Positions 1 through 64,000 of a stretch of 64,000 nt of DNA are shown in pieces. The position numbers were made by a program, and so were the translations under genes. Below the pieces are notes generated by a model, which was not told where the DNA came from, searched no databases, and worked only from the letters and a program-made list of their open reading frames with translations. How positions within the stretch are numbered: position 1 is the first letter of the stretch; each line of letters opens with the position of its first letter. The stretch comes from Prionailurus viverrinus. Taxonomy: Eukaryota. The stretch is taken from assembly GCF_022837055.1 (NCBI RefSeq), contig NC_062561.1, forward strand, positions 616,715-680,714, given 5' to 3'.

Positions 1-699
1 AGGCCTTGACACTGGGCGAGATCACTAAGTGACTGAGGGTACAAAAAAGAGAAAATGTAGAAAGTAGTGTCCTGGAGACCAAGTGAAAAAAGTGTTTCAA
101 GGAAGAAAGAGACGTGTTAAATGCTGTTAACAGACGAAGGGTGAGAACTGGGAACTGATCTTGGAATTGAGCAACGTAAAGGTCATGATAACTTCAATGA
201 GAGCAGCTGGAAGGGAGAGGGACGCTGCCAAAGCTTAAATGGAGGAAATACATGAAAGAATGAGAAATTAAGGACAGCTAACTCTTCCCAGGAGTTCTGT
301 TATAAAGGGAAGGAAATAAATGGAACGGTGGCTGTACAGGGAAGCATGGTGAAGAATGATTTTTTAAGACAGGAGAAATAAAAGCAGGTCTGTAGGCTAA
401 TGAGGATGGACAGAGGAGAGAATTAGTACAGCCATATCTCTGAAGTGAGGGGTGAGAAAATCTAGTACCAAAGCGAAATGACGTTTCACATTATTTTTCA
501 GACACAATTCTAGATTTTAACTTTATCAACATAATACAAAAGGAAATGAAAAATGGCAATTTGGAGGCATACATGTATTTACTTAGCTTTGTACCTAGTG
601 TCTGAAAAAAAAAAGATACAAGCAGAAAAAGAAATATAGACGCACAAACATTACGATATGCTCATACTCACTCAAGTGGAACAGAAATTAAAACAGTAA

Positions 700-1700
700 T
701 GACATACCAGTTTTCCCATACCAGGTTGGCAAAAACTAAAAAACTGATAAACCCCAGTGTGGAAAAGAAATCTTCCATAAAGTGTCATTTGGGAATGTAA
801 ACTGGTAAAACCTTTTGAAGGGCAATTTGACCCTATCTATCCAAATCGTAAATGCACAGAAACTCTGACTTAGCAATTTCACATCTAGGCATTGTGTGCT
901 ATATTGGCACAAGTTCACGTTTGTAACATATCGAGATTAACTTAAATGTCTATCAAGAGAGGACCGACTAATTATGGCTTTTACATTACGCAACTGAACA
1001 GAACAAGCGAGACCAGGTACTGACTGATATGGCCGTCTCGGAATATCCAAGACACGTTGTTAAGTTGACAAAGGCAAAGTGCAGAGCAGTGTGCAAGAGA
1101 TAAAGACAGGAAAGCAAGGTTACCTGGACCTGTGCTGTCCATTCTGGTAGCCACTATTCGGCACTTGAAAGTACTCAATGTGACTGACGAACTGAAAGAC
1201 AGATGGTGTCACTTTATCAAAACCGGATTTAATGGAATTTTAAATCAAGTGACTGCTGTTTCCCTTGTTGCTTTACTGCACTCAGCGACCTACGCTGAAA
1301 ATACTTGTCCTCCATCTTCTGAAGCACAATCCTGAAACAGCGTCATGAGTCGAGTTGTTAAAACTCCTCAGTGCATTAGGTACAAATGCTGTGAATCACC
1401 AGTGTGTACAACTGTCCAAATAGAAGACAAAACGACTGCTCGCAAACTACTCAATAAGCAAAGACCAAAGTGGCGGTGTGATTTTTACCACTTTTGAGAA
1501 CCACAGCTACTGAAACGTTAAAAAAAGAGAGAGAGAAAGAAAAAAAGGAACTGTTGCTACAGATAACACAGATGAGTAATGTTGAGTCCAACTCTCAACA
1601 AATTCACACCGGTATGTTCCCATTTAATATGAAGTTCAAGAACAGGCAAAACAAATGTATAGGTACAGAAGTCAGACTCATGGTTATCTAGGAAGCTGGG
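700..1700 (+). mobile_element. Diverged LINE-1 3'-end fragment (ancient L1M-type), sense on + strand
   Basis: Resembles mammalian L1 3' region as recalled (e.g. gggaatgtaaactggtaaaacc..., cttagcaatttcacatctaggcatt..., ggtggt... segments); A-rich; no intact ORF; boundaries fuzzy. Confidence 0.35.
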
Positions 1701-2539
1701 GGTTGGCATCATTGACTGAGAAGCGGCTTCCGCCTTTGGGGACGATAGGGAGTCTTATTATCTTTAACTAGTGGGGATTACTCTGGTGTATACATTTGGG
1801 TAGTACATTTAAGATTAGGGAAGATTGCTTAATATCTGCTATTCCTGAATAATTTTTGAAAATCTGTTCTAAGCGAAGTAATTCTAATTATTTTTGAGAT
1901 GACGCCTTTTGAAAAAGGACCAACATTTCATCAAAACCAGCCAGGTAATCTTTGTTAAACTGAAGTGACTTTAGCAGGAAACTTGTGAAATCCGAATTTA
2001 GAGACACAAGCTACAAGGTTATTCTGTAACATTGAAAACTAGAGAAGTTCCCTACTAGACTGACAAGTCCAAGTCCCCTTGTGCTGCAGCATTCAAGGCA
2101 TCTGTGTCTTCCCACACTTAACACCTCTGTTCCTTCATTTCAACTTCATGACTATGATCTTCCAAGTATATTTACTGTCAGCATGAATAAAAATAGTTTC
2201 ACTTCATCTGCTATTTATTGCTGGGAAGGCCTTGCTAAAGGGAACATATATATGTCTACAAAGGGTTAGTATGTGGACTAGGATTTTCTAGACATTAAAA
2301 TCTGTTTGAAACAAATGGACAGCCTTGCAACCTCCAAAGACTGCTATGTAAACGTTAAAGCAGTCTGGGGGGATACATTTTCTGCATTCTGAGGGGAAAA
2401 GTGGATACAAACAGTTAACTCAAAGCCATCCTCAGACCGTATAACTAGTTGGTTAGGGAGGCGATTTAACAGTCTCCCAAATACAAGTCCTCGAACGCCA
2501 CGAATGCACAGCAAAGCTTTGAAAGACAAGGACGACTAG

Positions 2540-3480
2540 GGTGATGACGGGCCTACGTAAGGACAGAAAGCAAACCAACTTTACACTTTCTCGAACCCAC
2601 TGTGTCCCCCGCGCCTCTGAACAGCTGTTTGAAGCAAAGCCCAAACCACAGGCGGTGAGAGTCCCTGAAAAGAAGGCTCCCCACAAAAACAGCGTTAAGC
2701 TGGGACGGCCACAGAAGTGTTGGCCACCGTCGCACGGCCGGCGAGCGTCCCGCTCGCTTGGCGCCCAGCTGAGCCAGCGCTGAGGCCGGAGCAGATCCCT
2801 CCCACGCACCGCCAGCACTCTTAGGCGCAGGGCCACAAACACACTAGCTCCCCCGCTCCTCTGCCCACACATTACCGCTCCGCAGTCCTCTGGCCTCTCA
2901 GTCCACTCAAACCACAGCGAAAATCGCCACCGCATTTATGAATGAGCCGCCACAACCAGCACCTCCGGCCGGAGCCCCGCCCCCAGGCCCGGCTCCGCCC
3001 CTGATCCGAGGGCTCCTGGGAAATGTAGTTTCCACAGGCCCCCTCGGCGCTTGCGCGGGGGCACCGGAGAAACCCACGTAAACTACCACTCCCGGCGGTC
3101 TCTCGGGGACGGACGTTACCTAGGGTCTCACAGGGAGGCGCCTTCCGCCTGGGCCGCGGGGCTAGTGGCTGGAGTAGGCGGGCGGCTGGGCGGGAAGGAA
3201 AAAAAAAAAACCGTTCTTAAAGAGAACTTCCTGGACAGAGCTAGCCCGCCCCCAACCCCAGTCCAGCCTTGGAAACTAGGGAGAGCGCCTTAACGAGAAG
3301 TCGATCGCCGTGTTCAGAGAAAAGCTGGGAACCTAGAGATTCAGAGCTAACAACCTACAGACCAGTGCTTTTCGAGGTGATGGGCGCGGGGGAGGTGCTT
3401 TTTGTTTAACGTCCGTCTATTTTGTTTTCCGATTTGGCTGGGTGTGACAGTGCTCACAGGCACTCACCAGACCAAGGTAA
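2540..3480. promoter_or_regulatory. CpG island A; candidate (possibly bidirectional) promoter and candidate noncoding first exon
   Basis: High GC and CpG density. Two SBS/ZNF143-THAP11-like motifs in opposite orientation: cctgGGAAATGTAGTttcc at about 3012-3032 (revcomp ACTACATTTCCCAGG) and aACTACCACTCCCGGCGG at about 3078-3095. GC boxes (ccgccc x several). Candidate + strand donors gag|GTgatg (exon end 3376) and accaag|GTaaac (exon end 3476). Confidence 0.5.
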
Positions 3481-3734
3481 ACGGGTGAGAATTCACTCCA
3501 AAAATAGTCATCACTCATCATTTCTCGTACAGCTAATACATGGTTTGGCTGTGCGTGGCCATTAGATGTTAAAACTCTTTATTTTAAACACTGAAAGTGC
3601 AAAATTCAGAAAATGTTTTCCTTATTGCCACCACAGAGGGTTGTGTAGGTAGAGAACAATACGGTGCAACTTACCGTAGCCTACACTACCTGGGCTTCAG
3701 GTCTGTTTAATTAAACACCAGTAAGCCAAGTGAA

Positions 3735-3738
<4 letters not shown>

Positions 3739-3772
<34 letters not shown>
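3739..3772 (+). repeat. poly(A) tract (about 34 nt), likely retroposon tail
   Basis: Uninterrupted A run seen directly. Confidence 0.9.
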
Positions 3773-3775
<3 letters not shown>

Positions 3776-4639
3776 AAATAAAGTGCCATTTATAACAACC
3801 AGTGTAATCACTGAAATAAACTACCACTGGTTAAAGATAATTTAAAAAACACTTTCGCAGAAATTTGCCCCCCAAAATTGTTTTGCTTCCACCCTCAAAA
3901 ATAGACTTTCCCTAAAGCAAGGTTTTGGATTTGCTTTTTTTCTTTTTTTCATTATGGACGAAACCAAATCCCAAGACTTCCAAGATCACAAAACTATTTA
4001 AGATGCCTTGTGAGGATCCAAACTCTCATCTTCATTTATAACAGTCCTTTGGCTTGAAAAAGCATGCCCAAAGGTTCGTTATTTCTCTTAAAATGTTGTG
4101 TGTCTTTTAAGATAGTCACAATATACTCTAATTTTGTGCCTGTATTTTATTGCTATATTTTTATTCCAATGTGGTATGTAGTACCATATTGCTTGTTGGT
4201 TGAATAAAAATAAGACTGTTACCACACTAAAGTCTTAATCGGTTGTTAAATTAAGGTTCTAATATCTAAATGTTCCTCTATAGCCCAGGCAATTCTCAAA
4301 ACTGCCCACTAAGCGTGAAGTGTCTTCAGAATCCATCACAAGGTGGGAGGGGTAGAGGGGAGAAACTTCCAACTTCTATTGTGCCACACAGTGAAAGATT
4401 GACCCTCATCAGCTATCTTGTTGCATCTTCAGGATTGATGTGGAGAGAAATTAGACTAAGAGCTCCCATCCAGGGGGTTCAACCACAAATTATGCATTCT
4501 GATACCATCCTTTACGCCATCGTAAGAGGAGGCGGACACTATAATAAAATGATTAAGAGCCCATGCTTTGAAATCAGGCATTCCTGGGATCAGATCCTAC
4601 CTTGAGGACTTACAAAGTGCTTTGTAGTCTTCAGTACTG

Positions 4640-4725
4640 CACCGTTGAGAAACTCAGTCTTCTCATCTGCAAAATGGGGATGATAACAATGCCTACCTCA
4701 CAGAATCATCAAGAAGATTAATTTA
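4640..4725 (+). mobile_element. MIR SINE fragment
   Basis: MIR core-like: tcttctcatctgcaaaatggggatgataacaatgcctacctcacag. Confidence 0.5.
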
Positions 4726-5730
4726 AAACGTTATATAAAAAGAGCATAACATCTTGTCAAATTTAATGAGCAGGAGGTGTTTGCACTTTTTAAGAAACCA
4801 TTTTTTGAGGTATGATGGACATACAAAAAGCTATACATATTTAATGTATATAACTTGATGAGTTTTGGAAGTATTCACCCATAAAACTAGCACCAAAATC
4901 TGTACCATAAACATGTCCATCAAAGTGCTTCCATCCTTGTCATGATTTCAACTTGATGAACTCACTTTGTTTGCCAGGCCCAGCTCTCCAGGTCATGTCA
5001 AACGGTTTTGTAAAATACAAATTGATACCATGTTATTCTCAAGTTATTGGGAATAATATTTTAACACAGCTGATCTGGCTATGAAAGATGTTCAGAGAGT
5101 TGAAAATTCTTCATTGCTGGGCTAGTAATAGTAGTAACTTCTCTGTCAAGAGAGGATAGAATTGCAGGCCTGATCAAGGGGTGATCCCCATGCTGGAATC
5201 ATCCAGGCTAGAAAGGATGACTCTAGCAGGTTAGAGGTAATACTGAAGAGATTCAAGTAGTTTCCAGGCAAAAGCAAGAAAACCCACAGCCCACTTCACC
5301 TATGGGAAAGAGAGGGAATTCCTTACCAGTTCCCAAACTCGGATTTCTGGAATTTTATTGCAGTAAAGAAGTTTCCATCAACCATGTTGGATGCCAAAAG
5401 AACAGCTTTCTAAAAAACCTTGTCATTTTAATAAAGATAAAACTATTGCTGGTGCACTGGATTACAACAAAAGATTATGGAAACCTGTGAGTCTAAGTAA
5501 CAAAGGGATTATCACATCTACTACATTCCAGAATGCCTGAGCCATAATGTTGAATACACAGGAAAGGGGAATAGTAGCCTGAATCATTGCTATAATCACA
5601 GCAGAGCAATACTATGATACTTGTCACACCTATATTTTTATTTTACCCTCTTCTTGAAAATAACAATAATTAAGGTTTTTATTTAATTGTCTGATGGTTT
5701 TCAAAGCATTCTACAGGCTTTTATTGCACA

Positions 5731-5911
5731 TTTTTTTGTATTTGAGAGAGAGAGCATGCGAGCTGGGGAGGGGCAGAGAGGGAGACGGGGGATCCAAGGG
5801 GGGCTCTGTGCTGACAGCAGACAGCCCGATGTGGGGCTCAAATTCATGAACCTTGAGATCACAACCTGAGCCAAAGTCAGATGCTTAACCAACTGAGCCA
5901 CCAGGTACCCC
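5731..5911 (-). mobile_element. Carnivore tRNA-derived SINE (SINEC), minus orientation
   Basis: Reverse complement of SINE consensus: ...gagagagagcatgcgagctggggaggggcagagag...ctgagccaaagtcagatgcttaaccaactgagccaccaggtaccc. Confidence 0.85.
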
Positions 5912-6110
5912 TACACATTTTTAAACTAGCACATTTACTTTCCACAAATATGAAAATTACCAGTGATTTGCATATCCTAAAAATTACATTAACTACAATA
6001 GGCAGGGCTATCCAAAAACTTCCACATGTGTTCCATTGCCCATTCCTTAAAATATTGAGTAGTTCCTATGTGTCAGGCATAGGAACTTCTTCTTTGACTA
6101 TTTAGTAGAA

Positions 6111-6900
6111 TTCACCAGTGAAGCCAGCTGATTCTGGGCTGCTTTTCTTTGTTGGGTGGTTTTTGATTACTCAATATCTATTCAGATTTTCTATTTCTTC
6201 CTGAGCAAGTGGTGGTAGTTAAGAGTGTTCTAGGAGTTTCTCCATTTTATCTAGGTTATCTAATTTGTTGATGTACAATTGTTTGCAGATTCTCTTAGAA
6301 ACCTATTTCTATAAGGTCAATAATGTCCCCATTTACATTTCTGATTTTAGTAATTTAAGCTCCCTCTTTTTTCTTTGTCAGTCTAAAGTTTTGTCAGTTT
6401 TGTTGATCTTTTCAAAAACCAACTTTTTATTTCATTAATTCTATTTTTCTATTCACCATTTCATATACCTCTGTTCTGATCATTATTATTTCCTTCTGCT
6501 GACCTTGGGTTTAATTTGTTCTTTTTTTTTTTTTTTTTCTAGTTCTTTTAGGTGTAATTTAGGTTGTTAGCTTGGGATCTCCCTGCTTTTTTCATATAGG
6601 CATTTATAGCAATAAATTTCTTCTGAACACTTTCACCACATCCCATGAGTTTTAGTATGATGTGTTTTTGTTTTAATTCATCTCAAAGTATTTTCGAATT
6701 ACCCTTGTGATTTCCTCTTTGACCCACAGGTTAAGTGTGTTTTGTTTGATTTCCACATATTTGCTATTTTTCCAGGTTTTTTTTTTTTCTGTTACTAATT
6801 TCTAGCTTCATTCCACTGAAGTCAGAGAAAGTACTTTGTATGATTTCAGTTATTTAAATTTACCAAAAATTGCTTTGTGGCTTTACACATGGTCTATCCT
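6111..6900 (-). mobile_element. LINE-1 ORF2-region fragment, antisense on + strand
   Basis: T-rich antisense L1 signature: ttcaccagtgaagccagctgattctgggctgcttttctttgttgggtggtttttgattact...gttgatcttttcaaaaaccaactttttatttcatt. Confidence 0.6.
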
Positions 6901-6964
6901 AGTTTTGTGTTCTTTTAAAAGAATATGTATTATGCAATTATTGTATGAAGTATTCTATATTTGT

Positions 6965-7187
6965 CTTTTTTTTATTTTTTTATGTTTATTTATTTTTCAC
7001 AGAGAAGGAGAGACAGAGCATGAGCAGGGGAAGGGTAGAGAGAGAGAGGGAGACACAGAATTGGAAGCAGGCTCCAGGCTCTGAGCTGTCAGCACAGAAC
7101 CCAGCGTGGGGCTCGAACCCACGAACCATGAGATCATGACCTGAGCCAAAGTTGGACGCTCAACCGACTGAGCCACCCAGGCGCCCC
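6965..7187 (-). mobile_element. Carnivore SINE (SINEC), minus
   Basis: ...agagcatgagcaggggaagggtagagagagagagggagacacagaattggaagcaggctccaggctctgagctgtcagcacag...gactgagccacccaggcgcccc. Confidence 0.9.
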
Positions 7188-7459
7188 TGTATATTTGTCC
7201 TTTAGGTCTTATTGGTTTATAGTGTCTATTTCTTCATTAATCTTCTTTCTAGTTATATCAAATACTGAAATTGGGTATTGAAGTCTTCAACTATTATTTT
7301 AGAATTATCTTATTTCCCCCCTTCAATTCATCAGTGTTTGCTTCAGATATTTTGGGGCTCTGTTGTTAGAAATGTATATATTTATAAATGTTCTATTTTT
7401 TAATGTATTGACTCATTTATTAATATATAATGTCCTTTGTTTCTTATAACAATTTTTTA

Positions 7460-7636
7460 ATGTTTATTTATATTTGAGAAAGGGAGGGGCAGAGAGAGGG
7501 AGACTCAGAATCTGAAGCAGGCTCCAGGCTCTGAGCTGTCAACACAGAGCCCGATGCAGGGCTCAAACTCACAAGCCATGAGATCATGACCCAAGCCAAA
7601 GTCAGACACTTAACCGACTGAGACACCCAGCTTCCC
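7460..7636 (-). mobile_element. Carnivore SINE (SINEC), minus
   Basis: gggaggggcagagagagggagactcagaatctgaagcaggctccaggctctgagctgtcaacacagagcccgatgcagggctcaaactcac...gactgagacacccagcttccc. Confidence 0.85.
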
Positions 7637-7763
7637 TCTTGTAACCAGTTTTGACTTATATTTATTTTTTTCCCCAGAAATTCTAAAAGGTTTATTTTGT
7701 GTCTGATGCTGGATGGTGGAGCTCAGTGGTCAAGAAAGAATTCTTAAGATGTTTTATGGTGCA

Positions 7764-7995
7764 GGGGTGCCTGGGTGACTCAGTTCGTTGAGCATCTGAC
7801 TCTTGATTTCAGCTCAGGTCACGATCCCAGGGTCATGGGATCAGGCCCTGCGTCCAGCTCCATCCTTAGCATGGAGCCTGCATAAGATTCTCTCTCTTCT
7901 TTTGCCCCTGTCCCCCAATAGTGTGCTTTCTCTCTCTCTCTCAAATAATAGTAGTAGTAGTAATAATAATAATAATAATAATAATAAAGATGTTT
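7764..7995 (+). mobile_element. Carnivore SINE (SINEC_c-like) with (AAT/AGT)n tail
   Basis: ggggtgcctgggtgactcagttcgttgagcatctgactcttgatttcagctcaggtcacgatcccagggtcatgggatcaggccctg...agcatggagcctgcataagattctctc; tail aataatagtagtagtagtaataataataataat. Confidence 0.8.
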
Positions 7996-8170
7996 TACAG
8001 TGCAAAAAGGTGTTTTTATTATAGCATGGGGACAGAAACTGTGGGCAGAAAGATCTCCATTGTGATTCTGAGGAGTGACTGATTATATGCGTTTTCTATC
8101 CTATGGAGGGGAAGGTGACATTAGGGCTCCAGGAAATATAGGTTCCTGGAGATCTGACTGTTTTTCTTGG

Positions 8171-8295
8171 GGCACCAGGGTGGCTCAGTCAGTTAAGTGT
8201 CTGACTCTTGATCTCAGTTCAGATTTTGATCTAAGGGTTTTGAGTTAATGCCCTGCATTGGGCTCCACGCAGGGCATGAAACCTATTTTAAAAAG
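8171..8295 (+). mobile_element. Carnivore SINE, 3'-truncated
   Basis: gggcaccagggtggctcagtcagttaagtgtctgactcttgatctcagttcag... Confidence 0.7.
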
Positions 8296-8303
8296 AAAAA
8301 AAA

Positions 8304-8505
8304 GGGGCTCCTGGGTGGCTCAGTCAGTTAAGTGTCCGACTATGGCTCAGGTCTTGATCTCCCAGTTCATGAGTTCAAGCTCCATGTAGGGCTGTGTGCT
8401 GACAGCTTATAGCCTGGAGCCTGCTTTGGGTTCTGTCTCTCTCTCTGCCCCTTCCCCACGCCCACTCTCTCTCTCTCAAAAATAAACACTGAAAAAAATT
8501 AAAGG
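8304..8505 (+). mobile_element. Carnivore SINE, plus
   Basis: ggggctcctgggtggctcagtcagttaagtgtccgactatggctcaggtcttgatctcccagttcatgagttcaagctcc...ctctctctcaaaaataaacactg. Confidence 0.85.
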
Positions 8506-9447
8506 AAAAAGACTTTTTCTTGTAAATCATTAAGATTTACAAACTATAGTGGAGTTTCACATTCTGCATGACTGCAATCTTGACCAATTGACCATTTGTT
8601 TCTCCCCTTCCTTTGTTCTTAAGCAGTCACCAGTGCTTGAGGAATTGTTACAGATATCCGCCTTAAGGAGGAGGGGGTTGTGGGGAGTCAGTTTGCATTT
8701 TGCTCTCAGCTTGCCTTTTGCTCTCATCAGCATTAGGCAGCCTAAAGATCAGCCAGAAATAGAAACTTATGGTGTTCTTAAGTCTTTTCTGAGCATGAGT
8801 CCTGGGCATGTGTGAGCTTTCTAGATGCACCTGTGTACACAGCTTTTCAAAGCCCTTATTCCTCTAGGAAATCTCATTCCTGGCTGTTCCTCTCATGCTT
8901 TTCCTCCCAGGCCTTCAGCCTGTCTGTACTTTGTACTAACTGTTTGTTGGGATTTGTTGTCCCATGCAGCAAGTTTGCTCACTTGCCTTTCAGTGTTTTG
9001 GAGGTGAGTGCCCGAAGTAGCTATTTATCTGCCCTGAGAAAGTCTGAGTTAGGGGAAACAAAGGCAAGCCCATTGTATCAGTCCTTCACGGAACCCCCAG
9101 ACAGGTCAAAACAGACAAACATAATTCCTTAGGACAAAGTCTGCTCTGCTCTGCTCCCTCCAGACCAGATTATCTACACTGGGAATGAGGGCTGGCAAAG
9201 GGAGCGGAACGGGTTAAAACATGTAAGAACCTCCTACCTTGTTTCCTCCGCCTTTCTCCTGGTTACACATCTGCTTGTTTGCTGTCAACTTTTGACTATT
9301 GTCTGGGTTAAGATAAGGTGGTTTCTGAGTTTTCGTCTGGTTTTTTAAAATGTTCTTGGGGAGGGATGGACCCTGGGACTCCCTACTATACCAGTTTTGC
9401 TTAATGTCACCTAAGCTGATTCATATACCACTCTGTAAGGTAATGAT

Positions 9448-9613
9448 GGGGCGCCTGGGTGGTTCAGTCAGTTAAGCATCTGACTGTTGGTTTTGGCTCA
9501 GATCACCATCTCAGTTTGTGAGATCCAGCCTCTTGTTGGGCTCTGTGCTGACAGCATGGAGCCTGCTTGGGATTCTCTCTCTGCCCCTCCCCTGTGCACA
9601 CAAGTATGGATGT

Positions 9614-9652
<39 letters not shown>

Positions 9653-9657
9653 ATAAG
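9448..9657 (+). mobile_element. Carnivore SINE with (CT)n tail, plus
   Basis: ggggcgcctgggtggttcagtcagttaagcatctgactg...gggctctgtgctgacagcatggagcctgcttgggattctctctctgcccctcccc...(ct)n...caaaataagg. Confidence 0.85.
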
Positions 9658-10149
9658 GAAACGTTACAAAAGACAAAGGAAATGGAGGTCCCAGTAAAGT
9701 ACCTTGTTGGCAATCCCGAGTAATAAATAGTAGAGTCTGGATTCAAACCCACACCCTCTCTACATCTTTTCTATTCTCATTTAATTCAGTAGCTGGTGAA
9801 TTTTATTGTTTTCCTATTATTTTACCCCCCACTCGATGAATCTCAGCCCCCACTTCTCCGGAATGGCAGGTATATATTTATACCTACGTGAGAACACTAC
9901 CACAAGCTTCAAACTCAGGAAGTCCTAAACTAAGTTTCATTATCTTACCCTTTTGCTCCTCCAATCTCACACCCTCCCGAAATTTGCTTCTCTTCTGTTC
10001 CCAGTAATTACTCTCACTTCTCAGTTAAATGGCAGCACCAACCACCCACTTTCACCAAACTGCAACTTTGGAGTTACCCTCACTGCCAAATCCTGACCAA
10101 AAAATGAAACTGAAAAAATGCGGAACCCTCAATCCGATCCAGGAAGAGA

Positions 10150-10760
10150 AACCCTACCCGAGCCCAACGCCTCACTCCTGGGCGACCGCCCGCAGTCTTC
10201 AGGCTAGGAGCCCTAGGTCCTCGGGGGCGCGGCCTTGGGAGGCAGCCAAGGGCGGGCTTCCGGCAGCGTTCTCACTGGCTGGGCTCGGCTGTCGCACCCC
10301 GGTTCAGCGCCGGAGCCTGGAGCCGGGAATCCGGAATCCGGAAACAATCCCGGCAGGAGCGCTGGTAGCCGAGAACGGCGGCTGCGGGGACATCGGGAGC
10401 CGGGAGCACCGGGAGCCGGGGGCGTGCAGAGTGGGCGGGATTCCCTGGCAGGTGCGTTGGCGCCCCTGGGTGGCCGACCCGGCCCGGCGTTGGCCCGCCG
10501 CCCTCCGGGTGGTCCTGTAGTCTAGGCCTGAAGGTGGTCGTGTCGACGCCGCGGCTGACCGTGGTTTCGCAGTTGTCCTCCCAGCCCTGGCTACTGCAGC
10601 GCGCGCCCCCCGGGGGCGGGGGGGAGGGGTTGGAGTGTTCTCGTGCGAGTCGCCGGGCCAGGTGACAGGACACAGGTGGGGCCGCCACGAGGAGCTGGCC
10701 CTCAGAGCGGGGGTCTCTGGACGCGTCCCGGCTCGGCTGGGGTGGGGGGGGGGAATGAAC
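10150..10760 (+). promoter_or_regulatory. PARP4: CpG island B; candidate PARP4 promoter and noncoding exon 1 (donor at about 10451)
   Basis: CpG-dense. ETS/GABP-like ccggaa motifs (gggcttccggcagcg; ccgggaatccggaatccggaaac). Strong + strand donor ccctggcag|GTgcgt with exon end at 10451; alternative donors at 10661 and 10675. Lies about 5.9 kb upstream of the ATG exon, same strand. The assignment of PARP4 exon 1 between island A and island B is unresolved. Confidence 0.45.
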
Positions 10761-12159
10761 AGATCGCAGTAGAACTTAACGTTTCTTGTTCCCAGTATGC
10801 AGACAGCCTTTCTTCTTCAAGTTAGGTATCAAAGGAAACTTTTCATAAAAATACAGTATTTTGGTGAATAAGCAGGGAATGTAATCCGACTTCATAATTA
10901 GGAACACCGTGATAGAAGTATTTAATGTTTATGTTGAAGATCAAAGTTGAAAACTTGGAAATCCGTTCAATACTTCCTGCAGGGAATGCCCAATGACTCA
11001 TCCAGAGGACTGAGTAGGTAGACGTCAGCTTCTAGAATAACAAGGCTTTGCTGAGTGTTCAACCTTTCGATTCTGAATTGCAAAATAACAATAAACATAA
11101 AAATATTTAAAGTGCAGTATTGTGAAAAAGGAGGATTCACTCTCAATATGTGTGTGTTGTGGATTTTTAAGGTACATTTGACTTGATCGTTTATGCAGTA
11201 AACATTTATTACGTCTGTCTGTGTGCTTAGAGATATAATATTCCATGGGAATAGAAGCAGTACCAAAGTAGGTGGTCTTTGCTTTTTAGGGGTTTATTAG
11301 TCCCACTAGGGGAGTGTGGTATTGATGCAGTGTGGGTCCAAATATGCAAATAATTAGAAATAGAAGGCTTTTCTATAATCCTAGGCTTTAATTGATGCAT
11401 GAAAGACTTTTTAGTAAGCAGACATTTATTGAATGCCTACTGTGTACCAAAAGTGAGCTAGATTCTAGGGATATAAAGATAAACAAGGCACAGCCCCTCA
11501 AATAGCATTGATCCTCGTAGAGAAATTGGTAAGAGTGGAGAACAGCCAATGATTATCCACAGATGTGTGATGAAAGCTGCCAGGCTGTATGTAGGGTTGT
11601 TGAGAGGGCCAGAGCAGGGCAGCAAATCAGAGGGAGAAGGGTTCCAGAAAGAGCTACTGTCTAGGGAGATACTGAGGCTTTCAAAGAGGAAGAAATGCCA
11701 TTTGTAAAGACACGAAAATGCAAGGCAGTAAGCCTCTTGCTTCCAACTGCACCACTGGTTTTGGGTAGAGTAGCTGGAATTTGGGAGGAGTTGCTCAGGA
11801 AATTTCTCAGTTGCTGGGGATGTATGCTCTAGTCCTGTGTCCCTAACACAGGGCCTGATGGATGGAAGACACTCAGAGATCTCATATGTATGTAGTAGGC
11901 CCGGGTAAAAATATGCAGAGATGCTGACTGTTGTTTAGGAAAAGCTTGGAAAGCAGGGAGAGACTGGTGGCACATGTCTCTTGGGAGAGCTGCTAGCCAG
12001 GAGAGGCCACACATTGCAGAGAGACACCACATACAATCTGTAGGAAGACAGAAGTCAAGGCCTGATTTGAGATTGCATAGAACTTAGAGTCTGTTTCTCT
12101 ACCTCCTGTGTGGCCCCAGCTGCTAAGAATGGGCCAGAGTTTGATAAAATGTTTGTTTA

Positions 12160-12385
12160 GGGGTGCCTGGGTGGCTCAGTCAGTAGAGCGTCCAACTTTG
12201 GCTCAGGTCATGATCTCACAGTGTGTGAGTTCCCTTCGGGCTCTGTGCTGGCAGCTCAGAGCCTGGAGCCTGCTTCGAATTCTGTGTCTCCCTCTCTTTC
12301 TGCTCCTCCCCCACTCATGCTCTGTCTCTGTCTCTCTCTCTCTCTCTCTCAAAAATACATAAACATTAAAAAAATTTTTTTATGT
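12160..12385 (+). mobile_element. Carnivore SINE, plus
   Basis: ggggtgcctgggtggctcagtcagtagagcgtccaactttggctcaggtcatgatctcacag...cagagcctggagcctgcttcgaattctgtgtctccctctc...caaaaatacataaacattaaaaaaa. Confidence 0.9.
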
Positions 12386-12671
12386 TTGTTTATACTTTGA
12401 TTTCACAAAATTGTTAATGTACTTAATGCCACTGAGCTGTATGCTTAAGAATGGTTAAAATGGTAAATTTTATGTTAGGTCCATTTTATACTAAAATAAA
12501 GGCTAAAAAATATCTATGTAATAAGTTTAAAACATGTTCTTCAAAGTGTATTTTCTAATGAATAATTTTCACTAACCAAATATCTGATGACTTGGGGAAA
12601 AGTTAAATTACACATAGCCACTACAAATATTTTCAAAGAATATTTAGTGATATGGGCAAATTCTCATTACA

Positions 12672-12882
12672 AGGTGGCTCAGTAAGTTAAGCGTTAGACT
12701 TTGGCTCAGGTAATGATCTCGCGGTTCTAGGTTTGAGCCCTGTGTCAGGCCCTGTGCTGGCAGCTCAGAGCCTGGAGCTAGCTTCAGATTCCCTCTCTCT
12801 CTGCCCCTTGCCTGCCCATACACTCAGGCTCTCTCTCTCTCTCTCTCTCTTTCAAAAATAAACATCTAAAAAACATTTTTTT
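12672..12882 (+). mobile_element. Carnivore SINE, 5'-truncated, plus
   Basis: ggtggctcagtaagttaagcgttagactttggctcaggtaatgatctcgcggttctaggtttgagccctgtgtcagg...cagagcctggagctagcttcagattc...ttcaaaaataaacatc. Confidence 0.85.
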
Positions 12883-13072
12883 AAGTTAGATAAAAGAAGC
12901 GCTATAAAATACAATAAATAATATTCACAAATATATATTTTTATAAAAATAATTTGTAAAATATATTGATACAGGAAAGAATAATATCAAAGATATTGAA
13001 AGAAATATCAAAATATCAACAGTGGAGTTATTTCCCGATAGAGGGATCATAGGTACTTTAAAATTTTTTTTA

Positions 13073-13253
13073 ATGTTTTTATTCATTTTTGAGACACAGA
13101 GAGACAGAGCATGAGCAGGGGAGGATCAGAGAGAGAGGGAGACACAGAATTCAAAGCAGGCTCCAGGCTCTGAGCTGTCAGCACAGAGCCTGACGCAGGG
13201 CTCAGACTGACGGACTGTTGGATGCCCAACCGACTGAGCCACCCAGGCGCCCC
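13073..13253 (-). mobile_element. Carnivore SINE (internally deleted), minus
   Basis: tttgagacacagagagacagagcatgagcaggggaggatcagagagagagggagacacagaattcaaagcaggctccaggctctgagctgtcagcacagagcctgacgcagggctc...ccgactgagccacccaggcgcccc. Confidence 0.85.
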
Positions 13254-14015
13254 TCATAGGTACTTTTTTAAAACAACTTTACAGACATATAAGTTATATA
13301 CCATTAATTTCACCCATTTGAATTGCATGATTCAAAGATTTTTAATAAAGTTACCAAATTGTGCATCATCACCATAATCTACCTTCGAACATTTCCATCA
13401 CTGTATGTGCTCTTTATTTTTCTTTGTACTGTTTAACCTACTTTGGGGGAGAAGTTATTTCTATAAAGACAAATTCATAGTAATTTCCTAGGAACTTTAG
13501 GCAAAACTGAAAAGTAATACAATTTAAGCTAAATATAAATTAACAAGAATAAAAATTATTTGAACTCTGACTCAGTATTGTTTAGGATTTTAGGTCTGTT
13601 CTCTAAGACAATCATGGGAGTTGCAAACAAAGATTTACATATAGGGATATACATTTTAGCTTTGGTTTTGATGCCAAAAATTAGAAATAATTTACTTGCC
13701 CAGCAATATAGAAATAGTTCATTTATGATACATATCTCAGTCTCTGTTAAAAATGTTTTCCAAGAATGTTTAATGATTTAATGCTAATGACAAAATGCTG
13801 CCATAATGCAAGATAAGTATTGTGGATAATTTCAATTTTGATAATAAAATAGTCAATTACAGTACATACACGTAGAAAAAAAACCTGGAAGAAAAATCAA
13901 AAGAAATTGTTAACATGACCTCTATGTTTTGAAATTATTTTGCTGTTATGCAGTTCTGAATTTTCCACATTTTCTAAGATGAGCACGAATGACTTTCTAT
14001 TAGAAAACATTTTTG

Positions 14016-14255
14016 GGAGGGTGCCTGGGTGGCTCAGTCGGTCGAGTGTCCGACTTCGGCTCAGGTTATGATCTCGCGGTCCGTGAGTTCAAGCCCTGCA
14101 TCGGGCTCTGTGCTGGCAACTCAGAGCCTGGAGCCTGTTTTGGATTCTGTGTCTCCCTCTCTCTCTGACCCTCCCCCGTCCATGCTCTGTCTCTCTCTGC
14201 CTCAAAAATAAATAAGCGTTAAAAAAAAAAAATTAAAAAAAAAAACAAACACATT
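14016..14255 (+). mobile_element. Carnivore SINE (near-consensus, probably young), plus
   Basis: gggtgcctgggtggctcagtcggtcgagtgtccgacttcggctcaggttatgatctcgcggtccgtgagttcaagccctgcatcgggctctgtgctggcaactcagagcctggagcctgttttggattctgtgtctccctctctctctgaccctcccccgtccatgctctgtctctctctgcctcaaaaataaataagcgttaaaaaaaaaaaa. Confidence 0.9.
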
Positions 14256-16175
14256 TTTTTAAAGACCAGGTCAGAGGACTTAAGAACTCACCCAGGACAG
14301 ATCTGGAGAGGTGGATCCGAGCAGCCACGCCCACCCAGCGTTCCCTGTCCAACAGTGGCAGGATGCATTACACAGAGACTTTTCTGAAAAATTTTAAAGA
14401 TTCATTAGAGAGTTTTAGTGTTTTGTTTGTTTTTTAACTGTCAGAGATTAAAAGCAAGACAGATTAATCTGAATGACATAGTGTGATAACTTTCACAGTA
14501 TCCATCAGCAGCTCTCCCATCTACAAACTCTGACAAGTATGAACCAATTAAAACATAAAAGGCAATCAACACATAGAAAGTAAGTAAATATTAATGCTAT
14601 GGAAGGGCAGAATTAGATCAAGGGACTTCAGTTTAACCAGATGTCATAAGAAAAAAATTAGAACCCCCTATGTTCGTTTACTGGACAGATACTACTAGGT
14701 CCTGGGTAGGATACACAAGTGTAGGGTGGGGATAGGGAGAAGAGTCCCAGGGAGAAGGAACAGCATGTGTGAAGGCCCTGAGGACCCAACTTGGGGTTTT
14801 TGCCAACCTGGAGAAAAAAGCCAGTGTGGCCGGGGCAGAGTGAGAGAGAGGTCCAGGAGGAGGCTGTGGGGAGAGTGGCCAGGCCTTGAACCATAGTAAG
14901 AAATTTAAATTTCATTTGAAACATAATTTTAAGAAAAAAAGTTCTGCAGCTATAGCGTGGAGATTAGAAGCAGAGAGGAGCAGAAGCGGGGAGAGGAGTC
15001 AGGACTCCACTGATGGGGGCATGGGCCAGGGTGACAACAGAGAGACGGGGAAAGTGGATAGGTTCCACTTGTGCTTAGGGGTGGTGAGAAGGAGCTGCTG
15101 ATTGCCGAAGGGGGTAAGACAGGGAGAAATCAAGGGTAGCACCCAGTGGCTTGAGGGGCCAGCAGCACCCGGCATCCACTTGCCTAGAGGGGAACAGGGG
15201 GGAGGCCTAGGTTGCGGACTTGGTAAGTCTGGGTGCTTGAAGCGCACACATGGGGGAGGCAGTGGGCATTTTGTCCCAAATGAGGGGTGGCCCTCACGTA
15301 GGTGGCATTTAGGGCCTTGAGGAATGGGCACCATTGCTCATCGAAGGAGACTGGAGTGGGGACTCCAGCCTGGGAGAACTGGGCGTTCGAGAGGGAGGTG
15401 GAGTTTAAGGAGAAACCCGGAACCCGAGCTCTGGGTCTGGCGGGAGGCTGGGCCCCCGTAGGCGCCGCCCCGGGAGACTGGCGGCGTCCCGTGGTCCTAG
15501 AGCCCGCCAACTATCGGCCTCACTCGGAGGTCAGACCTGGGAGCCCCTTTCCCCAAACATCAGCTTATTTGGGAGAACCTGTTAGAGATGACTCCAGTTT
15601 TAAAAAATTGACAAATAGCTACTGTGAATTAAATCAGTATCTCACCATTTATTAGTTTATTGTTAAATACCCATAAAATTTCTTTCAAATCAAAATACGC
15701 TCATTTTTCTTAGGAGTAATCTTTAATTTGGAAAGTATGACAATAAAAGAAATTGAATTAACATACAGATATCTTTCCCTTTAAACATAAATTGTATATG
15801 TTTGTTACTAATTGCTCAATTTTTCTCCAGAATGACTTAACGGAAACCGACATAACTAATGGGTCTCTTTGATTTTATAGAATTATATATAAATATCCAT
15901 GGTTTCATTATCACATAGTATTTTTAATTTAGAAATAAGTGCTTCTATATTCTTAAACCACACACTTGATCTATAACTAAAATCTGTACGTTTTCATTTA
16001 GCTATATATTATGCACCTATACCAATGTATTTCGGGTGTCATAATATCAGACGTAAAAACTAGAAATGATTCTAAAACTAATATACTTATTGCAGGTTTG
16101 ACGATTGTCCAATTTTTGTGGTTAAACGTGATTGCAATGCCTTTTTAAAATGCCCAGCTTCCCACAGTTTGCATG

Positions 16176-16327
16176 TAGAGCAATTCTAGATTCAGTCAGT
16201 TGTATTCACTGAGAAGAGAATCCTTTAAAACTATCCTTCACTGTTGTATTCACAGTGTATTCTAGAGCAATTCTAGATTCAGTCAGTTGTATTCACTGAG
16301 AAGAGAATCCTTTAAAACTATCCTTCA
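16176..16327 (+). repeat. Local tandem duplication: two perfect 65-bp copies (16176-16240 and 16263-16327), period 87 bp, ending 29 bp upstream of the ATG exon
   Basis: tagagcaattctagattcagtcagttgtattcactgagaagagaatcctttaaaactatccttca appears twice with a 22-bp spacer (ctgttgtattcacagtgtattc). Confidence 0.9.
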
Positions 16328-16356
16328 AATGACTTGAAACTTTTTTTTCCTACAGG

Positions 16357-16488
16357 ATGACTGTGGGGATCTTTGCAAATTGTACCTTCTGTTTGAAAGT
16401 CAAGCACTTACCTCGTCAACAGAAGAAAAAGCTACAAAATGACATTAAGGAGAATGGTGGAAAATTTTCCTTTTTATTAAATCCTCAG
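16357..16488 (+). CDS. PARP4: PARP4 coding exon 1 (likely gene exon 2): initiator ATG, N-terminal BRCT region
   Basis: Acceptor ttttttttcctacag|G at 16355/16356; ATG at 16357. Translates MTVGIFANCTFCLKVKHLPRQQKKKLQNDIKENGGKFSFLLNPQ (44 codons, phase 0-0). Matches human PARP4 N-terminus as I recall it (MVMGIFANCIFCLKVKYLPQQQKKKLQTDIKENGGKFSF...). Donor cag|GTatttg at 16489. Confidence 0.85.
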
Positions 16489-16551
16489 GTATTTGCAGAT
16501 TTTGTAAGAACTGTGTGGTAAACACTGTGCATTAAGGGAGGGTAGGTTGGG

Positions 16552-16650
16552 GAGCCAGGATAGCTCAGTGGGTAGAGCATGTGACTCTTGACTCGGGGTC
16601 TTGAGCTCAAGCCCCACATTGGAGGTAGAGCTTATCTTAAAATAGTAAGA
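16552..16650 (+). mobile_element. Short tRNA-like SINE head (older carnivore SINE type); not a tRNA gene
   Basis: ggatagctcagtgggtagagcatgtgactcttgactcggggtcttgagctcaagccccacattggaggtagagcttatcttaaaa has tRNA-Lys-like A/B boxes but is embedded in a SINE-like context with an A-rich tail. Confidence 0.6.
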
Positions 16651-16977
16651 TTAAGACATTTTTTTAAAAAGGGAGAGAGGGTCATGGTTAGAAGAGTAAG
16701 CAGAGAAAATTGGCAGCAGGAGAAAGTCACCGAAAGCAGGTGAAATTGTGACATTGCCAACAGGGAAGTGGACTGGAGAAAGGCAGAGGAGGGAAGACCA
16801 TCATCCCACCTTCTCTCCATTGCTGTGAGCTGTAGGGAAATCCTACATGCCCTGTGAATCTGAGGATATTAGAGCATAACCAAAGATATAAATAGAAATA
16901 ATTTCAGACCAGCCAAATCTATTCTCAAAGGAGAAAAGTTATGGGGTACAGCGTTTTGCAAAAAGCCCTCTATCCAG

Positions 16978-17154
16978 GGGCACCCAGGTGGCTCAGTTGG
17001 TTAAGTGCCCGACTCTTGATTTTGGCTCAGGTCATGATCTCATGTTTTGTGAAGTAGAGCCCTGCGTTGGGCTCTGCGCTGATGGCACGGAGCCAGTTTG
17101 GGATTCTCGCTCTCTGTCTCTCTCTGTCTCTCTCTGTCTCTCTCTGTCTCTGTC

Positions 17155-17199
<45 letters not shown>

Positions 17200-17262
17200 G
17201 CCCCTCCCCCATGTGAGTGCATGCTTTCTCTCTCTCAAAATAAATAAGTAAACATTAGAGAA
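16978..17262 (+). mobile_element. Carnivore SINE with long (TCTC/TGTC)n internal microsatellite, plus
   Basis: ggggcacccaggtggctcagttggttaagtgcccgactcttgattttggctcaggtcatgatctcatg...tctctctgtctctctctgtctc...ctctcaaaataaataagtaaacat. Confidence 0.85.
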
Positions 17263-18279
17263 AAGAGCTCTCTGTGTAATCACTCACCAGTCTGTCAACC
17301 CTGGAGTGTCACCTGTATGGTGTGACCTGTAAGGGACAGAGAGGAAAACATGCATTGCAGACTGATCTTTGTGATACAGCTTGCATTGCTTGTTTTGTTT
17401 ATTTAAAAGCTGAAGGGAGCTTCCCTCTTTTGAAATGAATTGTAGGCCTGACAGTTTAAATATAGAATTTTGGCAGCTGGATGAAATCTTAAAAATGATT
17501 AAGGCTAACCTCTTCTTTTTTAAACACTTCATCATAATGAAATTAAAGTCTGAAGTCATTGGATCCCAGGCTTCCAAACGCCAGGCTTGCCCCTGTCTGT
17601 TGCTCCTTCCTGTGTTGCTGAACTGATGGGTGACTTCAGCCATCTGGTTCCCCTTCCTGAACCAGATCCCCGGGGCTTGCTGCCAGCGAGTGTGGTTTTT
17701 CTATGAAGTATGTTCAACGCCAGTGGGATGCTAGGTGCTTTCTGGCACTTAAGTAGTTTGCCTGTGGTTATCAGAAACGGAATGTCTCTATTTACCTCCA
17801 GTTTAAGCAGAACTGCATAACTTTCCTTATACAGCTTCCCTCACTTGCTTGTCTCACCATTTCTTTGGGTGGATGGATGATTCATGACTGTTACACCTTC
17901 TCAGTTTATCTTCTGGGTAAATAATAAAGAATAGCATCATGGTCTCTCCTTATTTGGAATTTCCCACATACTTTGAGTGCAACCTTTTTGAAAGTTATGT
18001 TGTCAATGTACATACATTTTTGAAATGTGCTTACCAGGTATTATAACCAAGGAGACAGCTGGGTATGTATTGTTGAGGAATGAGCCCCAAGATAAATTGC
18101 CAAGTGGAAAAGCACATTCAGAGCAGCATGTTTAGGGTGCTGCCATTTGTGGCTAAACACAGGGCTGTGTGCTTACGTGTGTGTTGCCTATGTGTACAAT
18201 AGCTCTGGAAGGATACTCCAGAAGTTACAACAGGTGCCGCTGGGGAGAGTAACTGGGAACAATGGTGGGGAATATGTTA

Positions 18280-18284
<5 letters not shown>

Positions 18285-18312
<28 letters not shown>

Positions 18313-18322
18313 TACTACTGTA
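18285..18322 (+). repeat. (TTA)n microsatellite followed by (TAC)3
   Basis: ttattattattattattattattattattactactactg. Confidence 0.9.
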
Positions 18323-18392
18323 CTTTTTAGATTTTCTACAATGTACATATACTCTTTATTGCAAAATAAATTAATAAAATGACAACTTAATG

Positions 18393-18514
18393 GGGCACCT
18401 GACTGGCTCAGTTGGTTGAGCATCCAACTCTTGATTTCAGCTCAGGTAATGATCCCAGGGTCATGGGATTGAGCCCTGTGTCAGGCTCCTTATTCAGCAT
18501 GGAGCCTACTTAAG

Positions 18515-18562
<48 letters not shown>

Positions 18563-18650
18563 CTCCCTCCCTCTCCCCCCCTTTACCCCTCTTCCCTGCT
18601 CATACTTTCTCTCTAAAATAACATTTTTTAAAAGTTAAAAAAAATAAAGT
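18393..18650 (+). mobile_element. Carnivore SINE (SINEC_c-like) with (CT)n tail, plus
   Basis: ggggcacctgactggctcagttggttgagcatccaactcttgatttcagctcaggtaatgatcccagggtcatgggattgagccctgtgtcaggctcc...agcatggagcctacttaagattctctctctctctct. Confidence 0.85.
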
Positions 18651-18924
18651 TAAAAAAATAAAAATAAATAAAATTACAAGTTAGCAAATTAAATAAATAA
18701 TGAATACCTTTTGAATCTGCCATTCTACTCTTAAGAAAATAATTAAACAAGTGTACAAGAAGATATTCAGCACAGCTTTGTTTAGAGGAGTGAAAATTTG
18801 GAAATAACCCCTAGGGTTGGTTAATCCATTGTGGTACATTCATATCCATACTCTTTATTTTTTACATTTTTTATTTTTTAATTTTTTATTATTATTTACT
18901 TTAATTTTAATTTTATGTTTTTAT

Positions 18925-19122
18925 TGTAGAGAGACAGTGAGAGAGAGCAAGCGTTAGCAAGGGAGAGGGGCAGAGGGAGAGAAAGAATCTTAAGCAAGCT
19001 CCATGCTCAGCATGCAGTCCAATGCAGGGCTTGATCCCATGACCCTGGTATCATGATCTAGGCTGAAATCAAGAGTGGAGTGCTCACTCAGACACTCAGA
19101 CTCAGACCACTCAGGCACCCCA
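18925..19122 (-). mobile_element. Carnivore SINE (SINEC_c-like), minus
   Basis: ...gagggagagaaagaatcttaagcaagctccatgctcagcatgcagtccaatgcagggcttgatcccatgaccctggtatcatgatctaggctgaaatcaagagtggagtgctcactcagaca...ccactcaggcacccc. Confidence 0.8.
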
Positions 19123-19145
19123 TATCCATACTCTTTAAAAACTGT

Positions 19146-19372
19146 GGGGGCACCTGGGTGGCTCAGTCAGTTAAGTGTCTGACTTTGGCTCAGGTGGTAG
19201 TCTCACGGCTCATTAATTCGAGCCCTGGGTCAGGCTCTGTGCGGACAGCTCAGAGCCTGGAACTTGCTTCAGATTCTGTCTCCGTCTCTCTCTGCCCCTC
19301 CCCTGCTTGCTCTCTGTCACTCTCTCTTTCTGTCTCAAATATAAGTAAAACATTAAAAATTTTTTCAAAATA
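19146..19372 (+). mobile_element. Carnivore SINE, plus
   Basis: gggggcacctgggtggctcagtcagttaagtgtctgactttggctcaggtggtagtctcacggctcattaattcgagccctgggtcaggctctgtgcggacagctcagagcctggaacttgcttcagattctgtctc. Confidence 0.9.
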
Positions 19373-19385
19373 ACCTGTTGATTTT

Positions 19386-19570
19386 GGGGGCACCTGGGTG
19401 GCTCAGTTGGTTAAGTGTCTGACTTTGGCTCAAGTACTGATCTCACGGTTCATGAGTTCGAGCCCTGCATGCACTGTCAGCATATGCTTTGGATCCTCTG
19501 TCTCCCTCTCTCTCTGCCCCTCCCCTGTGTGCACACTCTCTCTCTCAAAAATAAACGTTAAAAAAAAACC
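19386..19570 (+). mobile_element. Carnivore SINE (internal deletion), plus
   Basis: gggggcacctgggtggctcagttggttaagtgtctgactttggctcaagtactgatctcacggttcatgagttcgagccctgcatgcactgtcagcatatgctttggatcctctgtctccctctc...caaaaataaacgttaaaaaaaaacc. Confidence 0.85.
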
Positions 19571-19756
19571 TTGATTTTTTTTTTAACTTTTATGTAACTA
19601 AAACTTATATTATTTATAAGGGTTCTAGAAAGCTGAGAATGATTACTACAAATTATCTTCAAGATTCTTTAAGGGTGAAAATTGCAGATACAAGTAATAT
19701 ATTTAGATATTATTTTTACAAGTACATAATGATTTGGTTCTTTTTTTTTTTCTAAG

Positions 19757-19958
19757 TGCACACATATAATCTTAGATAATGCTGATGTTCTGAGCCAGTA
19801 TCAACTGAACTCTATCCAAAAGAACCATATCCATATAACAAACCCAGATTTTATATGGGAATCTATCAAAGAAAGGAGACTCTTGGACGTAACGAATTAT
19901 GATCCTAATAAGTCACCAGACATCACACCACCTCCTTGTCAAAAGGCAAGCAGTTCTG
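19757..19958 (+). CDS. PARP4: PARP4 coding exon 2 (BRCT region)
   Basis: Acceptor tttttttttctaag|T; donor ttctg|GTaagt. Translates CTHIILDNADVLSQYQLNSIQKNHIHITNPDFIWESIKERRLLDVTNYDPNKSPDITPPPCQKASSS (+1 nt, phase 0 to 1). Human PARP4 as recalled: CTHIILDNADVLSQYQLNSIQKNHVHIANPDFIWKSIREKRLLDVKNYDPYKPLDITPPPDQKASSS. Confidence 0.9.
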
Positions 19959-20067
19959 GTAAGTATTTTATATCAAGTACTTAATATATTATAGGTGCTA
20001 TAATAAACATTTTGGTTTGTCCAAGATAGTATAGTCAAAGGATTGTCCAAAAATATTACAAAAATAG

Positions 20068-20285
20068 GGGTGCCCGGGTGGCTCAGTCAGTTAAGCATCG
20101 GACTCTTGATTTGGGTTCAGGTCATGATCTTACAGTTCATGAGATTCAGGCCTGTGTTGGGCTCTGTGCTGACAGCACAGAGCCTGCTTTGGATTCCCCC
20201 TCACTGTCTCTCTCTGCCCTTCCCCTGCACGCATACACATGTGTGCACTCTCTCTCTCAAAATAAATAAACTTAAAAAAAAAAAG
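20068..20285 (+). mobile_element. Carnivore SINE, plus
   Basis: ggggtgcccgggtggctcagtcagttaagcatcggactcttgatttgggttcaggtcatgatcttacagttcatgagattcaggcctgtgttgggctctgtgctgacagcacagagcctgctttggattcc...ctcaaaataaataaacttaaaaaaaaaaag. Confidence 0.9.
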
Positions 20286-20885
20286 AAATATGACAAAAAT
20301 AATTAAACTTCTTATCTCAGAATATAGGCAAATAGTGAAGGACAAAAGACTACTTTAGCAATAGGAATAAATTTCTTAATATTCAATCTAATGTGATCAG
20401 ATTCAAAAAGACTACAAAAACACTGATAATCTCAGAAAACTTGATGTGTAATTTTATCTGGGAAGGGGAAGAAACCTTGTGTTTAAAAAATTATGACTGG
20501 AAATTTTATGATTAGCATTTTGCTAAATAAGTTCTTTCCAAAAGCTGATCTCTCCAAAGGAAACATATCTCCTTTATAGACCAGATTTTATTTTGGAATC
20601 TGGCCAAGAAGCAAGCCTTTGGACATAGAGAAATGCAGTCTTCCTGAGACACATCAAAAGTCAAGCAGTTCTGATAAATAATAATTTATAGTAAGCACAT
20701 GATATATGTTAGGTACCATATTGTGTATATAAATTGTATTATTTATGAGAATTTTAGAAATCTAAATGTTTGGTATGGTGCAGCCTCTTTAGACAAATGA
20801 TTGTCCAGAAATGCTGTCATCAGACTTTCTTGCTCTCAGGAAATGGTAGCTAAAACAAAATAGGCAGAATGGTAAACTCCTCCAG

Positions 20886-21105
20886 GGGTGCCTGGGTGGT
20901 TCAGTTGGTTAAGCATCTGACTTCAGCTCAGGTCATGATCTCATGGTTTGTGAGTTCGAGCCCCCCATCAGGCTCTGTGCTGACAGCTCAGGGCCTGGAT
21001 CCTGCTTCAGATTGTGTCTCCCTCTCTCTCTGCTTCTCCCCTGCTTGCACTCTGTCTCTCTCTCTTTCTCAAAAATAAATTAACATTAAAAAAAAAAAAG
21101 AATAG
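20886..21105 (+). mobile_element. Carnivore SINE, plus
   Basis: ggggtgcctgggtggttcagttggttaagcatctgacttcagctcaggtcatgatctcatggtttgtgagttcgagccccccatcaggctctgtgctgacagctcagggcctggatcctgcttcagattgtgtctccctctc...caaaaataaattaacattaaaaaaaaaaaag. Confidence 0.9.
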
Positions 21106-21200
21106 TAAACTCCTTTTACATTGAAAATGATTTTCAACATCCAGAATAATACCCTCGGGTTTGGAATTACTATAACTACATTGACGCCTTTTGATATCTT

Positions 21201-21204
21201 AATA

Positions 21205-21243
<39 letters not shown>
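21201..21243 (+). repeat. (TA)n microsatellite (about 21 units)
   Basis: atatatatatatatatatatatatatatatatatatatatat. Confidence 0.9.
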
Positions 21244-21249
<6 letters not shown>

Positions 21250-21267
21250 CATATATGTATTGTTTTA

Positions 21268-21298
21268 TTTTAGAGATAGCATGCAAGCGGGGAAAAGG

Positions 21299-21334
<36 letters not shown>

Positions 21335-21466
21335 CTCAAGCAGCTCCACACCCCAGCATGGAGCCCAACATGTTGCTCGATCTCACCACCCTGGGATCAT
21401 GAGCCAAGCCAAAATCAAGAGTCGGATGCTTAATCGACTGAGCCACCAGGCACCCCTTGGTAGCAT
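21268..21466 (-). mobile_element. Carnivore SINE (SINEC_c-like) with (GA)n at the tail side, minus
   Basis: gggcagagagagagagagagagagagagagagagaatctcaagcagctccacaccccagcatggagcccaacatgttgctcgatctcaccaccctgggatcatgagccaagccaaaatcaagagtcggatgcttaatcgactgagccaccaggcacccc. Confidence 0.85.
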
Positions 21467-21706
21467 AATTAAAACTGGAAAGAAATCCTTTTATAAAAGA
21501 AGTTATTCCCTATGTATCATAATGCCATAGACAGTGTTATGATTCTTTTATAAGAAAAACATGAAGCAAAAATTGCTTGGCTTCACATAGGAGCCCTCGA
21601 ATTTCCCTCCTTTAAACTAAAACATCCCAGTTCCTTCATTTGTGACATGATGGCACTGGGGAACCACTCTGATCCTGCAGCATATTAGAAATGCATTTCA
21701 TGTTAG

Positions 21707-21874
21707 GGCACCTGGGTGGCTCAGTCGGTTAAGCGCCAGACTTGGGTTCAGGTCATGATTTCGCTGCTCATGAGTTCGAGCCCCGCATTGGGCTCTGTGC
21801 TGACAGCTGAGAGCTGGGAGCTTAGAGCTTGCTTCAGATTCTGTCTCCATCTCTCTGCCTCTCCCCTACTCGTG

Positions 21875-21929
<55 letters not shown>

Positions 21930-21960
21930 AAATATAAAATAAAACACAAAAAAATTTAAA
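21707..21960 (+). mobile_element. Carnivore SINE with (CT)n tail, plus
   Basis: gggcacctgggtggctcagtcggttaagcgccagacttgggttcaggtcatgatttcgctgctcatgagttcgagccccgcattgggctctgtgctgacagctgagagctgggagcttagagcttgcttcagattctgtctcc...(ct)n...atctcaaatataaaataaaac. Confidence 0.9.
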
Positions 21961-21987
21961 AAGGAAAAAAAAAGAAATGCATTTCAT

Positions 21988-22104
21988 GGGGCGCCTGTGT
22001 GGCTTAGTTGGTTAAGTGTCTGACTCTTGAATTTGGCTCAGGTCATGATCCCAAGATTGTGGGATTGAACCCTTGGACTCTGCTGGGCATGGAGCCTGCT
22101 TGAG

Positions 22105-22153
<49 letters not shown>

Positions 22154-22207
22154 ACCCCTCCCCCACTTGCATGTACATGCTCTCTCTCTCAAAAAGAAAA
22201 AAGAAAT
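21988..22207 (+). mobile_element. Carnivore SINE (SINEC_c-like) with (CT)n, plus
   Basis: ggggcgcctgtgtggcttagttggttaagtgtctgactcttgaatttggctcaggtcatgatcccaagattgtgggattgaacccttggactctgctgggcatggagcctgcttgagattctctctctc. Confidence 0.85.
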
Positions 22208-22558
22208 GCATTTCATAACTATCCTCACCATAATCTTCAGAAGAGAAAAATGCTATTTGAAATTGTATATCTATCAATGAGTTTCACATAATACAGATTT
22301 TATTACAATTGTCCTCACATGCCTATTAAAAGAGAATTATAATGTATTCTCACCATCTTTTGTCTTTAATCTTTTTGTCCCACCTGCTCTGTCCTTAGAT
22401 CACCAATTTCTATAGCTAATTTGAGGACATCTTTAAAAAAGATAATAGCATGGTAAATATTACCTATACTCAAGAATCTTAACAATTCCAGGGTTTATTG
22501 TTGATAATTTTAATAAATCTTTGAGTAGCAAACAAGTGTTTTATTTGTTTTCTCTTAG

Positions 22559-22625
22559 AAATGACAACAGATGATCTGTCCCAGGACAACTCCACTGAGA
22601 AGGAAAACGTTGTGGAACTCACAGA
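22559..22625 (+). CDS. PARP4: PARP4 coding exon 3
   Basis: Acceptor tttctcttag|AA; donor cacaga|GTaatc (weak GT donor). Phase 1 to 2. Translates (E)MTTDDLSQDNSTEKENVVELT(E). Human recalled: EVKTEGLCPDSATEEEDTVELTE. Confidence 0.8.
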
Positions 22626-23517
22626 GTAATCTACTTCTGATCATTAAGACTCTCCAGTTTTGCAAAGTATTTTGTAAACCTCAAACACAGTTTTAAAATA
22701 CTATTAGTACCTCACGTTTCTTGTAGTATTTTTGTTTATCTTGCTTCTCTAATTCTAGGCTTTTATTTATTTAAGACTTTTTACTTCAACTAGTAGAGTG
22801 ATAATTATTTCCATCTTAGTATTATACAAGATTGGACATGAAAGTTGGATTGATTTGAAAAAAGAAAAGGTTTGGGCAGTCTGCTCACCCTGCTACCTTA
22901 CAGAGAAGCCTTTAGAGTAGAGACAGTCCCTTACTCCCTAACTAATGTGTCAAAAACTGGAAATGACAGCCTTCTGCAAATGGACCATGTGCAGCTTCTT
23001 CCAGCATACCCCAAACTGTAATGTCAGTTAAGGGTCACGTTTAGCCTCATTTTATTTGTTAATCGTAGTGTTAAAAGAGGGAGCAAATACCAAAGATAAA
23101 AGTACAGATTATGAGAAGTCTGACACTTTTATTTCAAAGGGCTGTTGACTGTAGTCCAGACAATCTCTGGTGTGAGCCTAAGTGATTGGTTTCTAAGGGT
23201 CAGAACCCAAGAGGATGCAGGATTGGTGCTCTCTCCAGTGTGCTGGCCTGCTTCTCTTATGCCCTGCCTCTGCTTCAGGACGCCCACCTTCTGATGCAGA
23301 CACTCAGTATTTGGCATGAGAACTCTAAAGTTACACACAGAAGGAATCCAGCTCATTCCATAAGACTTTCTAACCATTTTCAGAATATCTAAGGAGGCAT
23401 TAGGGACTTAAAATGTACTTTGTATGGAATTAGGAGACATCCAAGAAAAATTTTATGAAAAGGCTCCTTAGTTTAAAAGTCCATTGTAATGTTTCATTTT
23501 TCTTATACAAATTTCAG

Positions 23518-23593
23518 GTCTTATACAGAGAATGCTGAAATTCCTCATTTTCCACAAGATTTCGAAGTTGCAAAATATAACACCTTGGAAAAA
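23518..23593 (+). CDS. PARP4: PARP4 coding exon 4
   Basis: Acceptor acaaatttcag|G; donor aaaaa|GTaaga. Phase 2 to 0. Translates (E)SYTENAEIPHFPQDFEVAKYNTLEK. Human recalled: NVEIPHLPQDFEVAKYNTLEK. Confidence 0.9.
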
Positions 23594-24327
23594 GTAAGAG
23601 CCTGATTTGTAGTTGAAAAAATACCCCCGAATGTCTTCTGATTACTTTTCCTGTTTGATAATTTTCTCATTGTTTTGGAAAATTGTGCATATCCTGAATA
23701 AATATTTAATAGATGAGTTGATTTTTAATAGTCAAAAAAAATTTTATATTTAAAATGTAACATTTAACTTCTTCGTGTTTTTATTATAAAAGTAATACCT
23801 GCTCACAATAAAATATAAACAGTACAAAATATTGATGGGAATTTAAAAGTAAAGGACTTCTTCCGTGTTTATTAATGGCTTCTTGTATTTTAAGAGTAGA
23901 TTTGACACTATTTACATTATGTTGAATTTCCATTACCACTCATTAAAAAGAAAAGGAGATAATTCTTTCTCCAATGTCGTGTAAATGAAAACCCTCGCCT
24001 TCAAAATGATGCTCCATTTGTATTTTTTAGATATTTTAATGAAATGTAACTTGAAAACAACATTCCTTCTGTGATAGAGAAAATGTAAAAAGTGGTATAG
24101 TTTAAACACATACAGATAGATCTGTAGTAAAAATACAGGCAGGAGATATACCAAAATACTAATAGTAATTATATCTGTAGTGTGCTTTCTGGTAATTTTT
24201 ATTTTTTCTTCATACTTTGTGTATTTTCCGAATTGTATCTCGCGTGAACTTGTATTGGCTTTATAATCTACATTTTTAAATGGTGCGTGCGGCTTGTTAT
24301 TTAATGGACACACGACCTATTTTCCAG

Positions 24328-24444
24328 GTTGGGGCGGAGGGTGGTAAGGCAGTGGCGGTGGTGGAACTGCAGTGCTCCCGGGAGGAGCCCGGGGACGCCG
24401 CCTTCCTGATATCCGCACACTTCCTCTCGGCCACCGGCGTCAAG
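24328..24444 (+). CDS. PARP4: PARP4 coding exon 5
   Basis: Acceptor ctattttccag|G; donor caag|GTatgg. 117 nt, phase 0-0. Translates VGAEGGKAVAVVELQCSREEPGDAAFLISAHFLSATGVK; frame confirmed by the supplied ORF track (24280..24498). Human recalled: VGMEGGQEAVVVELQCSRDSRDCPFLISSHFLLDDGME. Confidence 0.85.
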
Positions 24445-24835
24445 GTATGGATCTTTATATTGATTCGTATGTGTTTATCCACCCTCGTTCATAACTAGTT
24501 TCCTTAACATTGGTCAAGGTACCGGCCAATCTGTTACCCTTTTTCTTTTTACCTGGTAAATGGTTTTGAAAAGTTGAGCTGTGTTCTCCGTTGCAATGTC
24601 GCAGGTGAAGGAAAGGGGGTGAGAGCGGCACCTTGACTAGAGCCGCACGGGGTTCTTCAATGTCAATAGGGGAATATTCAGCGGGTGCAGGGCACGTGGG
24701 CTTCCTGCCCCTGTGTTGAAGCACTTAGGGGAACTTTCCTAACGCACACACTGCTAAAAACCACCCATTCACACACTTTAAGTACCTGCTGAGTACCAAG
24801 TGATCTACCAGAAGCCAAAGATAAAAATTACTTAG

Positions 24836-24999
24836 GGGCGCACGGGTGGCTCCGTCGGTGAGGAGCCTGACTTCAGCTCAGGTCATGATCTGGCAGTACA
24901 CGAGTTCAAGCCCCGCCTCAGGCTCTGTGCTGACAGCTCCAACCCTGCAGCCTGCTTCCTTCTGTGTCTCCCTCTCTCTCTCTGCCCCTCCCCCTTTTG

Positions 25000-25054
<55 letters not shown>

Positions 25055-25085
25055 ATAAATAAACATTAAAAAAAATTTTTTTAAT
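24836..25085 (+). mobile_element. Carnivore SINE with (CT)n tail, plus
   Basis: ggggcgcacgggtggctccgtcggtgaggagcctgacttcagctcaggtcatgatctggcagtacacgagttcaagccccgcctcaggctctgtgctgacagctccaaccctgcagcctgcttcc...(ct)n...ttaaaaataaataaacattaaaaaaaa. Confidence 0.9.
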
Positions 25086-27080
25086 TACTTCAAACCCTGC
25101 CCCTCAGAGGTAGATCACCACCAGGGAAGATTCATGATTGTAACCCTCTGGGACAGAGCTGGGACAGAACCCCCTGGGACAGAACTGATACTGAAATGTA
25201 AAGTATTGTAGGCTCACAAACAACCAGGAAGCCTTTGCAGAGCCCGAGACCTTTGCATTAGGTCACTGTCAAGTCAAGGGCATGGTTCCCATCTGAAACT
25301 ATTATGACACAAAAATAAATTCAGAACTAATACCTAAAGTTCAAAGCAAATGCTGCCACACCGTCAGGGTGTCTTCCGTTTAGACAGACTTACAGGCAGG
25401 AAGCACAGCACCCACAGGGCACACAGACCCTCTTCAGGGGGAGTGGTCCTCGTAGCATGTTACTCAGGCTCTGGATGCTTCTGGCTTTGCCCCCGCTGGA
25501 GGTGCCAGCTGTGGTGCCAGGAGGGAGACTCACATCAGGAGGAGGCACGATCTACCTGACGTAGAAAGTCACCCACAGTAGCCCATACCTGTTGTAACAT
25601 AGGCCTAGGTTGGAGATGTCTTGAAGGGAGATGCCCATCGCTTGCATCACTGTCCTCAGGGAAGCCCAAGGCTCAGGTTTCCCACCCACCATTTAAGTTT
25701 CATTCATTGAACTCCTGGTCCTGATGCAATTTATTAATGAGAGGTCACTATTACCTAAGCAATTTTGCCTAATATTACAGCGTCCCACCCTTACCAGCTT
25801 TCCACAGGAACAAATATAAAAAGTTAATCCAAGTCGAATGTGTCCAAGGAGGAGAAGGGGTTTTCTTAACTTTTTACCCAAAGACATGTGCTCTACTTTG
25901 TGGAGGATTTAGTTGTGTGGGTAAAAAGTAAGGAAACATCAAGTTGAAAACCATGATAGAGTGTGTTGTCACTGGTTTTCTTTACTGAAAACTATAAGGC
26001 TGCATCAGCCACTGTGTCCCCTCCTGCTTACTATCTCGAGAGCCCTTCCTGAGTGCCTTCCGCCCTTAGCAGGCGTGAGTCTGAGAACACAAGTAGAGTG
26101 CTCCTCCGGTGAGTGTGTTCACTTTGATAGAAATTATCCTCACCAACTGTGAAAGAGCTGTCCTGCAGAAGAGGCTTTTCTAGTTTGCCCCTCTCATAAA
26201 AAGCCAATTTGATGGAAACCTTCCAAAATTGTGTTAAACTCTGCCTTCTCAAATGGAGTAACTTGAACATGGTATGCTCTTTTCTCTAAGTTTCAGAGGT
26301 GTCCCGTGGCCACCAGTGCGGGAGGGCAGTTGAGCAGTGTCATGAGCAGCCTGGCTTCTTCCTGGGGTGACACACTCCAGAGCCAGAGGCTTGGCTGACA
26401 CCCAAACCGACACCCATGGGCAAGACCTCCCCCGTTCTCTGAGGTTAATGACTTTGGGATAACTGCTCACTACAGGAGCACGGATTTCCAGGAAAAGCAG
26501 AAGAATGCCACATCCATGGGCAGGTTGGAATGAGGGAGACAGTTTGCGTCTATCCACAGGATGCCTTGTTCCACTCCCTCAACATTATTTGCGTGACCTG
26601 AGAGCTTGCTGCCTTTCTCCTTGCTGTGGTAGTATCATTTCATTTTGACGGTGTGCTTGTCCCTAACAGTACCTCATTTCTGAGCTATTTTTCTTTTCCT
26701 CCCTTCCCCTGATTTATTTTTCCCATTTCCAAAAAGCTTGAAAGCCAGATTTCAAAGCTAATTAGAATAGTATGTAAATTAAGAATGTGTAGTCTCTGAA
26801 CAGACGTTTGAGTGACTCTCCAGTGAATCAAATGTGCCTCTTCTGCATGTTGGGCCTGCTCAAGCTTTTCTCCCTTTCAGGTTTTAGGCTGTTTTGTGAA
26901 GGATTGAAGATTTAAGTAATTCTTTGAAAATAGTTAATAAACTTTTTCATGGCAGGGATCCAATGCCTATTTACATTGCTTTCCCCTGTGGTACATAGGA
27001 GGCGTTCGGTAAAGACCCATATGTGAATAAGTTAGTACATCCTCGCATCCTGACATTTTGCTCCACGCTATGATTCACAG

Positions 27081-27230
27081 ACTAGAAGACACTTCTCTGT
27101 AAAGAAAACCTCTGCAGATGCAAGTGAGCACTATGAAAATTACATTGAAGAACTGAAGAAACAAGGATTTCTGCTAAGGGAATATTTTACACCCGAAGCA
27201 ACCCAGTTGGCATCTGAAAAACTGCAGGCG
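27081..27230 (+). CDS. PARP4: PARP4 coding exon 6
   Basis: Acceptor tgattcacag|A; donor caggcg|GTaaga. 150 nt, phase 0-0. Translates TRRHFSVKKTSADASEHYENYIEELKKQGFLLREYFTPEATQLASEKLQA. Human recalled: TRRQFAIKKTSEDASEYFENYIEELKKQGFLLREHFTPEATQLASEQLQA. Confidence 0.9.
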
Positions 27231-27761
27231 GTAAGACTGACTCATGTGTTTAGTTTTTGTGACTGACTGAGTATGTTGAATAGAAATGTTTTCTTTGTGA
27301 CAAATAAAAACTTGGCAGGAGGGAAGAGTGGGAGTTAAGAACAGGAAAGGTAAACTCACAAAAATGCACGGCAGGGCAGCCGGTGGGGAGTGAGTTCCAG
27401 GATAAGCCATGAAACTTCCTGCTTGCTTCAGCAACAAACCCTCATGGCTTTCACAAAATTTGATTATAACCTGGGCCAGGAATCAGGGGTCCTTGACCCT
27501 TCATGCTGCTTAACCTTTGATGCCACTGGCAGGCCTCAAGCTGATAAAGTGAAGGAAGAGTCAAAAGGAAACACAGAGTGGGAGTAAAAGAGAGAAGGGG
27601 AAATGAGGAGAGTGTAAGGAGGAAGTGGAAGCTCAAAGTTATCAGTCACTTGACTGCCTGTCACTCTTTGCCTGGCTGAAATTAATTATTTCTTCTCTCT
27701 TGGTTTTCAATCAGTCCACTTACGAAACTTCTTGTTGGTTTTTCAAATTTTGTTGTTGCAG

Positions 27762-27899
27762 TTGCTTTTGGAGGAGGTAATGAATTCAAGCACTCTGAGC
27801 AAAGAGGTGAGCGATTTGGTGGAGATGGTCTGGGCGGAAGCTCTCGGCCACCTGGAGCACACACTTCTCAAGCCTGCGAACAGGATTAGTCTCAATGAC
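27762..27899 (+). CDS. PARP4: PARP4 coding exon 7
   Basis: Acceptor ttgttgttgcag|T; donor aatgac|GTgagt. 138 nt, phase 0-0. Translates LLLEEVMNSSTLSKEVSDLVEMVWAEALGHLEHTLLKPANRISLND; frame matches ORF track 27732..27938. Human recalled: LLLEEVMNSSTLSQEVSDLVEMIWAEALGHLEHMLLKPVNRISLND. Confidence 0.92.
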
Positions 27900-28962
27900 G
27901 TGAGTCACGTGCATCCTCCAAGCAAACCTCTGTCGTGACAGACCCGCTTTCTGGCTCACTAGCTTGAATGATAGCACGTGTGTTTGCGCACCGGTCTGGC
28001 TGTTCCGGATGCGCTCCTGACATGCTTTTTCGTACCTTGGAGAAAGGGAATGTGGAGAGTGCTGAGAGGAAAACAAGCTTCCGGGAAAACTAGATGTTCC
28101 TGTCTCTCAAATGTCACACCCAAGAACTGCCCCAAGCAGGCTTTTTGGTGCCAGCTCTGTAGGAGGCCCGCTCTCCTAGGTCCCACCCAAGGTTTGTGGC
28201 AGGCCTGAGGGACAGGGATGCTGTTGGTCCTCAGTCGGATGCTCAGACCCTATTCTGCTTCCGTCACTGCTTCACAGTCTTGGAACTTGTGACTATTGTA
28301 GAGAAAGACAGCATGCTTCCAGAAGGTACTTTTCTTAATTTTACATGATTGAAGGAGCAAGTGAAGACAGTATTCCCAGTGGTACATTTGCGTTGTCGTA
28401 GTAAAATACTACAGTCTTCTTCTGTGGAACGGAACTAATTTATTTCAGGGAGAAAAAGGTTTCCTGGCACAAGGCTCAAAATGCACTTGTGTAATTAGAA
28501 ATACATTCTGCTGAATTTTGTTCTTACTTTGATTCTTTCTAAATTTCTAAATTTCTTTCTAAAATCTTTCTAAATTTCTTGTGTGAAAAGCACATCTCCT
28601 ATGGTTGTGTTAGAATTCCTCTCTCTGTGAATATAGACATAGCTGTGGATCCAGTTGTAGCTATAGATACAGATGTAGATGCAGGTATAGATATAGATAC
28701 ACAGATACAGATATTTAAGGCTCTGGTTCTCTCCTTTAGTTAAGCTGAGCCCATTTTTGGAAACCTTCTCATGGCATCATTGTCACAGCTGAGATACATC
28801 TCCCATAAATGTGGCAGTTGTTTTATGGCTGGTGTCCAGTAGAAAACTAATAGTTATGACGTATCTAACAACTATTTTAGGTATTTTTATGCATGTTCCT
28901 TCACTTTCTCTTTGATTGTAAAGATTCGATTTTAATAAGAGTATATTGTTGTCCACTTAAAG

Positions 28963-29136
28963 GTGAGCAAGGCGGAGGGAGTTCTCCTTCTAGTAAAGGC
29001 AGCCCTGAAAAATGGAGAAACAGAAGAACAATTGCAAAATATGATGACCGAGTTCTACAGATTAATACCTCACAGAGGCACAGCAACTGAAGAAGTGAAC
29101 CTGAGACTATTAGCTAAGAAAGAGGACCTCTGCCAG
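28963..29136 (+). CDS. PARP4: PARP4 coding exon 8
   Basis: Acceptor ccacttaaag|G; donor tgccag|GTaaat. 174 nt, phase 0-0. Translates VSKAEGVLLLVKAALKNGETEEQLQNMMTEFYRLIPHRGTATEEVNLRLLAKKEDLCQ (ORF track 28963..29148). Human recalled: VSKAEGILLLVKAALKNGETAEQLQKMMTEFYRLIPHKGTMPKEVNLGLLAKKADLCQ. Confidence 0.92.
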
Positions 29137-29458
29137 GTAAATCTCTGAAATACAGAATTCAATTTAAAATATGTTGGGGAAGAATCTTTTCAAATCTGAT
29201 TAATAAGATAGCTCTGAATCACAAAAGTTGGCTCAAAAATAAATGCTGAGCCATTTTAGAATGCTTTGGATCCTTATGGAAGTTATCTGAACCATGTTCC
29301 CAAACATGAATGTGTTGGAATACTAGTACAAAGGCACATATGTTTAGAATTGCTGCACGGTAAAGTAATTTTCTACATTAGGATGATGCCGGCCGGCCAG
29401 GTCTGAGGACCCAGAGCGGCTTCCTGGCTGCTCACAGGATAGAAATCAGCGGGATTGA

Positions 29459-29627
29459 TGGGGTGCCTGGATGGCTCAGTCAGTTAAGCGTCCAACTTCG
29501 GCTCAGGTCATGAACTCGCTGTTCATGGATTCGGGCCCAGCATCAGGTTCTGTGCTGGCAGCTCAGAGCCTGGAGCCTACTTCTGATTCTGTCTCCCTCT
29601 CTCTCTGCCCTTCCCCCACTTATCTCC

Positions 29628-29663
<36 letters not shown>

Positions 29664-29695
29664 GATAAACATTTTAAAAAATTAAAAAAGAAAGA
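29459..29695 (+). mobile_element. Carnivore SINE with (CT)n tail, plus
   Basis: ggggtgcctggatggctcagtcagttaagcgtccaacttcggctcaggtcatgaactcgctgttcatggattcgggcccagcatcaggttctgtgctggcagctcagagcctggagcctacttctgattctgtctccctctc. Confidence 0.9.
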
Positions 29696-30654
29696 AATTG
29701 CAGGATAGAAATCAAAGGTGGGCCAGCGGGAGGTGAAAGCAGAGGTTACTGAAGGGAGAGAGAGTGCAGGTACAGGCAGTGTCTGGGAGAGGGAATCTTA
29801 TCTTTGCCTGAGGTCTGGGGTTTCTGTGGAGGGTCGTGGTCTGGTGTACATGTGCTCTCAGGCATGCAGGAACTGCTCAAAACAAAGTGAGGGCTTAGGT
29901 GATGTTCCTTAGAGCCAGGAGGGTTGTGTGAGATATGTAACTCTGGTGATCTGGAATGCGCATATACTGGCTTCTCGGGTCTTCTCACCTGGTCCTTCCT
30001 TAGGTATTATCTCTTCTACAGAAATCCTTAACTCCTGGTCCCATACAAGGAGGACATGCACTATTTGCATTCTGACCTGTGTGTAAAGTGGGGGTCCTAA
30101 CAAGAATAGAAGCAGGAAAAGGAGTAAAAAGCAGATTTTTATGGAGTCCTTCAGTTTCCCTATCTCAAGGAGATGAGTTGGGATTGTGTTTGTAAAAGAA
30201 ACAGAAAGCTGTAATTGCCTTGAACAATGAGGATACTTACCCCCCTGTATAACAGGAAGCCAGCTGTAGGGTGACTGCTGGTCCAGTCGCTCAAAGGAGG
30301 CATTATCATCAGGGGCCAGCTTCTTCCCGTCTCTGTGCTCCCTTCTCCACCTGGCTCCCCTTGCATCCCATCCAGAGTATTTCTTTTCTTGTCTCTTAGA
30401 GGAGGCTCCCCCTACCCCCTTCAATCCAAAATAAGTGAAGAACCAACAGATGAGATGAACCAGTCCGCAGGATGAGAAAAGAGTCTTCCAAATTTAAAGT
30501 TTCATGATTTGCCTAACCAGAAGAAAGAACCTCAGTGGCTGGTTTTCGTATTGAGCAGGTGTCTGGGATGCCCATCCAAATGCCTTTTCATTTAACTTTT
30601 ATATATTTTCAGTAGGTAATGCATCTGCATTATTCAGAAGTCAAAATTATATAT

Positions 30655-30830
30655 TTTTTAAAGTTTATTTATTTTGAGAGAGAGAGAGAGAGCAGAGGAG
30701 GGCAGAGAGAGAGGGAGACAGAATCCCAAGAAGGCTCAGCGAGGTCAGCCCAGAGCCTGATGCCGGGCTCGTGACCTGAGCCAAAATCAAGAGTCAGATG
30801 CTTAACCGACTGAGACCCCCAGGTGCCCGG
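30655..30830 (-). mobile_element. Carnivore SINE, minus
   Basis: tttgagagagagagagagagcagaggagggcagagagagagggagacagaatcccaagaaggctcagcgaggtcagcccagagcctgatgccgggctcgtgacctgagccaaaatcaagagtcagatgcttaaccgactgagacccccaggtgccc. Confidence 0.85.
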
Positions 30831-32029
30831 TCAAAATTATATTTACAAGGAATACTCAGAGTAGTCTCTGTTCTACCCTGTCCCCTCCACCCATTGCAAC
30901 TCCCCAACTCGATAGATAACCATTTTTACTAATTCGTTTGTCTTTGCAGTTTCTTTATGCACAAAACTGTAAATATTCACATATATACTTATTCCTCTTC
31001 TCCTTTTTTGAAATAAAAAGTCATATGCCATCTTTGCTGCTCTGCACCCGCTTTTCCCCCTTAACATATCCTGTACATAGAGAGCATCTTCACTCACCAC
31101 ATTGTGGATTGTTTCCGGACTTTGCTACTACAAACAGTGCCACAGTGAATACGCTTTTGTATTTGTCATTTCGTACCTTCAGAGGAGTGTCCCTGAGACA
31201 TGTCCCAGGAATAGAAGTGCTAGCTTACAGGGTGAATGCATCTGTAATTTTGATAGATTTTGTCCGATTCCCTCATAAAGGTTCTACTGTTTGCCCACCC
31301 ATCATCAGTGAATGAGAGTTTCTATTTCCTGTAGTTTCACCACAAGTGTATTTGTCAAACTTTTATAGACTTTACCAATTTCGTGGATGAGAAATGACCT
31401 CTCAGTTCCAGGATTTGTATTTAGGGGACGTTTGTGTGTCTTTTTCTGTGAACTGCCAATTCATGTCCTTTGCCTCTTTTTCTTTTGGATCTTGATATTT
31501 TTCCATGATTTTTAGGACATCTTAAGAAGTTAGGGAGCTTAGTCTGGGACATGAGTTACAAATATTTGCTACAGTTTATTTGTTTCATTTTGTTTTGTTC
31601 TTTACTTTGCTTATGGTGAATTGGGGTGATGGTTGACGTGTTCTATTTCACCATACAGAAATTTTTTACTTTTATATAGAAAAATCCATCAGTCTCTTCT
31701 TTTCTGGCTGGTGTATTTGAATTGAAATTAGCCCCTCGCCACGCCAAGGTCATAAGGATGCATGGCAAGTAGAGTGAATAGGGCTCCCCTGTCAATGTCT
31801 CCTTAGCCTCAAAGATGGTGAAAGCAATACATTCCTGTATAAACGTAATTCAGATTATCCAGGAGCTGTGTTCCCTCCTCCAAGCTCCATGACCTATGAG
31901 TATACTAAGTATACCAGGGTTCCCTTTCAGGGAAGACACCTGTTTCTTCATCATTTTTGTGTCTTTCAAATCTAATACCAGCCTGGCATAGAGAACATGT
32001 TTAATGAATTTTTTGGTAACATAATTGGA

Positions 32030-32190
32030 CTTGAGCCCTGATGATCTGAGTTCCTATTTAGTCACTATCCCCTCTCTGCTGTGGAGTCATGAGCAACTGA
32101 TTCAGCTTCTCAGAGCCTCATTGTCCCCATCTATACAGTGAGGATAATAAGATCTAATAAGACCAGTGTAACAGTGTGGATTAAAGGAAC
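32030..32190 (+). mobile_element. MIR SINE fragment
   Basis: gcctcattgtccccatctatacagtgaggataataagatctaataagaccagtgtaacagtgtggattaaagg resembles MIR core/3' region. Confidence 0.45.
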
Positions 32191-32357
32191 AGTGTAGCTG
32201 AAAACACTTTATCAACAATGAGGTGCTGTCCTAATGTACACTATTATTATTATTGTATATTATGCTATCACTGAGGGCACAATACATACTAAAGGTATTA
32301 CCTTTAATGTGCCACTTACATATTGATCAAAATGTTGATCAAAAGCTTTGGGGAGGG

Positions 32358-32465
32358 GCACCTGGCTGGCTCAGTTGGTGGAACATGTGACTCTTGATCT
32401 CTCTGGGTTTTGAGTTCAAGCCCCACATTGGGTGCAGACATTACTTAAAAGTAAAACCTTTGGAA
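32358..32465 (+). mobile_element. Short tRNA-like SINE head (older carnivore SINE type)
   Basis: ggggcacctggctggctcagttggtggaacatgtgactcttgatctctctgggttttgagttcaagccccacattgggtgcagacattacttaaaag. Confidence 0.6.
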
Positions 32466-32583
32466 GAAAAAAAGCTTTGGGGAAATAAAATCTTATTTTT
32501 CCAATCTTTTTGAGAAAGTGTAATGTGCTATAAATATTTTGATATGTAGTGATTCTAACGTCTTACATCATTTCCATCTACAG

Positions 32584-32744
32584 CTAATAAGAGACATGGT
32601 TAATGTCTGTGAAACTAATCTGTCCAGACCCAACCCGCCTTCTCTTGCCAAATACCGAGCTTTGAGATGCAAAATTGAGCATGTTGAACAGAACACTGAA
32701 GAATTTTTCAGAGTTAGAAAAGAGGTTTTACAGAATAATCACAG
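32584..32744 (+). CDS. PARP4: PARP4 coding exon 9
   Basis: Acceptor tttccatctacag|C; donor aatcacag|GTatgc. 161 nt, phase 0 to 2. Translates LIRDMVNVCETNLSRPNPPSLAKYRALRCKIEHVEQNTEEFFRVRKEVLQNNH(+ag) (ORF track 32539..32754). Human recalled: LIRDMVNVCETNLSKPNPPSLAKYRALRCKIEHVEQNTEEFLRVRKEVLQNHH. Confidence 0.92.
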
Positions 32745-32821
32745 GTATGCATAAAGGAAATGTCTTAGGATCTGTTATTATGTAATACTATTTCAGATTC
32801 TGTTAAAAAGCTACTGTCCAG

Positions 32822-33004
32822 GGGTGCCTAGGTGTCTCAGACGCTTGATTTTTGCTTAGGTCATGATCTCATGGCTCCTGAGTTCAAGCCCCCTGCAGCT
32901 GGGCTCCACACTGAGAATCTTAAGATTCTCTCTTTCTCCCTCTCCCCACCCCCCACATGCATGCGGGCATGCTCTCTCTCAAAAAAAAAAAAAAAAAAAA
33001 AAAA
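32822..33004 (+). mobile_element. Carnivore SINE with long poly(A), plus
   Basis: ggggtgcctaggtgtctcagacgcttgatttttgcttaggtcatgatctcatggctcctgagttcaagccccctgcagctgggctccacactgagaatcttaagattctctc...(a)27. Confidence 0.8.
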
Positions 33005-34059
33005 GCTACTCTCCACAATAACCGGTATGATTTAATCCTCTATAACAAGGTAACTATATTGTGATGACAAATTTCTTTCTTCAGTGTTTATAATATAACT
33101 TGGGACAGTATTCTATGCTTGAAAACTCTCCCCATTTACTCTGAGTTCAAGCTTACCTAATCTTGCTGAGAATTAAATTTAAAAATTTTAAATCACAAGG
33201 CTTATTTGTGTTTTGAAGGGTGTTATATAGGAAAACCCATTTATATTAAGATTTTAAAATGCAGCTGTGTGCATGGTAGTTTCTAAGACACCGACTCAAT
33301 GGCATGAAAACACTCAGTTGAAAATCTGGAAAACATGGCCAGAGATATGGCACCCCTAACCGTCAGTCACATCCATTATCTGTTTCCTCACTGATGGTGA
33401 GACTCCCTGTTTCTTGTGCTCACGTGTGTTCTATAAGCCAGGACAGCAGCAGGAGCAACAGGAGGCTGGATCAGCCTCTCAGACCAGCCTTCACTGGGTG
33501 TTAGTTTCCTCTGAGAGCCTGGACCCAGTTTCAAGGTTCAGAAACTAATTTGATGGATTATTCTTAAGGGTGGGACTGACTTCCATTGGAATGGTCACTC
33601 AGCCCACTAATGTAACTTCCCAGCACTCCTCTGCCTGAAGTCTTTCTTCTGGGTGTTTCTGGCATCTCAGCTCTCCTTAGGTACAATGGGCCAGGTTAGC
33701 CTTAATCAGCCTCACACACTGCTTGGAGCCAAACCACGGGGGCCATTTGTTACATTTTTAGGAATTTTGTGAGCTGAATACCATTAGTAACTTGACATCG
33801 GCTGTGGTGGGAGGATTTATACCATAGAAACCAGCAAATGCCACAAATCGGGGTCCTGTGTGGGTTTTGCTATTGCTTTGAGAACTGGTTTTCCGGCAAC
33901 TAGCTAGAAGCAACCCCCTTATGGACTAATTCAGACCTGTCTAAAACGGTGTTCTGCCTTCCTTGATCAGTTGCCCTCAAATGCCATTACTAGCGTTACT
34001 TCATACCCACCAAGATGGCTGTATTTTTTTTTTTTTTTGAGAAAATGAAAATATGGGTA

Positions 34060-34695
34060 ATTATAGTGTTCGTGAGGATGCGGGGAAATTGGAACTCCCA
34101 TAAAATGGTGCAGCCGCTGTTTGGCGGTTCCTCAACAAATTCAGCATAGAATTACTGTCTGCCCCAGCGATTCCAGTCCTCGTTAGATACCCCAAAGAAG
34201 TGGACACAAGTACTCAAGCAGATACGGATACGTGAATGTTCATAGCAGCGCTATTCACGATAGCCCAACGGTGGAAACAACCCAAATGTCCATCAGTGGT
34301 TGAAAGGATTAGCAAAACGTGATTATGTACACATAATGGAATGTTAATCACCAAAAATGAGTGAGGTACTAATACATGTTACAAGATGGGTGAGTCTCAA
34401 AAGCATTATGCTAAGTGAAAGAAGCCAGACATGAAAGACCACATATTGTATGATTTCATGTATGTGCAATATCTGGAAGAGACAAATCGAATCCATGGAG
34501 ACAGAAAGCAGATTGCCAGGCTCCAGGAGAGGGAAGACTGGGGACCGACTGCTAAATGGGCATGGGCTGTTCTTCTGGAGTGCTGAAATGTTTAAGTAGA
34601 AGCGGTGGCTGCACATTTTAATATGCTAATTATTACGGAACGGTGTACTTCAAAGGGTTAGTTTTGTGTTATGTGACTTTTACATCAGTTAAAAA
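34060..34695 (+). mobile_element. LINE-1 3'-end (3'UTR region), sense on + strand, ending in poly(A)
   Basis: ...aaatggtgcagccgctgtttggcggttcctcaacaaattcagcatagaattactg...gaatgttcatagcagcgctattcacgatagcccaacggtggaaacaacccaaatgtccatcagtggttgaaaggattagcaaaacgtg...cattatgctaagtgaaagaagccagacatgaaagaccacatattgtatgattt...gattgccaggctccaggagaggg... matches the conserved mammalian L1 3' region. Confidence 0.8.
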
Positions 34696-35029
34696 AATCC
34701 TTTCCTTTAGATCTTTTCCAGATTTGGCTTTTGTATATAATCAAATTCCTTTTACTTCTTTTGATTTGACTTTTGACCCACCCCTAGATATCTGCTAGGA
34801 TCTAATACTAAATTAGAAACTACTAACAATGAAGGCAGAATCAGGAGGGGAGTAACCGACTTTCTCCAGGGAGTCAAAGAGAAGGAAGAGCCACGTCTTC
34901 AAGCCCTGGGGAGGGGGGTGCAGTTCGGTCATCTAATGTAACTCAAGCCCTTAGAGATCTCACCTCGCACCCTAGTAATGTCATACAACAAAAGTGGACC
35001 TCTCTGTGTGGAGAGATTCTGCTGCTGTT

Positions 35030-35100
35030 AAGAAGCACAAGCAGAAGAAGCAGAAGAAGAAGGAAAAGAATAAGCAGAAGCAGGAGAAGGAGAAGAAGAT
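35030..35100 (+). repeat. Purine-rich (GAAGMA)n low-complexity tract
   Basis: aagcacaagcagaagaagcagaagaagaaggaaaagaataagcagaagcaggagaaggagaagaag. Confidence 0.85.
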
Positions 35101-36313
35101 TTTCTCCATTTCATTTCACTAATGATGATTTTTTCATATTCATTTTTTCTAGTTACAAAATTCATGTTCTTTGCTGAAAGTTTAGACAATGTGTGAAAAC
35201 ATGAAGAAAATTAAAGATCACCCAAAATCTCACCACCCAGAGATAACCCAGAGATAACATGACCACTGTTAACATTTTGGTGTAGAATAAATATATCCCA
35301 AATTGAATTATTGATTCTTCTCCTCACCTAGTGGTGTGTTGGTAAGCCAGCTCTCTGAAATCAAAGTCCTGACTTGTAACAACTGCTGATTTCTGTGGTA
35401 TAAAAATGCTCCCACCATAGCTAATCTCAGGCTACCAATGTGACACCAAGAAACATGGAGTTGGGAAGACATACTGGATAGACTCTCCTACCCTCTCCAC
35501 CCCACAACTCCGTCCCTCCATAGTCCCCCAGTCTTTCCCCATGCCTCCCCATCTAGTCACCCACCCAGAGCCATTGTCAACTGTCCCTCATCCCCACATC
35601 TCCATTCCTGTCACTTCTGCCTCCAAAATGTCTGTAATCCATTGGCTTCTTTCGTTCACACTGCTGCCACCTTCAGTCCAGACACCGTTGTCTCATCTCC
35701 TTCCTGACGTTCTTCCCGCTCCTGCCGCATCCAATTAATTTCCCCATAACAACCAGTTAAGTCTTAGAATACACACTGTATTATGCCATGTTGCAGTAAA
35801 TGTCACCTTCAAGGATAGGCCTTTCTTGACTATCCCGTCTCTGAACCTGGTAGAGTAGAACTTAAAATCAGTTATTTGTTAACTTTTCATTTTTGTCTCG
35901 CCATTAGGATGTAAGCCCCGTGAAGCCAGAGACCATGCTATCTTGCTTCTAGTGCCTGGCAGAACACTCAGCACAGAGTGTATTTGTGAATGGTTGAGTG
36001 CAATGAATTCAAGCTATTTATTCTATATGTTATATATTTGAAAAACTTTGGGATCATACTATGCATAAAGTTTTGTAACCTATTTTTAAAATTCATTTTA
36101 CAACAAATCTTACTTCATATACTTATTTATTTTTTAAGAGTGTGATTTTTTTTATGGCTACATAGTATTTGCAAGAAATGTTATGTTGTGACTCACAGAA
36201 TCCATTCCATAATAATGGACGTTTGGGCTGTTTTGGGTTTTCTCCTGCTAATAATGATTTTTTATTTTACTTTCAATTGTACAGTCTCAAGATTTTTCTT
36301 CTGCTTTTTACAG

Positions 36314-36451
36314 TACAGGTCCAGTAGACATCTTGCAGATATTTAGAGTTGGCAGAGTGAATGAAGCCACAGAGTTTTTGAGCCAGCTTGGCAATGTGAA
36401 GTCCTTACTGCATGGATCTCCCGTACAAAGCTTTGTAGGGATCCTGTCCCG
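36314..36451 (+). CDS. PARP4: PARP4 coding exon 10 (PARP catalytic region, H-G-S motif)
   Basis: Acceptor ctgctttttacag|T; donor cccg|GTaaga. Phase 2 to 2. Translates (S)TGPVDILQIFRVGRVNEATEFLSQLGNVKSLLHGSPVQSFVGILS(R). Human recalled: SPVDVLQIFRVGRVNETTEFLSKLGNVRPLLHGSPVQNIVGILCR. Confidence 0.92.
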
Positions 36452-37907
36452 GTAAGAGGACACCATCTTTATTTTCCAAATGTTTCAGCCTCACGAACAT
36501 GAAGTGTTTTACCCTTTTTCCTACTTTTTTTTATACCCTACCTGGGTCTCTTCAGTTAAAACCAGCTTATTGCATTCCAGAGAAAACTGAGCCCTTTAAA
36601 TTATAATTAAATATAATTTAAATTATTTATTATTATATGTATTTTAAAGTGTAGTACATGGGTATGAATTGCTTCTTGAAGACAGTATCATATGAAGAAA
36701 GGAGATTCTCTATTTCATGGCTCTTCTGTGTGTCTAATTTGGGAATGTCCAATACTTAAAGAGAAGGGTCTAGAAATTAGAGTACCTAGATGCTATGAGT
36801 TATCTATTCAAAACGTAACTCTAATTTCTGTTTGCTTTGAATAATCACTTAATATCAGAGCCAAACTGCAGTCACAGAGAGCAGGGGAGAATATGATTAC
36901 ATCTGGGTCCTTAACTAAATACCTAAGAGGAAACATAAAAGGAAATATACAGGATACATCTAGAAAAAACGTTCAACTGCTGTTGAAGGACCCAAAAGAC
37001 ACTTACATTAATCGGAAGGATGCCAAGTTTCCTTAAATTAACCTATAAATTTAGAGCTATCACAATAAAAGTGCTAACAAGATGTTTTTTTAAGAAATAA
37101 AAAGCTGATTATACTGCACATATTTTTTTAAATTTGACTTTGCCAGAGTAATTTTGAAAAAGATTAATGAGGAAGAATTAACCAGACACTAAAAACATGT
37201 TATAAAACTGTGTTAATTAAAACAGTGAGGTGTGCCCAAACAGATGATTCTACAGAATAAAGAATCCAAAAGTAAATGCAAAAACATAGAGGGTTTAGTA
37301 CATGATAAAAGTAGCTTTTATTTCTGTGGAAGAAAGATAATTTCTTCAATACTATGTATTGGGACAGATTAGTACCTGGAAAAATACAAAGTTGGATCCT
37401 TACCTCATTCCTCACACGTAGATAAACTCCACATGGAACAAAGATTGAAAAATGAAAAATGAAAATATAAAGGTACTAATTGAAAAATAGGACAGTTTTT
37501 TTAATAACCTTTAAGTAGGACTAAAACCCAAAAACCACTTTACAAAGGTAATTACATTTCATAACACAAAATTCAAACTGGAGATGTTCATGTAATAAAC
37601 GCCAAAGTCTCCCTTGACCCACCTTCTCAGAGACAACAGGGTTTAACTTTGATTGCAGAGAGTTCTTAGCAATGCTAGAAGGCCTGCAGGATATGTGTAA
37701 GTTCTTGAGCCAGGGAGAAACGCAGTCAGCATTGGGCCTAAACATGGTTCTGCTGAGTGCTCGACCTTGGCAGGTTGGAGTCAGAGCCCTGACCCAAGGC
37801 AGGAAGAATGGCCAGCACCTCCAGGCTGGTCAAGACAGGGATGAGAAGCTGACCATAGATTGGGTCATGTGAATAGCACCTAGAAATCCTTCTGTGAGAT
37901 TACTTTG

Positions 37908-38127
37908 AATTTTTTTTTTTTTAACATTTATTTATTTTTGAGACAGAGAGAGACAGAGCATGAATGGGGGGAGGGCCAGAGAGAGAGGGAGACACAGTAT
38001 CTGAAGCAGGCTCCGGGCTCTGAGCTGTCGGCACAGAGCCTGATGCAGGGCTCGAACTCATGGATCGCGAGATCGTGACCTGAGCGAAGTCAGACGCTCA
38101 ACCGACTGAGCCACCCAGGCGCCCCGA
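37908..38127 (-). mobile_element. Carnivore SINE (near-consensus), minus
   Basis: tttttgagacagagagagacagagcatgaatggggggagggccagagagagagggagacacagtatctgaagcaggctccgggctctgagctgtcggcacagagcctgatgcagggctcgaactcatggatcgcgagatcgtgacctgagcgaagtcagacgctcaaccgactgagccacccaggcgcccc. Confidence 0.9.
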
Positions 38128-38189
38128 GATTACTTTGAAATACATTTTTCTTTTCATTTCATGCTCTTTATTTATTTGTATTTTTAATT

Positions 38190-38650
38190 GGTGTCTTTTT
38201 TCCAGCTTTATTAAGGTGTGATTGACAAATGATAATTGTATATATTTAGGTTGTACAAGAGGATTTTTTTAAATGCATAACATGATGATTTCATGTACAT
38301 GTATGTTGTGAAATGATTATCACAATCAAGTTAACACATCCATCACTTCATATAGTTATCTTTTTTTCTTGTGGTGAGAACATAAGGTCTACTCTTAGCA
38401 AAGATAATTTATTTTTATTCTTTATCTTAGAACTGAAAGTTTATACTCTTTAGCCAACAACTCCCCATTTTCCCCAACCCCCGCCTCCTAGAAACCACCA
38501 TTCTGCACTCTGGTTCTGAGTTCGACTTTTCTAGATTCCACATATACGTGAGGTTATGCAATATTTATCTTTCTGTGTCTGGCTTATTTCACTTAGCATA
38601 ATGTCCTCCTTGAATAGCACCTGTCTTTGCTAGAATTATGACCCTATAAT
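38190..38650 (-). mobile_element. LINE-1 3'-terminal fragment, antisense on + strand
   Basis: ccagctttattaaggtgtgattgacaaa...cacaatcaagttaacacatccatcact...cacttagcataatgtcctcc is the reverse complement of the conserved L1 3' terminus (...caattatacctcaataaagctgg). Confidence 0.7.
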
Positions 38651-38701
38651 TAAAAATACCCTTTCTTTTAGTAAATCATTTTAATGTCCTTTTCTTTTTA
38701 G

Positions 38702-38797
38702 TGGGTTGCTTTTACCCAAAGTAGTTGAAGATCGTGGCACAAAGAGAACAGACACTGGAAATCTTGGGAGTGGGATATATTTCAGCGATTCACTCAG
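38702..38797 (+). CDS. PARP4: PARP4 coding exon 11 (PARP catalytic region, GIYFSD tyrosine motif)
   Basis: Acceptor tttctttttag|T; donor cactcag|GTtagt. Phase 2 to 2. Translates (R)GLLLPKVVEDRGTKRTDTGNLGSGIYFSDSL(S). Human recalled: RGLLLPKVVEDRGVQRTDVGNLGSGIYFSDSLS. Confidence 0.92.
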
Positions 38798-39059
38798 GTT
38801 AGTATATTACATATACTATACATGATGTCTTAACCATGTTACTCACACCCATCACCAAGGATTTATACCCAAGTAGTTGCTATGTGGCTTCCTCCATCTT
38901 TCCTTTGTAAGGGATTTCTCATCCAAGAAACATATCGGTGAAAGCAACCAGTTTTCTCAGTATACCATAGAAATATGTCTTTTGTGGTGGATATTTGGGA
39001 AAATTTTATTTTAAATCACCTTGATTTTACTATCCTGAGAGTCTTTACATATATTTACC

Positions 39060-39210
39060 TGCTTAATCCTTACAACAACCCTCTTAGGTCAGTTCTATTA
39101 TTATCCCATATCACAGATGAGAACACTGAGGGACAGTGAGGGTATCTTGCCCAAGATCACATAGCATTTTGTCTTTCTCCAGGACCAGTGATCTTAACTT
39201 CTATAGCACA
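39060..39210 (+). mobile_element. MIR SINE
   Basis: cacagatgagaacactgagggacagtgagggtatcttgcccaagatcacatagc matches the MIR core (acagatgaggaaactgaggc...aagtaacttgcccaaggtcacacagc). Confidence 0.7.
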
Positions 39211-39419
39211 TGACCTCTCATGTGCTTATACACATTATATACACAACTTATCATTTACACAACTTAAGTTGTGTCTTATCTATTGTAAATGAACTCTATG
39301 TGTATAGAATAATATTTCATCTTCAATATCCTTGTTAATATTTAAATCTATCCCCACAATAGCCACAGGGTATTAAACACCTGCCCTGTGCAAGGCACCG
39401 GACTAAGTGCTTCACGCAC

Positions 39420-39555
39420 ATTGTCTATAAACCTCACAGGTGGTATTGTGACATCATTCCGTGACAAGGAAACAGATTGATGGAGGTTAAGTAACTTGCA
39501 TAAAGTCACAGAGCTAGTTAAATGATGGAGCTTGGGTTTAGGCCAGGCCAGGATA
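39420..39555 (+). mobile_element. MIR SINE (second copy)
   Basis: gacaaggaaacagattgatggaggttaagtaacttgcataaagtcacagagctagttaaatgatggagcttgggtttaggccagg. Confidence 0.7.
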
Positions 39556-40744
39556 ATTAATTATCCAGGATATTTCAGGAATTCCTATGGAAATCCGTAA
39601 GAAAAAAATAACTCAAAAAGCAAATGGACAAAAGACATGAGTAGGAACCTAATAGAAGAGGAAACACATGGACAATGTCATTTGAAAAGGTTACTAATCA
39701 ATAATATGCAAATTCATCTATCATATACCATTTAATACCTATCAGCAAAAAAAAAAAAAAAAAAAAAAAGCAACAACTCTAGGTGTTGGTAAGTCTCTAG
39801 AACAGTCTGAACTCTCAGACACTGTCAATAAACTGATAAGCCTTCTTGAGGAAATGTTGGCATCATCTGCTGTAGTTGAAGAGCATAATTAATGGTGTGA
39901 CTTAGGAATCCTATAGATTGGACTAGGAACCAGGAAGCAGCGGTTCTCAATCCTGGCTACACATTCAAATCACCTGGAGATTTTATTTTTATCTTTTTAT
40001 GTTTTTTACTTGAAGGACTTTCTTTTAAAGTTTTCATTCAAATTCCAGCCAGTTAACACAGCGTGATGTTTGTTTCAGGTGTACAGGTTAGTGATCCAAC
40101 ACGTCTGTGCAACACCCAGTTCTCATCACAAGTGCCCTCCTTAATCCCCATCACCTATTTCACCCATCGCCCCACCCACCTCCCCACCTGGAGGAGCTTT
40201 TAAACACCACTGGTGCTGATTTCACCCCAGATCAGTCAAATCAGGATGTCTAGGGGTGAGGTTTTTAAGCTCCCTGGATGATTCAGCCTGAGTTGAGAAT
40301 CACTTCCTTAGTGGGTCTACATAGACCAGGAGACATGTACACAGATGGTAAGAAAACTGTAAGATCACTGGAAATGATGCAGATGTCCAATAAGAGTGGA
40401 ATGGATCCAAAAATTTTGGTGTCGGCCTACATGGAGTCCTATATGGCAGTCGAGACACGTGTACTACAGCTACACGTGCCAAATGGAGGAGTCTTAGGAA
40501 GGTAACGTGGAGCAAATAATTGCTCTATGATTCTATATGTATAGAGTTTGAAAACAAGCAAAACTAAGCATACTGTTGAGGGACACATATCTATGCATCA
40601 GTACTGTAAAAGAAAGAAAAAATAATATACACATAAACACAAGATAACGATTAGATTACCCTCTGGGTGGCAGGGAAGGTAATGCCACAGGGCAACGTAG
40701 AAATATTGATGATGTTCTTTTCCATTTTTTTGTTGTTGTTGTTG

Positions 40745-40965
40745 TTGTTTTCAGTGTTTATTTATTGTTGAGAGACAGCGGGCAAACGTGCATACATTTG
40801 CAGAACAGGGGTAGAGAGAGAGAGAGAGAGAGAGAGACAGTGGATCCAAAGCTGGCTCATGCTGACAGTAGAGAGACTGATGCAGGGCTTGAACTCACTA
40901 ACCGTGAGATCATGACCTGAGCCAAGGTCGGGTGCTTAACCGACTGAGGCACCCAGGCACTCCTG
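40745..40965 (-). mobile_element. Carnivore SINE, minus
   Basis: tttattgttgagagacagcgggcaaacgtgcatacatttgcagaacaggggtagagagagagagagagagagagacagtggatccaaagctggctcatgctgacagtagagagactgatgcagggcttgaactcactaaccgtgagatcatgacctgagccaaggtcgggtgcttaaccgactgaggcacccaggcactcc. Confidence 0.85.
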
Positions 40966-41374
40966 TTCTTTTCTGTTTCTTAAACTTGGCAGGAGCTATG
41001 TGGTTGTCTGTCTTACATTGTTCTTGAAACTTAACACTTATGGTATAAATGCTCTTTCCTCTGTACAAATCTTTCAAAGTAAAACTTTTTTAGATGTTAA
41101 GATTTTTTTTTTAACAAATTGGGATTCCTTTGAATTTAACCAAGTTGAAGTCCTTGGTGACTTTGGATAGAGTGGTTTCAATTGAGCCAAACTGCAACAG
41201 GCTGAAGGGTGATGGACAAGCAAGCAGATAGAGGCAGCCATTGAGAAAGGTGGGGGATGGAGAGGGAGGAAGCGGAGGTAAAGTCAAGGGTCACAGGCTC
41301 AGCAGTCACAGGGAAACAAGTTTTAGGAGAAATGGGAGAAATTGATTATTTTTTTTAAGGGGACAGGTCTTGGG

Positions 41375-41480
41375 GCACTTGGAAAGCACAGTCGGTAGAG
41401 CACGCGGCTCTTGATCTCTGGGTTGAAAGTTCGAGCCCCGCGTTGGGTGTAGAGATTACTTAAAAATAAAGCATTGTTAA
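41375..41480 (+). mobile_element. Short tRNA-like SINE head (older type)
   Basis: ggggcacttggaaagcacagtcggtagagcacgcggctcttgatctctgggttgaaagttcgagccccgcgttgggtgtagagattacttaaaaataaag. Confidence 0.6.
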
Positions 41481-41521
41481 TATATAAAAATTTTTTTTAA
41501 ATAAAAGGGAGTAAGTCTTAG

Positions 41522-41715
41522 GGAGCTTGGGTGGCTCAGTCAGCTGGGTGTCTGACTCTTGATTTCTGCTTGGGTCATGATCTCGCAGTCGTGGGATTGA
41601 GCCCCATGTCGGGCTCCCCACTGAGCGTGGAGCTTGTGGGGACTCTCTCTCCCTCACCCTCTGCCCCTCCCCTCTTGTGCATGTGCATGCTCTCGATCTC
41701 TCTCTCTCAAAAAAA
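41522..41715 (+). mobile_element. Carnivore SINE (SINEC_c-like), plus
   Basis: gggagcttgggtggctcagtcagctgggtgtctgactcttgatttctgcttgggtcatgatctcgcagtcgtgggattgagccccatgtcgggctccccactgagcgtggagcttgtggggactctctc. Confidence 0.85.
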
Positions 41716-42492
41716 GAGGGGGAAGTCAAGTCTTAGAGGGGATAGAACAAAGGGTCTTCAGGCAACACTTTTATATTTGGGTCTTGATATTTGGAAAAAT
41801 AAAGATATGTCCCAAAAATGATGCTTCCAAAGGTGTCCTAACCTATGCTCCTTAATAACAAGAGTTGCTTTTTTTTTTTTTTAAGTTTATTTATTTAAGA
41901 GAGAGAGTGAGCATGGGAGGGGCAGAGAGAAAAGTTGCTTTTTTTAAAGCTGCTGAGTCCTGAAGAAAGTCAAAACAAAATCTCTCATTTAGATGTTGTT
42001 TGAAGTTTTGTTTCTCCATCTGGATTCAGAAGGCTTTGTGAGAATACCAGTGCTGTCTTTCCCTTTGACCAGTTCTTACTTACCTGGTATTTCATGTTCT
42101 CTCTGAGCTTCAGTGCACAGAAGTAATCTGCTCTTTCTTAACTAATAAGATGGGGGGTTTTCCTTATCTTTCGTCACTTTGGTGTTTGCTGTACCAAAAT
42201 GTGTGTGTTTTAGTAGTTAATAAAGATTTGAGGCAACAGGGGAATGCATCCATCTCTGGAAGAAAGTACTTTGAACACTACCTGCACAACAGAAAGGCAA
42301 CATCTGAAACAAGTAAGTGAATAATAAAGTTCTAAACTGACCCTTCAGAGATATTTTAATAGCCGTAAAATCTGGAACATCCTGCCAGCAAAGTCATTGA
42401 GTCTATTTCACATATAGAGATGGATAATGGGTACTAAAATATTATTGCCATGTAACCGTAAGTCACAAACACGTACTTCCTTTCCCTCGCAG

Positions 42493-42676
42493 TACGGGTA
42501 TTAAGTACTCCCACCCGGGAGAGACCGATGGCACCAGGCTCCTGGCTGTCTGTGACGTAGCCCTTGGAAAGTGTGCGGACTTACACAGAAAAGACTTCTC
42601 CTTGTCGGAAGCACCACCGGGTTATGACAGTGTCCGTGGGGTTCGAGCAACAGCCACTGTCACCACGGACTTCGAG
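42493..42676 (+). CDS. PARP4: PARP4 coding exon 12 (PARP catalytic region)
   Basis: Acceptor tttccctcgcag|T; donor ttcgag|GTattt. Phase 2 to 0. Translates (S)TGIKYSHPGETDGTRLLAVCDVALGKCADLHRKDFSLSEAPPGYDSVRGVRATATVTTDFE. Human recalled: STSIKYSHPGETDGTRLLLICDVALGKCMDLHEKDFSLTEAPPGYDSVHGVSQTASVTTDFE. Confidence 0.92.
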
Positions 42677-42867
42677 GTATTTATTTCAAGAAACAAGCAG
42701 AGAGCTCCTGTTTTTATTGAATATGCTTAAGTTTAAATAATTATTGCATATTTATGGCTGCCTGAATTCAATATTTTCTAGATTAGCAAACCTGCAAATC
42801 TGCTTTTCTGAAAACATTTGCCAATAAAGGATTTGTCCCCATACCTATTAATTTCTGTTGGTTCTAG

Positions 42868-43024
42868 GATGATGAATTTGTTGTGTATAAAACCAATCAG
42901 ATTAAATTGAAATATATCATTAAATTTTGCCTACCCGGAGATGAAATAAAGGACTTTCATCCTTGTAATACTACTGAATTAGAAGAATCCAGACCTGAGT
43001 TTTCAAATTTTTCAAAGGTTGAAG
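42868..43024 (+). CDS. PARP4: PARP4 coding exon 13 (catalytic glutamate motif DDEFVVY)
   Basis: Acceptor tgttggttctag|G; donor gaag|GTaaga. Phase 0 to 1. Translates DDEFVVYKTNQIKLKYIIKFCLPGDEIKDFHPCNTTELEESRPEFSNFSKVE(+g) (ORF track 42883..43089). Human recalled: DDEFVVYKTNQVKMKYIIKFCMPGDQIKDFHPSDHTELEEYRPEFSNFSKVE. Confidence 0.92.
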
Positions 43025-43315
43025 GTAAGACAATTTTCTTGAATGCTGTTTTATGTGATATTTATAGAACTCAAACATTTTATTCTTAGAGGAATTTATG
43101 TTCATGTTCAGTAACTATATCTGGGAACTCATACATTAATATTCTATTTCCTTTTTTACTTTGTAGAAGTAAAAACCAGGATACTTGAGAGAGGTTAGGT
43201 GTTCTCAAAATTACATCTTACTTTGTTAACATACCATGTTGAACTCTCACACCTGCAGACGGCCAGGGCCACAAACCCACTGAAGCAATTTAAGATGCCA
43301 AGTGCAAGAAGTGTC

Positions 43316-43536
43316 GGCGGGGGGGGGGGGGGGGCGCCTGGGTGGCGCAGTCGGTTAAGCATCCGACTTCAGCCAGGTCACAATCTCGCGGTCCATGAGT
43401 TCGAGCCTCGCGTCAGGCTCTGGGCTGATGGCTCGAAGCCTGAAGCCTGTTTCCGATTCTGTGTCTCCCTCTCTCTCTGCCCCTCCCCTGTTCATGCTCT
43501 GTCTCTCTCTGTCCCAAAAATGAATAAACGTTGAAA

Positions 43537-43572
<36 letters not shown>
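43316..43572 (+). mobile_element. Young carnivore SINE with 5' poly(G), long poly(A) and apparent target-site duplication
   Basis: (g)16cgcctgggtggcgcagtcggttaagcatccgacttcagccaggtcacaatctcgcggtccatgagttcgagcctcgcgtcaggctctgggctgatggctcgaagcctgaagcctgtttccgattctgtgtctccctctc...(a)n. Flanks: gcaagaagtgtcggc(g)n upstream and aaaaagaagtgtcaggggggttgg downstream share aagaagtgtc(a/g)g. Confidence 0.9.
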
Positions 43573-43573
<1 letters not shown>

Positions 43574-44085
43574 AGTGTCAGGGGGGTTGGTGGAGTAGAC
43601 AAGAGACACAGCTTTAGAACCAGGAAGCCCAGGTTCTAGTGTCGACTTGCGGATTACTAGGCTGTGCAATATGGGACGAGCTGCATAAGCTTCTGCAGCC
43701 TCAGCTTTTCCGTGTTGAGTATGAGATCAGTATCTGCCTCAGGTGAAGGCACCCCCCCCAAGGTTGTAATGTGCAGCTTTGTAGAAATACATAAGAGGAT
43801 GGGAGCTTCTCAGAAAATCAGAAGCCCACACTATTTATAACATTTATTATAGCGTTGTCAAAACACATTAACATTTTCAACTGTGATCCAATTATTTTTT
43901 ATCAGAAATGTATGACTTCACATATAAGCAAATGACTCCTGTTTTCTGTCCTAGAGCCGTTAAATTAAATATCTGGCAAGAGAGTATATATTTACATATC
44001 TAACTATACGTGTATTCTTGTACCACCTGGTATAGAAGGGGAACTTTTTTTTTTCATATGCTGTATTAGAACTTTGATTTAGCGG

Positions 44086-44250
44086 GGCACCTGGGTGGCT
44101 CTAGTCGGTTAAGCGTCTGACTTCGGCTCAGGTCGTGATCTCCTAGTCTGTGAGCTCAAGCCCCACGTCAGGCTCTGTGCTGACAGCTCAGAGCCTGGAG
44201 CCTGCTTCAGATTCTGTGTCTCCCTCTCCCTCTGCCCCTCCCCTGCTTTT
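44086..44250 (+). mobile_element. Carnivore SINE, 3'-truncated, plus
   Basis: cggggcacctgggtggctctagtcggttaagcgtctgacttcggctcaggtcgtgatctcctagtctgtgagctcaagccccacgtcaggctctgtgctgacagctcagagcctggagcctgcttcagattctgtgtctccctctccctctgcccctcccc. Confidence 0.9.
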
Positions 44251-44276
44251 ATTTTATTAAAAATATTTTTTTGGGG

Positions 44277-44500
44277 GGCGCCTGGGTGGCGCAGTCGGTT
44301 AAGCGTCCGACTTCAGCCAGGTCACGATCTCGCGGTCCATGAGTTCCAGCCCCACGTCGGGCTCTGGGCTGATGGCTCGGAGCCTGGAGCCTGTTTCCGA
44401 TTCTGTGTCTCCCTCTCTCTCTGCCCCTCCCCCGTTCATGCTCTGTCTCTCTGTCCCAAAAATAAATAAAAAACATTGAAAAAAAAAATTTTTTTTAATA
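44277..44500 (+). mobile_element. Young carnivore SINE, same subfamily as the copy at 43316 (shared diagnostic substitutions)
   Basis: ggggggcgcctgggtggcgcagtcggttaagcgtccgacttcagccaggtcacgatctcgcggtccatgagttccagccccacgtcgggctctgggctgatggctcggagcctggagcctgtttccgattctgtgtctccctctc...caaaaataaataaaaaacattgaaaaaaaaaatttttttt. Confidence 0.9.
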
Positions 44501-44982
44501 TATTTTTTTTAAAGTTTGATTCAGTGTTCCTTGGGTTGAATGTCTAAGCAGTCTCATATTGGTCTTACATGCTTCTGTGACACAATAAATGGTAGTGACC
44601 AATCAAAATTGCAGGCCAAGGAATGCATTATCTAGATTCATGCATAAACTACACTTATTTAAATAGTCTTAAGACTTTTGTGTGCTTGTGTATATGTTTA
44701 AATGTATGTCTTTCAAGTAATTGCATGATTCTAAATTTTCAAGATGACTCCTCAGAATCTGTAGATTAAAAAGTAATGTGTCTGTTATAAATGCTGCCCC
44801 CATTTTTCTCATATGGGTTCACTTACTTTACAGAATTGACTGTGGAAAATCATAAAATGCTACTTGTCCATTTTTCCTCAAATATACTGTATGAAGGGGG
44901 AAGGGAAAGAAATAAAGATTAAGATAACAAAGATAGTGCAGAGATGGTCTTAAAAGCTAACATTATAATTTTTAATATGTAG

Positions 44983-45107
44983 ATTATCAGTTACAAGATG
45001 CCAAACCTTTCGGCAACATCAAGTCTGGCCTTCAGGATTTCTCTGGCAATTCAGTTCCTCTTGAGGAGGTTCACATCAAAGGAAGAATAATAGACTTTGT
45101 AGCCCAG
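44983..45107 (+). CDS. PARP4: PARP4 coding exon 14
   Basis: Acceptor tttaatatgtag|A; donor gcccag|GTatgt. Phase 1 to 0. Translates (D)YQLQDAKPFGNIKSGLQDFSGNSVPLEEVHIKGRIIDFVAQ. Human recalled: DYQLPDAKTSSSTKAGLQDASGNLVPLEDVHIKGRIIDTVAQ. Confidence 0.9.
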
Positions 45108-45214
45108 GTATGTCTTTGTGGGTTTATGATACTTTAAATGGATATGAGTCATAAATGACAATTTGATTATAGTTGCATGAATTAAAATGTGCATTTCTTT
45201 TTCTTTCATGTTTG

Positions 45215-45410
45215 TTTATTTATTTTGAGACAGAGAGAGAGAGAGACTTGTACAAGTGAAGGAGGGGCAGAGAGAGAGGGAGAGATGCCCAAGCAGGCTC
45301 CACGCTGAGCCCCAACACAGGGCTCGCTCTCACAACTGTGAGATCATGACCTGAGCTGAAATCAAAAGCCAGAGGCTCAATGAACTGAGCCACCCAGGCA
45401 CCCTGAAATG
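45215..45410 (-). mobile_element. Carnivore SINE (SINEC_c-like), minus
   Basis: tttgagacagagagagagagagacttgtacaagtgaaggaggggcagagagagagggagagatgcccaagcaggctccacgctgagccccaacacagggctcgctctcacaactgtgagatcatgacctgagctgaaatcaaaagccagaggctcaatgaactgagccacccaggcaccc. Confidence 0.85.
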
Positions 45411-45589
45411 TGCATTTCTAAAATTCGTTTATTCATTGAGTACCTACTACATACCGACTGTTCCGGGCTCTAGGCATGCAACAAGGAACAAAAGAAAAAC
45501 TCTGCCCTGATGGAGCATACATTTTATTGGGGGATAGGCAGTAAACATTGTAAATAAACAGAGTGCATCAAATGTAGATGGTGGTAGGT

Positions 45590-45725
45590 GCTAAAGAAGA
45601 AAGTCTAAGCAGGGGGAGCTGCAGGGGGGATGGGAGCCTCAGGAAGGGTGGGAGCCACAGGGAGGGTGGGAGACTGGTTGGGGGGGGGGAGGTGGGAGCC
45701 GCACAGGATGGGGTGTTTGAACTTA
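45590..45725 (+). repeat. G-rich block (GGGTGGGAG-type units): inverted (reverse-complement) version of the downstream C-rich array motif
   Basis: gggggagctgcaggggggatgggagcctcaggaagggtgggagccacagggagggtgggagactggttggggggggggaggtgggagccgcacaggatggggtg. Its reverse complement reads ...ctcccacctcccccccccaacc...ctcccaccctccctg..., resembling the array unit. Confidence 0.8.
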
Positions 45726-46039
45726 TAAGTAGGGTGGCCAAGAAGGCCTCACTGAGGTGACACCTGAGTACAGCCATGTAGGAAGTAGGGGACTAGGTAC
45801 GTGACCCGACCCCAGCAGCCCTCCTTCCCAAGCCCCCAGTGGAGCTGAGCCCAACTAACACCGCCTGCCTTCCGCTCCCACAGAGCAGCAGGGCCCTGTG
45901 CTCCTCACCCTTGCTAAAACAGCCAGCAACATCATTGCTGAGTCTGCTGTGGACTCCCATGGCGGGGAGTAGCAGGAGGACGTGGGCCCGCCAAGGCAGT
46001 ATGGTGCCTGCCTGCCTGGGCTGGGCAACAGCCTGGACC

Positions 46040-49000
46040 ACAGGAAGAGGCTGTCACACTGGCCCCACCCCCAGCCAGCGCACCACCTCCCCCCAGCCCT
46101 CCCATCAGCAGCGGCCAGCAAGCCCTCCCCACCACTGCCCCTCCCCCAGCCCTCCCACCACCTACCCCCAGGCCTCCCACCAGCAGGGGCAAGCAAGCCC
46201 TCCCCACCACTGCCCCCTCCCCCAGCAAGCCTACCCCCTCCCAGCCAGCCCACCTCCTCCCCTCCAGCCCTCCTACCACCTCCCTCCAGCCAGCCCACCA
46301 GTGCCAGCCAGCAAGCCCTCCCCACCACTGCCCCCACCCCCGGCCCTCCCACCAACTTCCCCCAGCCCTCCCACCACCTCCCCCCTACCCTCCCACCACC
46401 TGCCCCCCATCCAGCCCACCACCTCCCCCACAGCCAGCCCACCACCTCCCCCCAGCCCTCCCACGACCTCCCCCCCCCAGCCAGCCTACCACCTCCTCCC
46501 AGCCCTCCCACCACCTCCCGCCCAGCCAGCCCACCACCTCCCCCCCAACCCTCCCACCACCTCCCCCCCAGCCAGCCCACCACCTCCCCCCTCAGCCCTC
46601 CCACCACCTCCCTCCCAGCCAGCCTACCACCTCCCCCCCAGCCCGCCCACCACCTCCCCCCACAGCCAGCCCACCAATCCCCCCTCAGCCCTCCCACCAA
46701 CTCCCTCCCAGCCAGCCCACCACCTCCCCCCAGTTCTCCCACCACCTCCCCCCCAGCCAGCCCACCACCTTCCCCCTCAGCCCTCCCACCACCTCCCTCC
46801 CAGCCCGCCTACCACCTCCCCCCAGCCCGCCCACCACCTCCCCCCACAGCCAGCCCACCACCTCCCCCCTCAGCCCTCCCACCACCTCCCTCCCAGCCAG
46901 CCCACCACCTCCCCCCCAGCCCGCCCACCACCTCCCCCCACAGCCAGCCCACCACCTACCCCCTCAGCCCTCCCACCACCTCCCTCCCAGCCAGCCCACC
47001 ACCTCCCCCCAGTTCTCCCACCACCTCCCCCCAGCCCTCCCACCACCTCCCCCAGCCCTCCCACAACCTCCCCCCCAGCCAGCCCACCACCTCCCCCCAG
47101 TTCTCCCACCACCACCCCCCCCAGCCAGCCCACCACCTCCTCCCAGCCCTCCCACCACCTCCCCCACAGCCAGCCCACCACCTCCCCCCTCAGCCCTCCC
47201 ACCACCTCCCTCCCAGCCCGCTCACCACCTCCCCCCCAGCCCGCCCACCACCTCCCCCCACAGCCAGCCCACCACCTCCCCCCTCTGCCCTCCCACCACC
47301 TCCCTCCCAGCCAGCCCACCAGCCCCCCCCAGCCCGCCCACCACCTCCCCCCACAGCCAGCCCACCAATCCCCCCTCAGCCCTCCCACCAACTCCCTCCC
47401 AGCCAGCCCACCACCTCCCCCCAGTTCTCCCACCACCTCCCCCCCAGCCAGCCCACCACCTTCCCCCTCAGCCCTCCCACCACCTCCCTCCCAGCCAGCC
47501 CACCACCTCCCCCCAGCCCTCCCACGACCTCCCCCCCAGCCAGCCTACCACCTCCACCCAGCCCTCCCACGACCTCCCGCCCAGCGAGCCCACCACCTCC
47601 CCCCAACCCTCCCACCACCTCCCCCCCAGCAAGCCCACCACCTTCCCCTAGCCCTCCCACGACCTCCCCCCCACAGCCAGCCCACCACCTACCCCCTCAG
47701 CCCTCCCACCACCTCCCCCCACAGCCAGCCCACCACCTCCCCCCTCAGCCCTCCCAACACCTCCCTCCCAGCCAGCCCACCACCTCCCCCCCGTTCTCCC
47801 ACCACCTCCCCCCAGCCAGCCCACCACCTCCCCCCAGCCCTCCCACCACCTCCCCCCCAGCCAGCCTACCACCTCCTCCCAGCCCTCCCACCACCTCCCC
47901 CCCAGCCAGCCCACCACCTCCTCCCAGCCAGCCCACCACCTCCCCCCACAGCCAGCCCACCACCTCCCCCCTCAGCCCTCCCACCACCTCCCCCCAGCCA
48001 GCCCACCAGTGCCAGCCAGCAAGCCCTCCCCACCACTGCCCCCTCCCCCAGCCAGCCCACCACCTCCCCCCAGCCAGCCCACCACCTCCCCCCAGCCCTC
48101 CCACCACCTCCCCCCCAGCCAGCCCACCACCTCCTCCCAGCCCTCCCACCACCTCCCCCCCAGCCAGCCCACCACCTCCTCCCAGCCAGCCCACCACCTC
48201 CCCCCACAGCCAGCCCACCACCTCCCCCCTCAGCCCTCTCACCACCTCCCCCCAGCCAGCCCACCAGTGCCAGCCAGCAAGCCCTCCCCACCACTGCCCC
48301 CTCCCCCAGCCAGCCCACCACCTCCCCCCAGCCAGCCCACCACCTCCCCCCAGCCCTCCCACCACCTCCCCCCCAGCCAGCCCACCACCTCCTCCCAGCC
48401 CTCCCACCACCTCCCTCCCAGCCCTCCCACCACCTCCCCCCCAGCCAGCCCACCACCTCCCCCCTCAGCCCTCCCAGCACCTCCCTCCCAGCCAGCTCAC
48501 CACCTCCCCCCCAGCCCGCCCACCACCTCCCCCCACAGCCAGCCCACCACCTCCCCCCTCTGCCCTCCCACCACCTCCCTCCCAGCCAGCCCACCAGCCC
48601 CCCCCAGCCCGCCCACCACCTCCCCCCACAGCCAGCCCACCAATCCCCCCTCAGCCCTCCCACCAACTCCCTCCCAGCCAGCCCACCACCTCCCCCCAGT
48701 TCTCCCACTACCTCCCCCCCAGCCAGCCCACCACCTTCCCCCTCAGCCCTCCCACCACCTCCCTCCCAGCCAGCCCACCACCTCCCCCCAGCCGTCCCAC
48801 GACCTCCCCCCCAGCCAGCCTACCACCTCCTCCCAGCCCGCCCACAACCTCCCCCCCAGCCAGCCCACCACCTCCCCCCAGCCCTCCCACCACCTCCCCC
48901 CCAGCCAGCCCACCACCTCCTCCCAGCCCTCCCACCACCTCCCCCCCAGCCAGCCCACCACCTCCCCCCCAGCCAGCCCACCACCTCCCCCCACAGCCAG

Positions 49001-49500
49001 CCCACCACCTCCCCCCTCAGCCCTCCCACCACCTCCCCCCAGCCAGCCCACCAGTGCCAGCCAGCAAGCCCTCCCCACCACTGCCCCCTCCCCCAGCCAG
49101 CCCACCACCTCCCCCCAGCCAGCCCACCACCTCCCCCCAGCCCTCCCACCACCTCCCCCCCAGCCAGCCCACCACCTCCTCCCAGCCCTCCCACCACCTC
49201 CCTCCCAGCCCTCCCACCACCTCCCCCCCAGCCAGCCCACCACCTCCCCCCTCAGCCCTCCCACCACCTCCTCCCCAGCCGGCCCACCACCTCCCCCCAC
49301 AGCCCGCCCACCACCTCCCCCCACAGCCAGCCCACCACCTCCCCCCTCAGCCCTCCCACCACCTCCCCCCAGCCAGCCCACCAGTGCCAGCCAGCAAGCC
49401 CTCCCCACCACTGCCCCCTCCCCCAGCCAGCCCACCACCTCCCCCCAGCCCTCCTACCAGTGCCAGCCAGCAAGCCCTCCCCTTCTCTGACCTGCAGCTC
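46040..49500 (+). repeat. Large intronic C-rich tandem repeat array (minisatellite, about 3.4 kb; unit about 24 nt, dimer about 47 nt, with higher-order periodicity)
   Basis: About 140 copies of CCAGCC(A/C)GCCCACCACCTCCCCCC alternating with (T)CAGCCCTCCCACCACCTCCCTC. G and T are strongly depleted, so no stop codons occur in any + frame (ORF track: 1226, 1175 and 493 codon ORFs in the three + frames, and multiple Gly/Trp-rich ORFs on the minus strand). Punctuation motif gcccaccagtgccagccagcaagccctccccaccactgcccc recurs at about 46290, 48000, 48250, 49040, 49370, 49450. Lies inside the PARP4 intron between the exons at 44983-45107 and 55120-55251. Confidence 0.92.
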
Positions 49501-51871
49501 TCCAGGTAGCTGCTTATGAGTACAGGATACTTTCTCAGACCTGAGTGGACACAGAAGAGGAAGCAGGTGTGCAGTTTGGGATCCTGTGAAGAGAGGGATT
49601 CTTGGACAGCCCTTCTGCCCTGTGCACTCCATTTCCACCCTGCCTCCCCTGGCCCCCAGCCTCAGTGCAGCTCGCACAGTACCCTGACCCCCTACTAATC
49701 GCAGAGAAGGGTGTGGAAGAGGAGAAGAGTGAGGTTGGAAGCCTGAGCAAGTGACAATGGAGCAGGGGAAGGAGAGCCACTTGGGACTGGCATTTAAAGC
49801 CCTGGGCCGGGACGGGGTGGGGGTCAAAAGGTTAGGGCCTGGTCGGTATTCACTGTCACTGGTAGAGGTACCACTTGTGAGGGTGATCCCTAGGGGAGTG
49901 TGGAACCCCCCCCCCATTCTTACTGTTTCTCTTGGCTTCACTTTTGTCCCCCTCTCCCTGACTTGGTGCTCTAGTGCACCTCATTAGGGTTTGTGACCAG
50001 AGTTTGGATGAGTTTGAATTTGAATGAATTGAGTTTGTATTTCTAGCACCCAGGTTTTTACATGTTTGAGGTTTGGGGTTTTTTTAGGTTGTCATCCTTG
50101 ATAAAGGAAGTGTATCCATCAAAAAGAAAAAAAGAAATAGGGAGCTAAACCATGTGAACATCTGGGGGTTGCTCATTCCAGGTAGAGGCAACAGCACGTG
50201 CAAGGGCCCTGTGGTGGGAGCAAACCTGATATGGTCAGGGACATCAAGGAGGCCACTGTGGCTAGAGCAGAGTGGAAGGGGAAAGCATGGCAGCAGATTG
50301 GGTCAGAAAGGTGGTGTGGGGGTCAGTTCACGTCAGGATACAGGACAAGTTATTGTCCTTAATTCTGAGTAAAATGGAAGCCACTAGAAGATGTTTGGCA
50401 GAAGAGTGATATGATCTGACCTGTTTTATTAGGATCATACTAGCTGCCATGTTGAGAACAGTATGAAGAAGGTCAGTTAGGAGACATCTTAGGTCACGTG
50501 GTCTGGAAAACAGACTCCAGGTAAAAATTTGTTCTCAGGAAGCTTGTTGGGAAATGCTCCTGTAAGAGAGTGAGGGAATCAGGACGTGGCAAAAGGAGAC
50601 ATTGAGCCGTGACACCTCTAGCATATGATGCATATGAGTCCTCAGATGATCTCAGAGGGAGCTCCGAAGCTGGGATAGCCCCTCAGAGATATTCTGAATT
50701 GAGGCCGGGTGCCAAGCTTTGTGCTCACAGAGGCATCAGTCACTGGATGTGGCTGCCTGTGGAGAGGGGTCGTAATCTTGGGTGAGGCGGTCCACCTTTT
50801 GCTGAGTACCGTCTGGGGAAGGACTCAGCAGAGGACACTCCCAGCAGCCTTGGTCCTGAAAAGGACATCCGGGAGCATGTCATAGCACCAAACGTAGGTG
50901 ACCATTCAAGCGATTCGTTCAAGGATGACGGTTAACAATGGGGGTGGGTAAGAAATGATTTGGTCTGGCAAAGGATTGAAGGTAGAACCAGTAAGATTTG
51001 CTGATGGACGTGAACACTAGAGAAAGTCGAGTGTCAAGAACGAAGCCAAGGTTCTTGTCCTGAGCAACTAGAAGGACTGATCACGTTTGCACGTACTGAA
51101 GTGGGGAAGGTGGCAGGAGGGCAACTTGGGAGGACTATCAGGAAGCCATCCTCGGTCGTGTCACACGAGACGCTGATGTCCAGATGTAAAAGCTGAGCAG
51201 GAAGTTAGGCATTTGAGTCTAGAGTGCAGGGAAAAGTTAATTCCCAGCGGAGTCATAACTGGGGGAGTTGCCAGCACTCAGGTTCTGTTTAAAGTCCTGT
51301 GTCCCCTTTAGATCACCAAGAGAATAGGTAGGGAGGGAAGACCAACATGCCGTGGGTTGGGAGAGGAGGCTGGTCAGCAAAGGAGACAGAGAGGGAATGG
51401 CCAGTGAGACACCCGGGGGGCCTGGGTCTCCGGAAAGAATGATGATTCTGTCAAAGGCTGCTGACGGATCAGGTAGAGTCAAGGCCGAGACTTGACCTTT
51501 GGATTCAGCAATAAGGAGATCATCGACAATCTTGACAATTGCCTCTTTGATGGAGCAGTGGGTGTGAAAGCCTAATTAGAGTGAGTGCCAAAGAAAATGG
51601 GGGGAAAGAGGAGAGGAAATGAGACCGTGGCTGAAGAGAAGTGGAATCAGATTGGGTTCCTTTTTCTTTTAAGATGAGAGAAATCATGGCACGTGTGTGA
51701 GCCAGTGCACGAGAAAAACACTGATGATCCAGTAGAGGGAGTGTGAGATGTGTGTTCACACCCCCAGGCAGTAACTCAGTTCTGACACTGTCTGCCTGGA
51801 AATAGTGTCCAGTCCCACAGGTTAGTCCCGCAGGACTGCCCTCCTCCCCTGCTGTCACTTCAGAGGCTGGT

Positions 51872-51985
51872 CCCGGGTCCCACAGAGCCTGATGCGGGGC
51901 TCTAACTCAGGAATTGCGAGATCATGACCTGAGCCGAAGTCAGCCACTTAACTGACTGAGCCACCCAGGCGCCCCTCCAGAAGTC
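51872..51985 (-). mobile_element. Carnivore SINE, truncated, minus
   Basis: ggtcccacagagcctgatgcggggctctaactcaggaattgcgagatcatgacctgagccgaagtcagccacttaactgactgagccacccaggcgcccc. Confidence 0.85.
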
Positions 51986-52929
51986 ACCTCTCTAACATAA
52001 ACTCGGATGTGGTTGAAAGGGGTTTGTTATGAGTATGGAGATGCTCACATTGTTCTTCTCACTTGGGAGATGCTGAGGGCTGTGGGAGCTCTGTGCGAGA
52101 AACAGGCACGAAGACCGAATACGTATTTCTTGTTCTAAATCACAGTGGCACAGCGGGGAGTGGTACCCCTTCTGTAGCAGGGGCGAGGGGGAGAGGTAAT
52201 GCTCAAGTGCCGTGCTGGGCCGCAGCCAGAAGTTCACAGCTAGTGCCCCCAAGGTCATGGGACAGAAAGTCAAGCTCATGGGCACACATGCGGGTCAACT
52301 GCCAGTGTGCCGTGAAGGTTGTTTTCTAAGATTTGACCTCATCGTTGGCTCCTAACACTAAAAACTGCACTGAACGGCTATCAAGACCTCTTAGGAAGAT
52401 AAAAATATCTGAGTCTGGTATTGGGATATTCCTCTCTCTGCAGAGGGAAATCAGATTACCTGTCACGGTCACCTTAAACTGGGGAAATGGGTATGGCAGG
52501 TGGAGCGGGTGTGCTGTGTGTGATATTCGTACTAGTTTGCATACATCCGATCATTGCCTTCCGGCCGCTCTGATCCAAACCCTCATCCCAGAGGCGATTC
52601 AGGGAAATGTCATAGACTTTGTCTCTGTCCTGGTGTGGACTCCTTGTAAATGTTCTACTATATATTAATCTCTTTGGAGCCACGTAGGAGCTGTGACCCC
52701 ATGGTTACCACTTCCTATGAGTCAGGCCCTGGATTGAGTTTTTCACAGGCTGTATTTAATTCTCCCCAAAACTCTGTGAAGTGGCCGCTGTGATTATGCC
52801 CATTGTTTAGATGAGGGATCTGATGTGCGGAGATGTTAACTGTATGATAAAGCACAGATTTCAACGCAGATCATTGTGACTCGCGAGGCCAGCCTCCTCA
52901 ACCGGCGGTCTAGCGCAGAGAATCTGGAG

Positions 52930-53080
52930 TTCGAAAGACTTAGCTTCATATCCTCGCTCATTCTATTCTAGCTCTACGACCTTGAGGAAATTATTTAACT
53001 TCTTTGTGCCTCAGTTTCCTCATATGTAAAATTGTGAGGATTAAATATAATGAATGTAAAGTAGGGCATTTTTTCATAAG
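52930..53080 (+). mobile_element. MIR SINE
   Basis: cttgaggaaattatttaacttctttgtgcctcagtttcctcatatgtaaaattgtgaggattaaatataatgaatgtaaagtagggcat is the canonical MIR 3' core. Confidence 0.75.
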
Positions 53081-54149
53081 CAGTAGATACAAAACAAATG
53101 GTGATTATGTTAAAAGGAGAGTCATGTATACATTACTGTGGATTAGAAAACTTCTGCCATTTGACATTTTAAACCCGATGAAGATTTTTTCCATGGGGAA
53201 GTTTGCCCAAAAAATAACTCCTGATTTAGCAGTGAATTTTCCACTAATTTGTGATTAGACAGCCGGCCTGTAGGTTGACTTTGAATATCCAAACAGAGGC
53301 CCAAGAGCAGGGACTTGTATATTCATGGCTCACTTACTTGACTCTTAGAATGAGTTTAATGTTTTTAGTTTAGTAATAAAACTAAAATAGTAGTTTCATC
53401 TGAAGGAGGAAAATTAAGATGTCAAAAATTAGTACCACTGTATTTATTTCTCTTCTAAGACCTAGTAAAAATACTTTTATCATCATTATCAAATATTCCT
53501 TGCTTTCTGAGTGCCCAGTCATACAATTACAGAGAGAGTGAAGCTGCCATAGGCCTAACCCCTGGGAGCTCCCATGCGAAGACAGACCTGCTGACTAGAT
53601 GCAGGCAGGACATGCACAGAGGAGGATGAAAACATTAACCTAAACCAAAAGACAGTTAGACAGTGATCCTATCCATCAGTCACAGGCGGAGCGTAGGTGC
53701 CCTTGCGGGGTTTGGTAAAACTGGATATCCTAGAGACAGATGAAGAGAGTTCCATGCACGGGAGCGCGTGATAGCCTCCTGGTCAGCGATCTGTGTGACT
53801 CCTCTGCCGGGTGCTCTCTGACCTTCTACAATGGCTTGGAGTCACCAGACACCCAAGAAACTCTGGGATTCAATCCTTTGGGGCTATCTTGGGCCATGGC
53901 CAGTCCCCTGTTCCAGGGAGCTGCCTGGTGAGCAGATGGCTGCCACCAGCTGGTGAGGCCTTTGTTTGAAGCACCCTGGAGGGTGCGGACCTGCTGATTT
54001 GGAGAAAATCAAATTCTTTTTTAAATGGATGTGCCTTGAATTTTTTTCTCTGGTGTGGCACATTTTTTCTCTGGGGGCAGCCCAGTTTACTGTGAATCTG
54101 GTTGTGGACAGCTTTTTTGTATAAGTTCATAACCTTTATTCTTTTTTGT

Positions 54150-54348
54150 TTTGTTTTATTTGTTTATTTTGAGAGAGAAAGAGAGCAAGCAGGGGAGGGG
54201 CAGAGAGAGAGGGAGACAGAATCCCAAGCAGGCTCCGTGCTGTCAGCTCAGAGCCTGAAGAAGGGTTCGATCTCATGAACCATGAGATCATGACCTGAGT
54301 CTAGATCAAGACTCAGACATTTAACAGACTGAGCCACCCAGCCATCCC
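54150..54348 (-). mobile_element. Carnivore SINE, minus
   Basis: ttttgagagagaaagagagcaagcaggggaggggcagagagagagggagacagaatcccaagcaggctccgtgctgtcagctcagagcctgaagaagggttcgatctcatgaaccatgagatcatgacctgagtctagatcaagactcagacatttaacagactgagccacccagccatccc. Confidence 0.85.
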
Positions 54349-55119
54349 ACCTTTATTCTTTTTAATTTTTCATTTCACTCTCTTCCCAGAGGTTATTAAT
54401 GACAAATCGTTACATATTTTTTCCTCATTATTGCCACATGTTTAAATGTTACTGTTTATTATATGTCTAGGTGTTTTGTTTTGTTTTGTTAATTTTCAAA
54501 TGTTTAAAGACTGGCCTTTTCTTAAGCAAGGGAGTGATGTGATGAACACAGTCCATTTAGTAAAATTAATCTGATAGGAATAGGGACAGCATGTAGGAGT
54601 GGAAAAGAGTTGATTCAGGAGTCGTCTAGACAGGAAGAAATGAGCATGGATGAGAAAACCCATGGAGGGCTGTGCACAGAGAGGTAAAGGAAGAAGTGCC
54701 AAGACCTGAAAACAGGCCAGATATAAGAACCCTTCTGGAATAGTGTCTGGGCCCATGTGACACCAAGGAGAGATCAAGATCCACACATGAAGGGACATTG
54801 TGTTGCCGCCTTAATGGAAGTTGCATTGCTTCTGTTAAGCCATTGTTTACAATATTGTAATACTAGTGACTTTTATTCTAGCCATGTGTGTATGAATTTC
54901 CTAAAGATGTAGCTACTATGTTTTATAATGTAACATGGACTCTACACCATAACTGTAGAATGCTCTAGCCACTGAAGCCAGGATTGGGAGTTTGAGGGAC
55001 ATGATGCAAATTCAAGCAATTGAAAGAAAATATACATTGTAGTTTCCGTTAATAGTTGTTCCTGCAAATGTTGTTCCATATGGTTTCATCAAGTACATGG
55101 ATTTTTTGTTCTTCTTCAG

Positions 55120-55251
55120 GTCATTGTTTTTCAGACATACACAAATCAAAGTTCTGTGCCCATTGAGGCAAAATATATTTTTCCCTTGGATGATAAGGCA
55201 GCTGTCTGTGGTTTTGAAGCATTCATCAATGGGAAACACATAGTAGGAGAG
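55120..55251 (+). CDS. PARP4: PARP4 coding exon 15 (start of VIT domain)
   Basis: Acceptor tgttcttcttcag|G; donor ggagag|GTaagg. 132 nt, phase 0-0. Translates VIVFQTYTNQSSVPIEAKYIFPLDDKAAVCGFEAFINGKHIVGE. Human recalled: VIVFQTYTNKSHVPIEAKYIFPLDDKAAVCGFEAFINGKHIVGE. Confidence 0.93.
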
Positions 55252-56025
55252 GTAAGGGGAGAACATGCACTGCGATCGCTCTTTGGTTTCAAAGTAAGTT
55301 TCCCATTTACTCAAATGTTTCTCATCTGAGTCCCCATAGCTATAAGGTTGAGTAGCAACCTTGTCATAAGACAGAAATAATCTTTGAAGAACCAAGCACT
55401 TGGGCAGTTGGCTTCCTGGGACACATCCCTCCCTGATTAACTGGTTTCTGTTCCTGTCTGTCCAGTGTTCATCAGTCAGTGCCTTGCAAATTCTTTGCCT
55501 ATCACTTCAGAAAAGATCAATTTCAGTATCAAAAGTTTAAGAGAGGCACACAGGAAAATTGGTGAAGCCCTTATACAGTTTGGCAAACAATGACCCTCTG
55601 CACCCTGCTGTAACAGACAGACTGAGGTGATGGCTATTGTTGTAAGAAAGGGTGTACCAAAAGAAATAACAAGTGATACATTCTTTGTTTATTCTAAGGA
55701 TTAGCCCACAATTGCAATAGCTGGTATTTTATTAAATTTAAGATTTAACTTATTATTTTTGTTCAACATAAAATCCCAATCAAATATTTTTTTCACTATT
55801 GACTGTGAAATATTTTGGTCCCAACATCATCATTTTGGCCTTTTAATATTCAAATTCTTATTAGGTAATTACATTTTAATGACCACTTTATATAGGTTTC
55901 ATTTCACCTTAGACGCTTAGTTTTCTGGTTTTGCATAGGTTTTAATAAATATTGATGAAGTTTTTCTTGTTAAAGTCTGAAATCACTATTCATGTTATGA
56001 CTGGCTTGAAAATAATCTTTTCCAG

Positions 56026-56112
56026 GTTAAAGAGAAGGAAGCAGCCCACCGTGAATACCGAGAAGCCATCAGTCAAGGCCATGGCGCTTACTTGATGGAC
56101 CAGGATGCACCC
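56026..56112 (+). CDS. PARP4: PARP4 coding exon 16 (VIT domain)
   Basis: Acceptor aatcttttccag|G; donor gcaccc|GTaggg. 87 nt, phase 0-0. Translates VKEKEAAHREYREAISQGHGAYLMDQDAP. Human recalled: IKEKEEAQQEYLEAVTQGHGAYLMSQDAP. Confidence 0.92.
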
Positions 56113-56433
56113 GTAGGGCTTGATATTCATGCATTCCTCTAACATACTTACCAGAAGGGAGAAAGAGTTGGAATAGGACTTGAAACATGAAATTCATAGT
56201 AGAAACTGGGATAATTTATGCTGTTTTAGGCCTAGAGTTTAACTTGCCGTTAGTGAGGGGAGGTCAAGCTGGTCAGAACCATTTGGCTTACCTGAATGTG
56301 GGAGGAAACGGTGTCAGAATTGCCAAACAAGTAAGAACAGCTACTTCTGTCCTTGGGAACAGAGTTTCCCAGAAGTGACAATGAAAAGACATTTGGGTTA
56401 TGTAATCTTCATTTTCTGGTAAAAGAGTGTAAT

Positions 56434-56775
56434 ATACAGTTGACCATTGAACAACACAGGTTTGAACTGCATAGATGCACTTTTAGGCAGATTTTTTTGT
56501 ATAAATACAGTACAGCCTTGTAAATTTATTTTGTCTTCCTTATGATTTTCTTAGGAACGGTTTCTTTTCTCCAACTTACTTCATTGTAAGATTATAGTAT
56601 ATAACATATAGCATGCAAAACATGTGGTAATTGACTGTTTATGTTATCAGTAAGGCTTCCAGTCAGCAATAGGCTATTAGTAGTTAAATCTTTAGGGAGC
56701 AAAAGTTATAAGCAGATTTTTGGCTGTATGGGGATCAGTACCCTTAACCCCCATGTTGTTCAAGGGTCCACTGTA
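56434..56775. mobile_element. Non-autonomous DNA transposon (MITE-like) bounded by about 20-bp terminal inverted repeats
   Basis: Left end cagttgaccattgaacaacacaggtttgaactgcatag...; right end ...cccccatgttgttcaagggtccactgtatatgcattttt. The termini are reverse complements (CAGTTGACC.TTGAACAAC / GTTGTTCAAGGGTC.ACTG). The internal sequence matches a common mammalian DNA-transposon relic as I recall it. Confidence 0.65.
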
Positions 56776-58735
56776 TATGCATTTTTCTTAGAACTAAGCC
56801 TACCTAGCAATTTATCCAGTTTCCACCAAATCATATCCCAGGGAGGCATTTCTGCAGAGTCTGGAGACAGGTCCAGATTCTTTTCATTCTGATTAATTGC
56901 TTTCATAGGGATAAAATTGTGGAGAATCTGGAAGCAGGTACAGTTACCATGCCTACTAGATTTCTTCTTTTGAAAAATAAGCAGGAATTCTCCAGGTAAA
57001 CTAAGAGGTAAGGGCCTGCAGACAGAGGGGAGACACATACACAGGCTGTAACAGACCTGAAAAAGCATGGTTCCTTGGGAAAATAGAAATATTTCGACTT
57101 GGCTGGAGTGACACTGATAAGAATTGCCTTTGAGAAAGAACGCTCAAGTGGTGACGAGAAGGTTGGAGTGGCCTGAGGGACACCTCAGGGCAGGGGAGAT
57201 TGTCTAGTTTGCTAAGTTGGCTTTACCAACAAACACTTATTTCTTACAGTTCTGAAGGGAGGGAGGTCCAAAATGATGATGGTGGATTTCTTCCTGGTTT
57301 CCTCATATAGCAGAGAGTAGGTGCTAGTCTCTTCCTCTTCTTATGGGGACACTAATTCCATCATGAGGCCTCGCTGAAACCTGATTACTTCCCAAAGGCT
57401 GCACCTCCTAATACCATCCCAGTGGGTGTCAGGGTTTCAACCTATGGGTTTGGGGGGAACACAAACATGCAGACTGTCACGGAGAGGAGTTTGGTGGCCC
57501 TTGTGGTAATCTAGGCAAGAGGTGGGATGAGGGCCCAAACTAAACTACTAAGGTAGTGACAGTGGAAACGGAGAGGATGCAGCACATCCGAAAGATGCCA
57601 GGGCGGTGGAGTGCACAGACTGAAGCCAGATTGGAGGGTGTGGCAGGGAGAAACGAGTCAAGAGTAACGCTGGGATCAGTGTGGCTGTTCATCAAGGCAG
57701 GGATTTGAGAGAAGCAGATCCTTCGTGGGTGTGGAAGTGACAAGTGCAGGAGGAGATGACGAGTCTGAGAGACTGATGGGACTTTGTGGGGACAGGTCCC
57801 TGAGACAGCTGGTCAGGCATCAGGAGAAAGGTCTGCACTGGGCGTGGGGATCTGGGAGTCATCGGGGGAGGCCCTAAATTGACATGGTGACACATTGGGC
57901 ATCATGCAAGGATGCAGCCCTGCGACACCTGCCTTTAAGTGTTGGTTGGCAAAGGGAAAGCAGAAAAAGACCTGAGCTGCCATGCCCAGATTCCCTAGCT
58001 TTCTGGCTTGAGGAAGCTTAAGTCTAATTCAGCTTTAAAGTATCCAGTTTTTTCTCTTCCTAAGATTCCTTGGATTAAGGCACAATAAAGAGTCTGTCAA
58101 AATTACTAGACTCAATTTTGCCTTGGTCCACATTTAGGATGTATCTATCTAAATTAATCTTATATTTAGTGCATTTTGAAGTAAGGTTAAAAAGAACGAG
58201 GTGGAGTGGTCATGAAGTCCGTAATTGAAAATATTTTTAAAAACCACACGTACTTATTAGGTAATAGGTCTAAAGCTGATTTCGTTCCCCTCCCTTCCCC
58301 TCCAAACTGTTTCCTCCTCCTGTTTTTCTGGTGGTAATAATGGCGTCACCACTTACGCAGTTGGCCAGGCGGGAACCCAGGGCATCACCCTTCGGTCCTC
58401 CCTTCCCTGTTGTCCATCATCCATCTCCAAGTAATCATCTGTTCAGGTTTCTTACCAGCTTAGGTGGCCTGCCCATCTCACCACCTCTCCTATGGCCGCT
58501 ACTGTGGGGCCCACCGTCATCCCCTCAGCCCATCAGTATGGTGCCCAAGACCCTCCCAAGCCTGGCCTCACCTGCCTCAGCCTCATTGCACTACATCCTT
58601 CCTCCCACTTCAAACCCCAGTGAGCCTGAGCTATTATTCGTCATCTTGAAAACATAATGCCATTTGAAGAGGCCCTCATTCTTCTGGTTGGAATGTCCAG
58701 ACTCCATCTGCTGGCTTAATTTCTTTTTTAAGTAA

Positions 58736-58822
58736 GATTTATGCCCAGCAAGGGACTTGAACTCATGACCCTGAGATCAAGAGTAGCATGCTCTACTGAC
58801 TGAGTCAGCCAGGTGCCCCTGT
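58736..58822 (-). mobile_element. Short tRNA-like SINE head (older type), minus
   Basis: agcaagggacttgaactcatgaccctgagatcaagagtagcatgctctactgactgagtcagccaggtgcccc. Confidence 0.7.
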
Positions 58823-60246
58823 TTGCTTAACTTAAAAGACACGTATATTTAAAAAGCCTTGGCTTCAGCGTCTCTCCACGTAAGGGAAAACTAAAGTTGT
58901 CCTTGCCTTCACCCAGGACCTTGCCTGCCACCCAAGCAGGACAGACCGCTGCTTTCTGCTCCTCTGGCAACAGTGCATATCTGCCTCACTACTCTTCATA
59001 CACTATTTACAAAGATAGAGGTCTAGTTTGTCGTCCCAAATATTTAAGCAAGGAAGTAACAGAAAAGGGTAAATAAAGAGTTAATGAGGAAATGCAGAGG
59101 AAATCTCGAGGCCAAGTCGGAAGCTGGGAGAAGCTGAATCAAGGGCCTGGCCTCCGCCTCCGTGGACGGAAGCTGCCGAGTGAGGGCTAGCTTCCCTGCT
59201 ACTCTAGACCAAGATGCTAGCCCCCTCGGAGCCCGTAGGGGAATCCACAGTTCCCGTGCCCCATCTGTGCCTTGAGGGGCTCGTCACTCTTTGGAATTCA
59301 GTTCACTTGGCTGCCTTGCAACTCAGTGTTCTGGCAGTTCAAGACAAGTTACAGTTTTGTAGATTATCCGGCTTGTTGCAACAGAAGTGACATCTTGCAT
59401 CTGTAGCCTACATAGAAACGGAAGTGCAGCCCCACTCTATTCCGTGGCAGTCCCTCAAATGAGCCCCAGGTTTTTATGCACTTCTTTCAAGGACAAACAC
59501 TGTTTACTAATCATCTCTCCATTGTTTATCCCTTCATTGGAATCCATTTCTTCATTGGGTGTTCTTGCAAATGGATATTATCATTAGTATTATATGCTCC
59601 TAAACATACTGAATTTCATGGCAGTACAGTCAAGCAGAACAGAAGATACACTTGGGGTATTAAGAGCTTCTCTGTGTAGGATCAGAAAAAATAGATCTGT
59701 CTTTTTCTGCCCTAGTCATTCATGAGTCTGTCTCCTTATGCAGTGATTATAACGCCCCTTTAAAAGAAAATGAAATGCCTTTTCTAAATAAAATGATGAG
59801 TAAACTGTAGGGTGAAAGAATCAAGTGAGGACCAAGTTAGCGAGAACTGCTGAAGCTCTCCGGCTCCTGACAGAATTACTGCCAGCTGCTGTGGAGGTCG
59901 GAGAGGCTACAGGCGCTTCCAGAAGGGGCTGTCTGGAGGCTGGCTGTGCAGAGCCCGTGCCCAGGGCCTCTGTGCGAGGACGAGGACGGTGAGGCTCCCC
60001 AGTCAGGGTGGGGTCCTGCTTCCAGGGGGCCTCCCCTCCCTCTGCCCTTTGTAGATGTCACACCGTTCCCACCCCTGGGGACCAGCTCCAGGATTCTCCT
60101 TTAGCACTACAAAATGGTATATGCCCATTTTCTGAGGAAGACTCTGGCAGATTGTAATTTAAGTGGCTCATGTAATAGGGAGGATTAACTAGCATAGAAT
60201 GCATATGCTTTTGAGTGGAAAGCTGAGTAATGTGTTTCTATTTCAG

Positions 60247-60411
60247 GATGTTTTTACTGTTAGTGTTGGAAATCTACCCCCTAAGGCTAAGGTCCTGATC
60301 AAAATTACCTACATCATGGAACTCAGCATCCAAGGCACCAGGGCCGTCTTCTTCATGCCCGCCACCGTAGCACCCTGGCAACAGGACAGAGCTTTGAATG
60401 AAAACAGTCAG
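60247..60411 (+). CDS. PARP4: PARP4 coding exon 17 (VIT domain)
   Basis: Acceptor tgtttctatttcag|G; donor acagtcag|GTtcgt. 165 nt, phase 0-0. Translates DVFTVSVGNLPPKAKVLIKITYIMELSIQGTRAVFFMPATVAPWQQDRALNENSQ (ORF track 60199..60489). Human recalled: DVFTVSVGNLPPKAKVLIKITYITELSILGTVGVFFMPATVAPWQQDKALNENLQ. Confidence 0.93.
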
Positions 60412-60759
60412 GTTCGTATGCTTAAGAAAGATTTAAAGAAGCTTTTTTTTGGTGATTTATTCACAGGGAAGAAAAAGTATCCAAAATAATCTAATCTTCG
60501 TGGTGCAAAATCTGTTTTGCTGACATTTCTGCATTTAGATACAAGGCACAGTTACACTCAATGGGTATCATATTTTTATTCTGTTCAGTCACTTAAAAAA
60601 TGTTTGTGTCTCTACTTACATGTTCATTATGAATAATTTAGATAAGCATAAAGAATGCCAAGAAACCAAAGACGAAAATTTAAACAACCCTTAATTCCAT
60701 TGCCAAAGATAGTGGCCCAAAGCTACTGGTAAACACTTTGTTGCTATTTTGTATGTATT

Positions 60760-60850
60760 TATATAAACTGTGTTTATATGTGTATGTGTATATGTATATA
60801 TAGGTGTATAGGTATATGTGTGCATATACACTCATAGAGACATATGTATA
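60760..60850 (+). repeat. (TG/TA)-rich low-complexity microsatellite
   Basis: tgtgtttatatgtgtatgtgtatatgtatatataggtgtataggtatatgtgtgcatatacac. Confidence 0.85.
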
Positions 60851-61073
60851 GTTGAAAATCTCTATTAAAATGGTCATAAATTATCCCCAATATCAGTTGC
60901 ATTTTAGAAGTTACTGTTTTTCCATGACCAAATGTTCTGTCTCGCTACTCCAACATGAGACCAGCTGTCTCATAGCTGCTGTAGGTTGTGGCCTTGGCAA
61001 CACTACTTTCCGCTTTGAGGTCTCATTGTGAAACTTAGTACTTAGTTATACATGAATATTTTTCTTTTAACAG

Positions 61074-61120
61074 GATACAGTAGAGAAGATTTATGTAAAG
61101 GAAATAGGAACAAAGCAAAG
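61074..61120 (+). CDS. PARP4: PARP4 coding exon 18
   Basis: Acceptor tttcttttaacag|G; donor gcaaag|GTtagt. 47 nt, phase 0 to 2. Translates DTVEKIYVKEIGTKQ(+ag). Human recalled: DTVEKICIKEIGTKQS. Confidence 0.9.
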
Positions 61121-61184
61121 GTTAGTACCAAAAATATAAAACCCACCAGTCATTGAATGGACTGGTTTTAAATTTTCATTTAAA

Positions 61185-61365
61185 ATTATATATATAATAC
61201 ATATTTACATATGTATTATATATATTTATTTATATATAACTTTAAAATTATATATAAATATGTGTATTTAAATATGTATATTTAAATATGTATATTAAAA
61301 TTATATGTACATATTTATATGTGCATATTTATATGTATATTATATATGTGTATATATAATTTTAA
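61185..61365 (+). repeat. TA-rich/(TATR)n low-complexity block filling most of the 316-bp intron between coding exons 18 and 19
   Basis: atatatataatacatatttacatatgtattatatatatttatttatatataactttaaaattatatataaatatgtgtatttaaatatgtatatttaaatatgtatattaaaattatatgtacatatttatatgtgcatatttatatgtatattatatatgtgtatatataa. Confidence 0.85.
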
Positions 61366-61436
61366 AAAATGACTACAAGTAGTTGTTTAATATTTAAGAT
61401 TATAGACTCAGACAACTTTCTCTTCTTTTTTGGTAG

Positions 61437-61515
61437 CTTCTCTTTGTGTATGTCCATTGAGATGCCATATGTGATTGAATTCATTTCTAGTGATACACAT
61501 GAACTGAGACAAAAG
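61437..61515 (+). CDS. PARP4: PARP4 coding exon 19
   Basis: Acceptor ctcttcttttttggtag|C; donor acaaaag|GTtagt. Phase 2 to 0. Translates (S)FSLCMSIEMPYVIEFISSDTHELRQK (ORF track 61369..61563 in frame). Human recalled: SFSLTMSIEMPYVIEFIFSDTHELKQK. Confidence 0.9.
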
Positions 61516-62677
61516 GTTAGTAAATCTTTGGTTTATTCTCTAAGAGCTCTTATTTTAGCATAGTTTTATTTTATCAAGGCAATACACACACATGGCTTAA
61601 AAAGTTACGTAATCATAATGCTAACAACGGCTTCTACAACAAGCTGCAGTCGGTTCTACCCTGCTGCTTCCAGACCCGCCTCCAGAGACAGTGAACCACT
61701 TTAAATACTTTACCTCCTTTCTGCTGGCCTCCAAAGTTGTGAATGATACATTTTTTTACTGCTTGTTCTTGACTCATCTATTTCAAAAGTATTTTTTTGG
61801 CTTCTTACTTCAGTAGACGAAAATCTGATTATCTTGCCTCTCCGCTACCCTCAGTCGCACACAGATTAAAACTCTTCGGAATACTGTTTTTCACTGCTGA
61901 ATGCTCCCAGTAATTCGGAAATGTTTTCCCCCTGAGACCCTCTTCCTTTTCCGTGTCTCCACTGCAGCCCAGCCTGGTTACTGCAGGGCAGGGGTTGTCC
62001 CAGGGCCTTTCTTTTCTGATTCTCCTTTGCAGGACTTTTGTTCCTTATCCTCTTTCTTGTGTTACTCCTTCCATTGGCAGAGCACAGCCTCCACTCACTT
62101 CCTGAGTAGGTGGAGTGTGTGGGCAGCAGTGCCTGAAGCTGTCCTCATCCCATGTGTTAATGCTGATCATTTGTTGAGGTTTTCATCTCGGGTTGAAAAT
62201 CACCCTCTGAAAATACTGAAAACGTTATCTTCTAGCTTCTAGTGTTACTTCTGAGAACTTAAATGCTATTCTTATCCCCCATTCCTTGTATGTAATCTCT
62301 TTTGTTTTGTTTTAACTTCTACAAGAATTTCAGATCTTCTTTTTATCCCTGGTATTCTGAAATTTTATAAGAAGGTGATACTCATTCATTGTATGCAACT
62401 CGTAGCCTTTAGTGCTGGAAATTTTTGTTATATTTTTAAAAATAAGTTGTTCCTCTCTCCTGTACCTTTTGCATTGCCTTTCAATCAGGTGTCCCCTGGA
62501 TGGAGCCTCTTGTTTTCTTTCTTTTTTTCTCCTGTTGACCATTGTATTGTTTTCTTGTTCTACTTTCTGAGTGATATTTTCAATTTTAAATTCCAACCAT
62601 TCTACTGAAATTTTTATTTTAGTTCTAATATTTTTAATTTGCAAGAGCTCTTTTCTGCTCTGTAAATATTACTCTTG

Positions 62678-62885
62678 GGGGGCACCTGCGTGGCTCAGTC
62701 GGTTCAGTGTCCAACTCTTGATTTTGGCTCAGGCCGTGATTCCAGGGTCATGAGATCGAATCCCACATCAGGCTCTGCACTGAGCATGGAGCCTTCTTGG
62801 GATTCTCTCTCTCCCTCTGCCTCTCCCTCATGTGTTCTCTCTCTAAAATATGAATGAATGAATGAATGAATGAATGAGTGATTGA
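62678..62885 (+). mobile_element. Carnivore SINE (SINEC_c-like) followed by (TGAA)n microsatellite
   Basis: ggggggcacctgcgtggctcagtcggttcagtgtccaactcttgattttggctcaggccgtgattccagggtcatgagatcgaatcccacatcaggctctgcactgagcatggagccttcttgggattctctc... then tgaatgaatgaatgaatgaatgaatgagtgattgaat. Confidence 0.85.
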
Positions 62886-63902
62886 ATATTCCTTTTTTAT
62901 AGCATCTTTGTGTGTTTCATGAATGCAGTACCTTCCCTTTCTTATCTCTCTGAAAATACATTTTTTCTTCTCTTCCCTGTGTTGTGTCCTTTTTCTTTGA
63001 GCTCTCTTTTCCTTCTGGCTTTTGCTTTTTGTTCTCTATATTTTGTGTTAGAGGCTTTTCCTTAAATGCCTGGGTGACCCCTCTGTGCTCGTGTCTAACT
63101 GAGACACACACAAAGCTAGCTAGATGCTGTGAGGTGGGGTGAGTGGTTGGGAGGCCCTGCACGGGAGGCCCTGGCAACTGGCTGGCTGTTTGATGGTGAG
63201 TCTCATGGTAGTGTTTTAGCCTTTCTGCAGTTATTCAGAACTCCTCTAGGGTATTCATAAAGTATAACTGGGGAGAGGGACTGAGGGGCCCACACTTAGG
63301 ATGCCACCTTGCACGTCCTTCCCCAGTTTACGTCACTGCACACCTATGCTTCGTTATACCCAGGATTCCTGTAGATACTCTTTGCTTGAATTTCTCTAAG
63401 TAATGAATCTTCAGTTTCCTTAATTGAGAGAACAGGGCTCTAGCTATCGGTGCTAGCTGCTTGGCTACTTAGAGCAGGGAGGAGGTCTGCACCAAGGCAA
63501 CTGAGTGCATAGTCTCCTCGCTAGTACTGTTGTTTTCTGCAGTACCTCCAAGGTGTAACCCTTCCTGAGTCGCTGCAGTCCTCCACCCAGATGGTACCTT
63601 CCTCCACTCTCTCTACACCTTCCACCACACCTCTGTCAGCTTTGTTGAGATCTCTCATCTGCGACCGTCTTCGTTCCTACTCTCCATGTCTTTAAGGGTT
63701 GATACCCTCTAATTGATTCCCTCTTATGGTAGGGGGTTTTAGGATTTTGGTAGAGAATGGAGATAAACGCATGCATTTAGTCCATCCTGAACAAGAAGCC
63801 CTCTGCATCAGGTAGCTTTTGCTGTGAAACAATCTCAAAACTTTATGGTTTAAAACAATAACATTTGTTATTTCTCACAGTTTTGTGAATTGGCTGGGCA
63901 GT

Positions 63903-64000
63903 TCTTTTTTTTTTTTTTTTTAACGTTTATTTATTTTTGAGACAGAGAGAGATAGAGCATGATCAGGGGAGGGTCAGAGAGAGAGACACAGAACCTGAAA
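63903..64000 (-). mobile_element. Carnivore SINE, minus (cut by window end)
   Basis: (t)16aacgtttatttatttttgagacagagagagatagagcatgatcaggggagggtcagagagagagacacagaacctgaaa. Confidence 0.8.

Follow-up and report, generated by a model that had tools for sequence, protein, structure and literature searches.

At least 23% of the minisatellites and satellites in the human genome have been reported to originate from mobile elements, with subsequent growth by local duplication (PMC3389668). The instability of the human CEB1 minisatellite depends on its G4 motifs (PMC2673046), and in ABCA7 both lower expression and exon skipping are correlated with the length of an intronic VNTR (PMC5954066). The VNTR composites SVA and LAVA are described as mobilised by LINE-1 (PMC4432496). 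Here we describe an array of an ordinary element class and of unusually traceable origin in a window of 64 kb, the whole stretch of DNA that was analysed. It is very probably a non-coding, GC-rich, strand-asymmetric minisatellite that arose inside a sense-oriented LAMTOR1 processed pseudogene, within an intron of PARP4. The features, all on the forward strand, are as follows.

44983-45107 (+): PARP4 coding exon 5' of the intron (…DYQLQDAKPFGNIKSGLQDFSGNSVPLEEVHIKGRIIDFVAQ), with donor gtatgt from 45108; tblastn, human PARP4 query aa 597-638, 74% identity
45108-55119 (+): PARP4 intron, 10 kb, phase 0, housing array and pseudogene; from exon boundaries
45502-45792 (+): old interspersed repeat, 5' part; alignment to a working consensus
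45782-45792 (+): candidate 5' target-site duplication GAAGTAGGGGA, matching GAAATAGGGA at 9/11 positions
45793-50139 (+): LAMTOR1 processed pseudogene, a 5'-truncated retrocopy of ~4.35 kb bearing the array; homology, old-repeat collinearity, hallmarks
45808-46056 (+): 5' arm, LAMTOR1 codons ~24-106; phmmer, tblastn
45839-49519 (+): 1226-codon ORF, shifted by +1 from the reading frame that the 5' arm shares with LAMTOR1; compositional by-product
45982-49509 (+): 1175-codon ORF, LAMTOR1 frame at both ends, beginning only past the in-frame TAG at 45970
46057-49482 (+): minisatellite; TRF, unit census, pattern search, unit-type map
46057-49482 (+): unit types A CAGCCAGCCCACCACCTCCCCCC and B CAGCCCTCCCACCACCTCCCCCC, minor types G and F, long type L; unit-type map
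46057-46420 (+): oldest, most degenerate part of the array, 70-75-nt units resembling the whole 21-residue LAMTOR1 segment; TRF period 75 at 46057-46251
47129-47782 (+): first copy of an internal duplication of 655 bp, the second at 48403-49053; self-BLAST, 96.2% identity, four 1-2 nt indels
49457-49482 (+): last copy of the LAMTOR1-derived 26-mer CCAGTGCCAGCCAGCAAGCCCTCCCC (QVLASEPIP codons), running straight into unique FSDLQ codons
49483-49589 (+): 3' arm, LAMTOR1 codons ~125-161 (FSDLQLSR / frameshift / AAYEYRILSQT*VDTEEEAGVQFGIL); phmmer, tblastn, frame check
49590-50099 (+): probable LAMTOR1 3' UTR remnant, between parental stop and tail, with no long ORF
50100-50105 (+): GATAAA, a variant hexamer resembling a polyadenylation signal and putatively acting as one, ~15 nt ahead of the tail
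50120-50139 (+): A-rich tail CAAAAAGAAAAAAAGAAATA, degenerated from a poly(A)
50134-50143 (+): candidate 3' target-site duplication GAAATAGGGA
50139-50475 (+): old interspersed repeat, continuation; working consensus 216-562, 71% identity, E 1e-50
55120-55251 (+): PARP4 coding exon 3' of the intron (VIVFQTYTNQSSVPIEAKYIFPLDDKAAVCGFEAFINGKHIVGE; VIT domain); homology, tblastn

In this assembly the array holds ~139 units of 22-24 nt, with a modal length of 23. TRF reports it as a single array at 46236-49459 (period 23, 138.9 copies, 79% matches), gives 45 nt x 68 copies as a second period, and extends its limits to 46057-49482 through degenerate outer units of 70-75 nt; no other large tandem array was found in the 64-kb window. 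With up to two mismatches, CAGCCNNCCCACCACCTCCC occurs 122 times, always within 46072-49443, and never in shuffles. The base content of 46040-49500 is 66% C, 16.6% A, 8.9% T and 8.5% G, and of the 307 Ts 260 precede a C, a bias on which the earlier note on this DNA had remarked. Three other descriptions in that note have to be revised. The unit is not a fixed 24-nt, 8-codon one: spacings of 22, 23 and 24 nt make up 37, 48 and 28 of 134, and 99 of the 134 are not divisible by 3. Nor is the array near-perfect, the 129 units of the census falling into 54 distinct variants with TRF matches of 79-83%. Stop codons, said never to occur, are nearly absent, with a TAG at 47649 and a TGA at 49488 in the array region.

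Mismatches per 19 nt reach 2.47 in 46057-46420, versus 0.4-0.9 in the rest of the array. Besides the 655-bp duplication, self-BLAST pairs 47798-48266 with 48056-48525 (96.4%) and 48047-48476 with 48832-49263 (98.6%). It is important to consider that long GC-skewed arrays with 96-98.6% identical blocks of 0.4-0.65 kb are difficult to assemble, and collapse or spurious expansion could have left the length or internal order wrong. We regard such an artefact as very unlikely: the map of the variant units is ordered and non-random, both array junctions are unique and pass in phase into LAMTOR1 sequence, and the sequence contains no Ns.

The ORF lengths given previously (1226, 1175 and 493 codons on the forward strand, up to 296 on the reverse) were reproduced, and the two longest are the first argument for a coding array, either as an outsized PARP4 cassette exon for a proline-rich stretch or as an independent gene for a proline-rich protein. 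A plausible acceptor at 45883 (ctcccacag|AGC), a donor-like CAG|GTAGCT at 49505/49506, a commonest dimer span of 45 nt and the 1175-codon ORF, which begins and ends in the LAMTOR1 frame and so implies a net length of the array divisible by 3, point the same way. We nevertheless give this reading almost no chance. The great length of the ORFs is due to a unit nearly devoid of T or G in contexts that make TAA, TAG or TGA, and in first-order Markov sequences with the dinucleotide content of the array, which contain a mean of 7.25 stops, the longest open stretch averages 912 codons; stretches of at least 1100 codons appear in 28% of the simulations and two fully open frames in 2.3%. The ORF length is not beyond chance given the composition. 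The repeat cores are spread evenly over the three frames (48/46/41), the longest same-phase run is four units, no long-range frame keeping across the units was found, and all 12 indels among the recent internal duplicates are of 1-2 nt and shift the frame. Two-unit spans are divisible by 3 in 46.6% of cases, above one third, an excess that we attribute to the modal 22+23 dimer and not to coding constraint. An exon at 45884-49505 would measure 3622 nt, which is not divisible by 3, within a phase-0 intron, and three stops in the LAMTOR1 frame lie 5' of the array. For the array, Pfam gave no match and a word-indexed comparison with 5.8 billion proteins none at E <= 1e-3; of 1.84 billion representatives searched with HMMER, a single one matched (E 6.6e-4), and nothing reached E <= 1e-10. 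No meaningful homologue emerged from these searches. The array is real but non-coding and its giant ORFs are a by-product of base composition, in agreement with the previous view of a large intronic minisatellite rather than a gene.

The PARP4 exons proposed on either side of the array stand as well. Both have proper splice sites, and their ends (...IIDFVAQ and VIVFQTYTN) are neighbours in the working human PARP4 query (aa 638/639), which is supported by the strength of its alignment. Database PARP4 proteins of vole and bird join ...FVAQ directly to the VIVFQTYTN exon, again contrary to a coding cassette, and PARP4 homologues in the databases carry PF00644, PF13757 and PF08487. The orthologous vole intron is only ~2.7 kb long, without such an array.

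The unique arms on either side of the array represent a processed pseudogene of LAMTOR1, an origin missed by the earlier note. In phmmer searches of PDB sequences both arms match LAMTOR1 chains, with E 1.7e-19 for the 5' arm (residues 24-110 of 6b9x_A) and E 4e-7 to 1.3e-6 for the 3' arm (LAMTOR1 residues 117-160). The tblastn comparison of the 5' arm (E 2.6e-21) used a working human LAMTOR1 query validated by alignment strength, PDB sequences and Pfam only; the Pfam LAMTOR family PF15454 scores 19.5 bits on this arm, under its 25-bit cut-off, and gives no hit with stops written as X. Identity to human LAMTOR1 is 45/82 amino acids (~55%), and the LAMTOR1 frame is broken by a TGA at 45802, just upstream of the arm, a TAA at 45856 and a TAG at 45970. 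The 3' arm has a 1-nt deletion near 49507 and retains the parental TGA at 49587-49589. Homology of the repeat to a known protein had been named beforehand as a sign of coding; the homology exists, to LAMTOR1, and what it marks is a pseudogene remnant and not coding sequence.

The retrocopy interrupts an old interspersed repeat, which we take to be LINE-2-like. Excision of 45793-50138 leaves flanks collinear with the working consensus, which is supported by alignment strength (score 206.5 versus a shuffle maximum of 49.5; BLAST pieces at E 1e-10 and 1e-50). The candidate target-site duplication is imperfect (9/11) and overlaps the A-rich tail, and its two copies coincide when placed on the consensus of the old repeat. 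The pseudogene has the same orientation as PARP4.

Sequence comparison shows LAMTOR1 codons ~105-124, a proline-coding segment of 21 residues, to be the source of the array units. The segment is rich in C and quasi-repetitive within itself (CCAGCCAGCCC... / CCACCACTGCC...), and functional LAMTOR1 carries it in one copy in the PDB sequences. Six exact copies of the 26-mer CCAGTGCCAGCCAGCAAGCCCTCCCC start at 46298, 48006, 48264, 49051, 49381 and 49457; the five internal ones run on into sequence derived from LPPLP..SQP, and periods of 70-75 nt are present at both ends of the array (TRF).

The succession of arm, VNTR, arm, A-tail and target-site duplication resembles SVA and LAVA in architecture, and the array might already have been large in the inserted RNA, as a 4.35-kb mobile SVA-like composite or as a copy of a VNTR-bearing transcript. 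This is highly improbable. The arms consist of ordinary LAMTOR1 mRNA sequence without transposon modules, the segment is single-copy in the functional gene, neither the arms nor the unit has a second copy in the window (nor has the 3' UTR remnant), and VNTR composites are reported as hominoid-specific (PMC4432496). Moreover, the internal duplicates (96.2-98.6% identical) are far younger than the heavily decayed arms, which supports ongoing turnover of the array.

We propose that growth inside the pseudogene proceeded in five steps. A 5'-truncated LAMTOR1 mRNA, starting near codon 23 and reaching to the poly(A), would have been reverse-transcribed into the old intronic repeat, presumably by LINE-1; its traces are the A-rich tail and the candidate duplication of the target site. 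The retrocopy then decayed, as its three in-frame stops, 1-nt frameshift and ~55% amino-acid identity attest. The proline-rich segment may next have been duplicated head to tail as a ~70-nt unit, from which a 22-24-nt deletion derivative, CAGCC(AG/CT/CG)CCCACCACCTCCCCCC, would have been amplified to ~139 copies. Later duplication of blocks of 258, 785 and ~1274 bp, visible at 96-98.6% identity, may have involved replication slippage, unequal sister-chromatid exchange or gene conversion.

The G-rich complement of the array is the PARP4 template strand, and the high G4 potential previously ascribed to it was borne out by G4Hunter: the array has a mean score of -1.85, |score| is at least 1.5 in 89.5% of 25-nt windows, and 76 of the 82 C-strand quadruplex motifs of the window lie within it. 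This strand is predicted to be strongly G4-prone and could hold ~76 tandem G-quadruplexes which, by analogy with CEB1, would promote replication-associated instability. For the sense RNA the folding energy is -6.3 kcal/mol per 300 nt, versus -101 for control intron sequence, and the pre-mRNA segment is by this model a nearly unstructured poly-C-rich tract.

Such properties, together with the sense orientation in an expressed gene and the ABCA7 precedent, would suit a functional cis-element of PARP4 whose length tunes either elongation, by way of G4s on the template strand, or splicing, by way of a poly-C platform for PCBP/hnRNP K and ~160 pyrimidine-rich CAG pseudo-acceptors; indeed, 162 CAGs follow at least 75% pyrimidines in the array versus 9 in the remaining intron. 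We consider this unlikely. The pyrimidine tracts have 9% U, versus 26-79% at real PARP4 acceptors, and the pseudo-acceptors are therefore poor U2AF-type sites; the vole intron lacks such an array, which is therefore not needed by PARP4; and an origin in a decayed pseudogene followed by recent block duplications fits neutral turnover. Most likely the array has no function and is a self-propagating neutral array, which may affect PARP4 transcription or splicing as a side effect.

The C-rich array (46057-49482, +) lies in a 10-kb PARP4 intron (45108-55119). The gene was traced by tblastn with a human PARP4 query; 18 collinear segments on the + strand, running from the start codon (16357) as far as 61515, cover human aa 1-808, with the exons in order on one strand and the BRCT, PARP catalytic and VIT regions represented. 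Proteins homologous to the exon translations bear the name PARP4 in the databases and contain PARP and VIT domains (PF00644, PF13757 and PF08487). The intron is bounded by two exons:

44983-45107, + strand: upstream PARP4 exon, ending ...IIDFVAQ, donor gtatgt
55120-55251, + strand: downstream PARP4 exon, acceptor ttcag, beginning VIVFQTYTN

Because the residues at the two exon edges (FVAQ / VIVFQ) are directly adjacent in PARP4 proteins, namely in the human sequence (aa 638/639) and in vole and bird database entries, the array is intronic and on the sense strand, as the earlier note had proposed. The intron is of phase 0, and the G-rich complement of the array is the PARP4 transcription template. 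The orthologous intron of the prairie vole (Microtus ochrogaster PARP4, L001 19572-22266), reached through a partial PARP4 protein, is about 2.7 kb long, compared with 10 kb in this genome; its divergence is such that alignment is limited to about 60 nt beside the exon and one marginal 100-nt match. No C-rich array or minisatellite and no LAMTOR1 relic were found in it, an absence in one rodent that says nothing on the timing of the array. The vole intron does carry (CT)n and (TA)n microsatellites.

Our analysis confirms that a large tandem array is present and supplies its period and its copy number as assembled. Tandem Repeats Finder (TRF) described 46236-49459 as 138.9 copies of a 23-nt period with 79% matches, or alternatively as 68 copies of a 45-nt period, and assigned periods of 75 nt and 70 nt to the outer, more degenerate zones (46057-46251 and 49124-49482, respectively). 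The unit pattern CAGCCNNCCCACCACCTCCC, with up to two mismatches, was matched 122 times between 46072 and 49443, always on the + strand, compared with 0 times in shuffled sequences. Base composition at 46040-49500 is 66% C, 16.6% A, 8.9% T and 8.5% G; across the array the GC content is 0.73-0.76 and the GC skew about -0.8. Two properties first attributed to the array did not hold: its units are not fixed at 24 nt, being 22, 23 or 24 nt long in roughly equal shares, and it is not near-perfect, since 54 distinct variants occur among 129 units, with recurring blocks in the unit-type map. Young internal duplicates form blocks of 655, 471 and 432 bp at 96.2, 96.4 and 98.6% identity, which at most supports allele-length polymorphism indirectly. 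Degeneracy is greatest in the first 400 bp at the 5' end (2.47 mismatches per 19 nt vs 0.4-0.9). We thus find head-to-tail units of 10-100 nt over at least 0.5 kb, GC richness with strand asymmetry, and variant repeats with higher-order duplications, all of which are features of minisatellites. The description of the array as a GC-rich, strand-asymmetric, non-coding intronic minisatellite, predicted to be prone to G-quadruplexes (G4s), is supported. No second tandem array of comparable size occurs elsewhere in the 64-kb window.

Stop triplets, first described as never occurring in the array, are nearly absent: one TAG (47649) and one TGA (49488) are present. The ORF sizes (1226, 1175 and 493 codons on the + strand, up to 296 codons on the - strand) are as first reported. 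In first-order Markov sequences simulated with the dinucleotide frequencies of the array, a mean of 7.25 stop triplets per 3.4 kb was obtained, and the longest open stretch averaged 912 codons, reaching at least 1100 codons in 28% of them. The long ORF is not beyond chance given the composition, and the repeat structure adds only little. The start of the conserved 12-nt core falls in frame 0 in 48 units, in frame 1 in 46 and in frame 2 in 41; of the 134 distances from one core to the next, 99 are not divisible by 3, and the longest single-frame run comprises 4 units. A coding period of 69 nt (3 x 23) was rejected, since the length of a three-unit span is divisible by 3 in just 21% of cases; 45-nt dimers are modestly in excess, which does not yield long-range frame keeping. 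All of the indels between young internal duplicates (12/12) are of 1 or 2 nt.

Pfam found no domain in four array ORFs; a word-indexed search of 5.8 billion proteins with ORF residues 701-1226 returned 8000 candidates, 0 of them at E <= 1e-3; and HMMER against 1.84 billion representative proteins gave a single match (E 6.6e-4). Exact-protein look-ups of the 1226-aa, 229-aa, 78-aa and 81-aa ORFs returned no record, and a protein search with the minus-strand ORF that spans the junction gave no match. If the best acceptor (45883) and the best donor (49505/6) bounded an exon, its length of 3622 nt would put it out of frame for a phase-0 intron. A protein-coding tandem repeat has a unit length divisible by 3, keeps to a single frame and has homologous proteins; the array shows neither of the first two, and the searches gave no meaningful homologue. 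A coding reading is rejected on the Pfam result, both protein searches and the frame tests. The earlier judgement that this is not a gene is upheld by the mixed frames, the 1-2-nt indels, the lack of meaningful homologues and an ORF length expected from composition. A false gene candidate is thereby removed from annotation, the 1226-codon ORF being an artefact of composition in a repeat that lies within a pseudogene within an intron.

The pseudogene was recognised through the arms, the unique sequences that flank the array (5' arm 45808-46056, 3' arm 49483-49589). The first clue was a short peptide of the 5' arm that matches LAMTOR1, the p18 subunit of Ragulator, among solved-structure sequences (E 4e-5). 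Against PDB sequences, the whole 5' arm matches 6b9x_A residues 24-110 (E 1.7e-19), and the 3' arm, read over one frameshift, matches LAMTOR1 residues 117-160 (E 4e-7 to 1.3e-6). The human LAMTOR1 sequence used for comparison is validated by the Pfam LAMTOR model, which scores it at E 2.7e-21; identity to it is 45/82 residues in one arm and 22/37 in the other, and this low identity implies an old copy. With stops replaced by parental residues, the arms score 19.5 bits with Pfam LAMTOR (PF15454), a consistent match albeit under the 25-bit cut-off, and Pfam found nothing in the joined arms with stops written as X. The parental LAMTOR1 gene is multi-exonic. The copy has no introns: residues 24 to about 106 are contiguous in 45808-46056, and about 125-161 in 49483-49589. 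It contains in-frame stops (TGA 45802, TAA 45856, TAG 45970) and a 1-nt deletion near 49507, and keeps the parental stop codon (49587-49589), downstream of which about 510 nt presumably represent the 3'UTR. Homology on both sides of the array, the intronless structure, the disabling mutations, an A-rich tail and an imperfect candidate target-site duplication identify a 5'-truncated processed pseudogene of LAMTOR1 (45793-50139, +), hereafter the retrocopy.

The insertion itself can be delimited in an old interspersed repeat that the retrocopy splits into two parts, one at about 45500-45792 and the other from 50139 on. We compared the sequence with an old mammalian repeat consensus, probably that of a LINE-2 3' region:

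45710-45792: old-repeat consensus 134-220, E 1e-10
50139-50475: old-repeat consensus 216-562, E 1e-50
50933-51133: old-repeat consensus 642-845, E 7e-22

When 45793-50138 was removed in silico, the joined flanks aligned collinearly over the junction and scored 206.5, whereas shuffles reached at most 49.5. From this restored collinearity it follows that the 4.35 kb comprising the array and its 264-bp and 657-bp unique arms is an insertion. Its ends carry the following elements:

50120-50139, + strand: A-rich tail CAAAAAGAAAAAAAGAAATA, with GATAAA 15 nt upstream
45782-45792 (GAAGTAGGGGA) with 50134-50143 (GAAATAGGGA): candidate target-site duplication, imperfect, 9/11 identical

The tail, the GATAAA and the putative bracketing duplication are, at the sequence level, hallmarks of LINE-1-type retroposition. 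The old repeat has a second break at 50476-50932, where consensus 562-642 corresponds to about 458 bp of the window. It also contains a G-rich 18-nt mini-array (GGGAGCCACAGGGAGGGT x 3.3, 45612-45698, +), 360 bp upstream of the array, whose 70-74% similarity to the reverse complement of the array units probably arises through composition alone.

Within the retrocopy, the array is placed exactly between LAMTOR1 residues ~110 and ~117, and it retains recognisable LAMTOR1 codons. A 26-mer, CCAGTGCCAGCCAGCAAGCCCTCCCC, which corresponds to the QVLASEPIP codons, occurs six times with zero mismatches:

46298, 48006, 48264, 49051, 49381 and 49457: copies of the 26-mer CCAGTGCCAGCCAGCAAGCCCTCCCC

The last copy (49457) continues directly into the unique FSDLQ codons, and the other five continue into ACCACTGCCCCCTCCCCCAGCCAGCCCACCA, a LAMTOR1-derived sequence also seen at the 5' junction. 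These continuations show that the primary duplication unit was a LAMTOR1 segment of 60-75 nt, whose periodicity survives as the 70-75-nt periods at both array edges. The dominant unit, of 22-24 nt, is a shorter version in which the SQPH part directly adjoins the PPLPP part, the exact route being a reconstruction. At both array ends the 1175-codon ORF (45982-49509) follows the frame of LAMTOR1, which means that the expansion added a net length divisible by 3; the chance of this is 1 in 3. Since internal blocks are 96.2-98.6% identical and the 5' end is degenerate, turnover went on long after the arms had decayed. The six mismatch-free 26-mers, compared with about 55% identity of the arms to the parent protein, suggest that recent duplication, or gene conversion that homogenised the copies, extended to the 3' junction itself.

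In summary, a copy of LAMTOR1 mRNA was retro-inserted into the old repeat within the PARP4 intron; the pseudogene decayed, its proline-rich segment was amplified in tandem, and block duplications came later. Amplification may have proceeded by replication slippage, unequal sister-chromatid exchange or gene conversion, possibly seeded by internal quasi-repeats of the LAMTOR1 segment, and G4s on the G-rich strand could have promoted instability, by analogy with the human minisatellite CEB1.

The retrocopy resembles ordinary processed pseudogenes in being an intronless mRNA copy with 5' truncation, stops and a frameshift, a 3'UTR, an A-rich tail and a target-site duplication; it differs in that some 20 codons, secondarily expanded in tandem, now account for about 79% of its length (3426 of 4347 bp). 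At least 23% of human minisatellites and satellites begin in mobile elements and expand by local duplication, and how most tandem repeats derived from retroelements are initiated reportedly lacks an explanation (PMC3389668). The PARP4 array likewise began inside retro-inserted sequence and grew by local duplication, but its source is the coding segment of a cellular mRNA in a processed pseudogene, not a transposable element. An SVA-type VNTR composite was also considered, since SVA and LAVA elements share the arrangement of unique arm, GC-rich VNTR, unique arm, poly(A) and target-site duplication, with LINE-1-type hallmarks. However, the arms in the PARP4 intron are plain LAMTOR1 mRNA instead of Alu-like or SINE-R modules, a 5' hexamer repeat is absent, neither the arms nor the unit recur elsewhere within the 64-kb window, and PMC4432496 describes such composites as hominoid-specific; this candidate was rejected. 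A scan of metagenome contigs with the unit pattern gave, among the matches listed, just single chance ones in GC-rich contigs. Our literature search found no paper on a LAMTOR1 pseudogene in PARP4, on a minisatellite or VNTR at this PARP4 locus, or on a minisatellite originating in a processed pseudogene.

The array resembles Jeffreys-type minisatellites (33.15 and 33.6 probe loci, MS1, MS32) as a kilobase head-to-tail array of 10-100-nt units with strong purine/pyrimidine strand asymmetry, a G-rich strand, interspersed variants and higher-order blocks. On the G strand GGAGGTGG occurs 102 times, followed by TGG and then GGCWGG; it equals the opening half (8 nt) of the Jeffreys core GGAGGTGGGCAGGARG as listed in PMC9069542. 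The full 16-nt core has 0 exact matches in the array, which places it outside the Jeffreys-core family, and further motifs are rare (3 chi, 6 chi-like and 1 human PRDM9 13-mer matches, the last thus essentially absent). It differs further in being interstitial and intronic, with an exactly known ancestor, the LAMTOR1 cDNA.

The high G4 potential attributed to the template strand is confirmed at the level of prediction. The mean G4Hunter score of the array is -1.85, with an absolute score of at least 1.5 in 89.5% of 25-nt windows compared with 1% outside it, and the array holds 76 of the 82 non-overlapping (C3+N1-7)x4 motifs on the + strand of the window, which are predicted G4 motifs on the - strand. 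Folding with G4s allowed also predicted them in the array, and sequences of the GGGGGGAGGTGGTGGGCTGGCTG type are candidate G4-forming oligonucleotides. The instability of CEB1 in yeast depends on G4 motifs and Pif1 (PMC2673046). Both CEB1 and the PARP4 array have a G-rich strand, with at least one G4 motif per unit in CEB1 and 76 predicted motifs here; the PARP4 array differs in its 23-nt unit of unrelated sequence and in being intronic, CEB1 being described as subtelomeric (PMC3486850). With a predicted G4 motif about every 45 nt on the template strand of an expressed gene, the 3.4-kb array is likely to be subject to length variation, stalling of replication or transcription, and assembly error.

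The sense RNA of the array is predicted to be nearly structure-free (-6.3 kcal/mol per 300 nt vs -101 for control intron sequence), and no Rfam families were found in the 64-kb window. The array contains 162 pyrimidine-rich CAGs, which are unlikely to be good acceptors because their tracts contain just 9% U. The length of the intronic VNTR of ABCA7 correlates with lower expression and exon skipping (PMC5954066). That VNTR is likewise a multi-kilobase tandem array in an intron of an expressed gene, unrelated in sequence to the PARP4 array. On this model, the array could conceivably act in felids or carnivores as a cis-modifier of PARP4 that is polymorphic in length, slowing elongation or diverting splicing according to allele length, either through template-strand G4s or through 3.4 kb of poly-C RNA that would serve as a platform and offer about 160 pseudo-acceptors; we regard this as improbable. 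A weaker version of the same reading treats the locus as a traceable, datable case of a minisatellite born from about 20 pseudogene codons. For repeat biology the locus offers a clean natural instance of a minisatellite being born, with an exactly known ancestor (LAMTOR1 cDNA, with one copy of the segment) and with 70-75-nt intermediates surviving at the edges. A comparison of carnivore genomes could reconstruct the steps and tempo of the expansion.

The window also contains about 35 tRNA-headed SINE copies (for example 44275-44397, 14019-14140, 38003-38125 and 45215-45405), with up to 92% identity to a carnivore CAN-SINE consensus, in agreement with a felid or other carnivore source; none lies inside the LAMTOR1 retrocopy (45793-50139). 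Two ARAGORN predictions, tRNA-Arg(tcg) at 14023-14108 and tRNA-SeC(tca) at 20890-20975, are not tRNA genes but coincide with the heads of SINEs at 14019-14140 and 20885-21008. A (TC)n microsatellite of about 92 bp (17105-17196) lies beside a SINE tail in PARP4 intron 1.
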